From positions 2,127 through 66,126 of the forward strand of contig DAIRCW010000001.1 in NCBI GenBank assembly GCA_036796475.1: a stretch of 64,000 nt of DNA, given 5' to 3'. Below, in pieces: positions 1-64,000 of this stretch (positions are counted from its first letter, which is position 1; the number at the start of each line of letters is the position of its first letter). This DNA comes from Candidatus Acidiferrales bacterium. GTDB taxonomy: Bacteria > Acidobacteriota > Terriglobia > Acidiferrales > UBA7541. The notes beneath the pieces are model-generated. The model ran no database searches, was not told the origin of the DNA, and worked only from the letters and a program-made list of their open reading frames with translations. Both the position numbers and the translations under genes were made by a program.

Positions 1-1
1 C

Positions 2-1966
2 AACGGTGTAGTCGTGAGCGAAGCCTTTGCCAAAGCCAACCGCTTAGAAGTCGGTGAGAGCATCGGGGCGGTAATCAATGGACGCTGGGAGCGGCTTCAA
101 ATTTCCGGAATCGCTATCTCGCCGGAATACGTTTATGAGATTCGCGGCGCGGAGGTCTTCCCGGATAATCGGAGATTTGGAGTTATGTGGATGAGCCGGG
201 ATGCGCTGGGGCCGCCATTTAACATGGAAGGAGCATTTAATGATGTTGCCGTTTCGCTCGCGCCGCGCGCCAGCGAGGCAGCCGTAATTGCGCAATTGGA
301 TGACGTCCTGAAACGGTATGGCGGGCTTGGCGCGTACGGACGCGCGGAGCAACTTTCGAACCGATTTCTTTCCGATGAAATCGAACAGGATCGAACGACC
401 GGTATCCTGATTCCCACGATATTTCTGGGAGTGGCGGCATTCCTCATCAACGCGGTGCTCTCAAGGCTGGTGATCACGCAGCGCGGACCGGTAGGCCTGC
501 TGAAATCATTCGGCTACAGCAATTCTTCGGTCGCCGGGCATTACGTGAAGTATTCCCTGGTGGCTGTTTTTGCCGGGACAATCGCCGGAGTTCCTTCCGG
601 CATTTGGCTGGGCCGCGGGCTGGCGAAATTGTACGCAGATTTTTTTCGATTTCCGAATTTCCATTTTGTGGCAAGCCCAACGGTGATCGGCTCGGCAGTC
701 ATTATCAGCGTCGCTGCGGCGTGTGTGGGGGCGCTCGGGGCATTGCGTTCGATTGCGACACTGCCTCCTGCGGAGGCGATGCGCCCGTCTGGCCCTTCCC
801 GTTTTCGGCCCGGAATTCTCGAACGGCTGGGGCTGCAGCGATGGGTATCGCTATCGTCGAGGATGATCTTGCGCAGCCTTGAGCGGCGGCCGTGGAAGGC
901 GGCGCTTTCGGTATTTTCCCTGGCGCTTGCGGGAGCGATCTTGATCGTCGGCTTCTACATGTATGACGGAATTGACTACATGATCGAGGTCGAATTTCAG
1001 GCGGCCTCGCGCGAGGACGTCACGGTAACGCTGAATGAGCCGCACGATTCCTCCGCTCGATTCGCGCTGGCACAGTTGCCCGGTGTAATGCAAGCGGAGC
1101 CATTTCGAGCGGTGGCCGCCAGGCTACGCTTCGAAAATCGTTCAAAACGAATTGCAATCATGGGCTTGCAACCGGACTCACAGCTTCGCCGGCTGATTGA
1201 TACACATTTGCGGAGCGTGAATCTTCCTGCGGGCGGAATCGTGCTTTCCTCGAATCTGGCGCGGATGCTTGGCGTTTCGCCGGGTGAAGCGATCATGGCC
1301 GAAGTTCTCGAAGGCAAGCGGCCGACAGGCGAGTTGATCGTCGAGGGAACTCTGGACGATTTGATCGGGACGTCGGCGTATATGGACATCAACGCGCTGA
1401 ACCGGCTGATGCACGAAGGACCGACCACGTCGGGCGCGTTTTTGGCGGTGGATGCGTCGATGGCTCAACGCCTGTATTCGTTTTTAAAAAGAACGCCATC
1501 GGTGAGCGGCGTAAGCGTGCGAGAAGCGATGCTCGCCAGCTTCCGGAATACGGTTGCACGCAGTCTGGGAATTTCTGTGGGAGCGCTGGTTGGATTTGCG
1601 TGCGTGATCGCGCTGGGAGTTATTTACAACGGCGCTCGGATCACTCTTTCCGAACGCGCTCATGAACTGGCATCTCTGCGCGTGCTCGGATTCACACAAA
1701 GAGAGATTGCCGGAATGCTTCTGGGAGAGCAGGCGGTGCTGGTGAGCGTTTCGATTCCGCTGGGATTCTGCCTGGGTTATGGAATTTGCGCGCTGCTGGT
1801 TCATGCCATGGCTTCGGAACTGTATCGCATGCCTCTGGTTGTTAGCGCGCGGACTTACACCTACAGCGGGTCAATCGTGGCAGTGGCATCGGCAATATCG
1901 GCCATGCTGATCTTCCAACGGCTCCGCCGGCTGGATCTGATTTCTGTGCTGAAGGCGAGAGAATAA
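2..1966 (+). CDS. ABC transporter permease, FtsX/MacB-like (5' partial, continues upstream of window)
   Basis: Frame is open to the window start. Hydrophobic FtsX-type helices (ILIPTIFLGVAAFLINAVL; C-terminal LRVLGFTQREIAGMLLGEQAVLVSVSIPLGF) flank large soluble loops. The TAA stop directly abuts the ATG of the adaptor gene. The ATPase partner is not in the window. Confidence 0.75.
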   Translation, partial: NGVVVSEAFAKANRLEVGESIGAVINGRWERLQISGIAISPEYVYEIRGAEVFPDNRRFGVMWMSRDALGPPFNMEGAFNDVAVSLAPRASEAAVIAQLDDVLKRYGGLGAYGRAEQLSNRFLSDEIEQDRTTGILIPTIFLGVAAFLINAVLSRLVITQRGPVGLLKSFGYSNSSVAGHYVKYSLVAVFAGTIAGVPSGIWLGRGLAKLYADFFRFPNFHFVASPTVIGSAVIISVAAACVGALGALRSIATLPPAEAMRPSGPSRFRPGILERLGLQRWVSLSSRMILRSLERRPWKAALSVFSLALAGAILIVGFYMYDGIDYMIEVEFQAASREDVTVTLNEPHDSSARFALAQLPGVMQAEPFRAVAARLRFENRSKRIAIMGLQPDSQLRRLIDTHLRSVNLPAGGIVLSSNLARMLGVSPGEAIMAEVLEGKRPTGELIVEGTLDDLIGTSAYMDINALNRLMHEGPTTSGAFLAVDASMAQRLYSFLKRTPSVSGVSVREAMLASFRNTVARSLGISVGALVGFACVIALGVIYNGARITLSERAHELASLRVLGFTQREIAGMLLGEQAVLVSVSIPLGFCLGYGICALLVHAMASELYRMPLVVSARTYTYSGSIVAVASAISAMLIFQRLRRLDLISVLKARE

Positions 1967-3148
1967 ATGGCGCGCGCTACCCGGAGAGTGATCCTCGGAA
2001 TACTCATCGCAATCGTGCTGGGGGGAATCGTTGCGTATGCGTTTTGGCCCTCGGCGATCTTGGTCGAGGCTGCAAAGGTCATCCGAGGGCCGTTGCAAGT
2101 GGCGGTAAATGAGGAAGGGCAGACGCGAGTTCATGATCGTTTTGTATTGTCTTCTCCGGTGGCGGGAAGGCTCATGCGCGTGAGCTTGGAGGATGGAGAT
2201 ACGGTTCAGAGAAACGAACTGGTGGCGCGAATCGAGCCGGTTCCGCTGAGCCAGCGGGAGCGGGAAGAGGTTTATGCGCGCGTGAAAGCGGCTGAGGCGG
2301 CGCTGCGCCAGGCGAGGGCTCGCGAAGCGCATGCGCGGGAAGATTTCGCGCAAGTTCAGAGAGACCGGAAGCGCGCCGAACAGCTGGCGAAATCGGGGGT
2401 GATTTCAGCGCAAGCTCTCGAGCAAACGAGGAACGCGGATATTACCGCTGGAGAAGAGCTGAGCGCGGCCGAATCAGGAGTGCAGGTTGCTGCTTCAGAA
2501 GAAAAAATTGCGCGTGCGGGCCTGGTTGGAATCGAGGCGAAGGCAGGCAGTCCTGCGCCACTGATTGAGCTGCGCTCGCCGCGTTCGAGCCGTGTGCTCC
2601 GTGTGCTTGAAAAAAGCGAGCGAGTTGTTCCCATGGGAACACCGATCCTGATTCTCGGCGACTCCGCGGACATCGAAATCGTTACTGAGGTGCTTTCGAC
2701 CGACGCCGTGAAGATTGCCGCAGGCGATGCTGTATTGGTGGATGGATGGGGAGGAGATCGTCCGCTTCGCGCTCGCGTGAGGCTGGTTGAGCCGTATGGC
2801 TTCACGAAAATATCGGCGCTCGGAGTGGAGGAACAGCGCGTCAACGTTATTTCGGATTTCCTCGACCGTAGCGCGGCGCTGGGCGATGGGTATCGGGTAG
2901 AAACTCACATTGTTATCTGGTCCGGGCAGAACGTGATGAAAGTGCCCATCAGCGCGATTTTCCGGCACGGACAGAGCTGGAGCGTTCATGTGATCGCGGG
3001 AAAACGTGCCGAATTGCGCGAGGTGGACGTGGGACATCGCAACGAAGCGGAAGCAGAGATTCAAAAGGGTTTGAGCGAAGGGGACCGAGTCATCGTGCAT
3101 CCGCCTTCGGAGTTACGCGCGGGAATGCGCGTGCGCTTTGATGAGTAG
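1967..3148 (+). CDS. HlyD-family membrane fusion / periplasmic adaptor protein
   Basis: N-terminal TM anchor (VILGILIAIVLGGIVAYAF), a long charged coiled-coil stretch (AEAALRQARAREAHAREDFAQVQRDRKRAEQL) and a beta-rich C-terminus. Immediately follows the permease. Confidence 0.8.
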   Translation: MARATRRVILGILIAIVLGGIVAYAFWPSAILVEAAKVIRGPLQVAVNEEGQTRVHDRFVLSSPVAGRLMRVSLEDGDTVQRNELVARIEPVPLSQREREEVYARVKAAEAALRQARAREAHAREDFAQVQRDRKRAEQLAKSGVISAQALEQTRNADITAGEELSAAESGVQVAASEEKIARAGLVGIEAKAGSPAPLIELRSPRSSRVLRVLEKSERVVPMGTPILILGDSADIEIVTEVLSTDAVKIAAGDAVLVDGWGGDRPLRARVRLVEPYGFTKISALGVEEQRVNVISDFLDRSAALGDGYRVETHIVIWSGQNVMKVPISAIFRHGQSWSVHVIAGKRAELREVDVGHRNEAEAEIQKGLSEGDRVIVHPPSELRAGMRVRFDE

Positions 3149-3178
3149 AAGCGTCAGGATTTCAGGAACGAAGGAAAG

Positions 3179-3802
3179 GTGATGTGGCCAGTCCTCCTTC
3201 TTTTTGCCATTGTTTTCCTGCTGAACCTCATTCCGGCTTTTGCGCCGCCGACGTGGATGGTCTTCTCATACCTCGGTTTCAGGAGCGCCTCAAACAATGT
3301 TGCATGGCTGGCACTTATCGGGGCCGCTGCAGCTACGCTGGGCAGAATCACACTCGCAAAATTGTCGCGCGTAATTATCCGGCAGAGATTCCTCCGCGAG
3401 TCCACGAAACAAAACATTGATGCCATACGGGAGAAGCTTCAGGGGAAACGCAAGCTGACATTCGGCGTGTTTCTTTTCTACGCTTTTTCGCCGCTTCCCT
3501 CGAATTATCTGTTCATCGCCTATGGCCTAACGGCCATGGAACTGAAACTTATCGCGCTGCCGTTTTTCCTAGGGCGCTCGGTGAGCTATGCATTTTGGGG
3601 GCTGACGTCGTCGGCCGTGGCGCACCGCGTCGCTATGGATTCAAAATGGGCGGCATCGTACCTCGGCGTTTGGTTCGTTATTTCGCAGATTTTGCTGCTG
3701 TATGCCATTTATCTGTTTACGCGAATCGACTGGCGGTTGCTATTCGCGGAACGAAAACTGAGGCTGATCGCGCGGGGTTCAAAACTGCGGCATGTGTCGT
3801 GA
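3179..3802 (+). CDS. small polytopic membrane protein, possibly DedA/VTT (YqaA-like)
   Basis: 207 aa with about 5 hydrophobic helices. The N-terminal LLNLIPAFAPPTWMV motif resembles VTT-domain proteins. The start is either GTG 3179 or ATG 3182, preceded by AAGGAAAGG. Confidence 0.45.
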   Translation: MMWPVLLLFAIVFLLNLIPAFAPPTWMVFSYLGFRSASNNVAWLALIGAAAATLGRITLAKLSRVIIRQRFLRESTKQNIDAIREKLQGKRKLTFGVFLFYAFSPLPSNYLFIAYGLTAMELKLIALPFFLGRSVSYAFWGLTSSAVAHRVAMDSKWAASYLGVWFVISQILLLYAIYLFTRIDWRLLFAERKLRLIARGSKLRHVS

Positions 3803-3809
3803 GTGCGTT

Positions 3810-4688
3810 TTATTGCCCCTTGAGGAAGGACGCGAGAGTAAGCCACAGCAGCACGAATCCGGCGACGATGACAGCCGTGCCAATGGCACGCGCCAATATT
3901 TTCAGCCTTGATGATGGCGCGGTTGCTTGCACGGCAGGCAATTGACCTCTCTCCAGCAGACGTTGATATTCAAGAGGGTGTTTTTCCTTTAGTTCTTTTT
4001 CGGTCTGGCGGCCCGTGAAGATGACCAGGTCCATGGGAAAACTTCCCGGACGCAAGTGAGTATTAAAGAAATGGATGGCGAAAATGAACCAGACGGCGAG
4101 GAGGGCTTCTTCTCCGTGGATCAAGAGTGCAATGTTGAGCCATGAGCCAGGGATGATCCTTGCGACGAATGGCGCAAACCACATGGCGTATCCGGATATG
4201 CCGATTATGGCCATGCCCCAGAAAACCGCCCAGTAATCGAATTTCTCCCAATAGGCAAAACGATCAAATTTGGGCCGCGGGCCGAGCTATAAGAACCAAC
4301 GAACATGGCGGTAGAGATCCTGAAAATCTTTTGGATTGGGTACCATGGAATTCGGACCCCAGAAGAGCCCTTTCTGCTTCTTGAGAAATGTACTGCGGGC
4401 GATATCGCCGAGATGAATCAGAAAGGCCACACTCAGAACTACGGCGCAGAATTTGTGGAAGAACAGAATCGCGCTGAATCCGCCGACTGCATGAGCGAAT
4501 CCCGCAGCCCAGCGGGCATGGCTGAAGCGAAGAACCATTCCAGTCAAAGCCAGCCCAAGAAAAGTCGCCATGATGGTGGCGTGCAGATAGCGCTGGCCCG
4601 AGGAGAAGCGCCGGTAGTATTGAGCAGCTGAACCGGCCGAGCTTATTCCAGACTGGTTCAAATCTTCGCTAATCGCCGCTTTGGACAT
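3810..4688 (-). pseudogene. FdnI/HydC-type (formate dehydrogenase gamma-like) cytochrome b, interrupted by one in-frame TAG at 4287-4289
   Basis: ORFs 4287..4766 and 3810..4214 are in the same frame. Translation across the stop reads ...[40 protein letters not shown]..., so conserved-looking TM sequence continues through the stop. The likely start is ATG 4688, with GAGGAAAGG 7 nt upstream. Confidence 0.7.
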
Positions 4689-5904
4689 GCGCGCCTTTCC
4701 TCGAGTGCTCAAATGCAGAGCGGATAAACCACAAAATTGTGTGCAGGCCGAAAAATCCCAGAACAACGAGCAGCAGCAGATTCATAAACCGAGCAGCAAA
4801 ATAAAGCGCAGGAAAGGATTTCCGGTCGCGCGGACTGGCGTGAGGATGGTAGGTGACAAAGCTCGCGCTCGCGCCGTTGTGGCATTGACCGCAAGTCGCC
4901 GTCAGATTGGAGGCTGCTACCGAGGAGTGCGGATCCGAAGCGGGAAGGATGGTGTGTTCGCGATGGCAATTCCAACAATGGGCGGTGGCGGCGTACCCAA
5001 GCGCTGAGACTTGCGCGTGAAAGGTGTCCTGATAGGTGGCAAACCGCGCCTGATGGCAGCTTCCGCAAGTTGCGGTTGTCTTCTCCTGCCACTCACCGGA
5101 CTGCACGTTAGAGATCTGGTGTGCGGTGTGGCAATCACTGCAAACCGGCGCTCCGGCATTTCCGGCCTTCAACGTCAGTCCATGAATTCCCGCGAAATAA
5201 GCGGCTTTGGGCCCTGCGTGGCAGGAGCCGCAGGTGTCCGGAATGTTGGCTCGATAGGTCCGGCTCTGCGGATTGGTGCGGCTCAGGATTTTGTGAGTGC
5301 CGTGGCAACTGGAGCAGGAAGCTGCCACGAGCAAGCCGTCTTTGGACAAGGCGAAACCGTGGATTGAATCCATGTACATCGAGTACACGTTGGGAAAACC
5401 GAACTTCTTGGCCATTTCGGGATTGCCATGGCAGGAGCCACAGGTTTTGGGGATGTTCAGCGCGAAAACGGGCGAAGCGGCGTCTTTTACCGGGACAATC
5501 GAGTGCGGATCGCCATGGCAGCCCAAACAAGGAATCGCGCTGGCTTTGGCATGAACGCTTGTGGACACATCCGCAGACTCATCGGCGTGGCACGTCGCGC
5601 AATTGACCGCCGCAGGATGATCCGGATGAGGATAGCCTTTGATGTCGGCATGGCAATCTGTACAACTCAAACTGCCGTGGACGCTCTTGGCCTGTTTCTG
5701 GCCATCCACGAAGACGCTGTGCCCTGCTTGATTTTTCAAATCCTGCTGCCCGTGACAGGCAAGGCAGTCGTCATTCTTCTGCGCCAGGGCAGGTGTGGCA
5801 GCGAGGAACACTGCCGCCGCGATGAACAGGCAATACGCGGGAGTGCCAGCTAGCAGGGCGCGAAAGAATCGAGAAGGAGGCCGAAGCTGGGGGCGAAAGT
5901 TCAT
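4669..5904 (-). CDS. undecaheme c-type cytochrome with signal peptide and C-terminal TM helix
   Basis: Eleven CXXCH motifs: CLACH, CTDCH, CATCH, CLGCH, CGSCH, CSSCH, CGSCH, CSDCH, CGSCH, CWNCH, CGQCH. N-terminal signal-like segment ending ALAQ. C-terminal helix FMNLLLLVVLGFFGLHTILWFI. ATGA overlap with the upstream gene. Confidence 0.9.
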   Translation of the reverse strand: MNFRPQLRPPSRFFRALLAGTPAYCLFIAAAVFLAATPALAQKNDDCLACHGQQDLKNQAGHSVFVDGQKQAKSVHGSLSCTDCHADIKGYPHPDHPAAVNCATCHADESADVSTSVHAKASAIPCLGCHGDPHSIVPVKDAASPVFALNIPKTCGSCHGNPEMAKKFGFPNVYSMYMDSIHGFALSKDGLLVAASCSSCHGTHKILSRTNPQSRTYRANIPDTCGSCHAGPKAAYFAGIHGLTLKAGNAGAPVCSDCHTAHQISNVQSGEWQEKTTATCGSCHQARFATYQDTFHAQVSALGYAATAHCWNCHREHTILPASDPHSSVAASNLTATCGQCHNGASASFVTYHPHASPRDRKSFPALYFAARFMNLLLLVVLGFFGLHTILWFIRSAFEHSRKGAHVQSGD

Positions 5905-7352
5905 TTAATTCCGAGCTCCGTCAGTACCTTCGGATTGTGTTCATCCACAGCGATGAGGTCATGGCAGGCATCGCAATCGTTGGGAATGGTCTTCCCGTCC
6001 GCAGAGGTGTGGCTGCCATCGTGGCAACGGAAGCATCCCGGCCAATCGGTGTGACCGATATTATTGGGATAAGTGCCCCAAGTGACGTTCATCGAGGGGA
6101 ATACATTGCGCAGGTAAATTCCCTGAATGGCGGTGATGGCCTGGTCGAGCTTTGATTTCTGAGAAGCCACAACCTGCGGATAATTCTTCTCGTAAAAATC
6201 TCGAAGAGCGGTTGCGATTTCTGTTCTGGCGCTCTCGCGATCTGAATAGGTTTTCTTTAGGACTTCCAGTGCTTCCTTCTTGATGAACGGAAGATCCGCG
6301 CTGATAAACGATTCGGAAATCGCTTGGTCCAAGGCAGACTCCGGCATTTGGAATGTATGAGTCGGGCGGTTATGGCAATCCATGCAATCCATGACGCGAT
6401 GCTCGCCCTTCGCGAGTTGGTCAGGCGTAGGTTTCGTGTCCGTGGAGGTGAATACGGTCGCCTTGCCTGAGGGATCGGTATAGGTGACCTGCCCAATCAT
6501 CTGGCGCTTTGCATCTGTGGCGATGTAGGTGATTCGCACACCGGGATCGAGGTGGTATCCATGAATGCCGACGCTGCCGGTGGCGCTTGTTCCGCCAACC
6601 TTCATGAGCAATACGGTGGTTGAGGATGTATTGGCGGCATCGTCTTTGTAATGGTTGCGAACCAGGAGGACGTTACCTAAGAATCTCTGAGGCCAGTGGC
6701 ACTGTTCGCAAGTGGCGCGCGCGGGGCGCAACTGCTCGACCGGTGAGGGTATGGGGCGCGGATAATCATGGAAGGCAACGGCAAAGACCTGGCGGGTGCC
6801 TGAGACTTTGGAACGCACGAACCAGGATGCTCCCGGTCCGATGTGACATTCGACACAAGCAACACGGGAATGCGGCGAATGCTGGTAGGCCGTGAATTCC
6901 GGCTGCATCACGGTGTGACACGTCTGGCCGCAGAATTGGACGGAATCCATGTACTGTGTGCCTTTGTAAGCAGCGGTGGTGAAGATAACGATATTCAGGA
7001 AAGTGGCCATGGTGACGAGGACGGCGGTTCTTCGGAGGAACGGGTCGGCGAAGTCAACGCGCGGATATTCGGACGGAAGTTCGCCACGGCGGCGCAGGTG
7101 GCTTCGCCGGAGGAGAGCGCCGATGGGCATCAAGATGAGTCCCAGGATGAAAACCGAAGGCAGAGCGAGCAGAAAAATGATGCCTGAATAGGGGTAGGTG
7201 CTGACTCCGCCGCCGAGGAGAATCTCGAAAATCCAATAGAGGATCATGGTGACGGCGGCAGTGGTGGTGAGCACGACGCCGATTAACGAGATGGTGTTTC
7301 GGCCAAGATAGGCGAGAGGACGGAACCAGGCAGCCAGCCGTTCAGAGGGCAT
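5901..7352 (-). CDS. membrane-anchored multiheme c-type cytochrome with NapC/NirT-like region (ImcH-like)
   Basis: Three N-terminal TM helices. NapC/NirT-like block FCGQTCHTVMQPEFTAYQHSPHSRVACVECHIG. Five canonical CXXCH motifs (CVECH, CEQCH, CMDCH, CFRCH, CDACH) plus one CX3CH (CGQTCH). Confidence 0.85.
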   Translation of the reverse strand: MPSERLAAWFRPLAYLGRNTISLIGVVLTTTAAVTMILYWIFEILLGGGVSTYPYSGIIFLLALPSVFILGLILMPIGALLRRSHLRRRGELPSEYPRVDFADPFLRRTAVLVTMATFLNIVIFTTAAYKGTQYMDSVQFCGQTCHTVMQPEFTAYQHSPHSRVACVECHIGPGASWFVRSKVSGTRQVFAVAFHDYPRPIPSPVEQLRPARATCEQCHWPQRFLGNVLLVRNHYKDDAANTSSTTVLLMKVGGTSATGSVGIHGYHLDPGVRITYIATDAKRQMIGQVTYTDPSGKATVFTSTDTKPTPDQLAKGEHRVMDCMDCHNRPTHTFQMPESALDQAISESFISADLPFIKKEALEVLKKTYSDRESARTEIATALRDFYEKNYPQVVASQKSKLDQAITAIQGIYLRNVFPSMNVTWGTYPNNIGHTDWPGCFRCHDGSHTSADGKTIPNDCDACHDLIAVDEHNPKVLTELGIK

Positions 7353-7648
7353 GCGCGCACGCTTCCTTAGTCGCTCCCGGAAGGGCAGGTCTACAGAGGA
7401 GCACGTTATCTAGTTCAAAAGTTACGCGAATTCTAAACGCGTTCATTGTATTGTGAAAGCAACAAAAATGGCGCGTGTAGCGGATCCTGCAAAGCGCTGC
7501 TGCACGGGCAAACTAATTCGCATTCGGCCGTCACTTGAAATTTTCAACAGTTATTGGCCAAGCAGCGGTGATTTACGTCACATCGGGAGGTAATGTTTTC
7601 GCGCAAACTGTGGGTGCAATTACGGGAGTATCCACAGGAGGTCCAGCC

Positions 7649-7819
7649 ATGGTTTCGTCCAACGCAGTGCAATCTCCGCAGAAGAAAACGGCGAAACACG
7701 AGGAAATCTGCGCGGTGTGCGGCAAGCCTTCGCGGGAAACCATCTGCCACGCTTGCGCGGACAAAGTGCAGGCGGAAGCTGTGTCGCGAAAGAAGCGGCA
7801 GAACAAAGGCGAAGAGTAA
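7649..7819 (+). CDS. small hypothetical zinc-ribbon protein (56 aa)
   Basis: ATG 7649 is preceded by GGAGG at about -8. Paired CxxC...CxxC (CAVCGK...CHAC) and a basic tail. The longer TTG 7535 start has no support. Confidence 0.3.
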   Translation: MVSSNAVQSPQKKTAKHEEICAVCGKPSRETICHACADKVQAEAVSRKKRQNKGEE

Positions 7820-7991
7820 GGGTTTTAGCAGCCATTCTGCATCCGAAAATAAGCCGTGGCGGCGGGTCAGTTTGAAGCGCCTGTGTGAGTATCAAGAAAA
7901 TTCAAACTGACCTGCCTGAAACAGCTTGCGTTGACAATCCTCTCATCCCGCGTGAAAATAAATTCTCCTGTGTTGCCCCGCTTTTCGCATT

Positions 7992-8078
7992 GCCCAAGTG
8001 GCGGAATTGGCAGACGCGCCAGCTTCAGGAGCTGGTGGCCGCAAGGTCGTGGAGGTTCGAGTCCTCTCTTGGGCACCA
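7992..8078 (+). tRNA. tRNA-Leu (anticodon CAG), long variable arm, encoded CCA
   Basis: Acceptor stem GCCCAAG/CTTGGGC. Anticodon stem CCAGC/GCTGG with loop TTCAGGA (CAG at 8026-8028). Long variable arm, T-loop GGTTCGAGTCC, discriminator A plus CCA. Confidence 0.95.
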
Positions 8079-8202
8079 AAGATACCAAAATATTTCTATT
8101 GGAATAGCACGGCTGCACTGAGAGCTGTTTTGCGCCTGTCGTTCACCGCGTTGCGAATCCAGTGTTGTAGCCGCGAGCGAGATAATCTGTTAGTTTGCCT
8201 GC

Positions 8203-8946
8203 GTGAAGATAACGCTGCAGGGACGGATTGTGTTTGGCGCGGCGGCGGTGCTGTTCGGCGTCATCGCGCTGATGTGGCATGACGCTGCTACTTGGCAAAA
8301 CTTGCAGCATATTTGGAGATTGCCCTTGGGCGCTGTCATCGGCGGCTGTCTCATGGGCGCGCAAATTACCGGTGGGATTGGAATACTGTACGCGCGCACT
8401 GAGCGTTTAGCCGCGATCGTACTAAGTGTTGTTTACTTGTGCTTCTCGCTCGCTTGTATCCCCGACATCATTGCCGCAGCGAACGTCTACGACAAATACG
8501 GCGGGAGCTTCTTCGTATTCTTTTCTATGTTTTGCGGCGCGATAGCATTGTTTGCTGCGAGTGAGCAGAACGGTTCACGGGCGCGATTACTTGGCCGACT
8601 GGCGCGAGTTGGACTTGGAGTCTGCGCGATTTCTTTTACGTTGGGCCAGGCGCTGTTACTTCGGGACACGGCTGGACTGGTTCCCAAATGGATTCCGCCC
8701 AGCCAGATGTTTTGGTCGATACTCACGACGGTCGCGTTTGCAATGGCGGCGATCGCTATTCTTATCAATTTTAAGGCAAGGCTTGCGATGCGTTTGATGG
8801 GGTTGATGTTGGTACTCTTCGGCTTCCTGGTTTGGATTCCGCATGTGGCCGCTCATCCAAGCGCCCACTTCAATTGGTCGGAGTGCGCGCTGACTTTCCT
8901 CGTTGCGGGAGCGGCTTGGGTCGTGGCTGAGTCAAAATCTTTCTAA
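8203..8946 (+). CDS. hypothetical polytopic membrane protein
   Basis: 247 aa, about 7-8 hydrophobic helices, no recognisable catalytic motif, GTG start. Confidence 0.5.
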   Translation: MKITLQGRIVFGAAAVLFGVIALMWHDAATWQNLQHIWRLPLGAVIGGCLMGAQITGGIGILYARTERLAAIVLSVVYLCFSLACIPDIIAAANVYDKYGGSFFVFFSMFCGAIALFAASEQNGSRARLLGRLARVGLGVCAISFTLGQALLLRDTAGLVPKWIPPSQMFWSILTTVAFAMAAIAILINFKARLAMRLMGLMLVLFGFLVWIPHVAAHPSAHFNWSECALTFLVAGAAWVVAESKSF

Positions 8947-9096
8947 TCGTATCTTTGTGACTGCGGGTTGAGGGAAATCATCGAAGAAGTGCGGTTGAAC
9001 AGAAATTTGCATTCATTTTTTTCTTTTTTCAAGCGCCAGCCTCCATCACAATAGTCCGCTTTTGGTGTGTCTGAAAAACGAGGACGCAGAATCAGC

Positions 9097-11232
9097 ATGG
9101 CTCGCATAGTTCTCCCAGGAAAACCATACCCGCAGGGCGCGACGTGGGACGGTTCCGGCGTGAATTTCGCGCTGTATTCAGAAGCGGCGACGGCGGTGGA
9201 GCTTTGTCTTTTTTCTTCGAAGGACGACCGGAATCCGGAAGTGGTGAAATTGCCGGAGCAGACGGCGTTCGTCTGGCACGGGTACATTCCCGGAATTCAG
9301 GCGGGGCAGCTTTACGGATATCGCGTGCATGGGCCTTATGAGCCGGACAAGGGATTGCGCTTCAACGCCGCGAAATTGCTGATTGATCCGTACGCGACGG
9401 CCATTTGCGGCGAAGTAAATTGGAAGGCGCCAATTTTTCCGTACCGGCTGGGTAGTCCGGCGGGCGACGCGGAAGCCGACACGCGCGACAGCGCCTGGGG
9501 AATGCCGAAGTGCATCGTGGGGCATCCGCATTTTGACTGGGACGGCGACCGGCAACTGCGTATCCCGCTGAGCGATTCGATAATTTATGAAGTTCATGTG
9601 AAGGGATTCAGCTACCGGAAGCCGGATGTTCCGCAAGAACTGCGCGGCACTTATGCGGGGCTGGCCGCGCCGGCGAGCATCAGCTACTTGAAATCGCTGG
9701 GAATCACCGCGGTCGAATTAATGCCGATTCATGATTTTCTCGATGACAAGCATTTGGTAGATCGCGGGCTGAAAAATTATTGGGGCTACAACACGACGAA
9801 TTTTTTTGCGCCGGACGCCCGCTACTCCGCGTCGGGCGATTCGGGAAGCCAAGTGGCTGAATTCAAGTCCATGGTGAAGGCGCTGCATCGCGAGGGGCTG
9901 GAAGTGATTCTGGACGTGGTTTACAACCACACGTCTGAGGGCAATCGTTTGGGGCCGATGCTGAGCTTTCGTGGAATCGACAATCTGACGTATTACCGCG
10001 TTACTTCGGACAATCCGCGCTGCTACATGGATTACACCGGCACGGGGAACACGCTGAACGTGCGGCATCCACAGGTGTTGCGGCTGATTATGGATAGCCT
10101 GCGCTACTGGGCCACGGAAATGCATGTGGATGGATTCCGGTTCGATCTGGCGGCGGCCTTGGCGCGAGAATTGCACGATGTGGACCGGCTGTCAGCGTTT
10201 TTCGACGTGATTTATCAGGATCCGATCCTCTCGCAATTGAAATTGATTGCCGAACCCTGGGATGTAGGCGAGGGCGGCTATCAGGTGGGGAAGTTTCCAG
10301 TGTTGTGGGCGGAATGGAATGGAAAATACCGCGATACCGTCCGGCGCTTCTGGAAGGGCGACCACGGCCAACTGTCTGATCTCGCCTATCGTTTGATGGG
10401 CTCGAGCGACTTGTATCAGCGGGATGGAAGGCGTCCTTCGGCGAGCATTAATTTTGTGACCGCGCACGACGGATTCACGCTCAACGATCTGGTCAGCTAC
10501 AACGGAAAACACAACGAAGCCAATGGGGAGCAGAATCGCGACGGGTCGAATGAGAATTATTCGTGGAACATGGGCATGGAAGGGCCAACGGGCGACGGGA
10601 AGATCCTCGAGATGCGCGAGCGGCAGAAGAGGAATCTTCTCGCAACGCTTTTTCTTTCGCAGGGTGTGCCGATGCTGCTCGGCGGGGATGAAATCAGCCG
10701 CACGCAAAAGGGCAACAACAACGCGTACTGCCAGGATAATGAAACGACATGGTTCGACTGGAACTTGGATGAAAAGAAAAAGTCGCTCCTGGAATTTACG
10801 TCCGCGCTGATTCGCTTTCGTCTGGAGCATCCGAATTTTCACCGGCGAAAATTTTTTCAGGACCGCAGCATTCGCCGGGCGGAAGATCCCGATGTTCTGT
10901 GGCTGCGTCCTGACGGCAAGCAGATGAACGACGAGGAATGGGAGCAAGGCTGGCAGCGCTGCATCGGCGTGTTCCTCAACGGAAGAAAGCTGGCGGATGT
11001 CAGCTCCAACGCGCAGCCCGTGAAGGATGATGACTTCCTCATTCTGCTCAACTGCCATCATGAGCCGGTCGATTTTTTTCTGCCGGAACTGGAATCGGAC
11101 CGCAGCTGGGAAATGGTTTTCTATACGAAGAATCCGGCATTCGAGAAGACTCCTGCCCCTGTGTCGGTTGGGCAGTCCATCCCGCTGATTGAACGCTCGA
11201 TGGCGCTGCTTCGCGCGCGTAACGGGCACTAA
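9097..11232 (+). CDS. glgX: glycogen debranching enzyme GlgX (isoamylase-type GH13)
   Basis: N-terminus [28 protein letters not shown]13 blocks DVVYNHT, GFRFDLA, EPWD and [13 protein letters not shown] 9097 is preferred over GTG 9067. Confidence 0.9.
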
Positions 11233-11237
11233 GCCGC

Positions 11238-11276
11238 TTTCCGTATCGCGTTTCCGATAGTGCTTTCCGCATCGCG
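11238..11276. repeat. three tandem 13-nt units (TTTCCGTATCGCG / TTTCCGATAGTGC / TTTCCGCATCGCG)
   Basis: Read directly from the sequence, 6 nt after the glgX stop. Confidence 0.9.
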
Positions 11277-11369
11277 AACTGCACAAATTCAGACATTTTG
11301 GTTTATGATTCGCGGACTCGGCGAATCCGCGAGGCCGTCCTGTACGTCTGATTTGCGGAAGGAGAAGAG

Positions 11370-14111
11370 ATGAAGCGCTCAGCCCGGAGATTTTCGTATC
11401 GCTACCTTTTTTTTACGGCATTAGTCGTGGCCACGATGGCCATTGCAGCCGTGGCGTTCAGTTTATTTGTGCAGGCTTCGCCGAAGCCGGAGCAGTTTCC
11501 CGAGAGTAGTTCCACGGCGCAGAAGATACCCGCACCTGTGAGGCCGAATTTTGAGCTGGCGGCGCGCTTTGTTCCATCCGCGGTGAGCCGACTGGTTTTC
11601 GATACGAGAGTCGAGCCGCATTGGTTCGAGCTGTCGGACAAATTCTGGTACAGCTATGAAACGCCCGCGGGGACGCGCTACTGGATTGTCGATCCTGTGC
11701 GCCGGGTGAAGACTCCGCTCTTTGACAACGCCAAACTGGCGGCGCAGCTTTCCGTGCTCACGGACTTTCCGTACGATGCGCAGCATCTACCGATCAAAAA
11801 TCTGAAACTGGTGAAGAAAGATACTGCTCTGCAATTCGACATTGAAGTGGCAAACAATGCGGTGATTCCGAATGAACCAAAAAAGCAGGAGGACCACGAG
11901 GAGACAATTCAGGAAGGCGAAAACCAAAAGCAGCAGCAGCGGCAGAATCAGCAAGTCCAGGGCGAAGCGCAGAAGGAAAAGAAGCCGGAGACACGGAAGA
12001 TTTATTTCGAATACGATCTGGCGAGCGGGAAAGTGACGCGGCTTGATGGATTTGAGCCTCCTCCATCGAAGCCGATCTGGGCTGCGCTCTCGCCGGATGA
12101 AAAGACGGTGGTCTTCGCGCGCGGCGAAAATCTTTACATGATGGATGCCGCAAACTACGCGAAAGCGGCGAAAAATCCCGGCGACAAGTCCATCGTGGAG
12201 ACGCAACTCACAACCGATGGCGTGGAGAAATACAGTTACGCGCGCCATTTGGTTCCGGAGGAAATTGACGCGCTCAAGAAATATCAGAAGGGCGACACAA
12301 ACAAAGCGGGGCCGCGCGTGCCGGCTGTGCCGCTTTACTGGTCAAAGGATTCGAAAAAATTCGCACTGATTCGTTCGGACGAACGCAAGGTCGGCGATTT
12401 GTGGGTGATCCATACGCTGGGGAATCCGCGGCCGGTTTTGGAAACTTACAGTTACGCCATGGCCGGCGATGCGAACGCGCCGCAGGAAGAGATGATGGTG
12501 TTCGATACGGGCAGCAAGCAGCGCGTGATGCTGCAGACCGCGGGATTCAAAGATCAATCGCTTACGGTTGCCACCGACCGCACTCTGGCCCACGACCGCG
12601 AGCATGAAATCCAGGAATTGCAGGGCGAGCAGCGCAATTTCGGCGGATTTGGCGGGCCGCGCGTGACGCAAAAGTGGCTCTCGGATGCCTCGGACAAGAT
12701 CTACTTCATTCGCACCAGCCGGGATTCGCATCGCATCGACGTCTGCGTGGCCGACACCAGCACAGGCCAATCGAAGGTGCTCATCAAAGAGCGCTCGAAT
12801 CTCGATATGGACACCAAGCCGTTGCGGCAGGTGGGCAACGGTCGCGAATTGATCTGGTGGTCTGAGCGCGATGGCTGGGGACACTACTATCTTTACGACG
12901 CAGACGGAAATCTGAAAAATCAAATCACCTCAGGCGAGTACATGGCCGATGAAATTCTCGCGGTGGACGACAAAACGAATGAGATGTACTTCACCGCGAA
13001 CGGCCGTGAATCCGGCGAGGATCCGTATGAAAAACATCTCTATCGTGTGAATCTGGACGGCACAGGATTGAAGCTGCTGACTCCCGGGAATTTCAATCAC
13101 ACGGTCATTGCTTCGGATTCCGGCAAGTATTTCATCGACACATTTTCGCGCGTGGACACCGCGCCGATATCGGTGCTCTTCGACGAGCAGGGCGCGGAAC
13201 TGGCCAAGTTGGAGACGACGGACGTTTCGCGATTGCTTGCCGCGGGCTACAAGTATCCGGAACCGTTTCACGTCAAAGCCGGAGATGGAATCACGGATTT
13301 GTACGGCGTGATGATCAAGCCATTCGATTTTGATCCATCGCGGAAATATCCGGCGATTGAATACGTTTACCCCGGTCCGCAGACGGAGTCTGTGGAACGC
13401 TCGTTCAATCCCAAGGACCAGAACGTTGCGCTGGCGCAGCTCGGATTCATCGTGATTGAGGTGGGCAATCGCGGCGGCAGCCCGAACCGCGATAAATGGT
13501 ACGACAGCTACGGTTACGGCAATCTGCGCGATTACGGACTCGAAGACAAGAAAGCCGCGGCGGAAGAACTCGCAGCCACTTATCCATTTATCGACATCAA
13601 TCGCGTGGGCATGTGGGGACACTCCGGCGGCGGATTCATGACCGCAGCATCGCTCTTGCAATATCCCGACTTTTTCAAAGTGGGCTGGTCGGAATCAGGG
13701 AACCACGAGAACAACGTCTACAACAAATATTGGAGCGAGAAGTACAGCGGGATCGAGGAGGTGGATCAGAAGGACGGCTCGGCGAAGTTCGTCTACAAAA
13801 TCGAGAAGAACTCCGAGCTGGCGAAAAATCTCAAAGGCCACCTGATGCTCACCACCGGCGACATGGATAACAACGTTCACATGGCCAACACCATGCGGCT
13901 GGCGCAGGCGTTGATTAAGGCGGACAAGCGGTTCGACATGTTCGTCTTCCCGGGATTGCGGCACAGCTACATGCCGGATGCGGAGTATGTTTTCTGGATG
14001 CGAGCGAATTATTTCTGCCGATGGCTGCTTGGCTCATCGGAAACAGGGCCCGATGTGCTGGAGCTGGCGCGCGAGCATCAGGCGACGCCTAGCGATAAGT
14101 GGAATCCATAG
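11370..14111 (+). CDS. S9-family serine peptidase, dipeptidyl-peptidase IV-like (beta-propeller + alpha/beta hydrolase)
   Basis: Signal/TM N-terminus, long propeller region, catalytic GWGHSGGGFM (GxSxGG), and downstream D and H regions (GDMDNNVH...RHSY). Good GGAGAAG RBS. Confidence 0.85.
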   Translation: MKRSARRFSYRYLFFTALVVATMAIAAVAFSLFVQASPKPEQFPESSSTAQKIPAPVRPNFELAARFVPSAVSRLVFDTRVEPHWFELSDKFWYSYETPAGTRYWIVDPVRRVKTPLFDNAKLAAQLSVLTDFPYDAQHLPIKNLKLVKKDTALQFDIEVANNAVIPNEPKKQEDHEETIQEGENQKQQQRQNQQVQGEAQKEKKPETRKIYFEYDLASGKVTRLDGFEPPPSKPIWAALSPDEKTVVFARGENLYMMDAANYAKAAKNPGDKSIVETQLTTDGVEKYSYARHLVPEEIDALKKYQKGDTNKAGPRVPAVPLYWSKDSKKFALIRSDERKVGDLWVIHTLGNPRPVLETYSYAMAGDANAPQEEMMVFDTGSKQRVMLQTAGFKDQSLTVATDRTLAHDREHEIQELQGEQRNFGGFGGPRVTQKWLSDASDKIYFIRTSRDSHRIDVCVADTSTGQSKVLIKERSNLDMDTKPLRQVGNGRELIWWSERDGWGHYYLYDADGNLKNQITSGEYMADEILAVDDKTNEMYFTANGRESGEDPYEKHLYRVNLDGTGLKLLTPGNFNHTVIASDSGKYFIDTFSRVDTAPISVLFDEQGAELAKLETTDVSRLLAAGYKYPEPFHVKAGDGITDLYGVMIKPFDFDPSRKYPAIEYVYPGPQTESVERSFNPKDQNVALAQLGFIVIEVGNRGGSPNRDKWYDSYGYGNLRDYGLEDKKAAAEELAATYPFIDINRVGMWGHSGGGFMTAASLLQYPDFFKVGWSESGNHENNVYNKYWSEKYSGIEEVDQKDGSAKFVYKIEKNSELAKNLKGHLMLTTGDMDNNVHMANTMRLAQALIKADKRFDMFVFPGLRHSYMPDAEYVFWMRANYFCRWLLGSSETGPDVLELAREHQATPSDKWNP

Positions 14112-14133
14112 ATCTGTGCCGTACGGAGCTGTG

Positions 14134-14880
14134 CTAGGACCGCTCGCGGCGGGCGAGGACTTTTTTTAGAACAGCGGAAGCGAGCGCTTGAAGCTCGGAT
14201 TCGAATTGTGCAGCAGCGTGGCGGCTCTGGTCGAGCATGGGAGAATCGAGAAGGAATCCGCAGCGATCGACAAATGGCCCACGCGGTGAAGAAAGCGCGC
14301 GGGTGCGCGGCGGCTCCGATGACCGCGCGTGGGTGCGAAGCGAACGATAGACCTCCAGATCGCGAACGAACTCAGCGAAGTCCTCGCTCGAATAATCGAG
14401 GCAGCGTCCCAGCGCGTAGTAAAATTCGTTGCGGAATAGGTTCTCCAAATCGAATTGCTCAACGCTCGTTTGGCGGCCGATTTTTGAGCCGAACCGCCGG
14501 CCGGCTTCCGATTCGATTTGCAAGGCAAGTACGAGGAAAGATTCACGGCGAACTGTCTGTATGAGTTCGCGAAAGCGGCCCGGATCGGCAATTCTTCCGG
14601 GCCGTTTTTTCTCTTGTGCATAGCGGCGAAGGAATTTCGGCACGACCTCGCCGCGGTCCATTGATGTAGTCAGCTGAAATGCGGTCTCCTGCGCGCGAAC
14701 GGCTACTTGCCGCGGGGAAATGGATGGGACACGCAGGCGTTTCCGGGAAAGCTTTCGCGGGCGAGCGGGCGCACGGCGCGGGTGGCTCTTGCGCTTGGAA
14801 ACTTTTGCGCGACTGACACGCTTTTTGGCGCGAGGCCCAATTTTGTGCTTTCGCGCGCGTTTTTTTGTCCGGTTAGACAA
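14134..14880 (-). CDS. hypothetical protein with extremely basic N-terminal tail
   Basis: 248 aa. The first ~60 residues are dominated by K/R (MSNRTKKRARKHKIGPRAKKRVSRAKVSKRKSHPRRAPARPRKLSRKRLR). The remainder looks globular, with no motif recognised. Confidence 0.5.
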   Translation of the reverse strand: MSNRTKKRARKHKIGPRAKKRVSRAKVSKRKSHPRRAPARPRKLSRKRLRVPSISPRQVAVRAQETAFQLTTSMDRGEVVPKFLRRYAQEKKRPGRIADPGRFRELIQTVRRESFLVLALQIESEAGRRFGSKIGRQTSVEQFDLENLFRNEFYYALGRCLDYSSEDFAEFVRDLEVYRSLRTHARSSEPPRTRALSSPRGPFVDRCGFLLDSPMLDQSRHAAAQFESELQALASAVLKKVLARRERS

Positions 14881-14900
14881 GCCGCTGATTCGCCTCCGTG

Positions 14901-14935
14901 CAAACGAAAAGCCCGGCGGGCTTCACCGGGCTTCT
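14901..14935 (-). terminator. putative rho-independent terminator downstream of lon
   Basis: The minus strand reads GAAGCCCGG-TGAAGCCCG-CCGGGCTT followed by TTCGTTTG. Confidence 0.45.
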
Positions 14936-14988
14936 CATCATACATCTGCCTTTAACTGAACAGCCGCTATTCGGTTCCGCCGTGCGAA

Positions 14989-17403
14989 TTAGTGAATCGG
15001 CGGCGCTGGCGGGCGATGCTCGGGCCGCATGGGCGCCACGGGAGCCTGCCATGCTTCACTGCCGGAGAGCGCGATGCGCAGAGCTTCATCCACCGTGTGC
15101 ACAAAGTGAATCTTCAATCCGCCGAGCAGATTCTCCGGCAGATCTTCCTTCACGTTCGGTTCGTTTTCCGCCGGCAAAATCACTTCAGCGATTCCGGCGC
15201 GCTTCGCTCCAAGCACTTTTTCCTTGATGCCGCCGACCGGCAGCACCACGCCGGTGAGCGAAATTTCGCCGGTCATGGCCACGCGCGGTCGAACCGAGTG
15301 CCCGCTCAGCAAACTGACGAGCGCGGTGACCATGGCCACACCGGCTGACGGGCCATCCTTTGGAATCGCGCCGGACGGAACGTGAATGTGCAGGTCCTGC
15401 TTGCGGAAGAAATCCGGATCGATTCCGTAGCGTTCAGCGTTTGCGCGAACCCACGAAAGCGCCGCGCGCATGGACTCTTGCATCACTTCGCCGAGATGCC
15501 CGGTCATGGTGAACTGTTTTCCGCCGCGCATGCTGCTGGCTTCGACGAAGACGATGTCGCCGCCGGCGGGCGTCCAGACCAGTCCAACGGAAACGCCGGG
15601 AACGGCAACGCGCTCCTCGACTTCGCGCTCGACATGTATTTTCGGAACGCCGAGCACTTCGCGGACTCGCTCCGGAGTGACCACGAATTTTTCGAGATTG
15701 CCTTCGGCGATGCGCCGCGCCTGTTTGCGCACGAGCGTGGCTATTTCGCGTTCGAGGCTGCGGACGCCTGCTTCTCGCGTGTAGCCGTGAATGATTTCGC
15801 GAAGGCCTTCGTCGGAGAATTCGATTTGCTCGCCGGCCTTGAGGCCGTTTTCTGAGCACTGCCGCGGAATCAAGAAGCGCTTGGCGATATGGATTTTCTC
15901 GTCCTCGGTGTAGCCGGGAAGTTCGAGAATTTCCATGCGGTCACGCAGCGGCTCAGGAATCGGGTCCATCCAGTTGGCCGTGGCGATGAAGAGCACTTTC
16001 GAGAGATCGAACGGCACGTCCAGATAATGGTCGCGGAACGTAGCGTTCTGCTCTGGATCGAGCACTTCCATCAACGCCGCGGAGGGATCGCCGCGGAAGT
16101 CGCGTCCTAGTTTGTCTACTTCGTCGAGCATGCAGACCGGATCGTTGGTTTCGGCACGGCGGATGCCCTGAATAATTTGTCCGGGCAGCGCGCCGATGTA
16201 TGTGCGGCGATGGCCGCGAATTTCCGCTTCGTCATGCATGCCGCCAAGCGAGATGCGCACGAACTTGCGTCCCAGCGCGCGCGCAATGGACTTGCCCAGC
16301 GATGTTTTGCCCACTCCCGGAGGCCCAAGGAAACAAAGAATGGGCCCTTTCATTCCCGGCTGCAGTTTTTTGACGGCAAGGTAATCGAGAATGCGCTGCT
16401 TTACTTTCTCGAGATCGTAATGATCTTCATCGAGAATCCCTTGCGACTTGGGAATGTCGATGTCTTCCGCGCCGGAGGATTTTGCCCACGGAAGAGAGGT
16501 CATCCATTCCAGGTAAGTGCGCGAGACCATGTATTCCGCCGAGGCGGGAGTCATGCGCGAGAGGCGCTTCAATTCGCGCTCGCATTCCTTCTTGGCCTCG
16601 GCGGACATGCCGGAGGATTCCACTTTTTCGCGCAGCTCCGAAATTTCGGCCTGTGTGTCGTCGGTGTCTCCGAGTTCCTTCTGAATCGCTTTCATCTGCT
16701 CGCGCAGGAGGAACTCGCGCTGGGACTGATTCACCTGTTCCTGAACTTGCTCGTGAATCTTGGCGCGCAATTCGAGGACTTCTTTTTCTTTGGTCAGCTC
16801 GCGAATCAGGAGTTCCAGGCGCTTGCGCACGCTGGGCGTTTCCAGCAGTTCCTGGCGAAGCAGCGTGTTGAGTGAAGGGAGAGTGCCGGCGATGAAATCG
16901 GCGAGCTGGCTCGGAGATTCCATGTTGTTCGCGACGCCCTGCAGATCATCGGAAAGCTGCGGCGAGCGAGAGACCACATCGCGAAAAAGTTCCTGCGCAT
17001 TGCGATAAAGCGCGGTGATTTCGGCTTCCGGCTCTTCGTCGGTATCGGCCATCTCTTGCACACGTGCGCGCAAAAATGGCTTCAGCCCGACGACTTCCAT
17101 AACGCGCAGGCGCCGAACGCCTTCGAGGAATACAACCATGTTTCCATTGGGCGTGCGCACCATTTTGTGGACTTTGCCAACGGTTCCGACGGAATGGAGG
17201 TCGGTGCCAACGGGATCCTCGATGCGCGGATCGAGTTGGGCGACGACGCCCAGAATCTTTTCCTCTCCCTGCAGCGAATCCAACAGAGCCAGGGAGCTCT
17301 CGCGTCCTACAGTCAGCGGAATTACCGCCCCCGGAAAGAGTACAGTGTCGCGCAAGGGCAGGATGGGCAGTTCCGCCGGCAAACTGTATTGTGATTTAGC
17401 CAT
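14989..17403 (-). CDS. lon: ATP-dependent Lon protease (endopeptidase La)
   Basis: Lon N-domain start LPILPLRDTVLFPG, Walker A GPPGVGKTS, and protease motif PKDGPSAGVAM. Confidence 0.97.
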   Translation of the reverse strand: MAKSQYSLPAELPILPLRDTVLFPGAVIPLTVGRESSLALLDSLQGEEKILGVVAQLDPRIEDPVGTDLHSVGTVGKVHKMVRTPNGNMVVFLEGVRRLRVMEVVGLKPFLRARVQEMADTDEEPEAEITALYRNAQELFRDVVSRSPQLSDDLQGVANNMESPSQLADFIAGTLPSLNTLLRQELLETPSVRKRLELLIRELTKEKEVLELRAKIHEQVQEQVNQSQREFLLREQMKAIQKELGDTDDTQAEISELREKVESSGMSAEAKKECERELKRLSRMTPASAEYMVSRTYLEWMTSLPWAKSSGAEDIDIPKSQGILDEDHYDLEKVKQRILDYLAVKKLQPGMKGPILCFLGPPGVGKTSLGKSIARALGRKFVRISLGGMHDEAEIRGHRRTYIGALPGQIIQGIRRAETNDPVCMLDEVDKLGRDFRGDPSAALMEVLDPEQNATFRDHYLDVPFDLSKVLFIATANWMDPIPEPLRDRMEILELPGYTEDEKIHIAKRFLIPRQCSENGLKAGEQIEFSDEGLREIIHGYTREAGVRSLEREIATLVRKQARRIAEGNLEKFVVTPERVREVLGVPKIHVEREVEERVAVPGVSVGLVWTPAGGDIVFVEASSMRGGKQFTMTGHLGEVMQESMRAALSWVRANAERYGIDPDFFRKQDLHIHVPSGAIPKDGPSAGVAMVTALVSLLSGHSVRPRVAMTGEISLTGVVLPVGGIKEKVLGAKRAGIAEVILPAENEPNVKEDLPENLLGGLKIHFVHTVDEALRIALSGSEAWQAPVAPMRPEHRPPAPPIH

Positions 17404-17508
17404 TAGAGTGCCTTTCTTTGCTCCAAGCCGCCAAACAGGGCGGCACCTCCATAGGATGCTCGAACGAGAGAAATGGTAGCATCTTCATGTCATAATCATT
17501 GTCACCAA

Positions 17509-17537
17509 ATATTAGTATATTGCACTCAATGTGTCAA
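17509..17537 (-). promoter_or_regulatory. candidate sigma70-type promoter for lon (TTGACA-17 nt-TAATAT)
   Basis: On the minus strand, TTGACA lies at 17537-17532 and TAATAT at 17514-17509, with an exact 17-nt spacer. It sits in an AT-rich gap between the cca stop and the lon start. Confidence 0.4.
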
Positions 17538-17559
17538 ACATGCTTTAAAGTGCTGCACA

Positions 17560-18900
17560 TCAATTAGTTGCGCTTCTAACCGGCCGGAACTCCCGCTGAA
17601 CAAGGCGTCTGGCGTCTTCCGCTGTGGCGATCCGCCCCTCCAATTGCGCATCCTCCACAAACGCCAATATCTCCTTGAATTTAGGGCCGGGCTGGAAGCC
17701 CATCTGTTTCAAATCTTCGCCGCTAAGGAGCCGGGGAGGGCGAACCTCCTGCGGCGGGGTTTTCTCCAGAAAGGCTTGGACGAAATCATAGCTCGACAGG
17801 CTGCCATGGCTGGAGAGGCAGTCGAGGCGATGCAGTTCGAGGTGTTCCTCAAAATGCGTCAGGCGCGCAAAGCGCTTAAGAGTCGAATCGCGCATCTGCG
17901 GCACGTCCTTGAAGCGCATGTGATTTGCCACCAGCGCGGCGATCTGCTCGGTATCGTCGTTCGAGAAGCGGAAACGCCGGCAAATTTCCTCGGCCACGCG
18001 AACGCCAACTTCCACGTGTTCATCGAAGCGAATGCGATCGTTCGGGCCCGACGGAGGGCGAAACGTCGGCGGTTTTCCCACATCGTGGAGGAGGACGCCC
18101 CAGGCGAGCGTCCGTGGCGCACCGGCGGGAAGTTTTTCCAGCATCAGCCGAGTGTGCCTCCAAACGTCGCCTTCAGGATGGAACTGCGGCGGCTGCGGCA
18201 CGCCTTTCATTTTGGCGACCTCGGGCAAAAGTTCGAGCAGCAGGCCGGTTTCGTCGAGCAACTCGAATGCACGGCGCGCGGCGCCTTCGGTGAGCATTTT
18301 GGTCAGCTCATCGCGCAGGCGCTCCTGCGACACCTGGCCGATTTTTGCCGCGAGCTTTTGAATCGCGGCGAAGGTGCGCGGCTCGATGGTGTAGCCGAAC
18401 CGCGCGGCAAAGCGCACTCCTCGCGCCATGCGCAATTTGTCCTCTTCGAAACGCAGTTCCGGTTGGCCGATGGCGCGGATGATTCGCGCTTTTATGTCTG
18501 CCTGCCCGCCAACATAGTCGAGAATGCGTCCGTCGCGCGGGTCCATGAGCAGGCCATTCACGGTGAAATCGCGGCGCCGCACGTCCTGTTCCGGTGAGGA
18601 CGAAAATTCGACGCGCTCCGGATGGCGCCCGTCCGCTGAACCAATATCCGAGCGGAAAGTAGCCACTTCGACCTGCGTGGAATCTTCAAAGACGACAATT
18701 ACTCCGAATTGCGCGCCGACGGCGAGGCTTCCAGGAAAAAGTTGCTGCACGCGCTCAGGCGTGGCATCCGTGCAGATGTCGTAATCCGCGGGTTCGCGGC
18801 CAAGAATCAGATCGCGCACACAACCGCCGTTGAATAGCGCCTTATAACCCGCTTCGCGCAAGCGCGCGCAAATGCTCTCGGCGAGTTCGCGTGCGTTCAT
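17560..18900 (-). CDS. cca: CCA-adding tRNA nucleotidyltransferase with HD domain
   Basis: Pol-beta nucleotidyltransferase motif NGGCVRDLILGREPADYDI, RRDFTVN, and HD motif LLHDVGKP. Confidence 0.85.
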   Translation of the reverse strand: MNARELAESICARLREAGYKALFNGGCVRDLILGREPADYDICTDATPERVQQLFPGSLAVGAQFGVIVVFEDSTQVEVATFRSDIGSADGRHPERVEFSSSPEQDVRRRDFTVNGLLMDPRDGRILDYVGGQADIKARIIRAIGQPELRFEEDKLRMARGVRFAARFGYTIEPRTFAAIQKLAAKIGQVSQERLRDELTKMLTEGAARRAFELLDETGLLLELLPEVAKMKGVPQPPQFHPEGDVWRHTRLMLEKLPAGAPRTLAWGVLLHDVGKPPTFRPPSGPNDRIRFDEHVEVGVRVAEEICRRFRFSNDDTEQIAALVANHMRFKDVPQMRDSTLKRFARLTHFEEHLELHRLDCLSSHGSLSSYDFVQAFLEKTPPQEVRPPRLLSGEDLKQMGFQPGPKFKEILAFVEDAQLEGRIATAEDARRLVQREFRPVRSATN

Positions 18901-18981
18901 AAGGAAATTATGAGCCTCGAATTCAGCGGGGGCAAATGAACGTGCGCAATGTGACGACTGGCCGAGTGGCCGAACGGCAAG

Positions 18982-20151
18982 TCAGAGGAAGCGCACGGCC
19001 ATGCAGGTGATGTCGTCGTGCTGACGCGCGTTGGCGACGAAGGCGTCCACATCCGCCGTAATCACGGTCAGCAGGGATGCGGCGGCTTCACCGGCAAAAT
19101 GCTCGATGCGGTTCTGCAGGCGCACCTCGCCGTATTCCTCTCCGGCGTTGTTTACCGCCTCGGGTAAACCGTCGGTGAAAATCACCAGCAAATCGCCCGG
19201 CTGAATGTTCACAGCGACGGAAGCGTATGCCGCCGCAGGATTGATTCCAAAAGGCATGCCGCCTTCGCTGAGCCGGAGAATTTCGCCGGAGGCGCGGCGC
19301 AAAAAGGGCGCGTTATGGCCGGCGTTCACGTAGCGGAACTGCCGGGAGGCAGGCTCGTGCTGCGCGATGAAAGCGGTGGTGAAACGCAGTCCCGCGAGGC
19401 TGTGCGCGCAGGCATAGCGATTCACGTCGCGAGCTAATTCATCGAGACTCCCGGGACGTTCCGCGAGCGAATGAAGGCTGGCCTGAAACGTGGCCATGAG
19501 CAGCGCCGCGGGAACGCTTTTGCCGGCCACGTCGGCGACGACCATCAGCAAAGAGGGCGCCGCGCCTTCGGCATTGGGCCGCAGAAAAGCATCGTAATAA
19601 TCACCTGCTACTGTGTTCTGCGGGCGGCTGGCGAAGGCAATATCCATCCCGGGGATGATCGGCGGCCGTTCCGGCACCAGCCAGTGCTGAATTTCGCGCG
19701 CGATTTCGAGATCGCGCTTCATCGTGACGCGGTCGGCGAGCTCCAGCGCCAGAAGCAAAAAGAGAATCGCTGTACCGAAGCCGCTCGCATTAAACTCATA
19801 CGTACGGTCACCAAAATGAAAGTTCAGACTAAGCAGCATCAGCACACATGCCAGCAATAGCAGAACGCGGCGCGCGGGCGTCAGTTTCATCAACATGGCC
19901 TGGAACAGTGCCCATGCAATCCGGAACGGGCGTTTCCAATTCCGTCCCGTGTGCATCGCTTGCCAATCGACATCACGAGCGTAAAACGAGTACGTCGACC
20001 GCGCGTCCGCCTTCATCTGTCCCCAGAGCTGACTGACCTGCATGCCCTCGGTGACGCGAGCCCAGTATTGGCGCATTCGATTTCGCTTCTTGTCGCGAGG
20101 AGGCGCGGAATAATTGCTGCCGGGGGAAGCCATGCCGGGATTATACGGCAC
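18982..20151 (-). CDS. membrane-anchored PP2C/SpoIIE-family serine phosphatase
   Basis: Two TM helices followed by PP2C blocks GDYYDAF, VVADVAGKSVPAALLMA, FTDGLPEA and DDITCMAVRF. Confidence 0.75.
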   Translation of the reverse strand: MPYNPGMASPGSNYSAPPRDKKRNRMRQYWARVTEGMQVSQLWGQMKADARSTYSFYARDVDWQAMHTGRNWKRPFRIAWALFQAMLMKLTPARRVLLLLACVLMLLSLNFHFGDRTYEFNASGFGTAILFLLLALELADRVTMKRDLEIAREIQHWLVPERPPIIPGMDIAFASRPQNTVAGDYYDAFLRPNAEGAAPSLLMVVADVAGKSVPAALLMATFQASLHSLAERPGSLDELARDVNRYACAHSLAGLRFTTAFIAQHEPASRQFRYVNAGHNAPFLRRASGEILRLSEGGMPFGINPAAAYASVAVNIQPGDLLVIFTDGLPEAVNNAGEEYGEVRLQNRIEHFAGEAAASLLTVITADVDAFVANARQHDDITCMAVRFL

Positions 20152-20195
20152 AATGCGCTGCGCAACGGAAACGCAGCGAGCCGAAAGGACGGAGC

Positions 20196-21458
20196 CTACT
20201 TCTGATCCGGCGCGCGCAGAGAGCCGCCTAACTGAATCTTCGAAAATCCGAAACGGTCGCGCAGCTTGTCGGTGGCGCGGGCGAGCCGCTCCATTTTTTG
20301 GCGATGTTCTGCGCCGACCAGTTCAAGCTGGCCGTTTGCCGCGGATGCCGCTAGGAAAGACGACAATGCCACGCCCACAAGCCGCAGCTTTGCCTTGCCG
20401 TTCCACGCATTCCGCAGAAGCTCGCGAACCGTGCTGAGGATTGCGCCATCCAGATCGGACGGACTCGGGAGCGTACGGCTCCGCGTGATGGTCTGGAAAT
20501 TCGCGAAACGCAGGGTAAGCGTCACCGTTCGGCAGAAAAGCCCAGCATTCCGCAGGCGCTTGCCCGCTTTTTGGGTCAGCAGGCTCAGCGTGGATTCGAT
20601 TTGCTCACGCTCGGCAGTGTCTTCGGAGAAAGTGGAATTGTGCGAGATGGATTTCGGCTCGGCATCGATGAAGAACTCATACGTGTCGTCGCCGCGCGCT
20701 TTGCGATAGAGCGCTGTTCCCCAGCGGCCGAACATTTCTTCCAACTTTTCGCGCGGAATCAGCGCCAAATCGGCGACGGTGCGGATTCCCGTCGCAGCAA
20801 GCGCGCCATCTGTGACCCTGCCGATTCCCGGGATTTTTCGCACGTCCAGAGGCGCGAGAAAATTTTCTTCTACGCGATGCGGAACCCACACCAGCCCACG
20901 CGGCTTCGCCTGCTCGCTCGCCACTTTCGCCACCAGACGTGTGGATGCCAGCCCTCCGGAGCACGGCAGTCCCGTTGCGCTCGTGATTTCCGTAAGCAAA
21001 CGATGAGCGGCGCCGAGCGCGGAGCCCAGCACTCGCTCGGTGCCGGTAAGATCAACATAAGCCTCGTCGATGGACGCCATCTCCACCACGGGCGAATATT
21101 TTGCGAGAATGCGCGCCACGTGGTCGCTCCATTGCGAATAAAGCTCGTGTCGGTTGTCGAGAAACACGGCCTGCGGGCAAAGCTTCGCGGCTGTGCGCAA
21201 AGGCATTGCCGAATGAACGCCAAATTTGCGTGCTTCGTAGCTTGCTGAAGTAACCACGCCGCGTTCATTGGCCTTGCCTCCGACGATTACCGGCAATCCT
21301 CGCAGATTCGGGCGCGTAAGCAGTTCCACGGAGACGAAAAACGCGTCCATGTCCACGTGAAGGATGGAAATCTCACTGCCGTCAGCGGAAATTGCGTTTC
21401 CGGGCGAGGCTTTCCCGGGCTGCTCAGGTTTCGCGCGGTATTGTGCCAGCTTTGGCAT
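20196..21458 (-). CDS. dinB: DNA polymerase IV (Y-family)
   Basis: ILHVDMDAFFVSVE, SIDEAYVDLT, and a little-finger region. The ~30-aa N-terminal extension makes the start uncertain. Confidence 0.9.
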   Translation of the reverse strand: MPKLAQYRAKPEQPGKASPGNAISADGSEISILHVDMDAFFVSVELLTRPNLRGLPVIVGGKANERGVVTSASYEARKFGVHSAMPLRTAAKLCPQAVFLDNRHELYSQWSDHVARILAKYSPVVEMASIDEAYVDLTGTERVLGSALGAAHRLLTEITSATGLPCSGGLASTRLVAKVASEQAKPRGLVWVPHRVEENFLAPLDVRKIPGIGRVTDGALAATGIRTVADLALIPREKLEEMFGRWGTALYRKARGDDTYEFFIDAEPKSISHNSTFSEDTAEREQIESTLSLLTQKAGKRLRNAGLFCRTVTLTLRFANFQTITRSRTLPSPSDLDGAILSTVRELLRNAWNGKAKLRLVGVALSSFLAASAANGQLELVGAEHRQKMERLARATDKLRDRFGFSKIQLGGSLRAPDQK

Positions 21459-21619
21459 GGGCAGGTGTTCTTAAGCGAATGATACACGGGATGGCTGCCG
21501 GGAAACCATCGGCCGAAATCGAATCCCAACTTTAGCGAACGTGCGCGAACCCGGCGGCATGCGCATGCATCCAATGAGCCTTTGTGTCAGATTAGCGGGT
21601 CTCGTTAAGGGAGACGACG

Positions 21620-23179
21620 ATGCCATCCAGCTTAGAAAAAAGGGTTTGCGCCTGTGCTGCTTTTTGCGCGCTTGTTTTGACTGTTGTGTCGCCGCGGCTC
21701 CATGCTGCTCAGGATAACGCGAGGACTCGCGTGCAGGCGGCCATCCAGGCCATGGGTGGCGAAGAGCGTCTGCAGGCAATTCATTCCCTGCGATTCAAAG
21801 CGATCGGCCAGCGCACCATGCTGGAACAGTCCGAGCGCCCGGAGGGCCCGTGGCTCATGGACTATTTTCAAGTGAGCGAGTTCGTTGACTTCGCGCACAA
21901 GCGGCAGCGCGTTGACCGTGAATCGCGCGGATGCGGTTCGAGCGACTGCTGGGATTCCGCCGCGTGGCTGCCCTCGACGTATTTTTACGATAATGGTGCG
22001 GGCGCGATGCTCGTGAATGGAAAGCAATCTCCTGCTCCGCACAATCTCCTCGATGAAAGCGCGGAGCTGCTTGCTCTTTCGCCGGACCGCGTTCTGCTCG
22101 AAGCGCTCGCTGCTCCAGATCTGCACAGCGAATCTGACACTGCGCTGCGCGGCTTTACTCATCATGTCGTCGGCTTCACTCTCAGAGGAGCTACTGTGCG
22201 TCTTTTATTGAGTGCGTATACGGCTCTGCCTTCGGCTGTCGAGATCACACGCACGCACCCATACAACACCTTTCTCGGCCCGTGGGGCGATCTGACTTCG
22301 CGCATTACGTACACCTTTTGGCAGCTCGAGCCGGGTGGTGTGCGCTATCCGCGCCAATGGAATTCCGACCTGAATGGCCAGCCTGACTGGATGTGGACAA
22401 TCAACGAGCTGAGCATCAATCCTGTTGAAAACGAGAACCACCGATTTGTGATTGACTCACAGATTCGCACGGCTCCAACGAGAGGGCCGATTGACGAATG
22501 GCCGCTTGGATTCAAGAACGATCCGCCCAGCGAAATCGTCCCAGGTGTCGTGCAGGTTCGCGGCTTTTGGAATCTTACGGAAGTGAAGCAGGCGGACGGA
22601 ATCGTAATCATCGAAGGGCCAATATCGAATGGCTACTCGGCGAAAGTTATTGCCGATGCGCAGGTGCGTTTTCCTGGATTGCCGATCAAAGCGGTGATTA
22701 CAACCTCCGATTCGTGGCCGCACATCGGCGGGTTGCGCGAATACGCCGCGCGCGGCATTCCCATTTATGCCCTGGATCTCAATCGCACAATTTTGCAGCG
22801 GCTGTTCAGTGCGCCGCACAAGCTCGCTCCGGATGATTTGGCGAAAAGCGGAAAACGGCCCATCGTGCATTACATCAGCGCACGCACCCAGCTTGGCACC
22901 GGCTCCAATCGGCTGGAGATTATTCCGTATCGCGAACAGACCGGCGAACGGCAGATGATGGTTTACTTTCCCGATTCCAAGCTGCTGTACACCAGCGACC
23001 TTTTTCAGCGCGCTGGCGGCGAATGGTTCCTGCCGGAAACATTGTGGGAAGCGCTGGATGCAGTGCGTCGCGAAAAACTGGACGTCGATCGTTCCTTCGG
23101 AATGCACTACGAGCCCGTCGCCTGGAGCGAGATTGAGGCGGCGGTGAGAAAACAGGAAAGACCGGCCGAGCAGCCATAG
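21620..23179 (+). CDS. secreted hypothetical protein, C-terminal half metallo-beta-lactamase-fold-like with degenerate metal motif
   Basis: Signal peptide. VIIEGPISNGY...AVITTSDSWPHIGGLREY sits where HxHxDH is expected, but the histidines are absent. Confidence 0.45.
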   Translation: MPSSLEKRVCACAAFCALVLTVVSPRLHAAQDNARTRVQAAIQAMGGEERLQAIHSLRFKAIGQRTMLEQSERPEGPWLMDYFQVSEFVDFAHKRQRVDRESRGCGSSDCWDSAAWLPSTYFYDNGAGAMLVNGKQSPAPHNLLDESAELLALSPDRVLLEALAAPDLHSESDTALRGFTHHVVGFTLRGATVRLLLSAYTALPSAVEITRTHPYNTFLGPWGDLTSRITYTFWQLEPGGVRYPRQWNSDLNGQPDWMWTINELSINPVENENHRFVIDSQIRTAPTRGPIDEWPLGFKNDPPSEIVPGVVQVRGFWNLTEVKQADGIVIIEGPISNGYSAKVIADAQVRFPGLPIKAVITTSDSWPHIGGLREYAARGIPIYALDLNRTILQRLFSAPHKLAPDDLAKSGKRPIVHYISARTQLGTGSNRLEIIPYREQTGERQMMVYFPDSKLLYTSDLFQRAGGEWFLPETLWEALDAVRREKLDVDRSFGMHYEPVAWSEIEAAVRKQERPAEQP

Positions 23180-23254
23180 TTCAAAAAAACTCCGCACGGC
23201 ATGATTCGTCTCGCTGCGCCTGCCACCAATGCGGCGGAGTGGAAGGAGCTGAGC

Positions 23255-23674
23255 ATGACGCCGCCCAAGATAACCGGCGTATTGGAAACCGCCATTCACG
23301 TGACCAAGATGAAACGCGCCGAGGAATTTTACGCAAACGTGCTGGGTTTCAAGAAAATGGATGGCAGCGAGCGCTTTTGCGCCTTTGATGTGGGAGGACG
23401 TGACGTATTCTTGCTATTTCGCTATGGCGGAAGGCCGGAACCTGTTCACTTGCCGGGCGGAATGATTCCGCCGCATGGAAGCAGCGGCGTCCTGCATTTT
23501 GCGTTTCCCATTGCGGAAGCTGATTGGGACTCGTGGATCAAACATTTGAAAGCGAATAACATCGCCATCGAAAGCATTGTTCGTTGGCCGCGTGGCGGAC
23601 GCAGCATGTATTTCCGTGATCCAGATAATCATCTGGTTGAACTCGCGACACCGGGATTGTGGCAGAACTACTGA
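23255..23674 (+). CDS. VOC-family (glyoxalase/bleomycin-resistance/dioxygenase fold) protein
   Basis: ATG 23255 has GGAAGGAG upstream. The ITGVLETAIHVTKMKRAEEFY...HFAF...DPDNHLVEL pattern is typical of VOC proteins. Confidence 0.7.
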   Translation: MTPPKITGVLETAIHVTKMKRAEEFYANVLGFKKMDGSERFCAFDVGGRDVFLLFRYGGRPEPVHLPGGMIPPHGSSGVLHFAFPIAEADWDSWIKHLKANNIAIESIVRWPRGGRSMYFRDPDNHLVELATPGLWQNY

Positions 23675-23680
23675 AACGGT

Positions 23681-24580
23681 TCAGGTGCGTTCGGCGGAAA
23701 CGACGCGCGCGATGCCGGCCAGGTCTTTCGTTACCCGAATATCGGTCCAGGAATCGACATCGAGCATGGCGCGCACTCCCTCTGATGCACCATATCCGAT
23801 TTCCATCACAAGCAATCCGCCTGGCCGTAGACGTTCCGATGCCTGCGCGATGAGGCGCCCGTAAATTTCCGTGCCTGTCGCGCCGCCAAATATCGCAGTG
23901 TGCGGTTCATGCTCGCGAACTTCACGGGCCAGTTCATTTTCTTCCGCGCGCGCAACATACGGCGGATTGCTGACGACCAGATCAAACGCTTGTGATTCAC
24001 ATTCTGCTGATTCGAGCAGATCGCATTGAACGAAGCGCACGCGTCGAGCGATGTCATGTTTCTCCGCATTGCGCATCGCGATTTTCAGCGCCTCAGCCGA
24101 AATATCCGTCGCGAGAATCTTTGCGTTCGGCATCTCCTTCGCCAGCGCAACCGCGATGCAGCCGGAGCCAGTGCCCACGTCTGCGATGCGCAACGATTCG
24201 TCACGTTTCGCGCCGGAGCGCTCGTCTAACCGTTGGAGTGCCACTTCAATCACATGCTCGGTCTCGGGACGCGGAATCAGCACCGCGGGCGTCACTTCGA
24301 ATTCCATCCCCCAAAATTCCTGTTCGCCTGTCAGATATTGCGTCGGTACGCCAGAAACTCGGCACGCAATCAGCTCAAAGAAAACCTTGGCCTGCTGCTC
24401 GTTCAATTCCGTCTCGGGATGGGCATAAATCCAGGCGCGGTCGCGTCCGGTTGCGTGCATCAGCAGCAATTCCACTGCCAGCGCGTGCGAAGGCGTGTTC
24501 GCAGCGGCAAGCTGCGCCATCCCGTCGCGCAACGCGCTGCGCACGGTTGTTCGCATTTCAATTCCCACGCACGCGCTCAT
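23681..24580 (-). CDS. prmC: release factor glutamine N5-methyltransferase PrmC/HemK
   Basis: SAM motif [10 protein letters not shown] and catalytic VSNPPY. ATGA overlap with the prfA stop. Confidence 0.9.
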
Positions 24581-25692
24581 GCCGCTTTGCCGCCGCCGTC
24601 GCCATTGTCGCTAAGCTCGCGCTTGAGCCGCTCCGCTTCGTAATACGTAACCAGCCCATCCACGAGCGCTCCAAGTTTTCCGTCCATCACTTCGGTAAGC
24701 TGATGAATGGTCAGCCCGATGCGATGATCGGTCACGCGATTCTGCGGAAAATTGTAGGTGCGGATTTTTTCAGACCGGTCACCCGTTTTGATTTGTCCCT
24801 TGCGCTCGGCGGCGATTTGCTGATGCTGTTTCTCCTGCTCCATTTCGTACAAACGCGCGCGCAAAACGCGCATAGCCTTCGCGCGATTCTTGATTTGCGA
24901 CTTCTCGTCCTGCTGTGAAACTACCAGCCCCGTTGGGATGTGCGTGATGCGCACCGCCGAATAGGTAGTGTTCACCGACTGGCCGCCCGGACCTGAGGAG
25001 CAGAACGTGTCAACGCGCAAGTCTTTTGCTTCAATTTTGATGTCAATTTCGTCCGCTTCCGGCAGCACTGCGACCGTAGCAGCCGAAGTGTGAATCCTTC
25101 CCTGCTGTTCTGTTGCTGGCACGCGCTGGACGCGATGCACGCCGCTCTCGTATTTCAGCTTCGAATAAACTTTTTGCCCTTGAATCGCGGCGATAATTTC
25201 CTTCACGCCGCCGATCGAAGACGCGGAGCTCTCCAACACCTCCACGCGCCAGCCCTGCGTTTCCGCGTAGCGCGAGTACATCCGAAACAGTTCGCCTGCA
25301 AAAAGCGAAGCTTCGTCGCCTCCGGTTCCCGCGCGAATTTCCACAATGACGTTCTTTTCGTCGTTAGGATCCTTCGGCAGCAGCAGCACTTTCAATTCCT
25401 GTTCGACAGTGGCTAGCCGCGCTTCGAGCGTGCGCTGTTCGTCATGCGCCATCTGCTTCATCTCCGGCTCATCCGCTTCGGCGATAAGTTGCTTCGCGCC
25501 GGAAAGGCCTTTCTCGACGTCTTTCCATTCGCGATATTTCAGAACCATTTGCGACAAATCCGCGTGCGTCTTCGCGAGCTTCTGATAGCGCCCAGAATCC
25601 GCCAGCACTTCCGGCGACGAAAGTTCGCGCGTCAGCTCCTCATAGCGCGCCTCGATCTGCTCCAGTTTTTGAAACATGTTCGTATTGCTCAT
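24577..25692 (-). CDS. prfA: peptide chain release factor 1
   Basis: RF1 tripeptide PAT (RVQRVPATE) and the GGQ motif (SGPGGQSVN). Confidence 0.97.
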
Positions 25693-25933
25693 CGCAAACT
25701 CCTGTGCAATCTATGCGAACTTCCATAAAACGCAATCTGGCGCGCCGGAATCGAAAGTGTTAGTTGCCAAAAGTGGTCGAAAAAAAAAGCGAAAAACTGC
25801 GGCAAGGGCCAGAATAGCCCGTTCAGAGGACGCTAATAGAAGGCGGCAAGCATTTCAATTCGATTAGATGCAGGATATCCGCGCTAGACTCTGCTGTCAA
25901 TCCACCGGGAGTCTATACTAGGATACCGCGCGC

Positions 25934-27046
25934 ATGAGCGAAATCAGCCAAGCCGAAACCGCCGCCGCTGCCGCCGAGGACTCGTCGCTCGGCATGCTGT
26001 GGGATTTTTGGTATCCCGCGTTGCGCTCGCGTGAGCTGTCCGGACGCGCGCTGCGCAAAGCCACCCTGCTCGAAGTTCCGCTCTGCATGGGCCGCGACGC
26101 TCACGGAAAACCTTTCGCGCTTCGCGACATCTGCCCGCATCGCGGCATGCCGCTCTCCTACGGGCAGTTTGACGGCGAATGCGTTGAATGCAGCTATCAC
26201 GGATGGAAATTCGATGCTCACTCCGGCCAGTGCCGCGAAATCCCGTCCATCACCAGCGATTCGAAATTGCGCCCTGACCGCATTTACGCCGGCGCCTTTC
26301 CCTGCGAAGAGCGCGACGGCTACATCTGGGTCTACATGCCGGCGCCAAATTCGCCGCGCGTCGAACAGGCCCCTATCGCGGCGCCCGAGCTGCCCAAATT
26401 TGGCGGACGCTTTCGCATCGCGCACCTTTCTGCCGAAATGCCCGTTCACGTTGACCACGGCGTGATCGGCCTCATGGATCCCGCGCACGGGCCATTCGTG
26501 CATCAGTCCTGGTGGTGGCGCAGCCGCCGCAGCATTCACGAAAAGCAAAAGAAGTTCGAGCCCATTCCCGCGGGCTTTCGCATGAGCCCGCACACTCCTT
26601 CGTCAAACAGCCTCCCGTACAAAATTCTTAAACTCATCACCGGCGCGCCGGTCACCACCACAATCGATTTCACTTTGCCGAGTTATCGCTTTGAACAGGT
26701 GCGCTCCGGCAAGCTGTGGTTCTCCAGCCGCGCGGTCGTCACGCCCATTCGCCGCGATTTATGCCGCCTCGATTTTTGCGCCGCGTGGAACGTGCTGCCT
26801 TTTGTTCCGGTGATCAGTTTCATCATTCGCGTGCTTGGGCCGCGTTTCATCGCGCAGGACACCGACACGATGACCAAGCAGGCCGAAGGCCTCCGCACCA
26901 ATCCGCATCTGATGTTGATTGACGATGCCGACCGCCCGGCCAAATGGTATTTCCAACTCAAGGCCGCGCATCTCGAATCCAAACGCACCGGCGCGCCCGC
27001 CGCGCATCCCGTCGACGGCCCCGTCACTCTCCGCTGGCGCTCCTGA
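25934..27046 (+). CDS. Rieske [2Fe-2S] non-heme iron oxygenase (PaO/vanillate demethylase-like alpha subunit)
   Basis: Rieske motif CPHRGMPLSYG...CSYHGWKF. Mononuclear iron region with conserved His (DPAHGPFVHQSWW). Confidence 0.85.
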   Translation: MSEISQAETAAAAAEDSSLGMLWDFWYPALRSRELSGRALRKATLLEVPLCMGRDAHGKPFALRDICPHRGMPLSYGQFDGECVECSYHGWKFDAHSGQCREIPSITSDSKLRPDRIYAGAFPCEERDGYIWVYMPAPNSPRVEQAPIAAPELPKFGGRFRIAHLSAEMPVHVDHGVIGLMDPAHGPFVHQSWWWRSRRSIHEKQKKFEPIPAGFRMSPHTPSSNSLPYKILKLITGAPVTTTIDFTLPSYRFEQVRSGKLWFSSRAVVTPIRRDLCRLDFCAAWNVLPFVPVISFIIRVLGPRFIAQDTDTMTKQAEGLRTNPHLMLIDDADRPAKWYFQLKAAHLESKRTGAPAAHPVDGPVTLRWRS

Positions 27047-27073
27047 ACTCCTCGCGCGTTCGCCAGATTGTTC

Positions 27074-27718
27074 CTACGGCAAAGTTTTGAGAATGTCCAT
27101 CGAGTCGCCGGTTTCGTGCTCCCGAATCTGAAACCGCAGGAATTGATGGATCGCGTCTACCGCTGCTTGATTCGCTGAGTCCATGACCACGCGCCCGCCG
27201 TTCGCGGTCTCTGCGTACGAATAATGAATGTCATCGCGCAGCTGCTTCATTTCCGGCACGCCGGGCGGCGTCGTGTCGTGCACGAACTTGGGAACGTCGA
27301 AATCCCCGCTGGCAAACGCTTGGCTGATGTGCTTCAAATGCATGCGAATTGCGTCAAGGTTAGTTTGGTCAGATGCATCCTTCACCTCGATTTGAATCAC
27401 GCCTCCATTCGTCGTCAGGAAAAAATGATGCTGCGTGGCCGTTTGCGAAAACCCCATGCCCTTTTCGCCGCGCGCATTCACACCATCGTGTGAATGCTGC
27501 GAAGCAGCCGTTTGCATCATCGGGCAGTTTGCCATTGCGCTGCCGTTCACGCCTTGAGCCTGATCGCCGCCAGAACGGTTACCGTGCGCCATAGGGCAAC
27601 AGGCCATTGATTCGTGTTTCGGATTTTGTGCAGCGCCCTGCTGCAATGCAGCCGCACTGAGACTCAAAACCGCCAACGCAGCGATCACAGGAAAAGTTTT
27701 TCTCAGGATTGTTCTCAT
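27074..27718 (-). CDS. secreted protein with N-terminal Cys/Met/His-rich (CPM-motif) region, unknown C-terminal domain
   Basis: Signal peptide MRTILRKTFPVIAALAVLSLSAAALQ. MACCPMAHG, MANCPMMQ and HSHDG motifs. ATGA overlap with merR-family gene. Confidence 0.55.
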   Translation of the reverse strand: MRTILRKTFPVIAALAVLSLSAAALQQGAAQNPKHESMACCPMAHGNRSGGDQAQGVNGSAMANCPMMQTAASQHSHDGVNARGEKGMGFSQTATQHHFFLTTNGGVIQIEVKDASDQTNLDAIRMHLKHISQAFASGDFDVPKFVHDTTPPGVPEMKQLRDDIHYSYAETANGGRVVMDSANQAAVDAIHQFLRFQIREHETGDSMDILKTLP

Positions 27719-28236
27719 CGATGCCCCACCTTTCGTTTCGATTCGTGAGTCAGCGCGCTAAACCGTGTTGCTCGCGCATGGTTCTTCATGTGGGCAGCGA
27801 GATTTTCCAGCAGATAGCTTGGTTGATTTCGCGGCGTATTCTCCAGCAGCTTGTCCCAAACGGCGAGCTGTTTGCGCAAATCTCGCCGGAGGGAACGCAG
27901 CGCCCGAATCCGTGCCTCGATCGCCGCGAGTTTCTCGGCAGTGGCTTTGCGCACTTTGTGACACGGCGCTGCGCCGCTGTCGCGCTCCCTCAAAATTTCG
28001 GCGAGTTCGCGCACCGAGAAGCCGATGGACAAAGCGCCGCGAATCAGCTGCAAGCGGCCAAGCGCCTCCGGTGGAAACAAGCGGTAACCGGCGGCCGAGC
28101 GCTGCACTGGCGGCATCAGCCGCAAACGCTCATAGTAGCGAAGAGAGTCTGGGCTGATTCCTGCTCGTTCGGCTAGCTCGCCGCAACGCAACATGCCATT
28201 TGCTGAATTTCTCGTGCTCACGGGACGAGCCTCCAC
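27715..28236 (-). CDS. MerR-family transcriptional regulator
   Basis: N-terminal HTH (LRCGELAERAGISPDSLRYYERLRLM, AGYRLF) and a coiled-coil dimerisation helix. A single Cys sits in APCHK, and the tail is His-rich. An alternative start is ATG 28194. Confidence 0.85.
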   Translation of the reverse strand: MEARPVSTRNSANGMLRCGELAERAGISPDSLRYYERLRLMPPVQRSAAGYRLFPPEALGRLQLIRGALSIGFSVRELAEILRERDSGAAPCHKVRKATAEKLAAIEARIRALRSLRRDLRKQLAVWDKLLENTPRNQPSYLLENLAAHMKNHARATRFSALTHESKRKVGHR

Positions 28237-28237
28237 T

Positions 28238-28281
28238 CTGGAACGGTTCCAGGGTCAAGAGAAATTCTCCGCGTCGCGGAG
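28238..28281. promoter_or_regulatory. two perfect 15-nt palindromes (CTGGAACGGTTCCAG at 28238-28252; CTCCGCGTCGCGGAG at 28267-28281) upstream of merR-family gene
   Basis: Read directly. On the minus strand, a TTGACC hexamer immediately precedes the CTGGAACCGTTCCAG palindrome. Confidence 0.35.
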
Positions 28282-28290
28282 AGAGTTGGA

Positions 28291-29319
28291 TCAGGGCTGG
28301 ACGTCGTAAACGCGCAATTCCTCCGGACGGCCGCTCCGGCCCCAGATGCCGAGGAACAATCTTCCAAGTTCCGGCGCCAGCAGCGAAGTTCTCCCTCCGT
28401 CAGCCGTTTTGAATTCCGCGACGCGGCGATAATGATCGCCATCCTCTTGCGCGACGATCGTGATGAAGCCTTGCCCGCCCGACACATAAATGCGTTTGTT
28501 GACGCCGTCATACCAGACGTCATCCGCATGCTCGACGCTGGGAACTTTCGCGACGATTTTTCCTGAATTTGTGTCGAGCGCCAGCAATTCCGCCGGTGTG
28601 CGGCACACGATGAACAGTCTGTGGTTTGCTTCATCGAGCGCCATTGGAAAATTATCCTCGGCGCCGCCCAGCTTCCAGGTCCCAATGATTTTTCGCGCGC
28701 TGCGGTCAACTACTTCGATGACATTATTCGCCTCAGGAATATTCACGTAAATCCTCGCGCCCTTCTGCTCGAGTTGAAATCCCTCAGGATGCGCCGGCAG
28801 CGGAATTGTTCCGGCTACATTCCCCGTCGCGGCATCAAAGATCGCAAGTCCCGCGTTTCCTTTATCGCCGTAGCCAACGTAAACCTGCTGCTTTGCCGCG
28901 TCGAGCCGCGTGTCATCCGCGTCGCTCGCCAGATGAACGGCCTTCAGCAGTTGATAGGACTTCCCATCGAATATTCGCACCATGCCGTCATCGCCATTCG
29001 CCACAAAAATTCGCGAGGTGGCCGGCACATAGGTCACTCCTTGTGGCTCGTGCAATCCGCGAATCCTATGTATGCGCTTGTTCGCCGCAATATCGAAAAC
29101 TTCGACGGTGTTGTTGCCGAGCGCTGACATGAACAGACGCTTTCCCGCGAGGTCCACGTCAAAGTGGTCAATTCGCCCGTGGACGTCCGGCAAAGGTATG
29201 GTTGCCACAAGCCGCAGTGGTGTACGTTCTTTCTCTTGTGCGCGCGCCGTAAAACCGGCCGTCAGCGCGATTGCCGCACAAACCACGAAGGCTACCGCGG
29301 TCACATTTGCGTTCTTCAT
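28291..29319 (-). CDS. secreted YncE/YVTN-type beta-propeller repeat protein
   Basis: Signal peptide after ATG 29319 (GGAG RBS). Repeated ~40-aa units with V..D........I.....P.G motifs. Paralogous in style to the upstream gene. Confidence 0.7.
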   Translation of the reverse strand: MKNANVTAVAFVVCAAIALTAGFTARAQEKERTPLRLVATIPLPDVHGRIDHFDVDLAGKRLFMSALGNNTVEVFDIAANKRIHRIRGLHEPQGVTYVPATSRIFVANGDDGMVRIFDGKSYQLLKAVHLASDADDTRLDAAKQQVYVGYGDKGNAGLAIFDAATGNVAGTIPLPAHPEGFQLEQKGARIYVNIPEANNVIEVVDRSARKIIGTWKLGGAEDNFPMALDEANHRLFIVCRTPAELLALDTNSGKIVAKVPSVEHADDVWYDGVNKRIYVSGGQGFITIVAQEDGDHYRRVAEFKTADGGRTSLLAPELGRLFLGIWGRSGRPEELRVYDVQP

Positions 29320-29344
29320 TGTTTTTACTCCTGGCCTGTACGCC

Positions 29345-30340
29345 TCACGGCTGAATCGGCTCATACACAATCATCCGGCAAACAGGCTGGTCGTCCTCCT
29401 CCGCTTCCGGTGTGAAAACGCGATGCGTTTGAGCGTCAACTTCCAGCGTATGCACGCCCTTCTGCACCGGAAAATCCTCGAGCTTGCGAAAATGATCGGC
29501 ATCCTGTTCTTCGATCACGGTTATCGCGCCGCTCTCGCATGCCACGTAAATCCGCCGCAGGCCTGCGTCGAATTTCACGTCATCGGCGCCCTCCGGCAGC
29601 GGGATGTGGGCAATCGCGCGATGCCTTTCTAAATCGAAAACGGTGAACACGTTGTTGCCCACGCACAGCAAGAACGCGCGCCGGTTCTTCGCGTCGATCG
29701 CCATCGCGTGATTGAAGTCGCATCCCGCCACGTGGTATCGAGCCGCCACCTTGTCCGCCTGTGGATCAATCTCTGCAATTTCATTCGCGTTACGCAAATT
29801 CAGCCAGACTTTTCGGCCTACCTCATCGTACTGCGTCATCCCTGTCTCGCTCTCGAAGCGCAGCGTTTTCGCCGGCTTATCGCTGCGAACGTCAATCGCC
29901 TGCAACTCCTTGCCCAGCGTGTCTGAAATATAGACCTTGCCGAAGTCCTTCGCGTACGTTCCGCCGTTCGGCTTTTCACTTGATGCCAGCCGCTTCACTA
30001 CTTTCATCTGCTTCAGATTCACCACGCCGATTTTGTTCTCGCCCCAGTCGCATGCGTACACTTTTTTGAATCCCGGCACGTACACCGGCACGGTAATTCC
30101 GGGGAGCCCGTGAATAGCCGCGACCACTGCGTTTCGCTGCACGTCAATCACGTACAAAATGCCCGCTCCGGTCTGTGCGGAAAGCAAATAATGATCGTCG
30201 TAATCCATAGCGAGGTGATCGAAGTGCCCTCCCCTGGGCCCGTGCAGGTCAATCGTGGTAATTTTTTTCAGCGTTGCGCCATGCGTGGGAATGGCAAAGC
30301 AAGCAGCCAGAGCGCAGGCGATCTCGGCGAGCGTTCGCAT
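29345..30340 (-). CDS. secreted YncE/YVTN-type beta-propeller repeat protein
   Basis: ATG 30340 lies 2 nt after the rhodanese stop. Signal peptide, then repeated propeller blades (YVIDVQRNAVVAAIHGLPG, VVNLKQMKVVKRL and others). Confidence 0.7.
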   Translation of the reverse strand: MRTLAEIACALAACFAIPTHGATLKKITTIDLHGPRGGHFDHLAMDYDDHYLLSAQTGAGILYVIDVQRNAVVAAIHGLPGITVPVYVPGFKKVYACDWGENKIGVVNLKQMKVVKRLASSEKPNGGTYAKDFGKVYISDTLGKELQAIDVRSDKPAKTLRFESETGMTQYDEVGRKVWLNLRNANEIAEIDPQADKVAARYHVAGCDFNHAMAIDAKNRRAFLLCVGNNVFTVFDLERHRAIAHIPLPEGADDVKFDAGLRRIYVACESGAITVIEEQDADHFRKLEDFPVQKGVHTLEVDAQTHRVFTPEAEEDDQPVCRMIVYEPIQP

Positions 30341-30342
30341 GC

Positions 30343-30834
30343 TCAGCTCTTTTTCCGTTCCACCGGGTATCCCTGCCCAATCCAATCGTGTGCAAAATCC
30401 TGGGGAATCAGCAGCACCATCACGCGCGCGAATCCCATCTGCCGCAGCGCTTCATACGCGGGCTTCACATTGGGACACTTCTCCCACGGACAGCAGCCGC
30501 AGTAGATCACCACTTCTTTGTCGTGCGGAATTTTCGCGGCGGCTTGTTTCAGTTGTGCCAGGCCTGCTGTTGTCGAAGCCGGGCCCGCGAAAATCGCTGC
30601 CGGGATATGTCCGCCGTCATAGAGAATTTCGAAACCAACGTACAGCACCGGCGGGCGCGCGCCCTTGGGCCCGTTGAGCCGCTTTTCCAGTTCCGCAGGG
30701 GAAATTTGCCGCGCGTCTTTCCATTCCGCCGCCAATTTAGCTGGCTGCGAAACCTTCGCTGTTTGCGTCTGGCCCTTTGCCCCCAGCGCAAATGCAAACA
30801 CAAGCAGTGGCAGAAGCCATCGCCGAACTTTCAT
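30343..30834 (-). CDS. periplasmic rhodanese-like domain protein with atypical Cys-rich active-site loop
   Basis: Signal peptide and rhodanese topology (GHIPAA...VVIYCGCCPWEKCPN...GFARVMVL). GGGAGG RBS. Confidence 0.7.
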   Translation of the reverse strand: MKVRRWLLPLLVFAFALGAKGQTQTAKVSQPAKLAAEWKDARQISPAELEKRLNGPKGARPPVLYVGFEILYDGGHIPAAIFAGPASTTAGLAQLKQAAAKIPHDKEVVIYCGCCPWEKCPNVKPAYEALRQMGFARVMVLLIPQDFAHDWIGQGYPVERKKS

Positions 30835-30962
30835 CGAGCCTCCCGGTGTGTGCCAAATAATCGCATCTCACTCGCATTATCCTGCAAGTCCCCGCGGCTG
30901 CCCCAAAAAGATTTCCGCTGCCGCCGGTTTTGGAAGTAAGCTCCGCGATAAGGAGAGCACGA

Positions 30963-31811
30963 ATGTTTCAACCCGATTTACTGAAGGGCCGGTCGATTTT
31001 CATCACCGGCGGTGGCACCGGACTTGGCCGCTCGATGGCTCTGCGCTTCGCCGAGCTTGGCGCAAATATTTTTCTCACCGGCCGCCGCGAAGAGCCGCTG
31101 ACGAAAACCTGCGACGAGATTCGCAAGAAGAATGCGCGTGCCGCCTATGCCTGCTGTGACGTTCGCGATTTTGCCGCTGTCGAGGAAACAGTCGCTGCCG
31201 CCGAGAAGGAATTTGGCCGTATCGACACGCTGGTCAACAACGCCGCCGGAAATTTTATCGCGCGCACCGAAAAACTTTCGCCCAATGCCTTTGCTGCCGT
31301 CACCGGCATCGTTCTTCAAGGCACCTTCCATTGCACACTTGTCCTGGGGCGCAAGTGGATTGCCGTGCGCCAGCCGGGCAACATTCTGAACATTGCCGCC
31401 ACCTACGCCGCGGTCGGGTCTGGCTCGGGATTCGTCGTTCCCTCCGCGTGCGCCAAAGCCGGAGTGCTGGCCATGACGCGCTCTCTCGCGGTGGAATGGG
31501 CGCGCTATAAAATCCGCCTGAACGCGATTGCCCCTGGACCATTTCCCACCGAAGGCGCATGGTCACGCTTGTTGCCTGCACAGGATTTGGAAGACCGCGC
31601 TAGGCTGGCGCATCCTATGAAAAGATTTGGGCGGCACGAAGAACTTGCAAACCTCGCTGCCTACTTGCTGAGCGATATGTCCGAATACATCAATGGCGAA
31701 TGCGTGGTAATCGACGGAGCGCTTTGGCTCCGTGGCGCAGGCGAGTTCAACGATTTTGTGGATTTTCCCGATGAAGCTTGGGAGAAGCTGGAAGCGGCCC
31801 GAAAAAAGTAA
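30963..31811 (+). CDS. SDR-family oxidoreductase (2,4-dienoyl-CoA reductase-like)
   Basis: TGGGTGLG cofactor motif, NNAAGNF, and an active-site region. ATG 30963 has a GGAG RBS. Confidence 0.85.
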   Translation: MFQPDLLKGRSIFITGGGTGLGRSMALRFAELGANIFLTGRREEPLTKTCDEIRKKNARAAYACCDVRDFAAVEETVAAAEKEFGRIDTLVNNAAGNFIARTEKLSPNAFAAVTGIVLQGTFHCTLVLGRKWIAVRQPGNILNIAATYAAVGSGSGFVVPSACAKAGVLAMTRSLAVEWARYKIRLNAIAPGPFPTEGAWSRLLPAQDLEDRARLAHPMKRFGRHEELANLAAYLLSDMSEYINGECVVIDGALWLRGAGEFNDFVDFPDEAWEKLEAARKK

Positions 31812-31820
31812 ACGGGAGGA

Positions 31821-32048
31821 TTACGCAGCTGCGGCAAGTTTCGCGCGGATTTTATCCGTCGAGAGCTCAGAAACCGGCAGGGCGAGAGTGCTGTGGGTCA
31901 CGGGGTGATTAAACAGCACTAGATCGTCGCCCCAGCCGGTCTGAAAGCCGCAGAATGTAGCTCCGGCGAGCTCCACGGTCTCCATCATTAGCCGGAGATA
32001 ATAATTAGCGAGCGGCTCAAGATTTTGTTTCGGTGATTCTTTCTTCAT
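31821..32048 (-). CDS. small hypothetical protein
   Basis: An open frame only, with no motif. Start chosen at ATG 32048. Confidence 0.25.
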   Translation of the reverse strand: MKKESPKQNLEPLANYYLRLMMETVELAGATFCGFQTGWGDDLVLFNHPVTHSTLALPVSELSTDKIRAKLAAAA

Positions 32049-32260
32049 GCGCGAAAGAATTGCACTGCTGTGCAACCAGTGGAATACACCGTCACCTCTA
32101 CATGAGCGGGTAAAGTATTGTAGGCTGGCTTAGCCGCTATGGATCGTCGCGCCTGCCCCCTCTCCGGGATTTTTCAGTTCGATTCGCCGGAAAGTCGAAT
32201 CGGTTCGGCAAGTTGGGCTTGGCTACGCCGGTTGAAACAATATTCAGACTGGTGCTTGGG

Positions 32261-32339
32261 CTATTTCTAATCGCAACAGCAAAAAATTGGAATCGCCCGT
32301 AAGTCATTGAAAACAAAGCATCGGCCTATTTCTAATCGC
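32261..32339. repeat. two copies of a perfect 14-mer CTATTTCTAATCGC (32261-32274, 32326-32339) in the 400-nt gap upstream of ffh
   Basis: Read directly. The flanks are also similar (GGGCTATTTCTAATCGCAACA / GGCCTATTTCTAATCGCCACA). Confidence 0.9.
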
Positions 32340-32475
32340 CACATTTCGAGCATTGTTGCCTTTGTTTGGGTCGCCCGCCCACCACCCCCCAAGTTGACGC
32401 TGCACACCGCAAACGCTATTCTGAGCATCTGCAAGGGGGAAGGGCCTTCGAGATACAGGTGAGCACCCGCTAATC

Positions 32476-33822
32476 ATGTTTGAGAACCTTACCGAAAAAC
32501 TACAGCGCGCATTCAAAAACCTGCGCGGCCAGGGCAAGCTCACTGAAGAGCACCTGGATGCCGGTCTGGTGCAGATACGCGAAGCACTGCTCGACGCGGA
32601 CGTCAACTTGGGAGTTGCGGACGAGATGATTGCGCACGTCCGCGAGAAAGCGCTCGGCTCGGAAGTGCTGCTGCAGCTTTCTCCCGATCAGCAAGTAGTG
32701 AAAATTGTCCGCGACGAACTTGCCGAACTGCTCGGCAAGGAAGTTCGCATGCAGTTCGCGTCGCGACCGCCTTCCGTCTGGATGATCGTGGGACTGCAAG
32801 GTTCGGGCAAAACCACCACTACGGGAAAGCTGGGCAAGTGGCTCGGCGAACATGGACATCGGCCGGTCGTGGTTTCCACCGACGTTTATCGTCCCGCCGC
32901 GCGAGAACAATTGGCGCAGGTTGCCAAGGCGACACACACCCCGAATTGGCCTGGCAAGGAAAACGACAAGCCTCTCGAACTTGTGCGCGGGGCAATGCGC
33001 GAAGCAAAGCTCTCCGCCTACGATGTGGTGTTGGTAGATACGGCAGGCCGGCTGCACATCGACGATGAATTGATGAACGAACTCGGCTTGCTCAAGAAAG
33101 AATTATCGCCGGCAGAAATTCTGTTTGTTGCTGACGCGATGATTGGCCAGGACGCAGTACGCTCGGCCGGTGAATTCCACAAGCGGCTAGGGATTAGCGG
33201 CGTGGTGCTGACCAAGCTAGACGGCGATGCGCGTGGCGGCGCGGCGCTTTCCATCCGGAAAGTCACTGGAGCGCCCGTGAAATTTGCCGGAATCGGAGAA
33301 AAATACGACGCCATCGAACAGTTCCATCCCGACCGCATTATTTCTCGAATTCTGGGCATGGGCGACGTTCTCACGCTGATTGAAAAAGCGGAAAAGACGA
33401 TTGACGAAAAGCAGGCCCGGGAACTGCAGCGCAAGCTGGCGCATGACGAATTTTCGTTGGAAGATTTTCGCGATCAGCTGAAGCAGATTCGCAAGATGGG
33501 CTCCATCGAGCAACTGATGGGAATGCTGCCGAAAATCGGCCCCTTCGCCAAGTTGCCGAAAAACGCGGAGATTGACGAAAGCCGCTTAAGAGTAGCGGAG
33601 GCGGTGATTAATTCAATGACTGCTGCCGAACGCGGTGACCATCATTTGATTGACGGCAAGCGGCGCAAACGCATTGCGCGCGGTAGCGGCACAAGCGTGC
33701 AGGACGTCAACGAAGTCCTGAAGCAATATGTGGAAATGCGGCGCATGATTAAAATGTACGGTAATACAATGCGCGGCAAGATGCGCGGCCTCGGCAAACT
33801 CCGCTCCTCCCTCGGCCAGTAG
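32476..33822 (+). CDS. ffh: signal recognition particle protein Ffh
   Basis: MFENLTEKLQ start, GTPase motifs GLQGSGKTTT / DTAGR / TKLD, and a Met-rich M domain. Confidence 0.97.
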   Translation: MFENLTEKLQRAFKNLRGQGKLTEEHLDAGLVQIREALLDADVNLGVADEMIAHVREKALGSEVLLQLSPDQQVVKIVRDELAELLGKEVRMQFASRPPSVWMIVGLQGSGKTTTTGKLGKWLGEHGHRPVVVSTDVYRPAAREQLAQVAKATHTPNWPGKENDKPLELVRGAMREAKLSAYDVVLVDTAGRLHIDDELMNELGLLKKELSPAEILFVADAMIGQDAVRSAGEFHKRLGISGVVLTKLDGDARGGAALSIRKVTGAPVKFAGIGEKYDAIEQFHPDRIISRILGMGDVLTLIEKAEKTIDEKQARELQRKLAHDEFSLEDFRDQLKQIRKMGSIEQLMGMLPKIGPFAKLPKNAEIDESRLRVAEAVINSMTAAERGDHHLIDGKRRKRIARGSGTSVQDVNEVLKQYVEMRRMIKMYGNTMRGKMRGLGKLRSSLGQ

Positions 33823-33990
33823 CCCGCATTTCAACGAATAGCCGTCACCAACTCCAGTCAAGGCGTTAAGCGATCTTCAAATCAGTTTTTCTTCATTGGT
33901 TTTCTCCTCAAAATCCAGCAGCCGTTAAACTTTAGCGATATTTGACTAAGCGTCGGTCTTCCAGTCTGAATGAAGCTCGCCGACGAGTTC

Positions 33991-34016
33991 GCTTTCGTGA
34001 CTTGCGTCACGAAAGC
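33991..34016. repeat. perfect 11-bp inverted repeat GCTTTCGTGAC-ttgc-GTCACGAAAGC
   Basis: Read directly. It lies ~275 nt upstream of the decaheme cytochrome start and has no T-tract after it. Confidence 0.9.
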
Positions 34017-34291
34017 ATGTGTCCGCGGTCATAACGCTGGTGTTGGTGATGCTGTATCAGAGGAGATGTTCGGGCAGAGAAATGCAGGAAGGCTGGAACG
34101 GGGCAAATGCCAGCGCGATTGGTGCCAAAACGGGATTCCGACACTCGCGTGGGTTCCATTTCGGTCACCGGCGAATGTTTTACGGCTGTGATGCACGTCA
34201 CAGTCTGAATCGTGGCGAACGTGTTATACGGTGTCAAAGATTTCTTTGAACTTGTGCAGGGCACATCTGAACTCTGATGAGAGGTACGTGT

Positions 34292-35224
34292 ATGGGGCGT
34301 GTCAAGATCGTGAGTTCAGCAGTTATTCTAGCTTGTGCGATTGTGGCATCGTCCAGGGCCGCTCTTGCGGGGCCACAGGACGCAAAGGCCAAGACCGATG
34401 CGCAGCAGGCGGCCACGGCGAAGTATGCGGGTTCGGATGCCTGCAAAGCCTGTCACTCGGATGAGTACACCAGCTGGGAAAAATCGCCGCACTGGAAAAC
34501 GACGTTAGACACGCGGCAGGGCTCTTCCCACCAAGGATGCGAGGCATGCCACGGAGCGGCCGCGAATCACGTGGCGGACCCGAGCGACATGTCCGGTCTG
34601 TTCATTTTCACCAAAGCCTCTCCCAAAGAAATCAATGAGCGCTGCCTGGAATGCCACGCTTCCAGCACCGAGCACATGCAGGCCATAAATTCGCTGCACG
34701 CAAAAAATGGCGTGTCCTGCACATCGTGCCACTCGCCCCACCACGCGGTTACAGAACACTTTCTCCTGGCCAAGAAACAGCCGGATTTGTGCTTCTCCTG
34801 TCATTTGAAAGAAAGGTCGCAGTTCGCGATGCCTTTCCACCACCGCGTCAATGAAGGGCTGGTGCAGTGCACGGATTGCCATAACCCCCATGGGACGGAG
34901 CGGCCCCATCAGTTGCGGGCTTCCGCGGCACAGGACGCTGTTTGCTTCAAATGCCACGCCGATAAGCAAGGACCTTTTATGTTTGAGCACGAGCCGGTCA
35001 AGGTGGAAGGCTGCACATCGTGCCACATTCCCCACGGATCGCCGAATCCCCACCTGTTGAAGGTGAGCAACGTGAATCTGCTGTGCTTGCAATGCCATAC
35101 AGCATCGTTCGCAAATGCGCCTGGCGCGCCGTCCTTCCACAACCAATCGACGCAATTCCAGGCGTGCACCATCTGTCATACGCAAATTCACGGCTCGAAC
35201 ATCGACAAGTTTTTCTTCAGATAG
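34292..35224 (+). CDS. periplasmic decaheme c-type cytochrome, MtrA/DmsE/PioA/MtoA-like
   Basis: Signal peptide and exactly ten CXXCH motifs in ~310 aa. C-terminal CTICHTQIHGSN. ATG 34292 (GAGAGG RBS) is preferred over ATG 34277. Confidence 0.9.
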   Translation: MGRVKIVSSAVILACAIVASSRAALAGPQDAKAKTDAQQAATAKYAGSDACKACHSDEYTSWEKSPHWKTTLDTRQGSSHQGCEACHGAAANHVADPSDMSGLFIFTKASPKEINERCLECHASSTEHMQAINSLHAKNGVSCTSCHSPHHAVTEHFLLAKKQPDLCFSCHLKERSQFAMPFHHRVNEGLVQCTDCHNPHGTERPHQLRASAAQDAVCFKCHADKQGPFMFEHEPVKVEGCTSCHIPHGSPNPHLLKVSNVNLLCLQCHTASFANAPGAPSFHNQSTQFQACTICHTQIHGSNIDKFFFR

Positions 35225-35249
35225 TTTCAGACGATGCGGAGCGACTGAA

Positions 35250-37793
35250 ATGAACGACTCAAGCTCCAGGCGGAACGGCGGGGTGAAGCCCATGAGAACT
35301 CTGGTAAGAAGTTGCATGATTGGCTGGCTTGCTCTGGTGGTAGCGCTGTTCTTTACGACCAGGACGGGCGCCCAGCAATCGAGCGGGCAGAGCAGCGGGA
35401 CCGAGCAAACTTCAAGTGGCATGCAGTCCGGCGACTATAACGTCCACCAAAGCATCGAATTCGGCTATCGCGACAGCATGATTGACGGCAGCATCGATAA
35501 TTACGACACATTCGAGAATCTTGGTTCCGGCGTGCGACTCTTCGACTACACGCTGGACATGCGTTCGCGCGATCACAAAGGATTTTTCTTTGACAATCTG
35601 AGCTTCAGCAACTTCGGATACGGCGGCGATCCCAACGATGTCAGCAGGCTGCAATTTGACAAAAACAAATGGTACGAGTTCCGCGCGCTCTTCCGGCGCG
35701 ACAAGAATTTCTGGAATTACAACCTGCTGGCGAATCCGCTGAATCCGGCGAGTTCCGTTCCCGCTTTGCCGATTGTAGATTCGCCGCATTCGATGGATCT
35801 GGTGCGGAGGATGCAGGATTACGACTTGACGCTCTTGCCGCAATCGCGGCTGCGCTTCCGCCTCGGATATTCGCACAATGTGAACGAAGGCCCGGGATTG
35901 ACGACGCTGGATGGCGGAACGGAGCCTGTACTGGCGGAGAATTTTCGTTACACAACAAACGCGTACCGCATGGGCGCGGATTTCCGTTTTCTGCCAAAGA
36001 CGACCATTTCGTTCGATGAATTGTTGACCTATTTCAAGCAGGACAGCACCGTAACGGATCAGAATTTTCCCTTCGTGCTGTCGGATGGCACGCCCGCGGA
36101 TTTGGGAATCATCTTCAACACGGCCGGAAAAACGCCGTGCACGGCACCGATCCTGGACAGCACGACCAATCCGCCGACGGCCAATGCGAACTGCAATGGC
36201 TACCTCGCCTACAGTCGCGTGGGCCGGCCGCGCTCCTCTTTTCCGACGGAGCGGCTATCGTTTCAATCGAATTACATCAAGAACCTGGAAATGTCGGGCG
36301 GCATCAGCTATAGCAGCGACAAAAATTCCACGCCGGACTTCAATGAGTTTATCAATGGCTGGACGAGCCGCACGGCGAGCAGGGGCGGGACGGTGAGTGG
36401 CCCGTCGCAAGCGAAACGCGTGGCGGTAGACGCTAATTTCGCGGCGGATTACCAGATCAACGATAAGCTGAGCGTAGTGGATGAATTCCGCTATTACAAC
36501 TGGCGCATTCCGTCGATGTGGTTTACCGCGGATACGAATTTCTTCGGAACACCGCCGGCGGTGGCCGGACAAGCAGGTTTGTCGCTGCCGATTGCGCAGG
36601 TAAACGTGTCAAATTTCGCGGCGGTCTGCGGCGCGTCGCCGTATAACGGGCCGAATTGCCCGCAGCACGCGTCTGGCTCTCCGGCGGACGTGCTGGACGA
36701 ATTTGTTTCGCAATTCCTGGGACAGAATCTGCGTTCGAACACGCTGGAATTGGAGTACGCATTTACGCACCGGGTGAGAGCTCGGATCGGCTACGAGTAC
36801 ACGGCGCGCACGATTGCCGACTTCAGCGCGACATTCGATACTGCTGAGGCATATTTCCCAGGAGGTGCAACAGGAACGGCGGCGAATGACTTTCTTGCGG
36901 CGCGCGGCGATTGCGCCATGGTCAGTGGAGTGCTTCCCGCCGGATGCGCACTCGATCCAGCGACCGGAATTATTACGGAAGGAACGCCCACCTCTCCCGT
37001 GCCGGACGCGGCCAACGATACGGCGAGAAACATCACCGACATTCACGAGCATGCGCTGCTGGCGGGAGTATCCGCGAATCCAACAGACAAACTGAGGCTG
37101 AGCGCGGATTTTACATTCGGTTTCAACGACAAGTCGTTTACCCGCATCAGCCCGCGGAACTTGCAGATTTACAACATCCAGGCTACCTATACACCGATAT
37201 CGTGGGCCAGCATCGGCGCGTCACTGAACATTCACGAGAACCGCGATAATGTGCTGACCGTGAACAATCTGGGGCATGACCGGACTTTTGGGTTGGTCAC
37301 CACTTTGGCGCCTAATTCGCGCGTGTGGGGCGACCTCGGATACGATTACACGAACGTCTACACGCAGGCGAACGTTTGTTTTGCTGAGCCAGGGTCGGCG
37401 GTATTCACCACGCCTTGCACCATAGCCGGCGAGGAGCAACCGACACTGGAAGCCCTTTCGTTTTACAAGAGCACGGATCACTTCGTCTATGGGAATTTGA
37501 TGTGGAAGCCAGTGAAGCGGGTTACTGGAATGGTCGGATACGCCGGGAGCATTGTGCGCGGGAGTACGCTCTTCCTTAATCCGCGGGCGCCCACCGGGCC
37601 GCTGGAATTCAACTACATCAAGCCGAGCGTTAGCCTGGCCATTGAGATCTACAAGGACGTGACGTACAAGACAGCGTGGAATTATTACGGGTACAACGAC
37701 AAAGGCGTGGTGAATCCAGCGGGATTGGCGCCGTTGCCGCTGCAGGATTTCAACGGGAATAACGTGACGTTCTCTTTGCGCTATGCGTTTTAG
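35250..37793 (+). CDS. large outer-membrane beta-barrel protein, MtrB/PioB/MtoB-like (decaheme-associated porin)
   Basis: GGAG RBS before ATG 35250, with signal peptide ...ALFFTTRTGAQQ. ~847 aa, no heme motifs, Gly/aromatic-rich alternating pattern, terminal ...FSLRYAF. Directly downstream of the decaheme gene. Confidence 0.75.
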   Translation: MNDSSSRRNGGVKPMRTLVRSCMIGWLALVVALFFTTRTGAQQSSGQSSGTEQTSSGMQSGDYNVHQSIEFGYRDSMIDGSIDNYDTFENLGSGVRLFDYTLDMRSRDHKGFFFDNLSFSNFGYGGDPNDVSRLQFDKNKWYEFRALFRRDKNFWNYNLLANPLNPASSVPALPIVDSPHSMDLVRRMQDYDLTLLPQSRLRFRLGYSHNVNEGPGLTTLDGGTEPVLAENFRYTTNAYRMGADFRFLPKTTISFDELLTYFKQDSTVTDQNFPFVLSDGTPADLGIIFNTAGKTPCTAPILDSTTNPPTANANCNGYLAYSRVGRPRSSFPTERLSFQSNYIKNLEMSGGISYSSDKNSTPDFNEFINGWTSRTASRGGTVSGPSQAKRVAVDANFAADYQINDKLSVVDEFRYYNWRIPSMWFTADTNFFGTPPAVAGQAGLSLPIAQVNVSNFAAVCGASPYNGPNCPQHASGSPADVLDEFVSQFLGQNLRSNTLELEYAFTHRVRARIGYEYTARTIADFSATFDTAEAYFPGGATGTAANDFLAARGDCAMVSGVLPAGCALDPATGIITEGTPTSPVPDAANDTARNITDIHEHALLAGVSANPTDKLRLSADFTFGFNDKSFTRISPRNLQIYNIQATYTPISWASIGASLNIHENRDNVLTVNNLGHDRTFGLVTTLAPNSRVWGDLGYDYTNVYTQANVCFAEPGSAVFTTPCTIAGEEQPTLEALSFYKSTDHFVYGNLMWKPVKRVTGMVGYAGSIVRGSTLFLNPRAPTGPLEFNYIKPSVSLAIEIYKDVTYKTAWNYYGYNDKGVVNPAGLAPLPLQDFNGNNVTFSLRYAF

Positions 37794-37835
37794 CAGGAAT
37801 GTGATGTCGAGTTCAAATCAACGGAGGCAAACCAG

Positions 37836-38174
37836 ATGAATGGCATGATAATTCGAGTTGGGCAGCGGCTGCTTTTCGCCTGCGCGCTCGCGTTTTTTAT
37901 TCATAGTCCGGCCCGAGCGAATGATTCGGCGAGTCTCTTCAAGACCAAATGCGCCATGTGTCATGCCGCAGACGGCAGCGGCGATAGCGTGATGGGGAAA
38001 AAGATGGGCGCGAAAGATTTGCGTTCCGCGGAAATTCAGAAGAAGAGCGACGCGGAACTGAACAAGCTCATCAGTGATGGCGTGCCGCCCAAAATGCCTG
38101 CCTACAAGGGAAAACTGAGCGACGCCGAGATCAAAGGCCTCGTTACCTACATCCGCGAGCTCAAGAGTAAGTAA
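37836..38174 (+). CDS. secreted monoheme class I cytochrome c
   Basis: GGAGG RBS, signal peptide, a single CAMCH, and a distal Met region PPKMPAY...SDAEIKGLVTYI. Confidence 0.85.
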   Translation: MNGMIIRVGQRLLFACALAFFIHSPARANDSASLFKTKCAMCHAADGSGDSVMGKKMGAKDLRSAEIQKKSDAELNKLISDGVPPKMPAYKGKLSDAEIKGLVTYIRELKSK

Positions 38175-38188
38175 ATCCCCAAGACGTG

Positions 38189-38210
38189 GTGCCCCCGGGG
38201 GCTGTTTGAT
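38189..38210 (+). terminator. possible terminator (GC palindrome GCCCCCGGGGGC + TGTTTGA)
   Basis: The palindrome lies at 38192-38203, 18 nt after the cytochrome c stop. The T-tract is weak. Confidence 0.3.
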
Positions 38211-38266
38211 CTAAGAACCTGGGGGCACGCGTGGACCTGCGCGTCCAAATCTACAATTTCTCCTGT

Positions 38267-38295
38267 TGACCTCTTCCAGTGCTTCGACTAATGTA
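38267..38295 (+). promoter_or_regulatory. candidate sigma70-type promoter (TTGACC-17 nt-TAATGT) for the glycosidase gene
   Basis: The hexamers lie at 38267-38272 and 38290-38295. Confidence 0.3.
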
Positions 38296-38349
38296 CACGC
38301 ACTCTTTTAGAGACTGTTCCGGTTTTTACGGTGGGAGTCCCGGCCCCTC

Positions 38350-40764
38350 ATGCAAGGCGTACGTCTGTGTGTAGTTATCTGTTGTGCGGTAGTACTGGCG
38401 CTTTTCCTTCCAGTAAGCTTTCCGCAATCTCCGGCTCCTGCGTTGAGCGTTGACGCGGCGGCGAATAACCATCCGATCGACCCGAATATCTACGGGATTG
38501 CCAGTTTTGGCCTCGACCCGCAGTTCGCCGCGGAGATTCGCGTGCCGAACGTACGCTGGGGCGGAGACACCACAACGCGTTACAACTGGCTGGCAGATTC
38601 GAGCAATTTCGGATTCGACTGGTATTTTCTCGGCGGCAGCGGACAGGCAAATCCCATCCCAGGCTGGTCGGTGGATCAGATGATTTCGATTTATGGCGCA
38701 GCGGGGGCGCGCGCCCTTGTCACAATTCCCATCATTCCGTATGTGAACCGCAGTTCGGCGCTCACCTGCAGTTTTCCCGTATCCGAATACGGGCCTCAGC
38801 AAAAGATTGATCCGGATGGCCCCCTCCCTAATGGGCAAGACTGTGGCAACGGTATCTCTCTATTCGGAACAAGGCTAGTGGACAAAGACGTTTACTCGAA
38901 CCATGTTGATAACGGCGTTCCGCTTGAGCAGGGCTGGCTCGACCATCTCATCGCGACGTTCGGAACAGCAGCCAACGGCGGAGTCTCCTATTATCAGCTC
39001 GATAACGAGCCGTACCTATGGTTCTACACGCATCGTGACGTGATGCCAAATGGCGCGAACTACCCCCAAATTGCCGCGCTCGGAGAAGAATATGCGGCGA
39101 TGATCAAGCAGAGCGATCCTTCTGCGCAGGTGTTTGGTCCCTCGGATTTTTCGGGGCTCGGCTGGATCGGGGATCCACGGCGGCAGAATGGATTGTTTGC
39201 CGGACAATACTATCTGCAGCAGATAGCCGCTTACCAGCAGAGCCACGGCCAGCGCATTCTGGATTATTTCGACGAGCACTATTACGCGACGAGTTTCGAT
39301 GATGCATCGGAGTTGGCGTCCACACGCACGCTGTGGGATCCGGGATACCTTGGCCTCAGCGGTTCGCCGTTCAATGGGCCCATTGAATTGATCCCGCGAT
39401 TTCGTAAATGGATTCAGCAATTTTACCCGGGAACGAAGCTCTCGATTTCGGAATATGGATTCAGCAGAGGGCGGAATTGGCTGGTGGATGGACTCACGGA
39501 AGCGGACGTACTGGGAATTTTTGGCCGCGAAGGCCTAGATTTCGCGAACCTATGGACCATTCCCATGCCTCCTCCGTCCGTGCTGACAGTTTTTCGAATC
39601 TTCCGCGATTACGACGGTCAGGGCGGAGAATTCGGGAACGTCTCCGTGCAATCCAGCAGCAGCGATCAGGGGCGGCTGTCCATTTATGCGGCGCTGCGGT
39701 CGAGCGATCATGCGCTGACGATTTTGGTTATTAATAAGACGACGCAGCTGATTGGCACGGCGTTGTCGCTGGCCAATTTTTCCGGACAATTTGCTTCCGT
39801 GTATTCGTTCAGCGGCGCGGATCTTTCGAATATTGTGCGCGCGAGCGACGTGGGCGTTGTCGCGAATCAGATCGATTACGATTTTCTAGGGTATTCCGCG
39901 ACACTTTTCGTGATTCCTGAAAGCGGACAGATTGCGGCCACGAGCACCACACTCGCCGCGTCTTCGCTGAAACCAAAGGTCGGGCAAACGGTTACATTCA
40001 GCGCGTCAATTGCGCCGTTGAGCGGTGCTGGGACGCCGACGGGAACAATGGAATTCGTGAATGACCAAACGGTATTCGCGACGGTTCCGGTGAGCGCCGG
40101 CGCGGCATCGTTCACTACAGCGGCGCTTTCCAGCGGCCCGCACACGGTCACGGCGATGTACTCGGGAGATGCCAACTACGCCGCGTCTTATTCCGTTCCG
40201 CTTCAGATTACGGTGACACCTGCGAGGGACTACTCTTTGCAGCTAAGCGACACATCGCTTCAGTTAAAAAAAGGAGCGAGCGCGAGCGTCACTGTTACGG
40301 TGACGCCGCATCAAGGATTTTCGGGGTCCGTCGCCTTCGGATGCACGGGACTGCCTGCAGGCGGCGCTTGCAGCTTTGATCCCACCAGCGTGACGCCTAA
40401 CAGCGGGCCCGTGATGTCCACAATGACCATCACGATTGGTGCGGGGACGAGTTCGCTAATTGAGCTAGAACCGAGCACGCGGTTTTTGCGTCCATTGCTC
40501 TGGGTCGTGATTTCCGTCTTGATTTGGCTCTTGCCCGTGGGGGCTAAACGACGCGTGAGCCGAACTTACAGAACGGTCCGAGCTTTTCGCATCGCGGCGC
40601 TTGCAGGCGGCTGCTTTATGCTTTTCGGCTGCGCGTTCGGCGGGGCATCTTCTAGACCTCAGATTTCCACCAGCGGACGCAACATCTATGTTGCCAGTGT
40701 GAACGCCGGCGGCATCAACGTTCCCAGTCATTCACAGGAAATTACGCTGACGATCATGAAGTAG
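38350..40764 (+). CDS. secreted glycoside hydrolase (GH44-like catalytic region) with Ig-like repeats and hydrophobic C-terminal segments
   Basis: Signal peptide. N-terminal IDPNIYGIASF...VRWGGDTTTRYNW...DWYF resembles the GH44 N-terminus. Ig-like repeats are typical of Acidobacteria (DYSLQLSDTSLQLKKGASASVTVTVTP...GFSGSVAFGCTGLPAGGACSF). Confidence 0.55.
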   Translation: MQGVRLCVVICCAVVLALFLPVSFPQSPAPALSVDAAANNHPIDPNIYGIASFGLDPQFAAEIRVPNVRWGGDTTTRYNWLADSSNFGFDWYFLGGSGQANPIPGWSVDQMISIYGAAGARALVTIPIIPYVNRSSALTCSFPVSEYGPQQKIDPDGPLPNGQDCGNGISLFGTRLVDKDVYSNHVDNGVPLEQGWLDHLIATFGTAANGGVSYYQLDNEPYLWFYTHRDVMPNGANYPQIAALGEEYAAMIKQSDPSAQVFGPSDFSGLGWIGDPRRQNGLFAGQYYLQQIAAYQQSHGQRILDYFDEHYYATSFDDASELASTRTLWDPGYLGLSGSPFNGPIELIPRFRKWIQQFYPGTKLSISEYGFSRGRNWLVDGLTEADVLGIFGREGLDFANLWTIPMPPPSVLTVFRIFRDYDGQGGEFGNVSVQSSSSDQGRLSIYAALRSSDHALTILVINKTTQLIGTALSLANFSGQFASVYSFSGADLSNIVRASDVGVVANQIDYDFLGYSATLFVIPESGQIAATSTTLAASSLKPKVGQTVTFSASIAPLSGAGTPTGTMEFVNDQTVFATVPVSAGAASFTTAALSSGPHTVTAMYSGDANYAASYSVPLQITVTPARDYSLQLSDTSLQLKKGASASVTVTVTPHQGFSGSVAFGCTGLPAGGACSFDPTSVTPNSGPVMSTMTITIGAGTSSLIELEPSTRFLRPLLWVVISVLIWLLPVGAKRRVSRTYRTVRAFRIAALAGGCFMLFGCAFGGASSRPQISTSGRNIYVASVNAGGINVPSHSQEITLTIMK

Positions 40765-40860
40765 CGCTTCTGCTATCCATCCTGCCCGCGACAAACCACC
40801 GCTCTTTGCGCCGCGTGGCCTGTCCTTCTGCGTCTTCATCTAAGATATGAGTTTTCACCA

Positions 40861-42309
40861 ATGCCGCTTATGGCCGAAGCTCCTGCTGGACAATTTCAAA
40901 CGCGCATTCCCGCGCGACTCGACCGTTTGCCGTGGAGCGGCTTTCATTGGCTCATTGTGTGGGCGCTTGGCGTCACGTGGGCGCTGGATGGACTCGAAGT
41001 CACATTGAAAGGAGCCGTCAGCGGAGTCCTTCAAGAGCCGCAGGTAATGAATTTCTCACCCACGCAGATCGGCTTCATCGCATCGGTCTATTTGACTGGT
41101 GCTGTTATCGGCGCGCTGGTTTTCGGTTATTTGACCGATCGCTGGGGGAGAAAGCGCCTTTTCTTTATCACCCTGGCCGTGTATCTCGGTGGGACGCTGC
41201 TGACTGCGTTCTCATGGAATCTTTGGAGCTTTTGCCTGTTTCGTTTTTTCACGGGCTCGGGAATCGGCGGCGAGTACGCGGCTATCAGCTCCGCGATTGA
41301 TGAGTTGATTCCCGCGCTGTACCGCGGGCGTGTCGAATTGATTGTCAACGGCAGCTACTGGCTTGGTGCGGCGATTGGCGCAGCTTCAACGCTGGTTTTG
41401 CTGGATCCGCGCATACTGCCGCCCTGGCTTGGCTGGCGAATTGGATTTGGCACGGGCGCGCTGCTGGGACTGTTCATTTTGTTCTTGCGCCGCCATGTTC
41501 CGGAAAGTCCGCGATGGCTTATGACTCACGGTAAGCGCGCGGAGGCCGAGCAAGCAATTGCGGAAATCGAGAGGCGCGTCGAAGCGGATTCGGGCGAATT
41601 GCCCGAGCCGGCTGAAGAGCCTCTGGTAATTCATCCGCGAAAGAGCTTCGGGTTCGGCATTGTGGCTCGGACGATGTTTTCGAAATACCCCACGCGGTCA
41701 CTTCTCTCGCTTTCCTTGATGGTTTCGCAGGCTTTTTTGTACAACGCGGTGTTCTTCACTTACGCGCTCATTCTGACGCGGTTTTATCACGTTCCGCCGG
41801 CCAGGACCGGGATTTATCTGCTGCCCTTCGCCGCCGGCAATTTTTTTGGTCCGCTGCTGCTCGGGCGTTTTTTCGACACGATTGGGCGGCGTGAGATGAT
41901 TTCTGCGACATATGCCGTCTCAGCAGCCTTGCTGATGATTACCGGATGGGCATTCAGCGCGGGCTACCTTTCTTCGACCAGTCAGACCGTGTTATGGACC
42001 GTGATTTTCTTCTTTGCTTCGGCGGCAGCCAGTTCCGCGTATCTAACCGTAAGCGAAATTTTCCCGCTGGAAATACGCGCGCTGGCCATTGCGTTTTTCT
42101 ATTCTCTTGGAACCGCTGCCGGCGGAATCGCCGCACCGTGGCTATTTGGCTCCTTGATCGGCTCGGGCTCGCGCGAAAAAATCTTCTTCGGATACATCGC
42201 GGCCGCCATGTTGATGTTCGGAGCGGCGCTAGTCGAGATTGTTTGGGGCGTGAAGGCAGAGCGAACAAGTCTGGAGCACTTGGCCAGCCCGCTTTCTGCG
42301 GAAGAATAA
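40861..42309 (+). CDS. MFS transporter (sugar-porter-like)
   Basis: 12 predicted TM helices, DRWGRKR loop motif, and PESPRWL motif. Confidence 0.85.
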   Translation: MPLMAEAPAGQFQTRIPARLDRLPWSGFHWLIVWALGVTWALDGLEVTLKGAVSGVLQEPQVMNFSPTQIGFIASVYLTGAVIGALVFGYLTDRWGRKRLFFITLAVYLGGTLLTAFSWNLWSFCLFRFFTGSGIGGEYAAISSAIDELIPALYRGRVELIVNGSYWLGAAIGAASTLVLLDPRILPPWLGWRIGFGTGALLGLFILFLRRHVPESPRWLMTHGKRAEAEQAIAEIERRVEADSGELPEPAEEPLVIHPRKSFGFGIVARTMFSKYPTRSLLSLSLMVSQAFLYNAVFFTYALILTRFYHVPPARTGIYLLPFAAGNFFGPLLLGRFFDTIGRREMISATYAVSAALLMITGWAFSAGYLSSTSQTVLWTVIFFFASAAASSAYLTVSEIFPLEIRALAIAFFYSLGTAAGGIAAPWLFGSLIGSGSREKIFFGYIAAAMLMFGAALVEIVWGVKAERTSLEHLASPLSAEE

Positions 42310-42320
42310 CCGGATAAGCC

Positions 42321-43490
42321 TTACATCAAAGGCGCGCCGCGCGCAAATACATTGGCCACCTTCAAATCGGGCGTGAGCAGGATAAGATCAGCGTCAGCGC
42401 CCGTGCGCAAAACCCCTTTGCGATTTTCTATGCCGAGGCGCCGCGCGGGATTATAAGTCGCCATGCGCACGGCTTCGACTAGCGGCACCCCGAGCCGCAC
42501 CATGCGCTGTACCGCGCGGTCGAGAGTCAATGTGCTGCCAGCGAGCTTCCCCTCGCGATTACGGCAGATTCCGTCGGTAACGGTCACGTCAAACGTGCCC
42601 AGACGGTAGCATCCGTCACGCATGCCTGTGGCAGCGGTACCGTCGCTCACCAGCAAAATCAAATCCGTGCCTTTTGCAGCGAGCAGCAGGCGGATCGCGG
42701 GGTCGTCCACGTGAACGCCGTCAGCGATGATCTCCGCGGTTACAGAGGGATCCGTGAGCACTGCGCCGAGAACGCCCGTTTCCCGGTGGGAGAATGGACG
42801 CATTGCATTGAAGACGTGCACGGCATGGCGGGCGCCTCTGAAGATAGCGTTGTGCGCTTGCTCGTAGGTCGCATCCGTGTGGCCTAACGCGACCACCAGA
42901 CCCTTTGCGTACGCGCGTTCCACAAGTTCCATCGCGCCGGGAATTTCGGGAGCCAAGGTCAATATCTTGGCGGTCACTCCCGCCGCTTCCAGATAACGAT
43001 CGAGAAGAGATACGGAGGGCTTTGCAATCGCGCCGGCAGGATGGACTCCGCGACGAACCGAACTGATAAACGGCCCTTCCATGTGAATGCCGACGATTTC
43101 CGCGATTGGTTCATGCGCGTGGTTTGCACGTTTCAGAATGAAGCGCGAAATACTTTCGAGGCAGCGGCGAGTTTCATCCGGTGGAGCAGTAACCGTGGTG
43201 GCGACAGCCGACGTGGTCCCATGGCGCACGATTGTCGATGCCACTGTGTTCATCGCTTCTTCGGTAGCAGACATGAAGTCGTGACCGCCGGCTCCGTGCA
43301 CATGGACGTCCACGAAGCCGGGCACAACCGCGGCATCACGCGCCAGGATTTCTTTCGCACCTGCCGGCGCGATGAATCCTGCTCGCGGTCCAATGAATGA
43401 AATTCGACCATCTTCGAACGCGACTGCGGCATCGCGGATTTCTTCGAGCGGCGTCAATGCGCGCGCGGCGTGAATAAAGGTTGCGCTCAT
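42321..43490 (-). CDS. nagA: N-acetylglucosamine-6-phosphate deacetylase
   Basis: GFVDVHVHGAGGHDFM, LAPE..G, and the HTDATYEQA / HVFNAM pattern. ATG 43490 is preferred over 43526. Confidence 0.85.
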   Translation of the reverse strand: MSATFIHAARALTPLEEIRDAAVAFEDGRISFIGPRAGFIAPAGAKEILARDAAVVPGFVDVHVHGAGGHDFMSATEEAMNTVASTIVRHGTTSAVATTVTAPPDETRRCLESISRFILKRANHAHEPIAEIVGIHMEGPFISSVRRGVHPAGAIAKPSVSLLDRYLEAAGVTAKILTLAPEIPGAMELVERAYAKGLVVALGHTDATYEQAHNAIFRGARHAVHVFNAMRPFSHRETGVLGAVLTDPSVTAEIIADGVHVDDPAIRLLLAAKGTDLILLVSDGTAATGMRDGCYRLGTFDVTVTDGICRNREGKLAGSTLTLDRAVQRMVRLGVPLVEAVRMATYNPARRLGIENRKGVLRTGADADLILLTPDLKVANVFARGAPLM

Positions 43491-43601
43491 CGCGCACAAT
43501 CGTACTCGAACCGCCCCGAATCTCATGGAAAAATTCAGAGCTCAGTTGCAAGAACCAAACGCTAAGCTAGAATGTTACGGTTCGCACAAATCGGAGGCGG
43601 A

Positions 43602-43772
43602 ATGGCACACGAAAAGCGGTTCGTAGCGTGGAAAAGACATCATCGGAAGAGGAAATCCGCGAAGGCGAAGATGAAGCTTTATGAGCAGGGGAAGCTGCCG
43701 CACGATAAACTGCCGGCCCTCGCCAAATCTTTTCTTCGTCGGAAAACGCGCTCGCTCGCAAAAGCACAGTGA
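43602..43772 (+). CDS. small, highly basic hypothetical protein (56 aa)
   Basis: ATG 43602 has a strong GGAGG RBS. K/R-rich and followed by a strong hairpin. Confidence 0.35.
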   Translation: MAHEKRFVAWKRHHRKRKSAKAKMKLYEQGKLPHDKLPALAKSFLRRKTRSLAKAQ

Positions 43773-43783
43773 TCTAATCGCAC

Positions 43784-43820
43784 AAAAAAAGGAGGCGCCC
43801 CTCAGAGCGCCTCCTCTTTC
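43784..43820. terminator. bidirectional rho-independent terminator (GGAGGCGC-ccctcaga-GCGCCTCC flanked by A7 / TCTTT)
   Basis: An 8-bp GC stem lies at 43791-43798 / 43807-43814. The minus-strand reading gives a T7 tail. It sits between convergent genes. Confidence 0.65.
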
Positions 43821-43869
43821 CCGCGCTTGCCGCGATTGGGCAAGCGGGCCGCGTGGCTCAAGCAACAGC

Positions 43870-44739
43870 CTACTGGCTTGAGCCGGTAGAACCGGTGGCC
43901 GCCGTTTGTGCCGGCGCCGCCGCCTTTGGAATACTCACGTAGCCGCTCACTTTGTTTTTGTTGACCGAATTCACCACCAATTCGAGCGGTGCTTGATACT
44001 CGTGCGTGTAGAAGTAGATCGGCTCGTCTACAGAGCGGTTCTGCTTAACAAACCGCTTGTCGTCGACGTAAAGGTACATGGAGAAGAGCTGCTTCTTGGT
44101 GTTGGTGCCGCGGAGCTCGACCGTCAAATCGCCGACGCGCTTGCGCTGGCCCTTCTTGTCCACGCTGAATTCGAAGATATTGCGCTCGCCCATCCGGCGC
44201 AGCTGTTCGACTTCGTCGTGGTTGCGGGCGATCAAATTACCGAACTGATCGCGGGTCATTTGAAGGCTCTGTTTGGTCGAATCGAGATCCGTCTTCACGC
44301 CAGTGACGTCGCCGCTCAGCTTATTGACATCATCCGAGCTAGCCTTTGACGCAAGCTGCGTATTCAACTGATCCTGAGCCTGCTTCATCTCGGCGAAGTG
44401 CTGCGCGTCCTGCTTGGTGATTCTGCGGGCCTGCAGCCGCGCGCTGGCGAGCTCGCCTTGCGTCAGTTTCAGCCGATCGGTGATGACGTTCAGTTCGCCC
44501 TGTTCTTGTGCGTTGGTCTCTTCGGCCTGCTGCAAACGCTGCTCCAGCACCGTCTGCGCCTGCTTGGCGGTCTTTACCTGCGATTCTAAAGCCTGTTGAT
44601 TGCTGCTGGACGTCCGCTCAGCGCTCCAGCCGATGCCCAGCGCCACAAGCGAGACTACCGCGACCAGAACCACAACAATGCCTACCCACCGGGGTGTCGC
44701 CGCTTCCGACGTTGCTTGATTTCGCTCTTCGAAAGTCAT
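43870..44739 (-). CDS. membrane-anchored coiled-coil protein, unknown function
   Basis: N-terminal TM helix (WVGIVVVLVAVVSLVALGIGW), a ~150-aa Q/E/L-rich coiled coil, and a beta-rich C-terminal domain. Confidence 0.55.
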   Translation of the reverse strand: MTFEERNQATSEAATPRWVGIVVVLVAVVSLVALGIGWSAERTSSSNQQALESQVKTAKQAQTVLEQRLQQAEETNAQEQGELNVITDRLKLTQGELASARLQARRITKQDAQHFAEMKQAQDQLNTQLASKASSDDVNKLSGDVTGVKTDLDSTKQSLQMTRDQFGNLIARNHDEVEQLRRMGERNIFEFSVDKKGQRKRVGDLTVELRGTNTKKQLFSMYLYVDDKRFVKQNRSVDEPIYFYTHEYQAPLELVVNSVNKNKVSGYVSIPKAAAPAQTAATGSTGSSQ

Positions 44740-44959
44740 TTTCGTGTCTCTCCTTGAACCTGAATTCCCCCTGCCGGAAGGGTAAGAAGCACGACAGATA
44801 CCAATCCTGGCCAGCGCCCATTTGAGACCTAATTAGCACAATTTCAATCAGTTAAATAGACTGTTCTTCCGTACAGGATTTGGCTGTACCGGTCCTACCC
44901 TGAAATCTTTACCTTGCCAAGGTTGTTTCTGCCAGAAGCCCAATAACTGGGGCGGCGGA

Positions 44960-45814
44960 CTATCGTGTGATTTGCATCTGCTTCAGCGCCTCAATACGGT
45001 CATCGAGAGGCGGGTGCGTGCTAAAGAGGTTGGCAAGCATACGGCGGCCCTGCAAAGGTGCCACGATGCACAGGGCCGAGGTGGAGGGGGAAATGTCCAT
45101 CGGAATCTTCTTGTTATAGGCGTCAAGCTTCTGCAGCGCGCTGATCAAGCCATACTGCTGACCGACCATGTTCACTCCCGAAGCATCGGCCTGGTATTCA
45201 CGCTGCCGCGAAATCCCCAGTTGCAGAAGCAGCGCGGCGATCGGCGCGAGAATCAGCATTAAAATCGCCGTAATTGCATTCCCTTCGCCTTCATCCCGCG
45301 AATTGCCGTATCCGCCGAAAATCAGGCCCCAGCGGCCCATCTCCGCGATCCAGGTAATTGCTAAAGCTATCGTTGCGGCGATCGAGGAAGTTAGGATGTC
45401 ATAATTGCGCACGTGAGAAAGCTCATGCGCGATAACACCTTCAAGTTCATCATCCGTCATGATCTGCATCAGCCCTGCTGTTACGCACACGGCGGCATGA
45501 TGCGGATTGCGTCCGGTGGCAAACGCGTTGGGAGCCGGCTGCGCACTGATGTACAGACGGGGCATCGGAATGCCGGATTTGCCGCACAACCGTTCCATGA
45601 CCGCATACAGTCGCGGCGCCTGCTCGCGTGTGACCGGCTGGGCGTGGCTCGAGCGCAGCGCGATTTTGTCGGAGAAAAAGTAAGCCACGGAATTCATCAC
45701 TACCGCGAGAATCAGCCCAAACGTCAGCCCTCGCGGGCCGGCAATTGCGCCGCCGCCGAGGATCAGCAACAGCGTGAGCGCTGTGAGCAGGAACGCTGTC
45801 TTGAGCGTTTTCAT
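44960..45814 (-). CDS. htpX: zinc metalloprotease HtpX
   Basis: Four TM segments, HELSH zinc motif, and conserved C-terminal STHPPL..RI. Confidence 0.9.
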   Translation of the reverse strand: MKTLKTAFLLTALTLLLILGGGAIAGPRGLTFGLILAVVMNSVAYFFSDKIALRSSHAQPVTREQAPRLYAVMERLCGKSGIPMPRLYISAQPAPNAFATGRNPHHAAVCVTAGLMQIMTDDELEGVIAHELSHVRNYDILTSSIAATIALAITWIAEMGRWGLIFGGYGNSRDEGEGNAITAILMLILAPIAALLLQLGISRQREYQADASGVNMVGQQYGLISALQKLDAYNKKIPMDISPSTSALCIVAPLQGRRMLANLFSTHPPLDDRIEALKQMQITR

Positions 45815-45868
45815 TTTTTTTCTCCGGGAAACAATAACAGTGTAGGCGCAGGTTTTGCGCGGGTCAAA

Positions 45869-48514
45869 TTATGCACGCCGCGCCGCCTTTGCGTCCGGCT
45901 TCTCCCCTTTTTTCTGCGCTTCTTTATCTTTCTCGAAGCGCATTTCGCCCGTTTCGGGATCCGCATCTACAAGTACGTTTTCTCCGGGCAAAATCTTACC
46001 GTCGAGGATCTCGAGCGCCAGCGGGTCCTGTACCATTCGTTGAATGGCGCGCCGCAGCGGGCGAGCGCCGTAGGCAGCATCGTACCCTTCACGAAGCAGC
46101 AGTTCGCGTGCTGCAGGCGAAAGTCGCAGCGTCACATGCTTCGCTTCAAGCAGCTTGGACACGTGGGCGAGTTGCAGATCCACGATATGTTCGAGCTGTT
46201 CTTTGCTCAACGGGCGGAAAATCACGATATCGTCCACACGGTTCAAAAATTCGGGACGGAAGATCTGCCGCAACGCTTCCATGGCTTCCGCTCGTGCGCG
46301 TTTCGGATCGGTAGCGGCAAGTTCGAAGATAGCTGTCGAGCCGGCATTGGACGTCATCACAATCACCGTGTTGCGAAAATCCACAGTGCGACCTTTGCCG
46401 TCCGTCAGCCGTCCATCTTCGAGAATCTGCAGCAGGATGTTGAACACGTCCGGGTGCGCCTTCTCGATTTCATCGAGCAGCACGACGGAATACGGATGCC
46501 GACGCGCTTGTTCGGTAAGCTGGCCGCCTTCTTCATAGCCAACGTATCCCGGCGGCGCGCCAATCATTCGCGCGACCGAATGCTTTTCCATGTATTCCGA
46601 CATGTCCAGCCGAATCATGGCGCGCTCATCATCGAACAGAAATTCCGCGAGGGCGCGCGCAAGTTCCGTCTTGCCGACGCCGGTGGGCCCGAGGAACAGA
46701 AACGAGCCAATCGGCCGATGAGGATCAGAAAGTCCCGAACGGCTGCGCCGAACGGCGTTTGAAACGCGGCTGAGCGCGTCGTCCTGGCCTACAACTCGCC
46801 GGCGCAGGCGCTCTTCCATGTGTACGAGTTTTTGTACTTCGCCTTCGAGCAGCCGTCCGACGGGGATGCCCGTCCATTTGCTCACGATGCGCGCAATGTC
46901 CTCTTCGCCCACTTCTTCTTTCAGCATCGCGCGGCCCTTTTGCAGTTTCGCAAGGGCCTCATGGGCTTGCTGCAATTTGCGTTCGGCGGCGGATAGCTTG
47001 CCGTAGCGAATCTCTGCCACTTTGGCCAAATCGGCGGCGCGCTCAAGGCGCTGCTCTTCCGTTTTCAGCTGGTCGATTTCACCCTTCGTCTGCCGAATGC
47101 GGCCAATCGCCTCTTTCTCGATCTGCCACTGCGCCTTCAGCGCGTTGGATTTTTCTCGTAGCGACGAGAGTTCTATTTCGATTTCGCGCAAACGCTCGCG
47201 CGAATGCGGATCGGATTCTTTGGATAGCGCCTGGCGCTCGATTTCCAGTTGCAGAATGCGGCGTTCGACTTCATCAATTTCCGCCGGCATGGAGTCAAGT
47301 TCCATGCGCAGACCGGCAGCCGCTTCGTCAATCAGGTCAATGGCTTTGTCCGGCAGGAAACGATCGGAAATGTAGCGGTGCGAGAGCATTGCCGCGGCGA
47401 CAATCGCTGCATCCTGAATGCGCACGCCGTGATGAACTTCGTAGCGCTCCTTCAGCCCGCGCAGAATTGCAATAGTATCCTCAACGGAAGGTTCGGCAAT
47501 CATCACGGGCTGGAAGCGGCGCTCCAGTGCCGGATCTTTTTCGATGTACTTGCGGTATTCGTTCAACGTGGTGGCGCCAATCGCGCGCAGTTCGCCGCGA
47601 GCCAGCGCCGGCTTCAGCATGTTTGAAGCGTCCATTGAACCTTCGGCCGCGCCCGCCCCGACCAGCGTGTGCAGTTCGTCGATGAACAAAATGATCTGGC
47701 CTTCCGATTCTGTGACTTCCTTCAGGACCGCTTTGAGCCGGTCTTCAAATTCACCGCGGTACTTTGCTCCCGCCACCAACGAAGCCAGATCCAGCGCAAC
47801 AATTCTTTTTGGTTTCAACACTTCCGGCACGTCTCCGGCGACAATTCGCTGCGCCAATCCTTCCACCACCGCCGTTTTTCCTACGCCCGGCTCGCCAATA
47901 AGCACAGGATTGTTTTTCGTACGCCGCGCCAGAATTTGCATCACGCGGCGGATTTCTTCATCGCGCCCGATCACGGGATCGAGCTTGCCGCGCCGCGCGA
48001 GTTCGGTGAGATCGCGCGCATATTGCTCGAGCGCCCGATAAGTGGCCTCGGGATTCTGGCTCGTCACGCGATGGCTCCCGCGAACGCTCACCAAGGCCTG
48101 CAAAATGGCATCGTGACTCGCGCCATTGCGCGCGAGCAAAGCTCCTGCCGGGTCACGTTGCAAACCGGCGATGCTGAGGAGAATGTGCTCCGTGGAAACG
48201 TATTCATCTTTGAATCGCGCGGCCTCGTCGAACGCCTTATTCAGAACATTGTTCGATGCCTCGCTCAAATACTGCTGCCCGGCGCCAGAAACTTTCGGCA
48301 GGCGGTCTATCTCCCGGCCAATTTCTGCAGAGATGCTCTCCGTCGAAATTCCCAATTTAGCCAGCAGTGGCGAGACCACGCCGTCGCCCTGCGCGAGCAG
48401 CGCCGCGAGCAGGTGCAAAGGCTCGATTTGCTGCTGGCTCGACTGCGCGGCGATTTCCTGCGCGCTCTGCAGCGCTTCCTGCGCTTTAACCGTCAATTTT
48501 TCGTACCGAATCAT
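45869..48514 (-). CDS. clpB: ATP-dependent chaperone ClpB
   Basis: Two AAA+ modules ([16 protein letters not shown]), a long middle coiled-coil domain, and a Clp N-domain. Confidence 0.97.
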
Positions 48515-48617
48515 AATTTCTTCCTAACTTCTCTCTTCCATTCTAAACCTGTGCAGACGACAAGGGCCGAAGGTTCTGCTGTGCTCACCCCCGGCCCTCA
48601 TGTCTTTCGAAGTGCCT

Positions 48618-49082
48618 TCAGTTTTGGCCGTTCTTGCCATTAGAGACGTTGATCTTCACCTGCTTGGGCTTTGACTCGGCGCGCTTCGGCAAGGTGACCG
48701 TCAACACCCCGTCGCTGTACTGCGCCTGAATCTGTTCCGTGTTGACCGTGTTTGGCAGCGAGAAGCTGCGGGTGAAGAACCCATAGGAGCGCTCCATGCG
48801 GAGGTAATTCTCCTCTTTCACCCTCTGCTCCAGCTTGCGCTCGCCACGAATGGTCAGCATGTTGTTTTCAACCCGGACGTCAATGTCCTTCTCGATCACT
48901 TCAGGCAGGTCGGCCTTAATGACAAGGTCGTTTTCCGTCTCATAGACGTCTACCGACGGCGACCAGGCGGTTAGCGCGGACTGATCCCGCTCATGCGACA
49001 AATTGCCTTCGAAAAGCCGGTTGACCTGTTCCTGCAAAGAGGCCAAGTTGCGAAAAGGGTCCCAGCGAGTGATGCTATTCAT
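48618..49082 (-). CDS. Hsp20/alpha-crystallin small heat-shock protein
   Basis: Alpha-crystallin core (PSVDVYETENDLVIKADLPEV...GVLTVTLPK). Confidence 0.92.
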   Translation of the reverse strand: MNSITRWDPFRNLASLQEQVNRLFEGNLSHERDQSALTAWSPSVDVYETENDLVIKADLPEVIEKDIDVRVENNMLTIRGERKLEQRVKEENYLRMERSYGFFTRSFSLPNTVNTEQIQAQYSDGVLTVTLPKRAESKPKQVKINVSNGKNGQN

Positions 49083-49127
49083 GTTTCAAATCCTCCGGTG
49101 CATGTGTTTTATGTACTGCATGTAGAC

Positions 49128-49156
49128 TTATATAATATGAGTGTATAGTTGTCAAG
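49128..49156 (-). promoter_or_regulatory. candidate sigma70-type promoter for hsp20-clpB-htpX (TTGACA-17 nt-TATAAG)
   Basis: On the minus strand, TTGACA lies at 49156-49151 and TATAAG at 49133-49128. The gap is AT-rich. Confidence 0.4.
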
Positions 49157-49203
49157 TCATTTCTTACAGATCGGCACACGGCCTCTCCTCGGTGACGCAT
49201 TTC

Positions 49204-50367
49204 CTATACTGCTCTAATAACAAAGCATTTAAGATAGTGTGTCTCGGGCATGGTCAGCAGGATGGGGTGGTCGCGTCCTTGAGTCCGCCGCTCAACAATC
49301 TGCACATTGCGGCGAGCATCGTTTGCAGCTTCGGCAAGCAGTTGGAGGAAAAGAGCCTCGGGAATATGGTAGGAGCATGAGCAGGTAATGAGGAAGCCGC
49401 CCGGTCTGAGGATCTTCAGTGCGCGAAGATTGATCTCCTTGTATCCGCGGGCGGCGGCGTTGACGCTTTCACGGTTTTTGGCAAAAGCAGGAGGGTCCAG
49501 GATCACCATGTCGAACATGCGACCTGATGTGTCATAGGATTTCAGCAGGTCGAAAGAGTTGCCTTCGACAAAGCTGATGTTACCGACGCCGTTGAGTTCC
49601 TGATTTCGTCGGGCAATGCCAATCGCCGGACCGGATAGGTCGATGGCCTCCACGTGAGCTGCCCATGGCGCGACGGTCAGGGCGAATCCGGCATGATAGC
49701 TGAAGCAGTCGAGGACCTCCCCAGAAGCATACTCGCGCGCGGCGCGGTGATTCTCCCGCTGGTCCAGAAAGCCGCCAGTCTTTTGTCCGGTCCGCAGGTC
49801 ATAAAAGAATCGAATGCCGTTTTGGCTCGCCACCAGTTCTTCGGGAACGGTGCCATACAAAACCGAAGTGCGCCGCTCCAAGCCTTCGAGTTCGCGCACG
49901 CGAGGATCATTTCTCTCCAGGATTCCTTGCGGTGAAAGCGCGTCTCGCAGAAGGGAGACAATGTCATCCTTGTGCCGCTCTGTGCCCTGACTCAGGGTCT
50001 GAATGACGAGCGAGTCGGCATAGCGGTCTACGATAAGCGATGGCAGCAGATCCGACTCGCCGTAGACAACCCGGTAAGCCTCCGTATCCGACACCACGCG
50101 CTTACGGTATTCAATTGCGCTGCGTATGCGCGTGGCAAGGAAATTGCGATCTACAAGGACGTCATCTCGGGTCAGCATCCGCAGCGTAATTTGCGAGCGG
50201 CTGCTGAAAAACGCGCGCCCAAAAAAATTGCCGGTGTCATCCGCGACGCGGACTACCGCTCCGGGCTCGGCCTCGGCGCTGCGCACGTCGCTTCGGTAGA
50301 CCCATAAATGTCCCGAACGGATGCGGTCAGCGCCGCGTCGCGTGATTTTGACGTGGCCTTCAGCCAT
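49204..50367 (-). CDS. rlmI: class I SAM-dependent rRNA (cytosine-C5) methyltransferase, RlmI-like (PUA + MTase)
   Basis: N-terminal GHLWVYRSDV PUA-like start and SAM-binding VLDCFSY.. / ILDPPAFAK motifs. Confidence 0.75.
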   Translation of the reverse strand: MAEGHVKITRRGADRIRSGHLWVYRSDVRSAEAEPGAVVRVADDTGNFFGRAFFSSRSQITLRMLTRDDVLVDRNFLATRIRSAIEYRKRVVSDTEAYRVVYGESDLLPSLIVDRYADSLVIQTLSQGTERHKDDIVSLLRDALSPQGILERNDPRVRELEGLERRTSVLYGTVPEELVASQNGIRFFYDLRTGQKTGGFLDQRENHRAAREYASGEVLDCFSYHAGFALTVAPWAAHVEAIDLSGPAIGIARRNQELNGVGNISFVEGNSFDLLKSYDTSGRMFDMVILDPPAFAKNRESVNAAARGYKEINLRALKILRPGGFLITCSCSYHIPEALFLQLLAEAANDARRNVQIVERRTQGRDHPILLTMPETHYLKCFVIRAV

Positions 50368-50535
50368 GCGGCTCCTCGCGAGCGCGCTTCTGCGGAATGC
50401 TCGTTAGCATTGGAACCTTCTGGGACAAGTCATAGCAACTCTTGCAGGTCGACTAGTCTTAGCAAACTCATAGCATAATTCCAAAGTACGGCGCTATCGC
50501 ATAGCATTGGACTACGCCGTTCCGGAGATTGTGAC

Positions 50536-51639
50536 TTGAATCTCGAAGAATTTGACTACCTTTTGCCGCCGGAACGAATCGCTCAGCGGCCGCTTGAGCA
50601 GCGCGACGCCTCACGCATGCTGCTCCTTGACCGCACCGCCGGCCGATTTGAAGACCGGATGTTCCGCGAATTCCCGCAACTGCTGAAAGGCAACGAGCTT
50701 ATTGTTTTGAACAATGCCCGCGTGCTGCCGGCGCGTCTCTTTGGCCGCAGAGCTGGCATTCATGCGCAACCCGTAGGGAAGAATAGTCCGATTCGGGAAC
50801 AGAATCTGAGCACAGAGATTGAAGTTTTGCTCCTGCGCTGCGTGGACGGAAATGAATGGGAAGCGCTCGTTCGTCCCGGACGCAAGATTTCAGCGGGCGA
50901 AACGATTACTTTCGGCAACGGGGAACTGAAAGCCGAGGTCACCTCGCGCGGCAGCTATGGCCAGCGCACACTTGTTTTTGCGGCCAATCGAAGTGTGCGG
51001 GAGGCGATCGAACGATTAGGCCACGTCCCCCTGCCGCCTTATATCAAGCGTGAGGACGAGCTCTTCGATCGCGAGCGATACCAAACAGTCTTCGCGCACA
51101 GTGGAAGCGCTGTTGCCGCTCCCACAGCGGGTTTACATTTCACATGGGAAATGCTGGCCGACTTACGCAGGCGCGGCATCGAAATTCGCGAAATCACGCT
51201 TGATGTCGGTCTGGGTACCTTCGAACCGATTCGTACCGAGCGGCTGGAAGATCATCACATTCACAAAGAGTCCTATGAAATCCCCTCGGAAACTGCGGAC
51301 GCCATTGCGCGCGCAAAGAATGGTGGCCGGTCCGTAGTCGCCATCGGCACGACCGTGGTGCGGGCGCTAGAAGATGCAGCGGAGAAAGCTGCGCAGGCCA
51401 GCAAGGACCAGCAAGCGCCGTTACAGGCGGGGAGATTTGAAGCCGAGATTTTTCTTTATCCCGGCAAGCTATTCCGCGTGGTTGACCAGCTCCTCACGAA
51501 CTTTCACTTGCCGCGCTCCAGTCTACTCGCTCTCGTCGCGGCATTTGCCGGCCGCGAAAACGTCCTGCGCGCGTATCATCATGCCGTGGAGGCGAATTAC
51601 CGCTTCTACAGCTACGGCGATTGCATGTGGATTCGCTGA
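50536..51639 (+). CDS. queA: tRNA preQ1(34) S-adenosylmethionine ribosyltransferase-isomerase
   Basis: LEEFDYLLPPERIAQRPL start, PTAGLHFT, GTT..R.LE, and FYSYGD near the C-terminus. TTG start. Confidence 0.93.
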   Translation: MNLEEFDYLLPPERIAQRPLEQRDASRMLLLDRTAGRFEDRMFREFPQLLKGNELIVLNNARVLPARLFGRRAGIHAQPVGKNSPIREQNLSTEIEVLLLRCVDGNEWEALVRPGRKISAGETITFGNGELKAEVTSRGSYGQRTLVFAANRSVREAIERLGHVPLPPYIKREDELFDRERYQTVFAHSGSAVAAPTAGLHFTWEMLADLRRRGIEIREITLDVGLGTFEPIRTERLEDHHIHKESYEIPSETADAIARAKNGGRSVVAIGTTVVRALEDAAEKAAQASKDQQAPLQAGRFEAEIFLYPGKLFRVVDQLLTNFHLPRSSLLALVAAFAGRENVLRAYHHAVEANYRFYSYGDCMWIR

Positions 51640-51720
51640 CTGGGGGGCCTCTAGCGCGCTTGGTGCAACGTAGGAAAGCATCGTCTATAATCGAGCCGTT
51701 TAGGAGAGAGCACCGGCTTC

Positions 51721-52467
51721 ATGAAATTTCTGATTCTGAGCGACGTACACGCCAATCTGACCGCGCTGGAAGCCGCTCTCGCCGCGGCGGAAGGCAAATG
51801 GCAGAAAGCCGTGTGCCTCGGAGACGTCGTGGGCTACGGCCCCGATCCGAACGAAGTCATCGATCGCATTCGAAGCCTCGACGCCATGACCATTCGCGGC
51901 AATCACGACAAAGTTGGCAGCGGCCTGACTAGCGCCGAGGATTTCAATCCTGTGGCCCGCGCTGCCGCGATGTGGACGCGCGAGCGTCTCCGTCCCGACA
52001 ACCGCTCTTATCTGGAAAATCTGCCGCTTGGACCCGTCTCGCTGAATGGTTTCTCGCTTGTTCATGGCGCCGTACGCGATGAGGACGAATACGTCGTCGG
52101 CCCCGCGCAAGCCTTGGAGTCTCTGCTTGAGGCGCCCTCCCCGGTGATTTTCTTCGGACACACTCACCTGCAGGCTGGCTTCTCGCTGGGTCCAGATAAC
52201 AAGCTGACCACGCTCCGCCTGCGGCCGGCGAACGGCGAGAAATTCACGACTCTCGAAATCAAGAAAGAAACAAATTATCTTTTGAATCCCGGCTCCGTTG
52301 GCCAGCCGCGCGACGGCGATTCCCGCGCTGCCTTTGCCATTGCCGATTCGGACGCCAGTGAAGTGCAATTCTGGCGCGTTCCCTACGAAGTGGAATCTGT
52401 GCAAAAGCGCATGGAGAAAGCCGGATTGCCGGAGCCGTTGATTCTGCGGCTTTCCTTCGGCCGGTAG
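51721..52467 (+). CDS. metallophosphoesterase-family protein
   Basis: Motifs SDVHAN, GDVVGYG, GNHD and GHTH appear in the canonical order. Confidence 0.8.
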   Translation: MKFLILSDVHANLTALEAALAAAEGKWQKAVCLGDVVGYGPDPNEVIDRIRSLDAMTIRGNHDKVGSGLTSAEDFNPVARAAAMWTRERLRPDNRSYLENLPLGPVSLNGFSLVHGAVRDEDEYVVGPAQALESLLEAPSPVIFFGHTHLQAGFSLGPDNKLTTLRLRPANGEKFTTLEIKKETNYLLNPGSVGQPRDGDSRAAFAIADSDASEVQFWRVPYEVESVQKRMEKAGLPEPLILRLSFGR

Positions 52468-52488
52468 AATTTTCGCGGTACCTCGCGT

Positions 52489-52974
52489 TTGGAGAGCGCC
52501 TTGGAGCAAGAGCCTCGAAGCCGGATGGGCGGCCCGTTTCTGGTGGGCGCTGTGGTCGTTCTCATTGTTTTTGGAGCGTTCTACCTCGCTTTGAGTTTTT
52601 CCGGCGGCTCCAATTCAACCGCGCAAAAGCCGCTGTCGTTCGGTCCCGCCGAGCAGGAATACGTCACCTACATAAAGTTCGAAAACCTGAACCTCTCCGG
52701 CTTCGAAAACATGCTCCATCAAAAGGTCACCTATCTCAGCGGCGACATTTCCAACAAAGGAACGCGCACCATTCGTGCCGCCGAGATCACCGTCGAGTTT
52801 TACGACCAAGCAAACAAAGTTGCCCTCCGGGACACGCGCCGCATTATCGGCGAGAGCACGCGACCTCTCGAGAGCGGCGAAACGCAAAATTTTCAGATCG
52901 GATTTGAGGCCATTCCGGACGGCTGGAATCACAAGTTTCCTGCGATTCACATTACGGGACTCGACCTCGAGTAG
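52489..52974 (+). CDS. single-pass membrane protein with beta-sandwich-like ectodomain (DUF3426/FxLYD-like)
   Basis: TM helix FLVGAVVVLIVFGAFYLAL followed by a ~110-aa beta-rich domain. 21 nt after the upstream gene. Confidence 0.5.
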   Translation: MESALEQEPRSRMGGPFLVGAVVVLIVFGAFYLALSFSGGSNSTAQKPLSFGPAEQEYVTYIKFENLNLSGFENMLHQKVTYLSGDISNKGTRTIRAAEITVEFYDQANKVALRDTRRIIGESTRPLESGETQNFQIGFEAIPDGWNHKFPAIHITGLDLE

Positions 52975-52982
52975 GCAGAGCT

Positions 52983-54482
52983 TTGCGCGCCGTTCATATG
53001 GGTAGTTGGGACAATCTTCAGAAAGCGCTCGGTGAAATTTCCGCGTCCGACAGCGCCGAAGTCCACGAAGATGGGAAGTGGCTCGCATCGCTTGACGGTT
53101 TTCGCAGCGAACTGCAAACGCGCGGCAAGCACACGCTGATTCATTTATGGTCGTCGGAAGCCACCCTGGTGCGCAGGATTCTCGCCGTTTCCGTGTGCGC
53201 GCCCGGCCACGTGCAAATCGAAGTGGAAAAATTCGGCGCGAAGAGGCCCGGGCGGCTGGAGTTCCTAGCAGCTCGCCATCAGCGTTCGCCTGCACGAGTG
53301 GAAAGAGAGCAGTTCAGAGAACGCTTCGAGCGGATGCTAGCCGAGCAATTCCCTGACGCGCGTATTTCGGCCCTGTCCACCGCGGCGGACTTGAAGCATT
53401 CGTTTTCCGCGCTCTATACACGCGGCATCATGACCGAAGGCCGCTCGTGCTGGGCGGTGATGGCTGCGGGCCCGTCGGAAAATTCGACGGCCTGCGAAGG
53501 CATCCTGAGCTTCGGGCTACTCTGGCTTGATTGGACGCGCAAGAATTCGCATCGCGAACCGATTGAAGGTCTGCGAGTTTTCCTTCCCGAACAGCAGTCA
53601 CAAGTTGTTCTCGAAAGAGCCCGCTCGTTCTCGCCAACAGTGGGCCTCCAAGTGTATGAATTCACCAGGGACGAATTCCGGATTCGGCGTGTGGAGGCGT
53701 CTGGCCGCGGAAACGTAGAAAGCTGGCTCATTCCGCGTGGCGAAATTGAAATGACGCTCTCGTCTGCAGCGGAACTGATTCATCGCGTGCGTGCACTCGT
53801 GCCTGAAGCCGGTAATGCAATCGAAGTTTCGGTCCCCGCCGGTACGCGCGATGTCTCGTTTCGTTTTCGCGGGCTGGAGTTTGCTCGCTGCAGTGAGGGC
53901 CAGCTTTTCGTTGGAGTTGGTGATCCGCGCGAGCGCGCGAGCGGAGATTTTTCCCGTCTTCTGCCAATCATTCGAGAGCTTGCGTCGAAGCGCTCCTCAA
54001 CCAGCCCGGATAACAAAAATCCCCTTTACCGCGCCGCGCCCGAGCGCTGGCTGGAGACAATCGTTCGTTCAGACCCAGAAAGCCTCGATGCATCTCTGAA
54101 CCCGGCATTCCTTTACGCGCAAGTGCCGGCGCTTACCGCAGGCGAGCGCGGCATCATTGACCTGCTCGGAGTGACTCGCCAGGGCCGCCTGGTGGTTATT
54201 GAACTCAAAGCTTCCGAAGATTTACACCTTCCGCTGCAAGCAGTTGATTATTGGTTGCGGGTCAGCAGACACCTCGTGGAAGGCGATTTTCAGAGATTTG
54301 GATACTTCCCGGGCATTGAGGTGAAATCCGAACCGCCGCTGATTTGGCTAGTTGCGCCCGGGCTTCATTTTCATCCGGCCAATGAGGTTCAACTGCAATA
54401 CTTCTCACGCGGCATACACTTCAGCAGAATCGGGCTGAACGAGAACTGGCGCAGCGGCCTGCGGGTGATCTTCCGCCAATAA
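52983..54482 (+). CDS. uncharacterised protein with C-terminal PD-(D/E)xK nuclease motif (NucS/Cas4-like core)
   Basis: Residues 390-423, GIIDLLGVTRQGRLVVIELKASEDLHLPLQAVDYW, give D...ExK...QxxxY. The N-terminal ~370 aa have no recognisable motif. 8 nt after the upstream gene. Confidence 0.6.
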   Translation: MRAVHMGSWDNLQKALGEISASDSAEVHEDGKWLASLDGFRSELQTRGKHTLIHLWSSEATLVRRILAVSVCAPGHVQIEVEKFGAKRPGRLEFLAARHQRSPARVEREQFRERFERMLAEQFPDARISALSTAADLKHSFSALYTRGIMTEGRSCWAVMAAGPSENSTACEGILSFGLLWLDWTRKNSHREPIEGLRVFLPEQQSQVVLERARSFSPTVGLQVYEFTRDEFRIRRVEASGRGNVESWLIPRGEIEMTLSSAAELIHRVRALVPEAGNAIEVSVPAGTRDVSFRFRGLEFARCSEGQLFVGVGDPRERASGDFSRLLPIIRELASKRSSTSPDNKNPLYRAAPERWLETIVRSDPESLDASLNPAFLYAQVPALTAGERGIIDLLGVTRQGRLVVIELKASEDLHLPLQAVDYWLRVSRHLVEGDFQRFGYFPGIEVKSEPPLIWLVAPGLHFHPANEVQLQYFSRGIHFSRIGLNENWRSGLRVIFRQ

Positions 54483-54639
54483 TCGGCAAAAAAGAAGGGA
54501 AGCAGCTTTAGGTTGCCCTAGCGCCACTTCCCGGGGTGTGTCCTAGATGTGATTACCTAGATAGATGCCATATTCCGTGAAAGGTTGCAACTACGGAAAT
54601 CGCGTAGACCGGGGGACGGGCAAACGCCCTATTTCCCGC

Positions 54640-55287
54640 TCAATAGAAGAGGTACTTTCGCCACTTCTCGTCCTTATGCCCAATCAGGCGCATGAGTTGG
54701 CGTGAAGTGTGCAGCGTGAAGGGACGAGGCCTGCGTGCCAACTGCAACCCCGCTTCCTCCGGAGTGCGGTCGCCTTTTCGGTTGTTGCACGCGTAGCAGC
54801 ACGCCACCAAATTCTCCCACGAGGACCGTCCACCGCGAGAACGCGGCAACACATGGTCTAGTGTCAGCTCCGAGGCGGAAAATGTGTTCCCGCAGAACTG
54901 GCACATGTTGCGGTCGCGCAAAAGAATGTTCTTGCGCGAAAGCGCCCGGCTCTGTTGCGGAATATGGCGATAGCTCAAGAGGCGGATGACCGACGGAACC
55001 GCGACAGCTTTGCTTGTCGAGTGCACTTCGGAGGCTTGAGTTTCCTCGGCCTGAGCGACACCTTTGAGCATGAGCACCAGAGCGCGCCTGACGGCAGTGA
55101 CGTTGATCGGTTCGAAAGTCGCATTCAGCACCAGCACCGGCGCCTGCATCACAGAGGAGCGCCGAGGCGCTGGCGGATTTTCAGGGGCAGATTCCTTCGT
55201 CACAACCGCGGCCGCGATACTGATCCGCGGACGAGGACGGAGGACATCTTTGGGTTTGGGACGATGATCCATGGTCGGATTCAGCAT
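54640..55287 (-). CDS. HNH endonuclease
   Basis: CQFCG...[37 protein letters not shown] 55287 has a GAAGGTGA RBS. The longer 55398 start would overlap comF. Confidence 0.8.
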
Positions 55288-55325
55288 TTCACCTTCACTG
55301 CCAAAATCGCGCCACTTGCAATCGT

Positions 55326-56138
55326 TTAGATGCTGCTTCTGCCTTTGCGGTCTGAACTTATTTGCCTCAGCCGCTCTGCGGGGAGGCTGCCCCGCCACAG
55401 CGCGCGGGCTACGGTCAATCCCACTACGCTCTTCGCGCCGGCTTTTTTCAAGGCCCGAGCGCAGGCGTCGAGCGTCGCACCCGTCGTAAACACATCATCT
55501 ATCAGCAATATGCGTCGCTTGTCAATTCGGCTTGCTTCGCGAATTTCGTAAGCGCCACGCACGCTCAGCCATCGCTCGCGTCGGGAGAGGAAAAGCTGCG
55601 GCGGCCGTGGCTTTGTTCGCACGAGCACGCCCGTATCGAGCGGAATTCCCATCAGCCGGGCCAAGGGCTTGGCGATCAGCTCGGTTTGGTTGTATCCGCG
55701 TTCCCGCCGCCGCTCCCGATGCAGCGGAACAGGCACGAGGACGTCGGTCGCACGGAGGATCGAGGTCGCCTCGGCCGTCGTCCGCAATTTTTTCGCAAAC
55801 CAGCCTCCCAGCCTCGTCAGCCGGTGATACTTCAAGAGCGTAATTGCTTTAACCATCTCGTCGCTGTACGCGCCGTAACTTCTCGCGGCGTCAAAAGCGT
55901 ACAGTCCGCGCCGGCACGCAAAACACTGTGGACTGCGCGCATCAAGGCTCGCTTGCGAGGGAAAGGGGCGGCCGCAGCATTCACAGAGCGGGCTGGTGAT
56001 GGGTCCAAGAGCCGCCAGACATTTCGCACAAATCGGAAGCGATGACGCACTTGCCAGCACGTCTCCGCACATTTCGCATGGCGCGGGGAAAAACACAGAA
56101 ACAACGGCATCCGCGATGGCTCGCACCCTGACAGGCAA
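55326..56138 (-). CDS. comF: ComF-family protein (phosphoribosyltransferase-like, N-terminal zinc finger)
   Basis: N-terminal CxxC...CxxC pairs and a PRT-type motif [14 protein letters not shown]. Confidence 0.8.
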
Positions 56139-56245
56139 GTCGTCACCTATAAGTCGCGGTGCAAACCTATACTAATTTGTGCTGTTTAGGGAAGCGTGTA
56201 CTCGCGACGAATAGAGGAGCGCGCGAATTTTCAGCAGGCGGAAAT

Positions 56246-56599
56246 TTACAGCAGCCCTTGCTCCTGCTTTTCCTGGCAGCTAATGCAGTAGCGGGTCCAC
56301 GGCACGGCTTCCAGCCGCTTTTGCTGCAATTCTTGCTGGCACTGGATGCAGAGACCAAATGTTCCTTCGCGAATCCGCATGAGTGCTTCGTCCACCAATT
56401 GAAGCAGCGCGCGGTCGTTATGCGTTTGTCCGAAGAGGAATTCCTTCGTGTAGGAGTTCGCAGCCTTATCGGCAAGATCCACTGTGGGATCTTCATCGGC
56501 TTCGCGGCCTTCTTGCCCGGTGCGCGCGATCGCTTTCAAAAGCTCTTCGCGGCGAGCCTGCAATTTCTTTTTGTAATAATCGAGCCTCTTCTTGTCCAC
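56246..56599 (-). CDS. TraR/DksA-family zinc-finger transcription factor
   Basis: Coiled-coil N-terminus and a C4 finger CIQCQQEL...RYCISCQ. Confidence 0.8.
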   Translation of the reverse strand: MDKKRLDYYKKKLQARREELLKAIARTGQEGREADEDPTVDLADKAANSYTKEFLFGQTHNDRALLQLVDEALMRIREGTFGLCIQCQQELQQKRLEAVPWTRYCISCQEKQEQGLL

Positions 56600-56909
56600 A
56601 GTCGAGGTCCCCAGAGGGCTATAAACCCTCGATAAAATCAGATGATTCTACCGACGCTCACGGATGATGTCAAATCAGCGCGGTTCGAGCCAGTTGGATG
56701 CAGAATGGCGGCTAATGGTCGCGCCATTGATTCGCGAAGCGAACAAATTCCGCTCCTAAAATAGAATTTGAAACTAGGGCGGTTGCCGCATGCTGATGCG
56801 GCTGATAGAATCGTGAGTTTGCGTGATACGCATTGAGCGCCGCCGTGGGCCTCGTTCTGAATTTCCTATGATATAGAGTTCAGGGCCGCGGCCTCGAGGG
56901 GAGAGCAAA

Positions 56910-58307
56910 TTGGCCAAATACGATCTAGCAATTATTGGTAGCGGGCCGGGCGGTTACGTTGCGGCGATCCGCGCCGGCGAGTGGGGATTGAAGACAATTG
57001 TCATCGAAAAAGACCCATTCCTCGGCGGGACTTGCCTGCACGTCGGCTGCATTCCCACGAAGGTGCTGCTGCATCACGCCGATCTCTACGAGGATTTCAA
57101 GCGCGCGTCGGAGTTTGGCTTTGAAGTGGTCGACGTGAAGGTCAACTGGCCCGCGATGATTGCGCGCAAGACGAAGATCGTCAACAAGCACGCCAAAGGA
57201 ATCGAATTTCTCTTCAAGAAGAATAAAGTTGAGCCCATGCAAGGTTGGGGCCGCATCGTGGCTCCCGGACGCGTCTCGGTTGAATCCAATGGGAAGAAAA
57301 CCGAAGTCGAAGCCGCGAATATCATGCTCGCCTCAGGCTCAGACGCGCGCTCGCTGCCGGGCATTACCATCGACAACAAAGACGTTTTGGACAATCGCGG
57401 AATGCTGGACATGCCCGCCATACCGAAATCGCTGGTCGTTGTGGGCGCAGGTGCCGTTGGAGTGGAGTTTGCTTCGATTTACAAAACGTTTGGCACGGAC
57501 GTGACCATCCTCGAAAAACTGCCGCGAATGGTTCCGCTCGAAGACGAAGAAATTTCCGCGGAGCTTGCCAAGGCCTTTCGCAAGCGTGGCATTCGCTTCG
57601 AACTGGAAGCGGGCGTCGAATCAGTGAAGAAGGATGCGAAGGGCGTGAACGTCGCGTTCAAGGACAAATCCGGCAAAGCGCAGACCATCGCCGCCGAAAA
57701 GGTGCTGATTGCTGTCGGTCGGCGGCCAGTGACTGAGAACGTTGGACTGGAAAAGACCAAAGCGAAAGTCGAGCGCGGATTCGTGCACACGACGCCGTTC
57801 ATGGAAACGGCGGAGCCGCACCTTTACGCGATTGGCGATATTGTCGCAGGGCAGCCGCAACTTGCGCACGCCGCCTCCATGGAGGGAATTATTGCGGTCG
57901 GACGCATTGCGGGAAAGCCGGTGCAGCCATTTGACCGCAATCGCTGCCCCAATTGCACCTTCTGCGAGCCGCAGATCGGCTCAGTCGGTTTGACGGAAAA
58001 GCAGGCGCGCGATGCCGGTCACAAGGTGAAGACCGGCAAATTTCCGTTCGTCGGCAACAGCAAATCGTCGATTCTGGGCCGCCATGAAGGGTTTATCAAA
58101 GTCGTCGCCGATGAGAAATATAATGAGATCCTCGGAGTGCATTCGATTGGTTCGCTCTCGACGGAGATTATCGCGGAAGCGACCACCGCCTTGCAGCTTG
58201 AGGGCACCGTTGATGACATGATGTCCATGATTCATGCCCATCCGACAGTGTGGGAAGCGATGGGTGATGCGTTCAATTCTGTGCTCGGCCTGACTATTAA
58301 TGCATGA
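56910..58307 (+). CDS. lpdA: dihydrolipoyl dehydrogenase (E3)
   Basis: GSGPGGY FAD motif, redox-active GGTCLHVGCIPTK, and a C-terminal HAHPT. TTG start with GGGGAG RBS. Confidence 0.93.
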   Translation: MAKYDLAIIGSGPGGYVAAIRAGEWGLKTIVIEKDPFLGGTCLHVGCIPTKVLLHHADLYEDFKRASEFGFEVVDVKVNWPAMIARKTKIVNKHAKGIEFLFKKNKVEPMQGWGRIVAPGRVSVESNGKKTEVEAANIMLASGSDARSLPGITIDNKDVLDNRGMLDMPAIPKSLVVVGAGAVGVEFASIYKTFGTDVTILEKLPRMVPLEDEEISAELAKAFRKRGIRFELEAGVESVKKDAKGVNVAFKDKSGKAQTIAAEKVLIAVGRRPVTENVGLEKTKAKVERGFVHTTPFMETAEPHLYAIGDIVAGQPQLAHAASMEGIIAVGRIAGKPVQPFDRNRCPNCTFCEPQIGSVGLTEKQARDAGHKVKTGKFPFVGNSKSSILGRHEGFIKVVADEKYNEILGVHSIGSLSTEIIAEATTALQLEGTVDDMMSMIHAHPTVWEAMGDAFNSVLGLTINA

Positions 58308-58343
58308 GTGCCGCAAAAAGCACAAAGAGGCTTAGAAGCAAAG

Positions 58344-59093
58344 ATGCAGGAGAACAGAAACATTTGTTGGGTCGTTGACCTAGGGTTGATTCGGTACGAG
58401 CCTGCTTTCGAATTGCAGCGCACTCTCGTGGCGGCGCGCAAGGCGGATGCTGTGCCAGACGTTCTTCTGCTCTGCGAACATCCCCATGTGATTACGCTTG
58501 GACGTAACGGCCATCGCGACAACCTGCTCGCTTCAGCGCATCTGCTGAGGCAGATGAACGTCGAATTTCACGCGACCGACCGAGGCGGCGACATTACTTA
58601 TCACGGCCCAGGACAAATCGTCGGTTATCCCATTTTGAATCTCGCAGCGATTCGGCGTGATATTGGCTGGTACATGCGTCAACTGGAAGAGACGCTGATC
58701 CGCGCGACAGCCGATGTGGGCCTGACCGCCGGACGCCGCGCAGGCATGACCGGAGTCTGGGTAGAGAATGCCGGCAGCCGTGAAGCCGACCCCCTCGAAA
58801 AAATCGCGGCCATCGGCGTCCATCTGAGCCGCTGGATAACCTCGCATGGATTCGCGTATAACGTGTCCACGGATTTGCGCTACTTCGATCTGATTGTTCC
58901 CTGTGGGCTGCAAGGAAAACGCGCGACTTCGCTCGAACGCTTCCTGGGAAGCACAGTTCAGCGTGAGAGAATTTCAGAAGGAATTGTGAAGCATTTTGGC
59001 GAGCTCTTTGGCCGTGAGATGCGTCACGTTTCACGAGCAGTGTTGGAAGAACATTTATCCCGGCAGGAAGCGCTGGCTCATGCGATCGTTTGA
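58344..59093 (+). CDS. lipB: lipoyl(octanoyl) transferase
   Basis: EHPHVITLGR, RGGDITYHGPGQ, and the conserved K/C region PCGL. ATG 58344 is preferred. Confidence 0.9.
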   Translation: MQENRNICWVVDLGLIRYEPAFELQRTLVAARKADAVPDVLLLCEHPHVITLGRNGHRDNLLASAHLLRQMNVEFHATDRGGDITYHGPGQIVGYPILNLAAIRRDIGWYMRQLEETLIRATADVGLTAGRRAGMTGVWVENAGSREADPLEKIAAIGVHLSRWITSHGFAYNVSTDLRYFDLIVPCGLQGKRATSLERFLGSTVQRERISEGIVKHFGELFGREMRHVSRAVLEEHLSRQEALAHAIV

Positions 59094-59177
59094 AAACGCC
59101 AACTCATGGCGAGAAAATCCGGCGTTTCGCGAATCGCTCCGCCGTTGCATAATGGAGGCTCACGCAGGGAGCCATTT

Positions 59178-60458
59178 ATGAGCAATCCGCTCTCCAGGGA
59201 ACAGCACCTCGAACTTTATTACTACATGAAACTCAATCGCTCTCTCGATGAGCAGCTTGTGCGATTGTTCCGCCAGAACGCGGTCGTTGGCGGGCTCTAT
59301 TCCAATCTGGGCCAGGAAGCGACTTCCGTCGGCACTGCGTATGCACTCGAGAAACGCGACTGGATCGCGCCGATGATCCGCAATGTCGGCGGACTTCTGG
59401 TGAAGGGCTACAAGCCGCGCGACATTCTCATGCAATACATGGCGCGCTACGATTCGCCAACGCATGGCAAGGACGGCACAAGCCATTTTGGCGATCTCAA
59501 AGGACGCCACGTGGTCTCGCCGATTTCCATGCTTGGCGATCTTGTGCCGGTAATGACCGGCGTGGCGATTGCCGGGCGTTACCTCGGGCAAAATATCGTC
59601 GCGATGACCTGGGTGGGTGATGGCGCGACTTCCACCGGCGCGTTTCACGAAGGCCTGAATTTTGCCGCCACGCAGAAGGCGCCACTGGTGCTTGTCGTCG
59701 AGAACAATCAGTGGGCCTATTCCACTCCTGTCTCCAAGCAGGTGCCCATTCATGACCTCGCAGATCGCGCCAAAGCTTACGGCATCGCGAGTTCGATTGT
59801 GGATGGCAACGACGTGGTCGCCGTTTATCAGACGGCCAAAGAAGCTGTCGAGCGCTGCCGCGCGGGCAAAGGCCCAGTGCTCATCGAATCGAAAACCATG
59901 CGCATGAAAGGCCACGCGCAGCACGATCCCGCTGAATACGTTCCCAAGGAAATGTTTTCCTACTGGGAGGCACGCGACCCGATTGCGCGGTATGAAAAAT
60001 ATCTCACCGAGAACGGAATCTGGGACGAGAAAGCCAAAGCCGCTCTCGATGCCCGCATTGAAAAAGAATTGAAGGAGGAGCTCGAATTCGCCGAGAAATC
60101 GCCGCTGCCCCCGCCGGAACTCGCCGAACAGGGTGTTTACTGCGAGGGATGCCACACGGTTGAAGCGGAATGGAAGCGCCCCAAGAAAGAAGTGATGCCG
60201 CCGCAAGCGAGCGTCAAGCCGGAGTGGGAAGTCGCGGATTTCGGCGGATTCGATCTGCCAGCGGCAATGACTAAGCAGGCTGCCGCAGGCGCGGGGAACG
60301 GCGGAAAGCCAGCCGCCACGGCATCGTCTTCCAAAGCAAACGGGCAAAAGCCAGCGCAAAAGTCGAACGGACGGCCGGAAAAATCGGCCGAAAAAACAAA
60401 AATTGCGGAGCGCGTTCCTTTCGGTCGCGGCCCCAAAGGCAAAGCGGGGAGGAAATAA
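59178..60458 (+). CDS. 2-oxoacid dehydrogenase E1 component alpha subunit (TPP-dependent) with ~100-aa Lys-rich C-terminal tail
   Basis: TPP motif GDGATSTGAFHEGLNFA...ENNQWA. ATG 59178 has a GGGAG RBS. The TAATG junction overlaps the beta subunit start. Confidence 0.88.
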   Translation: MSNPLSREQHLELYYYMKLNRSLDEQLVRLFRQNAVVGGLYSNLGQEATSVGTAYALEKRDWIAPMIRNVGGLLVKGYKPRDILMQYMARYDSPTHGKDGTSHFGDLKGRHVVSPISMLGDLVPVMTGVAIAGRYLGQNIVAMTWVGDGATSTGAFHEGLNFAATQKAPLVLVVENNQWAYSTPVSKQVPIHDLADRAKAYGIASSIVDGNDVVAVYQTAKEAVERCRAGKGPVLIESKTMRMKGHAQHDPAEYVPKEMFSYWEARDPIARYEKYLTENGIWDEKAKAALDARIEKELKEELEFAEKSPLPPPELAEQGVYCEGCHTVEAEWKRPKKEVMPPQASVKPEWEVADFGGFDLPAAMTKQAAAGAGNGGKPAATASSSKANGQKPAQKSNGRPEKSAEKTKIAERVPFGRGPKGKAGRK

Positions 60459-61429
60459 TGCCGGTCACTATGCTCGAAGCCATTCGCCAGGCGATTTTCG
60501 AGGAGATGGAGCGCGATCCCGCGGTCGTCTCGATCGGCGAAGACATTGGCGTTTATGGCGGCGCGTTCAAAGTCACCGCAGGCCTGCTCGAACGGTTTGG
60601 CTGGGAGCGCGTCATTGACACTCCTATCAGCGAAACCGCGATTATCGGTGCCGCCGTAGGCATGAGTTATCAGGGACTGCGGCCCATCGCCGAATTGCAG
60701 TTCATTGATTTCATCGCTTGCTGTTTCAATCAGATCACCAATTTCGTCGCTAAATCGCATTACCGCTGGGGCGCTCCGGTGCCGATGGTCATGCGCGGGC
60801 CTTCGGGCGGAGGCGTTCATGGCGGGCCGTTCCATTCGGCGAATCCGGAGATGTATTTCGTTCACACCCCGGGACTGAAAGTGATTTATCCCTCGACCGC
60901 CTACGATGCCAAAGGCCTTTTGAAGTCCGCCATTCGTGATAACAATCCTGTGCTTTTCCTCGAGCACAAATTTCTTTACCGCCGCATCAAGGAAGAACTT
61001 CCCAACGACGATTACACCGTGCCCATCGGCAAAGCCATTGTTCGCCGCGAAGGCCGCGACCTGACCATCGTGACGTATGCAGCGATGATGCACACTTCGC
61101 TCGAAGCCGCGGAAGAACTCGCCAAGGAAGGCATCGACGCCGAAGTCGTCGACTTGCGCACGTTGCTGCCGCTGGACAAAGAAACGATTCTGCAGTCAGT
61201 AAAGAAGACCAACAAACTGCTCATCGTCCACGAAGACACCAAAACGGGCGGTATTGCCGGAGAAATTGCTGCGGTTGCCTGCGAAGGCGCATTCGAAGAT
61301 CTCGACGGCCCGATTCTCCGCGTCACCGCCAAAGATTCGCCGGTTCCGTTTTCGCCGCCGCTCGAAGAGCGCTTTCTGCCGAACAAAAACGACGTGCTCG
61401 CCGCGGCGCGCGAGCTGGCTCGATATTGA
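60458..61429 (+). CDS. 2-oxoacid dehydrogenase E1 component beta subunit
   Basis: Typical MPVTMLEAIRQA...GEDIG.YGGAFKVT...DTPISE... layout. Confidence 0.93.
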   Translation: MPVTMLEAIRQAIFEEMERDPAVVSIGEDIGVYGGAFKVTAGLLERFGWERVIDTPISETAIIGAAVGMSYQGLRPIAELQFIDFIACCFNQITNFVAKSHYRWGAPVPMVMRGPSGGGVHGGPFHSANPEMYFVHTPGLKVIYPSTAYDAKGLLKSAIRDNNPVLFLEHKFLYRRIKEELPNDDYTVPIGKAIVRREGRDLTIVTYAAMMHTSLEAAEELAKEGIDAEVVDLRTLLPLDKETILQSVKKTNKLLIVHEDTKTGGIAGEIAAVACEGAFEDLDGPILRVTAKDSPVPFSPPLEERFLPNKNDVLAAARELARY

Positions 61430-61448
61430 GTTCTCAAGGAGAGAAGAA

Positions 61449-62870
61449 ATGGCCACGGATGTCATCATGCCCCAGATGGGGGAAAGCATTTTCGAAGGCA
61501 CCATCACCAAATGGCTGAAGAAGCCGGGTGAAAAAGTCGAACGCGACGAGCCGCTCTTCGAAATTTCCACGGATAAAGTGGATGCGGAGATTCCGTCGCC
61601 CGCTGCCGGCATCCTCAAAGAAATCAAAGTCAACGAAGGGCAGACGGTTCCGATTCAAACGGTTGTCGGCGTGATTGACGGCGGTGGAGGCGCAGCGGCG
61701 TCCGCGCCTGCTCCATCGAAGGCCGCGGCGCAGCAGGAGACTCGCCAGCGCCAGGATGAGAAACCCGCGCCCGCTTCCGCCCCGAGCAAACCGGAAGCGG
61801 CCAGGGCCGATTCCGCAAAAGCAGTCAGCGCTCAAGCGCCTGCCGCGCCGCAGCCCGCTCCGCGGCCCCAAATCGTTCCACCGTCAGCTTCAGCCCCTCA
61901 ACGCCCGAGTGGCGAAAAAATCCGCAGTTCCCCGCTGGTGCGTCGCCTCGCGCGCGAGAACAACGTGGACCTGTCGCAGATTCCCGGTACAGGAGCTGGC
62001 GGACGCGTCAGCAAGCGCGACATCATGTCCGCCATCGAAGGCGGCGGCGCGCAGCAAGCTCCTGCGTACGCGCCTTCCGCTCACCGCCCCTCCGCCGCGC
62101 CGCCTCCGCCATCCGCAGGAGGCCAGGCCGCTCACGCATTGCTCGAAACCGCCGTGCCGCGCGAACGCATGTACTTCGGCAGTTACAGCGTCGAACCTAT
62201 GTCCGTGATGCGGCAGAAAATCGCCGAGCACATGGTGCTTTCGAAGCGCGTTTCTCCGCACGTGTATTCGATTGATGAAGCCGACGTCACTGGATTAGTG
62301 AAGCTGCGCAGTCAGAAAAAAGAAGAGTTCGAACGCTCGACCGGTTCAAAACTCACCTTCATGCCGTTCTTCATCCGCGCCGCGGTCGAATCGTTACGCG
62401 CGTATCCCACGGTCAATTCCTCGGTGGATGGCACGAACATCGTTTTCCATCGCGAATGCAATATCGGCATCGCCGTGGCGCTCGATTGGGGGCTGATTGT
62501 TCCGGTGGTCAAAAACGCGGAAGAGAAAAATTTCCTCGGCCTGCAGCGCGCCATCAACGATCTGGCCGAGCGCGCCCGTTCCAAGCGCCTGAAGCCGGAG
62601 GAAGTTCAGGAAGGAACATTCTCGATTACCAACCCCGGCGTTTTCGGCGGATTGATGGGCCTCCCGGTCATCAGCCAGCCCAACGTCGCCATTCTCGGCC
62701 TCGGCACCATCGAGAAGCGCCCGGTGGTTGTAGATGACGCCATCGCCATTCGCTCAATGGTTTATCTCACGCTGAGCTATGATCATCGTGTTGTGGATGG
62801 CGCTATCGCCCATCAGTTCATGGGCAAGATCAAGCACTTCCTCGAGAACTGGAGCGAAAGCATTCTGTAG
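61449..62870 (+). CDS. dihydrolipoamide acyltransferase (E2): lipoyl domain, E3/E1-binding domain, catalytic domain
   Basis: Lipoyl motif EISTDKVDAEIPSP, Ala/Pro linker, PSBD SSPLVRRLARENNVDLSQIPGTGAGGRV, and catalytic SYDHRVVDG. Confidence 0.92.
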   Translation: MATDVIMPQMGESIFEGTITKWLKKPGEKVERDEPLFEISTDKVDAEIPSPAAGILKEIKVNEGQTVPIQTVVGVIDGGGGAAASAPAPSKAAAQQETRQRQDEKPAPASAPSKPEAARADSAKAVSAQAPAAPQPAPRPQIVPPSASAPQRPSGEKIRSSPLVRRLARENNVDLSQIPGTGAGGRVSKRDIMSAIEGGGAQQAPAYAPSAHRPSAAPPPPSAGGQAAHALLETAVPRERMYFGSYSVEPMSVMRQKIAEHMVLSKRVSPHVYSIDEADVTGLVKLRSQKKEEFERSTGSKLTFMPFFIRAAVESLRAYPTVNSSVDGTNIVFHRECNIGIAVALDWGLIVPVVKNAEEKNFLGLQRAINDLAERARSKRLKPEEVQEGTFSITNPGVFGGLMGLPVISQPNVAILGLGTIEKRPVVVDDAIAIRSMVYLTLSYDHRVVDGAIAHQFMGKIKHFLENWSESIL

Positions 62871-62892
62871 AGTTCCCCAGCCAGTCTCTCCG

Positions 62893-62927
62893 ACGGGGCG
62901 GAATCGCTCTTCCGCCCCGTTTTTTTG
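62893..62927 (+). terminator. rho-independent terminator of the dehydrogenase operon
   Basis: ACGGGGCGGAA-tcgctc-TTCCGCCCCGT followed by T7. Confidence 0.8.
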
Positions 62928-62956
62928 TTTGTGGATATTCGGCGTTCGCGGCGCTT

Positions 62957-63760
62957 CTATTGCAACCGCATGCGCAGGCGCTCGGCGAACATTTCCACCT
63001 GCGGCAGCGGAACCACCGTGATTTTCTGCTCGTCAAAGAGCCGGGCAATGAACTGATGCCGCGCATTTTCGGCGAGCGGCGCGACTTCTGTAATCGCGGT
63101 GAACTCCGAATTCGCCTGCCGCGCGCGAATGCACTCCGCCGTGTACGCAATCACCTTGGCCTGAGCCGGGTCGCGGCCTAACGATAGTGCCTGCACGTAC
63201 CCGCGCGTGCCGTTGTACCGATAGCCGAAATCAATCCGCAGGGGATCGCCCGGCTGGGTGAACTGCTCAGCACGGACGCCGCGCTCCATTCGGGCGAGAA
63301 TGCGGTGCCGCCGGAAAACGTCGCTCAATTTCATGCGAATCCACGCGCGCGTGTTCTCCAGAATTCCGCCTCCGCGTCCGGTTCTCGCCGGAACCGCGAC
63401 GTGTTTCTGGTACAGACGGTCGAGCTCTTCATCAAAATCCGCGCTTGCCGTGCCCATCGCCGGGCTCAGCTGTACCGCATTGGAATAGCTCTGGTCGATT
63501 TTTTGAATCCACGCCGTACTCGCTCCGGTTGCCGCCAGTTCCGACCGAAAAAATGACGGAAGATCGCGCAGAATTCTGTCGTCGGCGTCCGGATGCAGCC
63601 TCTTCACGCGCACCATTTCCGCTTCTTCTTGAATCACCCGTACGCGAGCGCGCTTCTTTTCAGGGTCCTCAAGCACGACACCAATATTCACCCACTCATC
63701 ACGCAGCAAATTCGGGCCATACCGCAGAATTCGGTAAGCCAGCATGTTTTGCTCAGCCAT
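62957..63760 (-). CDS. DUF3037-like protein
   Basis: The N-terminus AYRILRYGPNLLRDEWVNIGVVLEDP matches my recollection of the DUF3037 signature (Y..lR..P....dE..NIGVvl). The start lies 3 nt after the stop of the upstream gene. Confidence 0.6.
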   Translation of the reverse strand: MAEQNMLAYRILRYGPNLLRDEWVNIGVVLEDPEKKRARVRVIQEEAEMVRVKRLHPDADDRILRDLPSFFRSELAATGASTAWIQKIDQSYSNAVQLSPAMGTASADFDEELDRLYQKHVAVPARTGRGGGILENTRAWIRMKLSDVFRRHRILARMERGVRAEQFTQPGDPLRIDFGYRYNGTRGYVQALSLGRDPAQAKVIAYTAECIRARQANSEFTAITEVAPLAENARHQFIARLFDEQKITVVPLPQVEMFAERLRMRLQ

Positions 63761-63763
63761 GTT

Positions 63764-64000
63764 TCACGTCCAGTTGGGAAAAGGCGCCCGCGAGGAATTT
63801 TTCGCGCCCAAAATGAGCTCGCGAATCTGCTTGCGTCTTCCGAGCAGCTTTTCCAGCAAACAATAGAGCGCGTCTTGATCGAAATTGTACCATTCGGGCG
63901 GAATCTCCCGGGCAATCTCATCGAGCACGCTCTCTCCTATCCGTTCCGCGCGCTCGATCCACAGATCGAACGATTCCCAGCCGCGCACCTGCTCGTAAAC
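63764..64000 (-). CDS. 3' end of a gene continuing beyond the window; possibly HipA-like kinase partner of DUF3037
   Basis: The frame is open to the window end. Only ~78 C-terminal residues are visible. Assignment rests on the remembered HipA-family/DUF3037 gene pairing, not on visible kinase motifs. Confidence 0.35.
   Translation of the reverse strand, partial: VYEQVRGWESFDLWIERAERIGESVLDEIAREIPPEWYNFDQDALYCLLEKLLGRRKQIRELILGAKNSSRAPFPNWT

Follow-up and report, generated by a model that had tools for sequence, protein, structure and literature searches.

A predicted acidobacterial operon joining an ImcH-family cytochrome to a CbcL/MtoC-type module in two polypeptides

The window analysed here, a 64-kb stretch of DNA, contains three co-directional minus-strand genes for cytochromes (Table 1). 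Open reading frame calls confirm the trio of the preliminary description, which also claimed ATGA junctions between the genes. The junction of genes 1 and 2 is an ATGA overlap, but that of genes 2 and 3 is a 20-nt overlap, in which the ATG of gene 3, at 4688, falls within the last 20 nt of gene 2 (TAG stop at 4671-4669). Because of these two overlaps, and because a scan of the trio found no internal terminator signal above chance, we read the three genes as one probable operon and expect them to be co-transcribed. The promoter match 5' of gene 1 agrees at 10 of 12 positions and is weak evidence; four such sites were found vs 2.6 expected by chance.

Table 1. Features of the cytochrome locus and of the linked genes in the window.
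Feature	Positions	Strand	Basis
Gene 1, ImcH-family NapC/NirT-type membrane hexaheme cytochrome c, 483 aa	5901..7352	-	ORF, PF03264, heme motifs
Gene 2, 11-heme periplasmic c-type cytochrome, 411 aa	4669..5904	-	ORF, CXXCH motifs
Gene 3, FdnI/HydC-type dihaem cytochrome b, 292 codons, TAG-interrupted	3810..4688	-	PF01292, FdnI profile
In-frame TAG nonsense codon of gene 3	4287..4289	-	TGG (Trp) in close relatives
Sigma-70-like promoter match, ~80 nt 5' of gene 1	7430..7457	-	weak evidence
DmsE/MtrA-family periplasmic decaheme cytochrome c, 315 aa	34277..35224	+	TIGR03508, 260.9 bits (cut-off 192.2)
Putative outer-membrane protein, ~830 aa, C-terminal ...RYAF, uncertain start codon	35292..37793	+	L003 homology
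Monoheme class-I cytochrome c, 112 aa, signal peptide	37836..38174	+	homology to L001/L003

Gene 1 has the three hydrophobic N-terminal helices (about residues 20-38, 57-75 and 110-128), the NapC/NirT block (PF03264, 36.1 bits, cut-off 24.1) and the six heme motifs that had been reported for it. The first motif, CGQTCH at 141-146, is of the CX3CH type and comes immediately after TM3, the others are CX2CH motifs at 166, 215, 323, 440 and 460. The spacing of the motifs is 24/49/108/117/20; in Geobacter ImcH (GSU3259) it is 24/49/106/117/20, then 38 to a seventh heme (Table S3, PMC6295460). Every ImcH feature that can be looked for in a sequence was found in gene 1 except this seventh heme, in agreement with the earlier comparison to ImcH. 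Over 183 aa gene 1 is 47% identical (E = 6e-58) to a fragment of G. sulfurreducens ImcH transcribed from a paper supplement. Its K182, Q188 and Y197 correspond to K173, Q179 and Y188 of ImcH, shifted by 9 residues (bioRxiv 10.1101/2023.05.03.539133), and K182 and Q188 are unchanged throughout the family alignment of 14 sequences. The positions of the first three motifs are exactly those of S. usitatus Acid_0432 and within one residue those of A. capsulatum ACP_0476, both published 6-heme ImcH homologs. Judged by its sequence, gene 1 is a member of the ImcH family.

Gene 2 has the 11 CXXCH motifs and the C-terminal transmembrane (TM) helix described for it, the helix (residues 376-394) contains His388, and the N-terminus resembles a signal peptide. 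Gene 3 had been called an FdnI/HydC-type cytochrome b; the family assignment stands (PF01292, 32.8 bits, cut-off 30.1) but the gene is not intact, as a premature TAG interrupts it. It has five TM helices. The only PDB match of its family profile is FdnI, the gamma subunit of E. coli formate dehydrogenase-N (1kqf_C), and H36, H78, H191 and H206, all invariant, align with the four heme ligands of FdnI. Gene 3 differs from FdnI in an extra C-terminal TM helix, in a score below the TIGR01583 cut-off and in its partner, a multiheme cytochrome c here, with FdnG and FdnH absent.

Such resemblances could mean that these are conventional enzyme anchors: gene 1 would serve a nitrite or hydroxylamine reductase in the manner of NrfH, and gene 3 would be the gamma subunit belonging to a formate dehydrogenase or a hydrogenase. 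Among PDB structures, NrfH (2j7a / 2vr0) alone is related to gene 1, in sequence (E = 1.5e-5) as well as in fold; it is the top Foldseek match (probability 1.0) of an AlphaFold model of moderate confidence (pLDDT 70.9), and the match covers TM3 and the first hemes. The HMM similarity is weak, however, with 52.4 bits to NrfH and 44.9 bits (E = 1.3e-11) to FdnI, far under the curated cut-offs of 134.2 and 115.85, and the NapC and TorC models likewise score far under their cut-offs for gene 1. NrfH has one TM helix and four hemes, its heme 1 carries a CXXCHXM motif and it binds NrfA; gene 1 shares none of these traits. No nrfA or hao was found near gene 1, and no formate dehydrogenase or hydrogenase genes flank gene 3. 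The neighbours of the trio are an ABC-type efflux system, a small membrane protein, tRNA-Leu and isoamylase, and the sole other multiheme gene in the window encodes the MtrA-family decaheme. Among the heme-motif ORFs and the homologs of six query proteins listed in the flanks of related loci, no catalytic-subunit genes were seen. A conventional anchor is very improbable and is effectively refuted by gene context.

Genes 2 and 3 had also been likened to a split version of CbcL. Relatives contain fused 19-heme proteins of 922-959 aa that are collinear with the two genes. In one of these, a protein of 941 aa (L035), residues 286-647 align with residues 46-396 of gene 2 (39% identity, E = 3e-81) and residues 668-935 with residues 22-286 of gene 3 (43% identity). 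The CXXCH spacing of the fused proteins is that of the published CbcL homolog SbA3_800005. The anchor of gene 2 and the five helices of gene 3 give six TM helices with a spacing of 70/38/81/32/82, that of GSU0274 is 66/48/78/34/78 (PMC6295460). The claim of a split CbcL stands at the level of architecture (collinear fusions, six TM helices, FdnI-like His pattern). From this architecture and the published homolog list, genes 2 and 3 appear to be a CbcL/MtoC architecture made as two polypeptides.

Genes 2 and 3 could also form a complex like CbcBA of G. sulfurreducens, since they encode two polypeptides, c before b, and the anchor helix of the c subunit bears a His. CbcA is described as a membrane-anchored multiheme c-type cytochrome with a b-heme ligand in its C-terminal helix, and CbcB as a dihaem cytochrome b on a polypeptide of its own. 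Compared by description, however, CbcB has four TM helices and three His and borrows the fourth ligand from CbcA, whereas gene 3 has five TM helices and supplies the four FdnI-type ligands without help. There are 7 hemes in CbcA and 11 in gene 2. The cbcBA operon is regulated by sigma-54 and BccR, whereas no BccR-like sigma-54 regulator is adjacent to the trio, and orthologs of genes 2 and 3 exist as single fused 6-TM proteins. A CbcBA-type complex is unlikely, and we prefer the CbcL/MtoC architecture. Many relatives (including L003 and L004) carry fused 13-heme or 9-heme proteins beside imcH. Their scores (40-115 bits vs 229-660 bits) mark them as distant paralogs of gene 3, so the term CbcL-like covers at least two lineages.

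The premature TAG of gene 3 is in frame at codon 134 (Trp134 to stop) and falls in the cytoplasmic loop that joins TM2 to TM3; as assembled the gene consists of two ORFs (4287-4766 and 3810-4214). Four contigs that are ~99% identical have TGG (Trp) at this codon and encode an intact 292-aa protein, and the intact allele is present on 216 contigs. The same TAG occurs in Logan assemblies from two further sequencing runs, SRR2093878 and SRR23012430; the SRR23012430 sequence has 20 differences from the window over 4135 sites. Its recurrence in these runs shows the TAG to be a genuine minority allele and no artefact of assembly. The nonsense codon probably leaves the cytochrome b module of this strain inactive or strongly reduced, with the ImcH-type route intact.

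A synteny survey found the genes kept together in relatives. The identical trio is present in L001, L002 and L005-L010, and a multiheme-c/cytochrome-b module adjoins imcH on the same strand in 50 of 80 GTDB species representatives of the Acidobacteriota. The pairing had been thought unusual, this applies only relative to Geobacter, as the linkage is the commonest arrangement in the Acidobacteriota. In Geobacter both imcH and cbcL show constitutive expression (bioRxiv 10.1101/2021.04.15.440034), co-expression is therefore not new biology. The composite menaquinol:periplasm electron gate suggested in the preliminary description is hypothetical.

The linkage is tight and ancient, and the genes overlap in either order, as might be the case if the two modules were halves of one redox loop or supercomplex and not parallel alternatives. 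In that case a low-potential donor in the periplasm or outside the cell would supply the b module, which would reduce quinone on the cytoplasmic side; the ImcH-type protein would oxidise the quinol again on the periplasmic side and hand its electrons to an acceptor of higher potential, moving 2 H+ per 2 e-. The opposite sidedness proposed for the two quinone sites is consistent with such a loop (bioRxiv 10.1101/2022.08.31.506072; bioRxiv 10.1101/2023.05.03.539133). However, 30 of the 80 species carry imcH without an adjoining cytochrome b module, and ImcH and CbcL work independently in Geobacter. A cytochrome b allele with a nonsense codon has persisted in the population alongside an intact imcH, which argues that ImcH can work alone. 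We regard a single loop as improbable and favour two separate modules.

Further cytochrome genes are linked to imcH in the Acidobacteriota. An MtrA-like decaheme and an outer-membrane protein are present in the imcH flank of 31 of the 80 species representatives, and a monoheme cytochrome c directly 5' of imcH in 36. In relatives these genes are contiguous with the operon, in the window their counterparts lie 27 kb from it. The window decaheme is 57% identical to the decaheme directly 5' of the imcH cluster in L003, the outer-membrane protein is 44% identical to the 872-aa protein that lies between decaheme and monoheme cytochrome c in L003, and the monoheme is 45% identical to that directly 5' of imcH in L001 and L003. 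All three are orthologs of the imcH-linked genes. The large outer-membrane protein matches no Pfam or NCBIfam family; it may have a beta-barrel fold and work with the decaheme as its partner.

Inward electron flow (Fe(II) oxidation) suits the class-I monoheme cytochrome c and the MtrA/MtoA-like genes as well as outward flow does. The same parts could form an electron-uptake system like Mto, fed by extracellular Fe(II) or reduced humics. Electrons would cross the MtrA/MtoA-like decaheme and the outer-membrane protein to an MtoD-like monoheme, and would leave to quinone, reduced by the CbcL/MtoC-type module, the ImcH-type module or both, or to a terminal oxidase. The window monoheme is a class-I c6/c551-like cytochrome, and cytochromes of this kind usually have a high potential. 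In relatives the decaheme gene comes first, and the genes for the outer-membrane protein, the monoheme cytochrome c, the NapC/NirT-type protein and the cytochrome b/c protein follow in that order. This resembles the mtoA-mtoB-mtoD-cymA and mtoC clusters described for Fe(II) oxidisers, and homologs of CbcL/MtoC/MtrH have been proposed to be bidirectional (PMC6295460). For ImcH homologs, however, the only role implicated to date is quinol oxidation (PMC6295460), several Acidobacteria with ImcH homologs (Geothrix, A. capsulatum) reduce Fe(III), and the monoheme gene is outside the operon in this window. The direction of flow is beyond what sequence alone can settle, and we treat electron uptake as possible but doubtful.

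The locus belongs to a real envelope electron-transfer system assembled from known families. Our favoured reading, to which we give a probability of roughly 0.7, is that the operon encodes two different quinol:periplasmic-cytochrome oxidoreductase modules of kinds known from extracellular respiration in Geobacter. In the first module, by analogy with NrfH and ImcH, menaquinol would be oxidised at a periplasmic-face site beside heme 1 of gene 1, protons would be released to the periplasm and electrons would run along the six c-hemes. In the second, the FdnI-type dihaem cytochrome b would move electrons across the membrane between a cytoplasmic-side quinone site and the 11-heme cytochrome c, which the C-terminal helix of gene 2 would dock onto the b subunit. 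Periplasmic cytochromes would take electrons from both modules or supply them with electrons, and may in turn connect to the MtrA-family decaheme, the outer-membrane protein and the monoheme cytochrome c.

Gene 1 shares with ImcH of Geobacter the three N-terminal TM helices, the CX3CH motif beside TM3, NapC/NirT homology, near-identical motif spacing and the Lys, Gln and Tyr around heme 1. It differs in having six hemes, as the C-terminal extension with heme 7 is absent, and in an Asp at the position of Glu127. Geobacter imcH is monocistronic (PMC4251993), whereas gene 1 overlaps the next gene. In length and 6-motif layout gene 1 is essentially identical to Acid_0432 and ACP_0476.

Genes 2 and 3 share with CbcL (GSU0274), MtoC and MtrH a periplasmic multiheme c domain followed by six similarly spaced TM helices, and they have the His pattern described for CbcL together with an FdnI-type b domain. 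They are collinear with 19-heme fusions laid out like SbA3_800005. Here, however, the module is encoded as two polypeptides, with the break in the cytoplasmic linker that follows TM1, and the b domain is TAG-interrupted in this genome. CbcL has 9 hemes and gene 2 has 11, and the heme spacing resembles the acidobacterial and MtoC-type entries instead of the Geobacter CbcL entry.

The cymA-cymA-mtrH-mtrABC cluster of Rhodoferax ferrireducens and the Mto clusters (PMC6295460) similarly bring together a NapC/NirT protein, a CbcL/MtrH-type b/c protein, an MtrA-family decaheme and an outer-membrane protein, and the Mto clusters of Fe(II) oxidisers include a monoheme cytochrome c. They differ in having the tetraheme CymA where the ImcH-type protein (3 TM helices, 6 hemes) is found here, and the outer-membrane protein here is without a Pfam or NCBIfam match. 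The host phylum here is the Acidobacteriota, and the window cluster is split into two loci. These clusters are a precedent for those found in the relatives L003, L004, L011, L013 and others.

Three co-directional minus-strand genes occupy positions 3810-7352 and were recovered as ORFs, in agreement with the preliminary description of this region as an operon joining ImcH-like and split CbcL-like modules. That description had the genes joined by ATGA junctions, which is correct for genes 1 and 2 but not for genes 2 and 3, where the ATG of gene 3 lies 20 nt inside gene 2 and is preceded by a Shine-Dalgarno-like AGGAAAGG. No catalytic respiratory enzyme gene is present in the flanks of the operon, and no regulator gene is found downstream of it or in the interval from gene 1 to tRNA-Leu. 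A short ORF with two CxxC pairs (…CAVCGKPSRETICHAC…) lies in the 640 nt that separate gene 1 from tRNA-Leu; it is divergent from the operon, is called in all four of the ~99% identical relatives (L005-L008) and may encode a small zinc-ribbon protein.

Features of the operon, its surroundings and the distal gene cluster (window positions)
Feature	Position	Strand	Description
Gene 1	5901-7352	-	483 aa; overlaps gene 2 by ATGA
Gene 2	4669-5904	-	411 aa; signal peptide, 11 CXXCH, C-terminal TM helix with His
Gene 3	3810-4688	-	ATG at 4688, TAA at 3812-3810; five hydrophobic helices
TAG nonsense codon	4289-4287	-	codon 134 of gene 3 (Trp134); also in related loci L089 and L090
Downstream neighbours			small membrane protein, HlyD-like protein, MacB-type transporter
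Upstream neighbours			tRNA-Leu, membrane protein, isoamylase
Short ORF	7652-7819	+	56 aa; two CxxC pairs
Decaheme cytochrome c	34277-35224	+	DmsE/MtrA family; TIGR03508 260.9 bits (cut-off 192.2)
~830-aa protein	between decaheme and monoheme genes	+	ends RYAF; probably outer-membrane
Monoheme class-I cytochrome c	37836-38174	+	third gene of cluster 34277-38174

Gene 1 has the three TM helices, NapC/NirT block and six heme motifs (one CX3CH and five CX2CH) originally ascribed to it. Its hydropathy peaks lie at residues 20-38, 57-75 and 110-128, and an AlphaFold model of moderate confidence (pLDDT 70.9) places helices at 20-45, 54-88 and 104-135; the loop at 76-109 is rich in Arg, as would suit a cytoplasmic position. 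The first heme motif, C141-G-Q-T-C145-H146, directly follows TM3. F140, C141, C145 and H146 are invariant among 14 aligned ImcH-family members, and G142 is nearly so. The NapC/NirT family (PF03264) matches residues 110-196 with 36.1 bits against a cut-off of 24.1, a stretch spanning TM3 and the first heme motifs as expected of an ImcH-family protein. NrfH is the sole PDB relative of gene 1 by sequence (E = 1.5e-5) and its sole solved relative by fold (Foldseek top match 2vr0_F, from the model with pLDDT 70.9). Membership of the NrfH clade is nevertheless contradicted by the profile check: TIGR03153 gives 52.4 bits where its cut-off is 134.2, the NCBIfam equivalog models for NrfH, TorC and NapC all score far under their cut-offs, and no pentaheme NrfA-like ORF is present in the window or among the heme-motif ORFs listed for the related loci.

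The hallmarks of ImcH are three TM helices and an atypical CX3CH first motif followed by further CX2CH motifs, six in Geobacter and 5-9 elsewhere (PMC4251993; PMC6295460). Gene 1 shows every one of these literature-defined features save the Geobacter-type seventh heme, which the 14-member alignment finds missing; its five CX2CH motifs are still inside the published range. The heme motifs are spaced 24/49/108/117/20, compared with 24/49/106/117/20/38 in Geobacter sulfurreducens ImcH (GSU3259). The first three motif positions are exactly those of Solibacter usitatus Acid_0432 and within one residue of those of A. capsulatum ACP_0476, proteins of 482 and 479 aa with six motifs each (Table S3, PMC6295460). 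The heme-1 pocket of ImcH comprises Lys173, Gln179 (the distal ligand), Tyr188 and Glu127 (bioRxiv 10.1101/2023.05.03.539133). The first three have counterparts in K182, Q188 and Y197 of gene 1, at equal offsets from the heme-1 His, while Glu127 is replaced by Asp136; K182 and Q188 are invariant in the 14-member alignment, which spans 34-78% identity. Gene 1 shares 47% identity over 183 aa (E = 6e-58) with a fragment of Geobacter ImcH, about 190 residues machine-read with imperfect transcription from Fig. S2 of the same preprint; this value falls within the 31.5-49% published for other phyla. By these sequence features gene 1 is assigned to the ImcH family. As a member of this family it would be expected to oxidise menaquinol and to be needed for the reduction of high-potential extracellular acceptors. 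The gene 1 family comprises 3584 clusters (50% identity) at E <= 1e-3 and 880 at E <= 1e-30, with at least 582 loci among GTDB species representatives.

For gene 2, motif count and hydropathy both agree with the 11-heme periplasmic cytochrome with a C-terminal TM helix that had been described, and its Pfam and NCBIfam matches are to generic multiheme families. The closest solved structure to its N-terminus (residues 45-165) is a recently deposited PDB entry, 28pb_A ("Cytochrome c", 278 aa), with E = 3.8e-9. We rejected this entry as a CbcL periplasmic domain, as its first two heme motifs are spaced by 33 residues and those of CbcL by 23.

Gene 3 matches PF01292 above cut-off. It scores 44.9 bits with the FdnI model TIGR01583 (cut-off 115.85) and stays under the cut-offs for both the formate dehydrogenase-N and the [NiFe]-hydrogenase b subunits (TIGR01583, TIGR02125); genes for the catalytic subunits are absent nearby, the neighbours encoding cytochromes c, an efflux system and an isoamylase, which bears out its placement outside a formate dehydrogenase or hydrogenase context. 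A PDB search with gene 3 as a single sequence gave only noise, and a profile of 14 stand-alone gene 3 relatives gave Escherichia coli FdnI as its sole match. H36, H78, H191 and H206 of gene 3 align on FdnI His18, His57, His155 and His169, which we take to be its heme ligands. The description of gene 3 as an FdnI-type cytochrome b thus stands, but an in-frame TAG at codon 134 had been missed.

Together, the anchor helix of gene 2 and gene 3 have six TM helices, spaced 70/38/81/32/82 compared with 66/48/78/34/78 in G. sulfurreducens CbcL (GSU0274). Counting the gene 2 anchor as helix 1, the histidines are H388 in helix 1, H36 in helix 2, H78 and H92 in helix 3, and H191 and H206 in helix 5; TM3 and TM5 of gene 3 have none of them. 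In CbcL, TM1, TM2 and TM3 have a single His apiece and TM5 has two, a pattern that genes 2 and 3 match except for the extra His in helix 3. Residues 46-396 of gene 2 and 22-286 of gene 3 are collinear with single 19-heme proteins of 922-959 aa in three related loci (L035, L037, L088), and the break between the two genes maps to the cytoplasmic linker that follows the first helix of these fused proteins. Gene 2 is 39% and gene 3 is 43% identical to the L035 fused protein (E about 1e-80). The fused proteins share their CXXCH spacing with SbA3_800005, an acidobacterial CbcL/MtoC/MtrH homolog of 931 aa with 19 hemes and six TM helices (Table S2, PMC6295460). Genes 2 and 3 therefore appear to be a split CbcL/MtoC-type module. 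The likeness to CbcL originally proposed holds for architecture and for collinearity with the 19-heme relatives; the link runs through the layout of SbA3_800005, not through the sequence of GSU0274.

The b domains found beside imcH fall into two distant groups by bit score to gene 3. Gene 3 belongs to type A (229-660 bits), as do the other stand-alone b genes and the 19-heme fusions; type B (40-115 bits) includes the 13-heme and 9-heme fusions. "CbcL-type" as used here would span both types, which are ranked against gene 3 and not against GSU0274. Two related loci (L003 and L004) encode fused proteins of 707 and 718 aa, which were rejected as orthologs of genes 2 and 3 because their b domains are distant paralogs (62-75 bits); the 19-heme proteins are taken as the true fused counterparts.

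We surveyed the best 80 of at least 582 GTDB loci, all Acidobacteriota-type MAGs with 46-67% identity, labelling their ORFs by phmmer with the window proteins and the monoheme cytochrome c of a related locus (L001) as queries. A b/c module, split or fused, adjoins imcH on the same strand in 50 of the best 80 loci, so the co-conservation in relatives on which the proposal depends is found. The module is fused and downstream in 15, fused and upstream in 13, split and upstream in 12 and split and downstream in three; the remaining seven combine a split type A module with a fused type B module downstream. In one further locus a b/c module is convergent to imcH. An MtrA-like decaheme cytochrome with a large outer-membrane protein is present in the flank of 31 of the best 80 loci, and a monoheme cytochrome c lies directly upstream of imcH in 36. 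The start of P0127, a 7-heme homolog, is overlapped by a 667-aa fused b/c gene. Cluster look-ups gave P0181, a relative from a Deltaproteobacteria MAG. For a deltaproteobacterial homolog that is close to the ImcH of Geobacter, nothing but a triheme c7 lies nearby.

Six of the related loci (L019, L021, L022, L029, L030 and L034, at ~9.4-14.7 kb in each) contain imcH and, in order after it, a 19-heme cytochrome c, a stand-alone type A b gene and a 13-heme type B fusion, an arrangement that would amount to three quinone-linked modules in a row. Their 19-heme proteins look like internal duplications of the 11-heme gene 2 type, since gene 2 aligns on them twice. In L004 two Crp/FNR-family regulator genes (1-2208) lie just upstream of a five-gene cytochrome cluster, which hints at redox- or oxygen-responsive control, and in L001 a phage-type integrase (2641-3852) lies near the cytochrome cluster. 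Neither the Crp/FNR genes nor the integrase adjoins the operon of the window.

The window also contains a trio of genes 27 kb from the operon on the opposite strand, whose orthologs are found directly upstream of imcH in L003, L004, L011, L013 and other related loci. Each of the three is 44-57% identical to its L003 counterpart. An Mtr/Mto-type outer-membrane conduit would pair such a decaheme with an MtrB/PioB-family porin; no Pfam or NCBIfam model matched the ~830-aa protein of the trio. No remnant of a monoheme cytochrome c gene was found upstream of gene 1.

The TAG codon makes the ORF finder split gene 3 into two ORFs. Four ~99% identical contigs, which differ from the operon at 32-42 positions in 3543 nt with no indels, have TGG (Trp) at codon 134 and encode an intact 292-aa protein, and the intact allele is found on 216 contigs. 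The truncated 133-aa product is recorded in an NCBI assembly (76-kb contig) and in Logan assemblies from two sequencing runs. Over 2006 nt the TAG allele of SRR2093878 does not differ from the window; SRR23012430 has TAG despite differences at 20 of 4135 sites. A sequencing error was rejected because these two other runs, one with a different haplotype, have the same TAG, and we conclude that the codon is real. Recoding was also rejected: TAG terminates gene 2 and 17 of the 54 long ORFs in the window, and this genome uses it as a normal stop. The Trp134-to-TAG allele segregates in natural populations.

There is no in-frame start codon between the TAG and Met159, and without read-through a strongly conserved 14-residue segment and part of TM3 are lost. 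The codon changes between both TAG alleles are eight synonymous and none non-synonymous. This pattern was not accepted as evidence of continued selection because the variants are also found in TGG haplotypes and so reflect recombination or standing polymorphism. Position 134 varies across the gene 3 family: the close clade has Trp there, most other members Gly. The codon lies in the context TTA-TAG-C, and a C as the fourth base after the stop is a weak termination context; that some read-through product is functional is speculation. Among the ~99% identical strains, the gene 3 region (3810-4688) has 14-25 of the 32-42 operon substitutions in a quarter of the length, a mosaic pattern which suggests recombination.

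FdnI-type b domains keep their quinone site, on the cytoplasmic face, apart from the redox partner in the periplasm; for CbcL this implies that protons are released to the cytoplasm and that the H+/e- ratio is lower (bioRxiv 10.1101/2022.08.31.506072). In ImcH-type proteins the quinol site has been assigned to the periplasmic face beside heme 1, and ImcH is described as electroneutral (bioRxiv 10.1101/2023.05.03.539133). With sites on these two faces, the operon would provide one high-yield and one low-yield exit from the quinone pool. Sequence does not give the direction of electron flow; in relatives, genes in an Mto-like order and a monoheme cytochrome of class I are compatible with inward as well as outward flow. 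Beyond the pair of exits, the conserved, translationally coupled pair of the periplasmic-face ImcH type and the membrane-spanning, cytoplasmic-face CbcL type might form a dedicated quinone redox loop, with the naturally segregating nonsense allele as its on/off variant, which we consider unlikely. Through such a loop Acidobacteriota would conserve energy as electrons pass between two extracytoplasmic redox couples; donors might, for instance, be reduced humics or Fe(II), and acceptors might be Mn(IV), Fe(III) or cytochromes linked to O2.

Acidobacteriota rank with the most abundant bacteria of soils, yet their capacity for extracellular electron transfer has mostly been inferred from single marker genes. 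Among the best 80 loci imcH is usually within a cytochrome-rich cluster, a stronger, multi-gene marker of envelope-spanning electron transfer than imcH alone. The survey suggests that two quinol-oxidase types are inherited as a unit in Acidobacteriota and are probably expressed as one too. The natural split and fused b/c forms and the stop-codon allele offer ready comparisons for studying module function. We regard this as useful comparative genomics that is unlikely to surprise a specialist. The component families are not new: 19 acidobacterial ImcH homologs and two CbcL-type homologs were listed in work published in 2014 and 2018 (PMC4251993; PMC6295460), and PMC6295460 notes that imcH is frequently accompanied by genes for c-type cytochromes. 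Our literature search found no paper on an imcH-cbcL operon or a phylum-wide imcH-b/c arrangement, nor any describing the split b/c form, the two paralogous b/c types or the nonsense allele.

Geobacter uses the ImcH and CbcL types at different redox potentials. Several features set the module of the window beside known systems. The c domain of Geobacter CbcL has nine hemes and those of published homologs 9-19, gene 2 having 11; CbcL, MtoC and MtrH have c and b domains in a single polypeptide, whereas here they are encoded by two genes with a 20-nt overlap. In the separate c/b Geobacter complex CbcBA, CbcB has four TM helices and three His, with the fourth ligand supplied by the C-terminal helix of CbcA; gene 3 has five TM helices and all four FdnI-type ligands, although the C-terminal helix of gene 2 has a His as that of CbcA does. 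CbcBA is encoded in a BccR/sigma-54-regulated operon, whereas no regulator gene is adjacent here. The published cymA-mtrH-mtrABC cluster of R. ferrireducens, which encodes both a NapC/NirT-family and a CbcL-type protein, is a precedent for such linkage (PMC6295460). Geobacter expresses ImcH and CbcL constitutively, and the acceptor potential selects between them (bioRxiv 10.1101/2021.04.15.440034). By analogy, the linkage of imcH with b/c modules in Acidobacteria would fit this Geobacter logic, and a new mechanism is not required.

Follow-up and report, generated by a model that had tools for sequence, protein, structure and literature searches.

Among described porin-cytochrome systems, the closest to the locus reported here are the MtrCAB complex of Shewanella (6R2Q), in which the decaheme MtrA is paired with the 26-strand barrel MtrB and the cytochrome gene lies immediately 5' of the barrel gene, and the Fe(II)-oxidising conduits MtoAB-MtoD-CymA of Sideroxydans lithotrophicus ES-1 and PioAB of Rhodopseudomonas palustris, which comprise a decaheme cytochrome and a large barrel without MtrC. 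The Pcc/Ext systems of Geobacter likewise employ a periplasmic multiheme cytochrome and an outer-membrane barrel, and receive their electrons from the quinol dehydrogenase ImcH. In Pcc complexes the porin is smaller, the periplasmic cytochrome carries eight hemes and a lipoprotein cytochrome sits outside the cell; their proteins are not known to be related in sequence to MtrAB. Mtr-like porin-cytochrome clusters proposed for extracellular electron transfer in soil and peat have also been described in the Terriglobia. The acidobacterial MtrCAB 'group 5' (Bryobacterales; Baker et al. 2022, PMC8805035) was found through MtrC or extracellular cytochromes together with a recognisable MtrB, and EET2 (Fiorito et al. 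2026, bioRxiv 10.64898/2026.05.27.727921) was found through MtrC or extracellular multiheme cytochromes.

The locus under study belongs to an uncultured soil acidobacterium (Acidobacteriota, Terriglobia) and lies within a 64-kb stretch of DNA, hereafter the window. It probably encodes a new porin-cytochrome conduit of the MtrAB/MtoAB kind, whose barrel is invisible to the Pfam and NCBIfam HMMs. The lack of both MtrC and a recognisable MtrB sets it apart from group 5 and, by description, from EET2; EET1-4 were compared by description only. It differs from Geobacter Pcc in that its decaheme cytochrome is a true member of the MtrA family.

Organisation of the locus

An earlier note on this DNA had described three co-directional open reading frames, all of which are present as adjacent genes:

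34277..35224, + strand, decaheme cytochrome, 315 aa (alternative start at 34292)
35250..37793, + strand, barrel, 847 aa (833 aa from the signal-peptide Met at 35292)
37836..38174, + strand, monoheme cytochrome c, 112 aa

The decaheme and barrel genes are separated by 25 nt, or by 67 nt if the barrel starts at 35292, and the barrel and monoheme genes by 42 nt. Of the stop-to-stop frames in the window that reach 60 aa or more, only five contain a CXXCH motif. This scarcity, together with the recurrence of the decaheme-barrel pair in related loci (see below), indicates that the cluster is not a product of chance. No promoter or terminator signals were detected at the locus. The lack of an MtrC/OmcA gene adjoining the locus, as first noted, extends to the whole window and to the flanks of the cluster in relatives. 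The next gene encodes a GH44 glycosidase, which neighbour clustering did not find to recur in related loci, and no gene for a molybdopterin or other reductase is adjacent to the cluster in the window.

Decaheme cytochrome

A public gene call starts at Met 34292 and yields a product of 310 aa. The protein has a Sec signal peptide and exactly ten CXXCH motifs, identical in sequence to those originally listed, and these are kept across 70 orthologues. It scored 260.9 bits against TIGR03508 (cut-off 192.2), which by sequence identifies it as a member of the DmsE/MtrA family. It aligned over its full length with the solved MtrA 6R2Q_A (E = 3.5e-35, residues 18-308), is of similar size (~315 aa) and shares 35% identity with Photobacterium MtrA. 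A lipoprotein was considered and rejected, since Cys20 is not conserved in the 70 orthologues.

Grouping of the cytochrome with clades associated with DMSO or nitrite reductases had been named as evidence against a conduit. The decaheme instead forms a clade of its own, separate both from DmsE and from the reference decahemes of MtrC-less loci with a PF11854 barrel, and genes for DMSO or nitrite reductases are absent from its vicinity. Identities were 34-35% to MtrC-less decahemes partnered with a PF11854 barrel and 32-35% to MtrA or DmsE.

Barrel protein

The barrel is predicted to be a heme-free outer-membrane protein; it contains no CXXCH and terminates in FSLRYAF, as had been reported. The eight cysteines described as four close pairs (C-17-C, C-9-C, C-10-C and C-12-C) were located at residues 283/301, 446/456, 541/552 and 696/709 of the 833-aa product, with one further cysteine in the signal peptide. 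Seven of the eight are invariant in 32 homologues and the remaining one is at least 90% conserved, while in a wider alignment of 64 sequences only four are invariant or at least 90% conserved. All of the pairs map to odd-to-even loops of an AF2 model, which is the predicted extracellular side.

It had been anticipated that family models would recognise both the cytochrome and the barrel. This held for the DmsE-family model and the decaheme, but the barrel matched neither curated MtrB/PioB model (PF11854, TIGR03509), although a genuine MtrB used as a control scored 510 and 551 bits. Searches with the barrel against Pfam and NCBIfam returned no matches even at E ≤ 10, and no sequence match was found in the PDB. 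The MtrB/PioB models do, in contrast, pick up MtoB and PioB.

The high-confidence AF2 model (pLDDT 88.5, pTM 0.79) is an unplugged barrel of 26 strands, and the closest solved structure found by Foldseek was MtrB (6r2q_B; E = 4e-15, TM 0.70); a barrel of fewer than 20 strands, or a plugged one, had been put forward as evidence against a sheath role. The next matches were 22-strand TonB-dependent receptors (TM ≤ 0.44, E ~1e-11 to 1e-7). Alignment by hhalign of the barrel-family profile with the MtrB/PioB profile spanned 535 columns, nearly end to end, with a probability of 98.25% and E = 2.7e-14. On the basis of the MtrB-like modelled fold and this profile-profile match, the barrel is assigned as a remote homologue of MtrB/PioB, a relationship seen only at the profile-profile level. 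Compared with MtrB it is ~180 aa longer, is 9-12% identical in structural alignments, lacks the N-terminal CxxC of the family consensus and carries four conserved disulfide-type cysteine pairs in long loops predicted to be extracellular.

Monoheme cytochrome

The third product is a periplasmic class I cytochrome c with a signal peptide and matches to PF13442 and PF00034; the length of 112 aa and the CAMCH and PKMPAY motifs given for it previously were confirmed. The CXXCH and MP motifs are kept in 61 orthologues, and the conserved Met-Pro probably supplies the axial Met ligand. The best match in the PDB was the C-terminal domain of CcoP (E = 1.3e-13), followed among the best matches by Kuenenia c552 and c6. 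No MtoD entry appeared among the PDB matches up to E = 0.02. The proposed likeness to MtoD can therefore be retained in the sense of a functional analogue, but relatedness to MtoD was undetectable by PDB matches.

Gene order in related loci and inner-membrane modules

In 74 of 78 loci, with barrels ranging down to ~50% identity, the decaheme gene directly precedes the barrel gene. The monoheme gene is directly 3' of the barrel in 60 of 79 loci, and in 48 of the 79 it is followed by a gene for a NapC/NirT-type tetraheme cytochrome (three CXXCH and one CX4CH). In nine loci an ImcH-type gene and an 11- or 13-heme cytochrome gene are found downstream of the conduit. Linkage of the decaheme, barrel, monoheme and inner-membrane modules is thus conserved. 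The only neighbours found to recur on clustering of the 78 loci were cytochromes, a small TM protein, Crp/Fnr, Usp and PmbA/TldD-like proteins; 20 of these loci have a gene for a Crp/Fnr-family regulator a short distance upstream, and 14 have tandem-Usp genes there.

The cluster itself has no inner-membrane component. Two genes that overlap by 4 nt elsewhere in the window are candidates for this role:

5901..7352, - strand, candidate ImcH-type inner-membrane multiheme quinol dehydrogenase (3 TM helices, one CX3CH, five CX2CH)
4669..5904, - strand, 11-heme c-type cytochrome (N-terminal signal peptide, eleven CXXCH, C-terminal TM anchor at 363-398)

Their products are, respectively, 71% identical to the protein encoded directly 3' of the barrel in one related locus (L010) and 68% identical to the protein encoded after the ImcH-type gene there. 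Orthologues of the ImcH-type gene adjoin the conduit in 9-11 loci. The association with the conduit is drawn from synteny in these other genomes, since the pair lies 27 kb from the cluster and on the opposite strand in the window. The ImcH family is described as combining three TM helices at the N terminus with a NapC/NirT-like region, 5-9 CX2CH motifs and an atypical CX3CH that closely follows the third helix (PMC6295460). The window protein, which has a NapC/NirT-region match, shares all of these descriptors with ImcH of Geobacter sulfurreducens (GSU3259), to which it was likened by description; it has five CX2CH motifs as against six in that ImcH. Judged from sequence and synteny, the ImcH-type protein is likely to be the inner-membrane partner of the conduit, unlinked in the window's genome, and the 11-heme cytochrome is a candidate periplasm-spanning relay. 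A 2018 survey of imcH found no mtrAB or mtoAB next to it, in contrast to the 9-11 loci recorded here in which an ImcH-type gene follows the conduit.

Proposed conduit and direction of electron flow

The three genes are likely to encode a trans-outer-membrane electron conduit of the MtrAB class, an 'insulated wire' of the Shewanella type. After export to the periplasm, the decaheme would pass through the lumen of the 26-strand barrel, its ten hemes forming an insulated chain that spans the outer membrane. Since a surface MtrC/OmcA is absent, the outermost heme, framed by the four disulfide-stapled extracellular loops, would make direct contact with an external redox partner. In the periplasm, the monoheme would tie the conduit to the inner membrane, and the membrane-anchored 11-heme cytochrome may also join in the window's genome. 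The part of inner-membrane quinol/quinone oxidoreductase would fall to the ImcH-type protein in that genome; most relatives would use a NapC/NirT-type tetraheme.

Such a wire is probably reversible. We regard electron export as somewhat the likelier primary direction, a judgement held with about even confidence, whereby the organism, in acidic soil that turns anoxic from time to time, would respire high-potential acceptors in soluble or colloidal form, such as humic quinones, Mn(III/IV) or Fe(III) in organic complexes. This leaning is based on the fact that quinol oxidation is the only process in which ImcH has been implicated to date (PMC6295460), on the Crp/Fnr and Usp neighbours, and on metagenomic surveys that tie acidobacterial MtrA-type genes to markers of anaerobic life and Fe(III) reduction (PMC7980381). 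Counting against export, oxidising systems of the Mto/Pio type typically lack MtrC (PMC7005843), and the resemblance of the monoheme to His/Met cytochromes that donate to oxidases fits uptake at least as well.

Uptake of the Mto/Pio type, in which the conduit oxidises extracellular Fe(II), reduced minerals or humics, is a possible though distinctly weaker reading. The high-potential monoheme would take electrons from the decaheme and hand them to a terminal oxidase, and a NapC/NirT-type protein could divert some to the quinone pool. Many Terriglobia are aerobes. The monoheme retains the Met-Pro ligand motif, and its closest solved relatives are class I cytochromes that have a high potential or are associated with oxidases. 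The order decaheme-barrel-monoheme-NapC/NirT, the most frequent one, is also the gene set of the Sideroxydans mtoABD-cymA operon (PMC10654088), and the window and the cluster flanks in relatives share with it the lack of MtrC/OmcA. The decaheme, however, is no closer to MtrC-less decahemes than to MtrA/DmsE, and the monoheme has no detectable kinship with MtoD. The Crp/Fnr and Usp neighbours suggest induction at low oxygen, with which microaerobic Fe(II) oxidation would also be compatible. The Mto-like interpretation in the earlier note stands as regards the MtrC-less gene set, but the linked inner-membrane module, in place of CymA in the window's genome, is ImcH-type, a family known only from reducers, and for this reason Fe(II) oxidation is given no preference over reduction.

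The decaheme and barrel might alternatively pass electrons, in the manner of DmsEF, to an extracellular enzyme that is not a cytochrome, for instance a reductase at the cell surface, and not to minerals or soluble metals. The decaheme family takes its name from DmsE, Shewanella uses the same pair architecture for DmsAB (reference locus L087), and without MtrC the outer partner is undefined; yet the decaheme falls outside the DmsE group and neither the adjacent gene in the window nor any recurrent neighbour across the 78 loci encodes a reductase, which renders this arrangement improbable. Still less probable is a reading in which the barrel serves as a conventional large porin or transporter, perhaps a substrate channel, that stands beside the cytochrome genes without any mechanistic meaning. 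The failure of the family HMMs and the many TonB-dependent receptors returned by Foldseek would accord with an ordinary porin, but the model has 26 strands rather than 22 and no plug, MtrB is an outlier as best match, the profile-profile homology is significant and the decaheme gene keeps its place directly upstream in nearly all of the 78 loci, across barrels down to ~50% identity.

Extent of the barrel family

The barrel family comprises 1,811 clusters at 50% identity. Species-representative genomes gave ~590 matches, almost all in metagenome-assembled genomes of Terriglobia and annotated as "hypothetical". Standard annotation models miss this large family entirely.

Organisation and genomic context of the cluster

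The cluster was described in the earlier note as three co-directional, closely spaced genes, and ORF analysis and the tight spacing bear this out:

34277-35224 (+), decaheme cytochrome, 315 aa, an ORF with ten CXXCH motifs
35250-37793 (+), barrel protein, 847 aa, or 833 aa from the Met at 35292, the better signal-peptide start
37836-38174 (+), monoheme cytochrome c, 112 aa, with a single CAMCH motif

The gap between the decaheme and barrel genes is 25-67 nt, and in a public gene call for a Logan contig of identical sequence the decaheme starts 15 nt further in. A motif scan reproduced exactly the ten CXXCH motifs reported for the decaheme, as well as the eight Cys of the barrel (spaced C-17-C, C-9-C, C-10-C and C-12-C) and the lone CAMCH of the monoheme. 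Only five reading frames bearing CXXCH were found across the 64-kb window, so the heme density of the cluster cannot be put down to chance. No OmcA/MtrC-type surface decaheme adjoins the cluster, nor is any further frame with heme motifs adjacent to it in the window.

The GC content is flat over the window and the neighbours are housekeeping genes, with ffh directly upstream and then lon, clpB, the CCA-adding enzyme, dinB and a 2-oxoacid dehydrogenase complex. The locus is therefore part of the core chromosome and a horizontal-transfer island is ruled out. A scan of 33700-38450 for promoters and terminators yielded no sigma-70 promoter-like site, and intrinsic terminator-like sites were no more frequent than in shuffled sequence. 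One further gene follows the monoheme directly:

38350-40764 (+), GH44 glycoside hydrolase carrying an Ig-like domain and, at its C-terminus, a hydrophobic segment

This gene is probably unrelated to the cluster, since it does not recur when the neighbours of related loci are clustered. Approximately 3.5 kb upstream of the cluster, 28291-30834 (-) encodes two tandem YncE-like seven-bladed beta-propeller proteins and a secreted rhodanese-domain protein. Among the matches listed, the nearest relatives are all metagenome-assembled genomes (MAGs) labelled Acidobacteriota, Terriglobia, Terriglobales or Candidatus Acidoferrales/Acidiferrales.

The decaheme cytochrome

The decaheme passed the DmsE-family check proposed for it, matching the curated NCBIfam model TIGR03508 with 260.9 bits against a cut-off of 192.2 over profile positions 1-257 of 258; the MtrA of Photobacterium, used as a control, scored 322.4 bits. 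Residues 28-324 of the solved Shewanella MtrA (6r2q_A) aligned with the decaheme from the signal peptide to the last heme (E = 3.5e-35), which shares 35% identity with the MtrA that Photobacterium sp. DA100 encodes in a bona fide mtrCAB cluster. The PDB copy of 6r2q chain A bears the molecule name 'Cystathionine beta-synthase', a labelling error given that its sequence is that of the decaheme MtrA. The heme motifs and many His residues are kept in 70 decaheme orthologues from related loci. Cys20, which ends an I-L-A-C stretch in the signal peptide, is unconserved among these orthologues; a lipoprotein is thereby ruled out, and the protein is read as a soluble-type periplasmic precursor.

A neighbour-joining tree was built from 20 acidobacterial decahemes and five reference decahemes adjoining PF11854-positive barrels. 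The references were two decahemes from MtrC-less pairs with barrels of 751-780 aa, one from an MtrCAB-like cluster, Shewanella DmsE (dmsEFAB locus) and Photobacterium MtrA. The acidobacterial sequences formed one clade in 100 of 100 bootstraps and were 32-35% identical to each reference, the references being 37-45% identical among themselves. Grouping with the DMSO reductase-associated DmsE, which the earlier note had set against its own reading, was not seen in this tree. Within this reference set, the separate clade and the even identities place the decaheme neither with DmsE nor specifically with the MtrC-less decahemes. On these sequence comparisons, the acidobacterial decaheme appears to have diverged jointly with its barrel.

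The barrel is a remote homologue of MtrB/PioB

The expectation that the barrel would match the MtrB/PioB models was not realised. PF11854 and TIGR03509 were silent, and no family in Pfam or NCBIfam was matched by the full-length or trimmed protein even at E ≤ 10; ten divergent relatives of the barrel were likewise without a match to the family HMMs. This silence is not a fault of the library, since a control MtrB from the Photobacterium cluster scored 510.6 bits with PF11854 and 551.1 bits with TIGR03509. Searches of all PDB sequences with phmmer and with a profile of 32 barrel sequences returned noise only. For one barrel homologue (P0096), a precomputed Pfam match to PF27998.1 was found that a local Pfam scan did not reproduce.

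A first hhalign comparison, between a low-diversity barrel alignment (A1) and a single MtrB, gave a probability of 2.4% and was superseded by a diverse profile-profile run. In the latter, an alignment of 64 diverse barrel sequences (A3) was compared with a second alignment (A2), in which 31 MtrB/PioB proteins cover a range of 20-65% identity. The probability was 98.25% (E = 2.7e-14), and the 535 aligned columns extend over nearly the whole length at 11% identity. The homology of the barrel to MtrB/PioB is thus real but very distant, beyond the reach of current family models.

The AlphaFold2 model of the barrel built with the 64 diverse homologues had a mean pLDDT of 88.5 and a pTM of 0.79, and comprised 26 long antiparallel transmembrane strands, the first beginning at residue 44. 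Only the signal peptide and a low-complexity linker precede the strands in the model, so the barrel is predicted to lack a plug domain. The large, plug-less barrel anticipated in the earlier note, as opposed to one of fewer than 20 strands, therefore holds at the level of the model. Foldseek against the PDB returned MtrB (6r2q_B) as the best match (E = 4.1e-15, TM 0.70 normalised to MtrB), and all remaining matches below it were 22-strand TonB-dependent receptors with TM ≤ 0.44. An initial model from the 32 close homologues reached a pLDDT of only 62.6 and gave the same Foldseek ranking.

The window barrel differs from MtrB in being approximately 180 residues longer, with the surplus in long loops, and in having four Cys pairs, which without exception occupy odd-to-even interstrand loops. 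This placement puts the pairs on the predicted extracellular side. Conversely, the N-terminal CxxC found in the majority consensus of the MtrB family (A2) is missing from the mature window barrel. Seven of the eight Cys are invariant in the 32 homologues and the eighth is at least 90% conserved; the broader set of 64 sequences keeps two of them invariant and another two at least 90% conserved.

Size and distribution of the barrel family

A word-indexed search recovered more than 2,400 clusters of the barrel family at 90% identity, and at E ≤ 0.001 an exhaustive HMM search recovered 1,811 representatives (50% identity), of which 417 reached E ≤ 1e-30. At least 589 stretches carrying the family were confirmed in a scan of GTDB with one genome per species. 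Every named match among those listed is annotated as "hypothetical protein", and no cultured carrier occurs among 240 listed homologues, which bear only MAG or "hypothetical" names. The window likewise stems from an uncultured MAG lineage. Barrels 52-64% identical were found in five loci labelled Methylomirabilota, Verrucomicrobiia, Baltobacteraceae or Dormiibacterota (L021, L031, L047, L050 and L055), all of them bins of one catalogue on contigs of 7-36 kb; these could be mis-binned acidobacterial contigs or cases of horizontal transfer.

The monoheme cytochrome

The monoheme is a class I cytochrome c, with matches to PF13442 and PF00034. Its CXXCH and a Met-Pro pair, the usual axial-Met signature of this class, are conserved in orthologues. 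The best solved relatives are the CcoP C-terminal domain (E = 1.3e-13), Kuenenia c552 and cytochromes c6. MtoD was not among the 60 best PDB matches (E up to 0.02), so the protein is an analogue of MtoD by position and not a detectable homologue.

Gene neighbourhood and inner-membrane modules

Gene order was compared across 79 species-representative loci with related barrels, 78 of which entered a non-overlapping ORF analysis. A simple rule finds a ten-heme gene directly upstream of the barrel in 69 loci and the ORF analysis in 74 of 78, an adjacency also seen for MtrB/PioB-type barrels, and a monoheme follows the barrel directly in 60 of 79. No extra large cytochrome was found upstream of the decaheme in the related loci.

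Behind the monoheme the loci fall into several classes. The commonest module, in 48 of 79 loci, is a membrane-anchored NapC/NirT-type cytochrome of approximately 205 aa with three CXXCH and one CX4CH; in 27 loci this tetraheme is followed by a small two-TM protein of 65-76 aa without a Pfam match (e.g. L034:5581-5811, L001:11577-11774) that possibly belongs to the inner-membrane module as a subunit not yet characterised. Nine loci have instead a pentaheme of 482-484 aa together with an 11- or 13-heme cytochrome, the 13-heme protein (707-772 aa) taking the place of the 11-heme one. Seven further loci (L017, L036, L048, L052, L054, L071 and L073) encode a 9-heme cytochrome of approximately 420 aa and then a second monoheme. 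The window belongs to a class with no module behind the monoheme, where the GH44 gene comes next. It does hold a pair of the pentaheme type elsewhere, approximately 27 kb from the cluster:

5901-7352 (-), ImcH-type pentaheme, 483 aa, with three TM segments, one CX3CH and five CX2CH
4669-5904 (-), 11-heme cytochrome, overlapping the ImcH-type gene by 4 nt

The two proteins are 71% and 68% identical, respectively, to the pair directly after the barrel in one related locus (L010), and orthologous pairs directly follow barrel and monoheme in 9-11 related loci. The ImcH family has been described by three N-terminal TM helices, an atypical CX3CH by the TM domain and 5-9 CX2CH (PMC6295460). The protein encoded at 5901-7352, with TM segments at residues ~19-51, 52-82 and 109-129 and a CGQTCH at 141, twelve residues past the third, fits every one of these descriptors and is assigned to the family by description, its domain matches being to NrfH and NapC/NirT regions only. 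The 11-heme protein has a predicted cleavable signal peptide and C-terminal TM anchor and no lipobox, which rules it out as an MtrC; its sequence features suggest a periplasmic relay tethered to the inner membrane.

Just upstream of the decaheme, at positions -2 to -6 counted from the barrel (L002-L081), 20 of 78 loci carry a Crp/Fnr-family regulator and 14 of 78 a tandem universal-stress protein, neighbours that hint at regulation by low oxygen. For neither was a tblastn match obtained in the window.

Proposed mechanism and direction of electron flow

The cluster is best read as an insulated wire of the MtrAB class, on the strength of the family assignments, the predicted fold and distant homology of the barrel, and the conserved linkage. 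Its interpretation as a conduit in the earlier note was essentially right, the system being a sequence-divergent variant and not a new kind. In the proposed assembly, the decaheme would be threaded through the sheath of the 26-strand barrel in the outer membrane, with the disulfide-stapled loops forming the external rim of the conduit. Since no surface cytochrome is encoded, the outer heme would contact the substrate directly. On the periplasmic side electrons would pass via the monoheme and, in the window genome, probably also via the anchored 11-heme protein, and at the inner membrane they would be exchanged with a quinol/quinone oxidoreductase of the ImcH or NapC type. The Mtr conduit is reversible, and by analogy the same would be expected of this wire.

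Whether such a wire serves primarily for export or for uptake was weighed from its partners and neighbours. Electron export, to which we give roughly even odds, is favoured because quinol oxidation is the only role in which ImcH-family proteins have been implicated to date, and by the Crp/Fnr and universal-stress genes upstream. It is further favoured by a field correlation of acidobacterial MtrA-type genes with anaerobic markers (PMC7980381) and by peat metatranscriptomes in which acidobacterial porin-cytochrome clusters are expressed at anoxic depth (bioRxiv 10.64898/2026.05.27.727921); the clusters described there are not demonstrably of this barrel family. Uptake in the manner of Mto, which we regard as possible but rather doubtful, draws on the absence of MtrC, on the resemblance of the monoheme to the His/Met cytochromes that donate to oxidases, and on the decaheme-barrel-monoheme-NapC/NirT set of most relatives, which is that of mtoABD-cymA (PMC10654088). 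The Mto-like component set put forward in the earlier note stands in part: MtrC/OmcA is lacking and a class I monoheme is present, whereas this monoheme is not detectably homologous to MtoD and the NapC/NirT (CymA-type) tetraheme that would complete an MtoA-MtoB-MtoD-CymA set is missing from the window.

Relation to previous surveys and significance

Acidobacteriota are among the most abundant bacteria of soil and peat. What part they play in the redox cycling of iron and humics has been deduced largely from MtrA-like matches (PMC3669403, PMC7980381). MtrA-like decahemes were noted in Solibacter and Terriglobus in 2013 (PMC3669403), Lipson et al. reported one in Terriglobus saanensis, Candidatus Acidoferrum owes its name partly to matches to TIGR03507-03509, and Bryobacterales possess an MtrCAB with recognisable MtrB and MtrC (PMC8805035). 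Four porin-cytochrome architectures in peat Acidobacteriota and Verrucomicrobiota are set out in the preprint of Fiorito et al. 2026 (bioRxiv 10.64898/2026.05.27.727921), where the search started from extracellular multiheme cytochromes. Within the open-access full-text literature, the present barrel family is not described as an MtrB homologue, nor is its linkage to imcH. A 2018 survey found no mtrAB or mtoAB genes adjoining imcH (PMC6295460), presumably because the barrel was not recognised; the gene linkage of conduit and imcH is here observed for the first time.

The partner barrel of the commonest acidobacterial MtrA-like decaheme is of the MtrB type and is missed by current models. FeGenie calls MtrB by TIGR03509 and would therefore not register the window barrel, and pipelines that need an MtrB match to call a conduit would score carriers as conduit-less. 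An alignment such as A3 provides the basis for a new HMM, and a module of three to five genes is now defined. The value of these results lies in the scale of an unannotated family in a dominant soil phylum, in the annotation blind spot and in the modular inner-membrane partners, which make the question of direction experimentally approachable.

It is conceivable, though we hold it somewhat improbable, that the barrel family and its own decaheme clade provide the Terriglobia of soil and peat with their principal electron conduit across the outer membrane, as an ancient sister of the proteobacterial MtrAB/MtoAB without a surface cytochrome. Disulfide-stapled loops would here replace MtrC toward organically complexed Fe(III) or humics at low pH, with ImcH-type, NapC-type or 9-heme inner modules being interchangeable. 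If so, surveys requiring a TIGR03509 match would miss the barrel and under-count the capacity for extracellular electron transfer in an abundant soil phylum.

A conduit of the recognised, PF11854 type was also encountered in one locus (L086:1569-9132). There the genes run from a small cytochrome c through an unannotated 732-aa protein at the MtrC position, a decaheme and a barrel to a monoheme cytochrome c and a COX1-family oxidase subunit, a direct link between a recognised conduit and an oxidase.
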